Under the pieces are notes generated by a model that had not been told where the DNA came from, did not search any database, and saw only the letters and a list, made by a program, of their open reading frames with translations. Shown in pieces: positions 1 to 10,657 of a stretch of DNA of 10,657 nt (its first letter is position 1; each line of letters begins with the position of its first letter). The stretch covers positions 8,669 through 19,325 of the forward strand of contig PKZK01000253.1 in assembly GCA_003133025.1 (NCBI GenBank), in the 5' to 3' direction. Source of the stretch: Vulcanimicrobiota bacterium (lineage in GTDB: Bacteria > Vulcanimicrobiota > Vulcanimicrobiia > Vulcanimicrobiales > Vulcanimicrobiaceae). The translations under genes and the position numbers were made by a program.

Positions 1-482
1 GTGAAGTCGAAGAACGGGCCGCTCGTGACCTTGACCCGGTCGCCCTTGGCGAAGTCGATCTTGAGCTTGGGCGTTTCGATGCCCATCTGCTTGAGGATCG
101 TCTTGACTTCTTTGTCTTGCAACGGCACCGGTTTCTCGCCGGAGCCGGGCGAACCGACGAAGCCCGTCACGCCCGAGGTGTTGCGCACGACGTACCAAGA
201 CGAGTCGTCCATGTCCATCTCGACGAGGACGTAGCCCGGGAAGACCTTCTTGGGCGTGATCTTACGCTTGCCGTCTTTGAACTCGACTTCGTCTTCCATC
301 GGGACGAGCACGCGGAAAATCTTGTCCTGCATGTTCATCGAGTGGATGCGCCGCTCGAGGTTGGCCTTGACCTTGTTCTCGTAGCCCGAGTAGGTGTGGA
401 TCACAAACCACTTGCGGCGGTCTTCTTTGCGACCGCCGGCGGGTGCGACCGCGACCGTAGCCTGCTGCGTTTCCTCTTCCAA
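1..482 (-). CDS. nusG: Transcription termination/antitermination factor NusG (3' end runs off the window)
   Basis: Manual translation from TTG at 482: (M)EEETQQATVAVAPAGGRKEDRRKWFVIHTYSGYENKVKANLERR...KKVFPGYVLVEM...WYVVRNTSGVTGFVG...FAKGDRVKVTSGPFFDF (NGN domain plus start of KOW). AAGGGA SD-like motif upstream. Follows secE. Absent from the ORF track because it is partial. Confidence 0.98.
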   Translation of the reverse strand, partial: MEEETQQATVAVAPAGGRKEDRRKWFVIHTYSGYENKVKANLERRIHSMNMQDKIFRVLVPMEDEVEFKDGKRKITPKKVFPGYVLVEMDMDDSSWYVVRNTSGVTGFVGSPGSGEKPVPLQDKEVKTILKQMGIETPKLKIDFAKGDRVKVTSGPFFDF

Positions 483-492
483 AACCGGTCCC

Positions 493-768
493 TTACTTAT
501 GGATCCAGCCGAAGATCAGCCCGAACAATTGATCGACCAGATAGGTGTACAACCCGATCACGACGACCAGCGCGATCGTCAGGATCGTGGCCGAGACCCA
601 CTCCTGCCGGCTCGGCCACGTGACGCGACGCATCTCCGAGACGAGCCCGCGCAGAAAAGCCTCGGCACGCGCGGAGCGCGCGGCCCGATCGGCCGTCTGG
701 CGCGGAGCCGGGCGCGGCGGGTTACCCGGCGGCTTCGCCGTGGTGCCTCCTCCGGTCGGCCTGTTCAT
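493..768 (-). CDS. secE: Preprotein translocase subunit SecE
   Basis: FLRGLVSEMRRVTWPSRQE motif followed by one TM helix (ATILTIALVVVIGLYTYLVDQLF); canonical position between tRNA-Trp and nusG. Confidence 0.97.
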   Translation of the reverse strand: MNRPTGGGTTAKPPGNPPRPAPRQTADRAARSARAEAFLRGLVSEMRRVTWPSRQEWVSATILTIALVVVIGLYTYLVDQLFGLIFGWIHK

Positions 769-789
769 GCTCGTCTGATGCTCCTTTGA

Positions 790-810
790 AGGCCGCGCCC
801 GGCGCGGCCT
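790..810. other. Perfect GC-rich inverted repeat between tRNA-Trp and secE
   Basis: aggccgcgcc-c-ggcgcggcct. No long U-tract, so more likely a processing or stabilising hairpin than a terminator. Confidence 0.5.
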
Positions 811-823
811 GAGGTCGTGAACT

Positions 824-899
824 TGGCAGGGCGGACAGGACTCGAACCTGCAACCGACGGTTTTGGAGACCGCAACTCTACCAATTGAGCTACCGCCCT
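824..899 (-). tRNA. tRNA-Trp (CCA)
   Basis: AGGGCGGTAGCTCAATTGGTAGAGTTGCGGTCTCCAAAACCGTCGGTTGCAGGTTCGAGTCCTGTCCGCCCTGCCA: 76 nt cloverleaf, anticodon CCA, encoded 3' CCA. Confidence 0.98.
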
Positions 900-911
900 A
901 TACCCGCGAAG

Positions 912-1076
912 CTACTTCGTTTCGCGGTGTGAACGATGACACCGGCAGAAGCGGCAATACTTGTCCAGCTCCAGTCGCTCGGTGGTGTGCTGCTTGTTCT
1001 TCTGCGTGTTGTAGTTCCGCCGCTTGCATTCGGTGCAAGCCAGGACGACCGTGACACGCTGTTCCTTCTTCGCCAT
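912..1076 (-). CDS. rpmG: 50S ribosomal protein L33 (zinc-ribbon, C+ type), 54 aa
   Basis: [54 protein letters not shown], with two CxxC pairs. True start is ATG 1076 (SD GGGGA); the ORF track over-extends it to 1256. Confidence 0.98.
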
Positions 1077-1105
1077 TCCGTTCCCCGAGTATGTCGAATC
1101 GACAT

Positions 1106-1130
1106 AAAGAAGACGGACACACGGCCCGCC
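1106..1130 (-). promoter_or_regulatory. Leader hairpin plus U-rich tract (candidate pause or attenuator)
   Basis: GGCGGGC-cgtgt-GTCCGTC (7 bp, two G-U pairs, so strand-specific) followed immediately by TTCTTT. Confidence 0.4.
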
Positions 1131-1138
1131 AGAACGGT

Positions 1139-1167
1139 ATGATAGCACAGCAGCGAGCGGCTGTAAA
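1139..1167 (-). promoter_or_regulatory. Sigma70-type promoter of the rpmG-trnW-secE-nusG operon
   Basis: -35 TTTACA (1167-1162), 17 bp spacer, extended -10 TGcTATCAT (TATCAT at 1144-1139). Confidence 0.8.
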
Positions 1168-1171
1168 CGCC

Positions 1172-1258
1172 GAGAACCCCTTCCGCCCAGGCAAGGGAAG
1201 GACTCCCCTTCGAGGCGACGCCGGGTTCTCACCGAGTAGCCCTGGAGAGGCTTCACTC
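1172..1258 (-). ncRNA. Candidate structured RNA, family not recognised
   Basis: A 5' hairpin (GAGT..AGCC/GGCT..ACTC), then an 8 bp stem GAGAACCC/GGGTTCTC enclosing two hairpins. G-U pairs favour the minus strand. Confidence 0.35.
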
Positions 1259-1308
1259 AAAGTAAAGCGAGAATATCGATCTTCCCCTCAGGCCATCGGG
1301 AAGATGCA

Positions 1309-2319
1309 GTGAACGCCACCGCCGTGCCCACCCTCGACCTCCGCCGCTACGCCGCAGGCGGCACCACCCGCTCGCGTTTTCTCGACGAGTTGCGCGATGC
1401 CGTCGGTTCGATCGGCGCCTTTTCCCTGGTCGGTCATGGTATCGACCCGAGCGAGGCGGACCGGGTGTTGGCGCTCAGCCGACGGCTCTTCGCCCTTCCG
1501 GCGGACGCCTTGCGCGAGATCGAGATGCTCCGCTCGCCGCACTTCCGCGGCTACACCTCAACCGGCATGGAGCGTACGCAAAACCGGATCGACTGGCGCG
1601 AACAGCTCGACGTCGCCCGTGAGTCGCTCCCACGTCCGCACCGGCCCGGCGATAAGCCCTACTGGGGCCTGCTCGGACCCAATCAGTGGCCGGCCGCGCT
1701 ACCCGAGTTGCGTCCCGCGATCGAAAACTGGATCGCACGCTGCAGCGACGTGGCGCACCGGCTGCTGCAGGCGATCTGCACCTCGCTCGGGCTCGCGCCG
1801 GATCACTTCGACGACGCGTTCGCGGGCGAGCCGCACGCACACCTCAAGATCGTCCGCTATCCGGGCCTGACGGGCGATCGCGACGACCAAGGCGTGGGCG
1901 CCCACAAGGACTACGGCTTCGTCACGCTGGTCTTACAAGACGACGTCGGCGGCTTGCAGTTCGCCGGGACCGACGGCTCGTTCGTCGACGTCGCGCCGCA
2001 ACGTGGCGCGTTCGCGGTGAACCTGGGCGAGATGCTCGAGGTCGCGACCGCAGGCGGCGTACGCGCGACCATACATCGCGTGGTCAGTCCGCCCGCGGGC
2101 ATCGAACGCATCAGCCTGCCCTTCTTCTACAACCCGCGCCTCGATTACGTCACAGGCGGCGCGCAGGCGCAAAGCTCGACCGGGCTCGACGGATCCAATC
2201 AACTCTTCGCCGAGTACGGCTACAATGCGCTCAAAGGCTGGCTGCGCGCGCACCCGCACGTCGCCGCGCGGCATTACCCCGAACTCGCCGGACGTGACGT
2301 CGCCGAGTTGATCGCGTAA
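1309..2319 (+). CDS. 2-oxoglutarate/Fe(II)-dependent oxygenase, isopenicillin N synthase-like family
   Basis: DIOX_N-like N-terminus (VPTLDL...GAFSLVGHGI, PHFRGYT, DWREQLD, GPNQWP), HxD (AHKDYG), distal His (ATIHRV) and RxS (RISLPFF). Confidence 0.93.
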   Translation: MNATAVPTLDLRRYAAGGTTRSRFLDELRDAVGSIGAFSLVGHGIDPSEADRVLALSRRLFALPADALREIEMLRSPHFRGYTSTGMERTQNRIDWREQLDVARESLPRPHRPGDKPYWGLLGPNQWPAALPELRPAIENWIARCSDVAHRLLQAICTSLGLAPDHFDDAFAGEPHAHLKIVRYPGLTGDRDDQGVGAHKDYGFVTLVLQDDVGGLQFAGTDGSFVDVAPQRGAFAVNLGEMLEVATAGGVRATIHRVVSPPAGIERISLPFFYNPRLDYVTGGAQAQSSTGLDGSNQLFAEYGYNALKGWLRAHPHVAARHYPELAGRDVAELIA

Positions 2320-2327
2320 ACAGATCG

Positions 2328-2401
2328 TGCGCCCGGGCCGATTCGAACGGCCAACCTGAGGCTTAGGAGTCCCCCGCTCTATCCGTTTGAGCTACGGGCG
2401 C
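2328..2401 (-). tRNA. tRNA-Arg (CCT), CCA not encoded
   Basis: GCGCCCGTAGCTCAAACGGATAGAGCGGGGGACTCCTAAGCCTCAGGTTGGCCGTTCGAATCGGCCCGGGCGCA: perfect acceptor and T stems, A20, anticodon loop CTCCTAA; followed by CGA. Confidence 0.93.
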
Positions 2402-2442
2402 GCACGCGCGAAATTTCTGTTTTGCCGACGCTCGCCGAGCCC

Positions 2443-2614
2443 CTACCGGGTCACGGTTTGGCCGCGATAGTCGAGATACTGCAGGCCGGGTCTTCCGCGC
2501 TGCGCTTCGATGCTCGGTCGCGCTTGCGGGCCACCCATGTCGGTGCGCGCCCGGCCCGGCGCGAGAAGCAGCAGCGTTCGATTTTTGCTCGCGTGCCGCG
2601 CGGGCGGAGCGCAA
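2443..2614 (-). pseudogene. Remnant C-terminus of an SDR-family (CsgA/C-factor-like) oxidoreductase
   Basis: Reads LRSA/ARHASKNRTLLLLAPGRARTDMGGPQARPSIEAQRGRPGLQYLDYRGQTVTR*, matching the recalled family C-terminus ...PGWVRTDMGG...GLQYLDYRG.TVPW*. No Rossmann or YxxxK region remains. Confidence 0.75.
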
Positions 2615-2645
2615 CCTCGAGCGACCCGCGTGCCTTTCGGCGGGC

Positions 2646-3284
2646 ATGAATATTCGCGTTTTCTTCCCCGGCGCGATCGCGCTCTCGTTGTTCGCCGCAT
2701 CCCCCGCGGTGTGCGCCGACGCACCCGCCGCGCACGTGCGCGGCACCGTCTCCGCGATTGCGGGCGATAAGGTCACGATCGCGACGGCGCACGGCCCCGT
2801 CGTCGTCACCGTAACCGCCGCGACGAAATTTGCGGGCGTGACGCCCGGCAGTCCGAGCGACATCGCGCCCGGCACGTTCATCGGCACCGCCAACGTGCCC
2901 GGCGACGGTGCGGCGCGGGCACTCGAAGTCGTGGTCTTTCCGAAGGCGCTCGCGGGCACCGGCGAAGGCGACTATCCTTGGGACCTGCCGGCGCCCGGCG
3001 GCCACAGCTCGTCGATGACCAACGGCACGGTCGCTACGCCGCGCGCGTCGTCGATGACCAACGCGACGGTCTCCACCATCTCCGGCGGCTCGACGCGGAC
3101 GGTGACGCTCACGTACAAGGGCGGCACGAAGAAGGTTGCGATCGAACCGGGCACGCCGATCGTGCGCATCGGTCCGGCCAGCAGAGCGCTGCTGGTGCCG
3201 GGCGCGCACGTGGTGGCTTTCCCGCCGGCGGACGCCGTCAGCCGCATCGTCATCGGGGAGAAGGGCGCCGTTCCTCCGATGTAA
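2646..3284 (+). CDS. Exported DUF5666-like beta-rich protein
   Basis: Signal peptide (MNIRVFF...SPAVCA), HVRGTVSAI, DIAPGTFIG, ALEVVVFP...GTGEGDYPWDL, repeated SSMTN(G/A)TV, LTYKGG, C-terminal VPPM. Confidence 0.8.
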   Translation: MNIRVFFPGAIALSLFAASPAVCADAPAAHVRGTVSAIAGDKVTIATAHGPVVVTVTAATKFAGVTPGSPSDIAPGTFIGTANVPGDGAARALEVVVFPKALAGTGEGDYPWDLPAPGGHSSSMTNGTVATPRASSMTNATVSTISGGSTRTVTLTYKGGTKKVAIEPGTPIVRIGPASRALLVPGAHVVAFPPADAVSRIVIGEKGAVPPM

Positions 3285-4713
3285 CGCCGCCGCGCAAGGC
3301 CTCGCGCACGATCGTCAACGACTCGCCGATTGCGGGACCTTGCGCGTCGGGCTTTCCGTGATTGCCGATCGCGCGGCGTGAGGCGCCGATCAGCTTGCGG
3401 ATCGCCGTGCGCCGCTGCTCGGGCGGCTTCTCCGTTTCGGCGAAGGCGTGCGCGTGATCGCGCAGTTCGGCGGCCAGGTCGATCCAGCGCGCGGGATGTT
3501 CGGGGTGATCGCGCAGCAGCCGCCGGTGCCAACGCACCGGCGCAGCGACCTCTTCGAGCGCACCGAGCCGGCGGTCGAGATGCTCGCGGCGCGCGACCTT
3601 CTGGTCGTGCGCCGCGTGCGCGTGCTGCACGAACTCGTCGAGCGCGACGAGCGCGTCGGCAAGACGGCGCCGGATGACGTCGGTCGTGCGAATCGGAAAG
3701 ACGAACCAGGTCGCGACCACCGCGCACAGGGCGCCGGCGAGGATCGCCTCCAAGCGCACGCCGAGCAGAGCGACGCCGAACACGCCCGTCGAGCGCGCCA
3801 AGAGCGCGAGCACGAGCGTCATCGCACAGGCCCAGTACGCGTAATTTACTTCGCGCCACAACAGACCGAAATAGAGCGCGACGAAGATCGCGGCCGCTTC
3901 CGCGACCCCCTCGGGCGCCCACGCGCGCGTCACGACCGTCGCGACCAACGTGCCCGCGACGGCGCCCGCGAAGCGCAATACGCCTTTGTACGCCGCGTCG
4001 CCGCGACCGCGCGCACCCGAACAGACGATGAAGGCGGTCAAGACCGTCCAGGCCCAATGCCCGGGAAACGCGCCGAAGCCGACGACGAATGCCAGCGTCA
4101 ACGCGACCGCCATCTGCAGCGCCATGCGCGTCGGCACCGTGAGCCCGGCCGTTGCCGAGCGCGCCTCGTTCGGCGCCGTCGCAGCCTCCGCCGCCGGATG
4201 CAGGCCGACGAAGGCGCCGAGCCGGCGGACGATCGCGGCGCTGAGCGGCGCGATGATGCCGGCGAGGATCGTGAGCGCGAGCGCAGTTGCGGCCCCGCCC
4301 GGTGCGGAGAGGTCGGGTGGCGGCACGATCAGCATCGCGACGAGCGGCAGCGCGAGCAGCGCGCCCGCGCGACGCGCGTTCGCACCGAAGTTGCGCAACC
4401 AGATCGAGAGAAACAGGCCTGCGACGAACACGGCCGCGCCCGCCACGGGCTGATGCACGAACAGCCAGCCGACGCCGCTCGCCGCGAGCGCGACGCCCGC
4501 AAGGACGAGCGGAACGACGAGCAGCGGCACGTCGTGCGCGGAGCGCGTACGCCGCGATAGGCCGAGCGATAGGATGGCGGCGAGGATAGCCGGTTGTGCA
4601 CCGCTGCCTGCTCGCAGACAAACCGCGTACGTCGCGCAAAATGCAAGCACGGCGGAGGCCAGCGTCAGCGCGGCGCGGAGCGCATCGTCACGTGATGGTC
4701 GGGTCCGCCTCAC
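3250..4713 (-). CDS. FUSC (fusaric acid resistance-like) family inner membrane protein
   Basis: Many TM segments; TRMALQMAVAL...HWAWTVLTAFIVCSG.RGRGD...KGVLRFAGAVAGT and RLEAILAGALCAV, typical of FUSC_2; helical C-terminal tail. Confidence 0.88.
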   Translation of the reverse strand: MRRTRPSRDDALRAALTLASAVLAFCATYAVCLRAGSGAQPAILAAILSLGLSRRTRSAHDVPLLVVPLVLAGVALAASGVGWLFVHQPVAGAAVFVAGLFLSIWLRNFGANARRAGALLALPLVAMLIVPPPDLSAPGGAATALALTILAGIIAPLSAAIVRRLGAFVGLHPAAEAATAPNEARSATAGLTVPTRMALQMAVALTLAFVVGFGAFPGHWAWTVLTAFIVCSGARGRGDAAYKGVLRFAGAVAGTLVATVVTRAWAPEGVAEAAAIFVALYFGLLWREVNYAYWACAMTLVLALLARSTGVFGVALLGVRLEAILAGALCAVVATWFVFPIRTTDVIRRRLADALVALDEFVQHAHAAHDQKVARREHLDRRLGALEEVAAPVRWHRRLLRDHPEHPARWIDLAAELRDHAHAFAETEKPPEQRRTAIRKLIGASRRAIGNHGKPDAQGPAIGESLTIVREALRGGVTSEERRPSPR

Positions 4714-4748
4714 GCAGTCGCTCTTGGCGTCGAGGCTGCAGCGTTCCG

Positions 4749-6041
4749 CTACAGCTTCAGCGAGAAGACCGTGCCGTACCCGTCGTAGCCGCCGCCGAAC
4801 GTCGTTCCGTAGAGTGCGCCCGACTTCTCGAAGAGGCCGGAATACGGATTTGCCTCTGCGGGAAAGCCGGTGAAGCTGGCCAGGATCGTCTCGGCGAAGC
4901 CCTTGTGTCGCTTGCTGAGTTCGTAAATGGTGCCCGCGCCGTACGCACCGCCGCCGAACGTCGTGCCGAACAGCTTGCCGCCCCGGTAGAGCACCGGCGC
5001 ACCGTACGGCGCCGTTCCGTCACCACTCCCCGAGGCTCCGAAAGCGTAAAGCACCTGCTCGACGTACGGCTTCTTCGCCGCGTCGACGCGAAACACGGTA
5101 CCGCTGTTCCCCGAACCGCCGCCAACCGTCGTCCCGAAGAGATCTCCGTTCGCCGCTTCGACCAGGGAGCTATACGGATTTGCGCCGTCGGTGCCGCCTG
5201 CAAAATTGTGCAGCACGCTCTCGACGTACGTCGTCCCGCTGGGAGTCAGCGCGTAGACCACACCGTCGTTCTCCGATCCGCCGAACGTCGCGGTTCCGTA
5301 CAGAACGCCGCCGCTCGAGGGCAGAACCGCACCGTAGGGCGTCGCTCCGTCACTCGAGCCGCTAAAGCTGTAGAGCACGGACTCGACGACGCCGTTGGCA
5401 CCCTGCGTCAACGAGAAAACCGTTCCCGCACCGAACGTGCCTCCGTAGAGCGTCGTGCCGTAAAGCGTTCCGGCGGCATCTTCGCTCAGCCCTGCATACG
5501 GATTTGCACCGTCGTTCGGCGAGCCTTCGAAACTGTAAACCACGCTCTCGGTGTAGTGCGACCCCGACGGCGTTAGCGCGAAGACGCAGCCCGCACCAAA
5601 GGCTCCGCCGCTGTACGTCGTGCCGTACAGCACGCCGCCTTTTCCGAGGAGAAGGCTGCCGTACGGCAACGCGCCGTCGGTCGTGCCGCCTTTGAAGGCG
5701 TAGAGCGGCCGTTCCGCATAGCCCGGCCCGCTGCGATTCAACTCGAACGCGGTGCCTTGGTCCGCCGGGCCGCCGTCATTGGTCGTTCCGTACAGGCGCC
5801 CCGATGACCCCGCGATCAGCGGAGCGTACGGATAGCCTCCGTCGCTGCTGCCCCCCTGGAAATTGTAGAGCAGGGTGGGCCCGGAGACGGCCGGAGTGAC
5901 GAACGGGGCCGCCGGAGAGCTTAAGCCCCTAACCAACGGCAACCCCGCGGCGTGCGCGCTCGCGCTCGCGGCGAACGGCGCCGCGGCGAACGCAACCAGC
6001 GAGAGAACGCGAAAGGGAACCAAGATCGAAGTGCACTGCAT
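4749..6041 (-). CDS. Secreted tandem-repeat protein (GloVer / TIGR03803-type repeats), 7 repeats
   Basis: Seven ~55 aa repeats LYxF.G..DGA.PY..L.....G.LYGTT..GG....GTVF.L after a signal peptide (RVLSLVAFAAAPFAASASAHA). ATG 6041 preferred; ATG 6080 is an alternative. Confidence 0.88.
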   Translation of the reverse strand: MQCTSILVPFRVLSLVAFAAAPFAASASAHAAGLPLVRGLSSPAAPFVTPAVSGPTLLYNFQGGSSDGGYPYAPLIAGSSGRLYGTTNDGGPADQGTAFELNRSGPGYAERPLYAFKGGTTDGALPYGSLLLGKGGVLYGTTYSGGAFGAGCVFALTPSGSHYTESVVYSFEGSPNDGANPYAGLSEDAAGTLYGTTLYGGTFGAGTVFSLTQGANGVVESVLYSFSGSSDGATPYGAVLPSSGGVLYGTATFGGSENDGVVYALTPSGTTYVESVLHNFAGGTDGANPYSSLVEAANGDLFGTTVGGGSGNSGTVFRVDAAKKPYVEQVLYAFGASGSGDGTAPYGAPVLYRGGKLFGTTFGGGAYGAGTIYELSKRHKGFAETILASFTGFPAEANPYSGLFEKSGALYGTTFGGGYDGYGTVFSLKL

Positions 6042-6173
6042 CTTGCTCACGAGGCGCTCGTTAGCTGCCTCAACGCCCATGACCTCGGTCGGTGTTGAAA
6101 ACCTGACGATTAAGAAGGTTATGAACCGGACGGAGCGCGCGCTCTGGTTATTTGTGCCTAGACCTCGCCGTCC

Positions 6174-6764
6174 CTAATCGCAAAGGCCTATTTGGAAGAC
6201 GCAGGCCCGCGCGCCTTCGGCCTGACAGGCGACCTCCTCGACGCGATAACCGGGGTCGACGAGCGTGCGAAACAGATGCTCGAACGTCGCCGCGTAGTAT
6301 TCGCACGCCGGTTGTTTTACGCGCGCGTTCCGGCAGATGGGGCAGCCCGCGAGCGAGATGCTCGCAGGCGCGCTAAAGCGCATCCGGATCTGCGCGCTGC
6401 CTGCGAAGGTCCAGGCGTTGGCTCTGATCGCGAGCATAAGGCCGCGCAATCCCAGCGGCCGCGGCAGCGCGGGCAGCAGACCTTGCGCGACGCTCGGAAT
6501 ACGATGTGTGAGTACGTACTTCGCCGTGCGCAAACCGGCGTCGCGGGTAATCGACCTCGCGGCTTCGCGCTCGAGCCGCTCGCGCAACGTCTCGTACAGC
6601 GCGGTGACCTCGGCCTCGGGCACCATCTCGCGCGGCAAGTCGCGCTCGTACTTGTTGAGCGCGCAGGCCTGCAAAATACCCGCCACCTCATCCTCGGCTA
6701 GACGCGCGCGAAGGGCCTCTACCGTTCGCACGATCGCGTTGGGTCCGATGAGAGCGGAGCGCAG
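6174..6764 (-). CDS. bchJ: BchJ (annotated as bacteriochlorophyll 4-vinyl reductase; V4R domain)
   Basis: IGPNAI near the N-terminus, MVPEAEV, AGLRTAKYVLTHRIP, AIRANAWTFAGS, CPIC, ACEYYAATFEHLFRTLV, EVACQAEGARACVF. The frame is open upstream of GTG 6731 to CTG 6764, which has SD AAGGTG 7 nt upstream. Confidence 0.92.
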   Translation of the reverse strand: MRSALIGPNAIVRTVEALRARLAEDEVAGILQACALNKYERDLPREMVPEAEVTALYETLRERLEREAARSITRDAGLRTAKYVLTHRIPSVAQGLLPALPRPLGLRGLMLAIRANAWTFAGSAQIRMRFSAPASISLAGCPICRNARVKQPACEYYAATFEHLFRTLVDPGYRVEEVACQAEGARACVFQIGLCD

Positions 6765-6768
6765 CGTC

Positions 6769-7034
6769 TTACACCTTCGTCAAGTCGATATCGATGCCCG
6801 AGGGATCGCCCCCCATCTTCTCAGCGATCTGGGCCGTATCCCGCGGCGGCGACGATCCGGGCGGCGCCGCTCGCGTCCGGCTCGCTACCGTGGACCCGCG
6901 GGCCGCGAATTCCTCGCAGAGGGCGACGAACTTCTTGCGCTTGATCGTCGCGCACGAGCGTCGCTATCTCGTCGAACGACTTCTCGATCTCTGCGCCGCC
7001 GGCATCGTAGTCGAATCATAACGCTCCGCAACAT
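6769..7034 (-). pseudogene. bchE: Heavily deleted, frameshifted bchE remnant (anaerobic Mg-protoporphyrin IX monomethyl ester cyclase)
   Basis: Three collinear pieces in different frames: MLRSVMI (7034-7014), DYDAGGAEI+EKSFDEIATLVRD (7012-6947), TIKRKKFVALCEEFAARG...IDLTKV* (6948-6769). They resemble recalled BchE motifs MRIxMIxPNYHSGGAEI, VVDEIExLVRD and EEPTINRKKFxxxCEExxARG. The stop lies 4 bp before bchJ. Confidence 0.8.
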
Positions 7035-7153
7035 CGGCCGAGGCTAACGCTCCGATTTGTGCTCGGCGTGAGAATCGCTCGCTTGCAATGCGCGCGCGGC
7101 GCGCCGGCTCCGCAGCGTCGTCACAAGAGAACGTCGCCGCTCGGGCGAACGTC

Positions 7154-8515
7154 ATGGCGATCCGACGAACTTCCGTCCGCTCGGCAGCCGCTTTCGCGCT
7201 AGCGATGAGCGCCGCCGCGCTCGAGTCGGGATGCGGAGGGAGCAGCGTCAATCCGGGAGGCCCCGGCCAGCCTGCTCCGGCCGCGAAGATTCTCCACGTG
7301 ATCGTTATCGTTCAAGAAAATCGCACGCCCGACAACCTTTTCCACGGCTTGCCCAACGCCGACACGAGTCCGTCGAGCGGCCTCGATTCGCAAGGCCAAC
7401 AGGTGCAGTTGCTGCCGGTCGATCTGCAAGAGGGTTTCGATCTCGATCATCGCCACGAGGGCTTCACCTACGAATGGGACGGCGGCAAACTCGACGGCTG
7501 GAATCTCGAACCGGCGATGCCGTGCTCCGGCACGTGTCCGCCCGCGGCGCAACGCCCGTACATGTACGTGCCGCAGAACCAAGTGCAGCCCTATTGGGAC
7601 CTAGCCGAGCAGTACGTTTTCGCCGATCGCATGTTCCAGAGCAACCGCGGCCCGAGCTTCCCCGCGCACCAGTACATCATCGGCGGCAACGCTTTGGCGG
7701 CTCCGGCCGACACGCCGTACGTCATCGCGGATAACCCGTCGGTGCCCGGCCAGGGCGCGCAGACGGGCGGCTGCAACTCGCCCGCGGGTACGCTCGTGGA
7801 GTTGCTCGACCCTACGAGCGGCAACGTCGAGCAATCGGTCTATCCGTGCTTCGATCACCCCGTGCTGATGGATCTGCTCGACGCAAAGAAAATCTCGTGG
7901 CGCTATTACCAGGCGGGCGCCGCACCCTCGCCCGGACTCTGGGCGCTCGACGCGATCCAGCACATCGTCGACGGACCCGACGTGGCGAACATCAGCGCGC
8001 CGAGTTCGAACATCCTGAACGACATTGCCTCGGGCAACCTCGCCTCGGTCTCGTGGGTCACGCCCACCGGCATCGACTCCGATCACCCGGGCGACGGTGG
8101 CGCCGGCCCGTCCTGGGTCGCTTCGATCGTCAATGCCGCCGGCGCGAGCGCCTATTGGAACTCGACGGCGGTCATCGTCACGTGGGACGACTGGGGCGGG
8201 TGGTACGATCACGTGCCGCCGCCGACGCGCAACGCCAACGAACTCGGCTTCCGCGTGCCTCTGCTGGTCGTGTCGCCGTACGCCAAGAGCGGCTACGTCT
8301 CACACGTGCAGTACGAATTCAGCAGCATTTTGAAGTTCATTGAAGAACAGTTCGACCTGGGCAGCTTGGGCACGACCGACGCCTTGGCCAACGATCTCGG
8401 CGACTGTTTCGACTTCAGCCAAAAACCTCGCCCTTATACGCAGATTCAAAGCCGCTATGCACGGAGTTATTTCATGAGAATTCCCCCCAGCAATCGCCCG
8501 GTCGATCCCGAATGA
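7154..8515 (+). CDS. Phosphoesterase family (phospholipase C / acid phosphatase, PF04185-type) probable lipoprotein, paralog 1
   Basis: HVIVIVQENRTPDNLF, GPSFPAHQY, SDHP, WDDWGGWYDHVPPP, LGFRVPLLVVSPYAK, EFSSILKFIE. The signal peptide from ATG 7154 ends in SGC. The ORF-track start at 7088 is probably too far upstream. Confidence 0.92.
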   Translation: MAIRRTSVRSAAAFALAMSAAALESGCGGSSVNPGGPGQPAPAAKILHVIVIVQENRTPDNLFHGLPNADTSPSSGLDSQGQQVQLLPVDLQEGFDLDHRHEGFTYEWDGGKLDGWNLEPAMPCSGTCPPAAQRPYMYVPQNQVQPYWDLAEQYVFADRMFQSNRGPSFPAHQYIIGGNALAAPADTPYVIADNPSVPGQGAQTGGCNSPAGTLVELLDPTSGNVEQSVYPCFDHPVLMDLLDAKKISWRYYQAGAAPSPGLWALDAIQHIVDGPDVANISAPSSNILNDIASGNLASVSWVTPTGIDSDHPGDGGAGPSWVASIVNAAGASAYWNSTAVIVTWDDWGGWYDHVPPPTRNANELGFRVPLLVVSPYAKSGYVSHVQYEFSSILKFIEEQFDLGSLGTTDALANDLGDCFDFSQKPRPYTQIQSRYARSYFMRIPPSNRPVDPE

Positions 8516-9885
8516 CGCGCCGCTTCGAACGCGTGCTGCGCCCCCTTGCCGCCGGCGCATGCCTGGCGTGGCTGTCGGGCTGCAGCGGCGGCGGTGGCGG
8601 ATCGTCGCCCGCGCCCGCCGGCCCAACGACCGCGCCGACCTCGGCGCCGCAGTCGAAGATCCAGCACGTCATCATCATCTTCCAAGAGAACCGGTCGCCG
8701 GACAACCTCTTCCACGGCTTGCCCAACGCCGACACGAGTCCGCAATACGGTCTCAACTCGCTCGGCCGGCAAGTGCCGTTGCAACCCATCGATCTCGAGG
8801 TAGCCTTCGACCTGGATCACAGCCACGAGGGCTTCGGGTACGAGTGGGACGGCGGAAAACTCGACGGCTGGAATCTCGAGCCGCCGAGCGCGTGCAAACG
8901 GCTCCAGTGCCCGCCCGGGGCTCAGCGTCCATACATGTACGTGCCCGAGAGCCAGGTGCAACCGTATTTCGATCTCGCCGAGCAGTACGTGTTTGCCGAC
9001 CGCATGTTCCAGACCAACCGCGGGCCGAGCTTCGCGGCGCATCAGTACATCATCTCGGGCACGGCGGTAGCCACGCCCGACTATTCGCCCTACGTCATCG
9101 AAGACAACCCGAGCAACGGCGACGTCGCGCCGCCCGGTGGCTGCAATTCCGTCGCGAACACGCTGGTGCCGTTGATGGATCCGGTGACGGGCGCGATCGA
9201 ACAATCCGTCTATCCGTGCTTCGACCATCCGGTGCTGATGGATCTGCTCGATGCCAAGCATATCTCGTGGCGCTACTATCAGCCGCAGACGCCGCCGGCG
9301 CCCGGCCTGTGGACGCTCGATGCGATCAAGCACATCGTCGACGGTCCCGACCTCGCCGATATCAGCGCACCGTCCACCAATATTCTGAGCGACATCGGCG
9401 GCGGCACGCTGCCCGCCGTCTCTTGGGTCATCCCCAACGATTCGGAATCCGATCATCCCGAAGGCGGCGACAAGGGGCCGTCGTGGGTTGCCTCGATCGC
9501 GAACGCCGCCGGTTCGAGCCAGTATTGGAACTCGACCGCGATCGTCGTCTTGTGGGACGACTGGGGCGGCTGGTACGATCACGTGCAGCCGCCGACGCGC
9601 AACGCCGAGGAACTGGGCTTTCGCGTGCCGCTGATCGTCATCTCGCCGTACGCGAAGACCGGCTACGTCTCGCACGTGCAATACGAATTCGGCAGCATCC
9701 TGAAGTTCGTGGAAGAGCAATTCGGTTTGAGCAGTCTGGGCTATACCGACCTGACCGCAAACGATCTCGCCGACTGCTTCAATTTTGGCCAGGCCCCGCG
9801 CACCTACAAGCAGATCCAAAGCCTTTACTCACGCTCGTATTTCATGCACCAGCCGCGGGACGTGCGGCCGATCGACAGCTACTGA
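8512..9885 (+). CDS. Phosphoesterase family lipoprotein, paralog 2
   Basis: Same motifs (QENRSPDNLF, GPSFAAHQY, SDHP, WDDWGGWYDHV, LGFRVP); lipobox LSGC; ATGA overlap with paralog 1. Confidence 0.93.
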   Translation: MTRRFERVLRPLAAGACLAWLSGCSGGGGGSSPAPAGPTTAPTSAPQSKIQHVIIIFQENRSPDNLFHGLPNADTSPQYGLNSLGRQVPLQPIDLEVAFDLDHSHEGFGYEWDGGKLDGWNLEPPSACKRLQCPPGAQRPYMYVPESQVQPYFDLAEQYVFADRMFQTNRGPSFAAHQYIISGTAVATPDYSPYVIEDNPSNGDVAPPGGCNSVANTLVPLMDPVTGAIEQSVYPCFDHPVLMDLLDAKHISWRYYQPQTPPAPGLWTLDAIKHIVDGPDLADISAPSTNILSDIGGGTLPAVSWVIPNDSESDHPEGGDKGPSWVASIANAAGSSQYWNSTAIVVLWDDWGGWYDHVQPPTRNAEELGFRVPLIVISPYAKTGYVSHVQYEFGSILKFVEEQFGLSSLGYTDLTANDLADCFNFGQAPRTYKQIQSLYSRSYFMHQPRDVRPIDSY

Positions 9886-9928
9886 CCCGACCCTGAGGCC
9901 GGCCCCGATTCCGGCCGATGATTCGAAG

Positions 9929-10657
9929 GTGAGGAGCGCTGCGAACCGGAGCCCGCTCGCGGCGCTCGCCGCACTGGGCTTGTTGCTGGCCTTGGCTTTC
10001 GCCCTGGACCCCAAGACGCGGCCGGCCAACGTGCTGACCGACTTCAGCGCGTTCTATTGCGCGGGGGCCGCGCTCAATCGAGGCGCCGACCCGTATCTGG
10101 CCGAGCCGTTAGGCGCGTGCGAACGGGCTCCGGCGCCAGGCTGGCTCTCCCGCTCGCAGCCGGCCCTCGCCATTCCGGCGCCGTTACCGCCCTATGCGCT
10201 CGCCGCGTTCAGGCCGTTCGCCACCCTCCCGTATGCCGCGGCCGCCTTTGCCTGGTGGGCGGTGCTCTCGGCCGCGCTGGCCTGCACCGCGCTCGCGCTG
10301 CGCCGCGCAACCGGCCTGCCCTGGGCCGCCGTCGTCGGCGCGATCGCGCTGGGCGACGGGTACGTCGGCCTAGCCCTAGGCCAAATCGCGCCGGTCGCCA
10401 TAGCGGCCGTGGCGGTCGCGCTGTGGCTCCTGGAGTCGGAGCGCGAGGCGGCCGCGGGCTGGGTGGCCGCGCTCGCCATGCTCGAGCCGCACGTCGGCCT
10501 GCCCGCCTGTCTCGCGCTCTTTCTCTGGAAACCGCGCACGCGCTTGCCGTTGCTCCTCGCGGGCGCAGCCCTGGCGGGTGCCGCGTACGCGTTCGCCGGG
10601 CCGACACTCTGGCGCGAATATTTCGGCGCGGTCCTGCCCGCCCACGCGGCGTCCGAA
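9929..10657 (+). CDS. GT87/DUF2029-like membrane glycosyltransferase (3' end runs off the window)
   Basis: Manual translation from GTG 9929, open to the window end: MRSAANRSPLAALAALGLLLALAFAL...LTDFSAFYCAGAALNRGADPYLAEPLGACE...PAPLPPYALAAFRPFATLPY...LALGQIAPV...LAMLEPHVGLP (DFxxxY, DPY, LPP, GQ and (K/E)PH motifs of GT-C/GT87). Not in the ORF track. Confidence 0.85.
   Translation, partial: MRSAANRSPLAALAALGLLLALAFALDPKTRPANVLTDFSAFYCAGAALNRGADPYLAEPLGACERAPAPGWLSRSQPALAIPAPLPPYALAAFRPFATLPYAAAAFAWWAVLSAALACTALALRRATGLPWAAVVGAIALGDGYVGLALGQIAPVAIAAVAVALWLLESEREAAAGWVAALAMLEPHVGLPACLALFLWKPRTRLPLLLAGAALAGAAYAFAGPTLWREYFGAVLPAHAASE

Follow-up and report, generated by a model that had tools for sequence, protein, structure and literature searches.

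Directly upstream of bchJ, minus-strand positions 7031–6887 of the window (the whole 10,657-nucleotide stretch of DNA analysed, C31:8669–19325 of the G000 assembly) are, judged by sequence, a remnant of bchE that reads as a non-functional pseudogene trimmed by at least four deletions. According to the accessible portions of PMC7242693 and PMC3931815, the BchE cyclase requires cobalamin and works independently of oxygen, and the AcsF cyclase depends on oxygen. We found the pseudogene in a species that has retained acsF and, apparently, reaction-centre genes, where bacteriochlorophyll is quite probably made through the oxygen-dependent AcsF cyclase alone. The species has thus apparently, and likely, turned into an oxygen-requiring phototroph rather than abandoning the use of light.

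Identity and deletions of the bchE remnant

On the minus strand from 7034 to 6769, the peptides MLRSVMI, DYDAGGAEI, FDEIATLVRD and TIKRKKFVALCEEFAARG follow one another in order and across three frames, just as the original prediction had described: MLRSVMI begins at an ATG at 7034, DYDAGGAEI and FDEIATLVRD lie in the same second frame, TIKRKKFVALCEEFAARG occupies the third, and a TAA at 6771–6769 closes the stretch four bases ahead of the CTG (6764) that opens bchJ. The reference for the comparison was a nucleotide profile made from 11 full bchE genes of 10 family genomes, with long deletions permitted in the alignment. The remnant matched this profile collinearly with 102 bits, whereas 400 windows drawn at random from the G000 genome averaged 26 bits and reached at most 47.5, and 100 shuffles at most 29, which bears out the predicted bchE fossil upstream of bchJ and the collinear set of BchE matches that had been expected of it. 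Moreover, with a bchE gene as DNA query across 21 genomes, the remnant site gave the best match (E 5.2e-9).

The secure bchE sequence (7031–6887) amounts to ~145 bases out of a 1662-base gene and matches residues 1–18, 226–238 and 251–272 of BchE in order. All pieces are on the minus strand. Piece 1a (7013–7034, with the profile match at 7031–7013; 15.6 bits) covers codons 1–7 of the start region, encodes MLRSVMI and is followed by a 5-base deletion, while piece 1b (6985–7012; 30.2 bits) covers codons 9–18, shares 25 of 27 bases with the bchE of G014 and reads DYDAGGAEI where relatives have NYHAGGAEI. Piece 2 (6947–6984; 32.2 bits) corresponds to codons 226–238 and agrees with the bchE of G081 at 27 of 29 bases; piece 3 (6887–6950; 54.5 bits) corresponds to codons 251–272, with 15 of 21 positions identical by tblastn. 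By eye, the pieces are closer to family-type BchE (FVDEI, AR-L-V) than to the proteobacterial type of the outgroup loci.

The remnant shows four deletions, one of 5 bases, one of ~624, one of 41 and, past codon 272, one of roughly 850 bases, of which last at most 118 tail bases could be left. The ~624-base deletion joins pieces 1b and 2 and has removed residues 18–225; as had been predicted, the B12-binding domain (residues 11–132 by Pfam in G014, of which those up to 18 remain) and the CxxxCxxC motif (~residues 204–211) went with it. The remnant also lacks a continuous frame of about 530–600 aa and, with domain, motif and frame all lost, this copy of bchE is non-functional. The 41-base deletion joins pieces 2 and 3, where a 4-base overlap (6950–6947) fits both sides in several relatives, and the ~624-base junction has an imperfect overlap only. 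We considered end joining as the mechanism and rejected it, because one clear 4-base overlap in three mapped junctions does not favour it over ordinary deletion. A Ku gene is present in G000 at C141:3864–4391.

The whole 266 bp had originally been read as bchE, and this holds for 7031–6887 but not for the remaining 118 bases (6769–6886, minus strand, ending in TAA). This tail is possibly a decayed bchE 3′ end: it lies where such an end would be expected, as the bchE stop of relatives adjoins the start of bchJ, and its AQIAE resembles residues 492–497. At the protein level, its match to BchE was not above chance, with 61 of 300 random stretches scoring equally high, and its assignment to the BchE C-terminus or to codons 305–343, for which the profile gave 7–14 bits, was discarded.

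Elsewhere in the window, two tandem genes for secreted phospholipase C/acid phosphatase-like proteins, below NCBIfam cut-offs, occupy 7088–9885 on the plus strand (an ARAGORN tRNA-Cys at 7740–7828, inside the first of them, is probably false), and a choice-of-anchor GloVer tandem-repeat protein with seven repeats is encoded just downstream of bchJ (4749–6080, minus strand). Farther off are an oxygenase-like gene with no NCBIfam match (1309–2319), after which comes a tRNA-Arg (2327–2401, minus strand), and an ordinary cluster of rpmG, tRNA-Trp, secE and, to judge by its sequence, nusG (3–1061, minus strand). A search of 5900–7300 found no sigma-70-like promoter, a result that is uninformative.

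bchE and bchJ in the family, and the state of bchJ

In tallies that are not tests, given the incompleteness of many genomes and the non-independence of related ones, acsF was present in 31 of 348 family genomes searched, bchE over cut-off in 10 and bchJ in 11. A family-model search of the 31 acsF genomes assigned bchJ to the same 10 bchE genomes and to G000, and to none of the other 20, G000 being the only one of the 31 with bchJ but without bchE. In six of the 10 bchE genomes, bchE is followed immediately, on the same strand, by bchJ, which is the arrangement seen at the remnant. An AhbC/NirJ1-like radical SAM gene (below family cut-offs) occurs in eight of these 10 genomes versus none of the 21 others, G000 included, and together with an AhbD-like partner (TIGR04053, over cut-off) it flanks bchE or bchJ, the pair being seen at L041:1598–3867 (G014), L044, L045, L114, L115 and L117–L120. 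The pair travels with bchE and bchJ, and a role in anaerobic tetrapyrrole synthesis is putative. Neither radical SAM gene was found in G000, and the sequence upstream of the fossil showed no trace of them. Among the matches listed for the bchE DNA query in the 20 other acsF-only genomes there were short single hits only and no collinear set, the best of those listed having an E of 4e-6 over 45 bases.

In the AcsF tree (29 rows; G081 and G036 omitted as partial), G000 grouped with G004, G082, G029 and G087, all of them bchE-bearing (support 92/83). In the RpoB tree (23 rows; seven of 30 genomes omitted as absent or partial), it fell inside an 11-genome clade (100/99) whose other members comprise five with bchE and five without, with no internal resolution. 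These placements are consistent with a loss of bchE in the lineage of G000 itself.

The adjoining bchJ (6174–6764, minus strand) stays open over 196 codons, encodes a V4R domain (PF02830) and scores 174 bits with TIGR02019 against a cut-off of 74.3. It may nevertheless be a pseudogene of recent origin, deprived of its start codon and due to go the way of bchE, a reading compatible with the explanation we prefer for bchE and one to which we give serious weight, if rather less than even. The frame has no ATG, GTG or TTG ahead of the conserved IGPNAI, only the CTG at 6764, and a TTG and a GTG stand one base out of frame where the bchJ of relatives starts. Moreover, of 146 family-invariant positions, 13 are changed in bchJ (8.9%), more than in any other family member (0.7–6.4%) and similar to the 7 of 75 of the remnant; no terminal branch of the BchJ tree is as long as its own; and all 20 other bchE-less acsF genomes are also without bchJ.

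Set against this reading, there is no stop or indel over the 196 codons, and the CTG is preceded, seven bases upstream, by a ribosome-binding-like AAGGTG, so that a candidate start is on hand. The gene retains 37 of 39 broadly conserved residues, of which 25 other aligned BchJ proteins lose 0–4, an outcome with p ~0.02 if bchJ were decaying at the rate of the remnant and 0.10 at a lower assumed rate. In addition, four of its five strain variants are synonymous (p ~0.018). We lean, without great assurance, towards a bchJ that may still be functional; that selection has held it since bchE was destroyed is a more tentative suggestion, which we would not bet on. If it were true, the species would be a natural experiment in which BchJ works without BchE, for instance as a porphyrin carrier for BchH/BchM or AcsF. 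In the available portions of PMC7242693 and PMC3931815, BchJ appears as a possible chaperone or carrier, a role that is unverified. A contig scan with BchJ as query returned only non-family loci, at 36–45% identity, and G208 bchJ was dropped as a candidate second pseudogene, as its flagged stop lies beyond the aligned part, which has none.

Cyclase genes, phototrophy and the reliability of the assembly

If the remnant were a decayed duplicate, an intact bchE could sit in the unassembled fifth of the genome and the anaerobic cyclase would be kept. The G000 assembly is indeed only 80% complete, in 265 contigs; G324 has bchE twice in full, and in G014 there is a second copy that is split; and some metagenome contigs with an intact bchE over 6910–6950 are near the depth of the species (for example, X12 record 6, at 4.47 compared with 4.15–4.99). 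These contigs, however, differ by 3–5 letters in ~40 and others are at a far different depth (41.6), as expected of other phototrophs in the samples. Furthermore, no bchE over the family cut-off (TIGR02026) was found in the 80%-complete assembly, where the sole match reached 42 bits; the radical SAM partner, present in eight of 10 bchE genomes, was not found in G000 either; and the copy that decayed is the very one adjoining bchJ. We thus regard a second, intact bchE as unlikely. The second copy in G014 (C13:122151–123640; L154, L155) lies in three frames, as a decaying duplicate or through assembly frameshifts.

The original prediction had left two outcomes, reliance on AcsF or the loss of phototrophy altogether, and it is the first that our data support. 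A species giving up phototrophy, with bchE as one among several decaying genes, was first suggested to us by a stop in acsF together with missing puf genes, and was overturned by contigs from metagenome runs and by a further contig, L113. In G000, acsF (TIGR02029, 291 bits) has a TAA at codon 47 (C92:13970; L027:1600, L067:666). In X1, X3 and X9, which are all three of the runs that cover the site and come from three studies (X6 being without cover), C92:13970 reads C at full depth and the codon is Gln, so the stop is either erroneous or an allele private to this assembly or strain, and acsF is intact in the population.

As for the other genes, searches of the 80%-complete assembly yielded no pufLMC, pufA, bchF, bchC, bchXYZ or canonical bchH, bchD or bchI. 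Contig C163 stops at the end of crtB and C45 just beyond the bchNBGP block, exactly where relatives G023 and G004 carry the missing puf and bch genes. When JGI metagenomes were scanned with an exact pattern, a single contig, L113, came up. It shares 99.3% identity with C163 across ~7 kb, then crosses an inverted repeat and goes on to pufB, pufA and 257 open codons of pufL, where it ends; pufBAL on L113 are the only reaction-centre/LH1 genes recovered, with pufM and pufC not seen there. The repeat, between crtB and pufB (L113:7174–7499), is a nested inverted one whose 84-base arms are 90% alike, has related copies on G000 contig C243 and probably broke the G000 assembly at crtB. PufL of L113 is 96% identical to a 20-member PufL cluster whose full length is 272 aa, and has an 80% match labelled Vulcanimicrobiaceae. 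Together with the gene order, this label suggests that G000 belongs to Eremiobacterota. Moreover, bchL (91% identical to that of a relative), bchN, bchB, bchG, bchP, crtP and crtB of G000 have no stops, and neither do the assembled parts of bchM and of a second set of chelatase subunits.

In the genome screen proposed with the original prediction, acsF was present, no intact bchE was found, and pufLM, canonical bchHDI and bchXYZ were not recovered from the incomplete assembly. With acsF intact in the population, bchLNB, bchG and bchP open and pufBAL on L113, the loss of phototrophy is contradicted, and we consider it very improbable that the species is on its way there. This assembly alone, with its stop in acsF and without puf genes, would have wrongly pointed to a lapsed phototroph. 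Matches of hemN type were below cut-off in five of five genomes tested and are uninformative. Among side observations, G000 has a RuBisCO large subunit gene, split by an N gap, and G004 (C1:2583258–2613520) and G029 (C5:93713–121809) each carry pufLM in two copies.

Regarding the assembly itself, the N gaps of G000 number 411; those of two bases interrupt rbcL (C199:2790), rpoB (C23:1900) and bchM (C92:13303) and can mimic pseudogenes, and private letters also occur at window positions 7162, 7180 and 7273. The stretch was wholly or partly present in 20 public runs from 16 studies, with at least half of its words in 15, nearly all of which are peat, moss or permafrost metagenomes; five RNA runs contain 5–11% of its words and were not taken as evidence of expression. 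For four runs, from four studies, contigs were aligned to the window. One contig each in X2 (5900–7369) and X4 (5984–7364) covers the remnant from end to end, and one each in X9 (6832–7372) and X12 (6902–7369) covers most of it, with no joint listed in any of them. The same short form on independent contigs of four studies shows that the remnant is not a misassembly, a check that the original prediction had called for. Hence, although the assembly has its many N gaps and, in acsF, one private error at the least, a collapsed intact bchE is scarcely credible, and so is chance similarity, given a score far beyond both nulls.

These contigs also bear on the decay. Within the remnant, X9 carries five substitutions and two one-base gaps, some nearer to the family state and others further from it; these seven differences per ~203 remnant bases compare with two per ~560 bchJ bases (rough binomial p 0.002). 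Such strain differences match what unconstrained decay would produce.

Course of the loss and comparison with known systems

We propose that an ancestor of G000 would have held the cassette of its relatives, with two AhbD/AhbC-like radical SAM genes, bchE and bchJ. With life in an oxic habitat, at the peat surface or in moss, the need for the B12-dependent BchE may have lapsed, and ordinary bacterial deletion bias could then have worn the gene away, at least one deletion probably occurring via a short direct repeat. Ring E would since be closed only with oxygen. The weakest step of this proposal is that some selection probably still maintains bchJ, whose product would carry porphyrins for earlier steps of the pathway. 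What the remnant adds, modestly, is the direction of change for one Eremiobacterota lineage, along with a lone bchJ that may outlive bchE: the two genes, which otherwise co-occur in all 10 bchE-bearing family genomes, have parted here. The remnant would mark a step from facultatively anaerobic to aerobic anoxygenic phototroph in a little-studied phylum.

Compared with bchE of family relatives (TIGR02026), the three retained pieces are alike, with up to 93% DNA identity over 27–40 bases to the genes of G014, G029, G081 and others, and so is the location directly upstream of bchJ, as in six of the 10 family genomes. Unlike those genes, the remnant represents ~9% of the coding sequence and has no B12-binding domain, CxxxCxxC motif or continuous frame.

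Among phototrophic Eremiobacterota, the available portions of PMC9758169 and PMC6664022 report acsF in all or nearly all, and bchE as well in some genera, about half of the genomes then known: Vulcanimicrobium alpinus, 'Ca. Baltobacter' and 'Ca. Hesperobacter' have acsF only, and 'Ca. Velthaea' and 'Ca. Hemerobacter' carry bchE as well. Whereas those accounts, as far as available, give the presence or absence of bchE, G000 displays an intermediate state and hence a direction. The patchy distribution of bchE in these phototrophs could stem from gains by transfer or from losses, and PMC6664022, in its accessible part, favours horizontal transfer for the spread of phototrophy inside the phylum; for one lineage that had both cyclases, the remnant decides in favour of loss. 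The accessible parts of PMC10008586 and PMC5553392 describe no bchE remnant, and a full-text literature search, with subscription papers mostly outside its reach, returned no paper on one in this phylum.

Finally, according to the available portion of PMC12654162, aerobic anoxygenic phototrophs are mostly without bchEJ, a loss hypothesized to reflect little benefit in oxic settings. G000 resembles them in retaining acsF and having lost bchE, and differs from them in that the loss is seen here as a remnant and bchJ is still an open frame. G000 is an intermediate, caught in the act, of the known trend of bchEJ loss in aerobic phototrophs.
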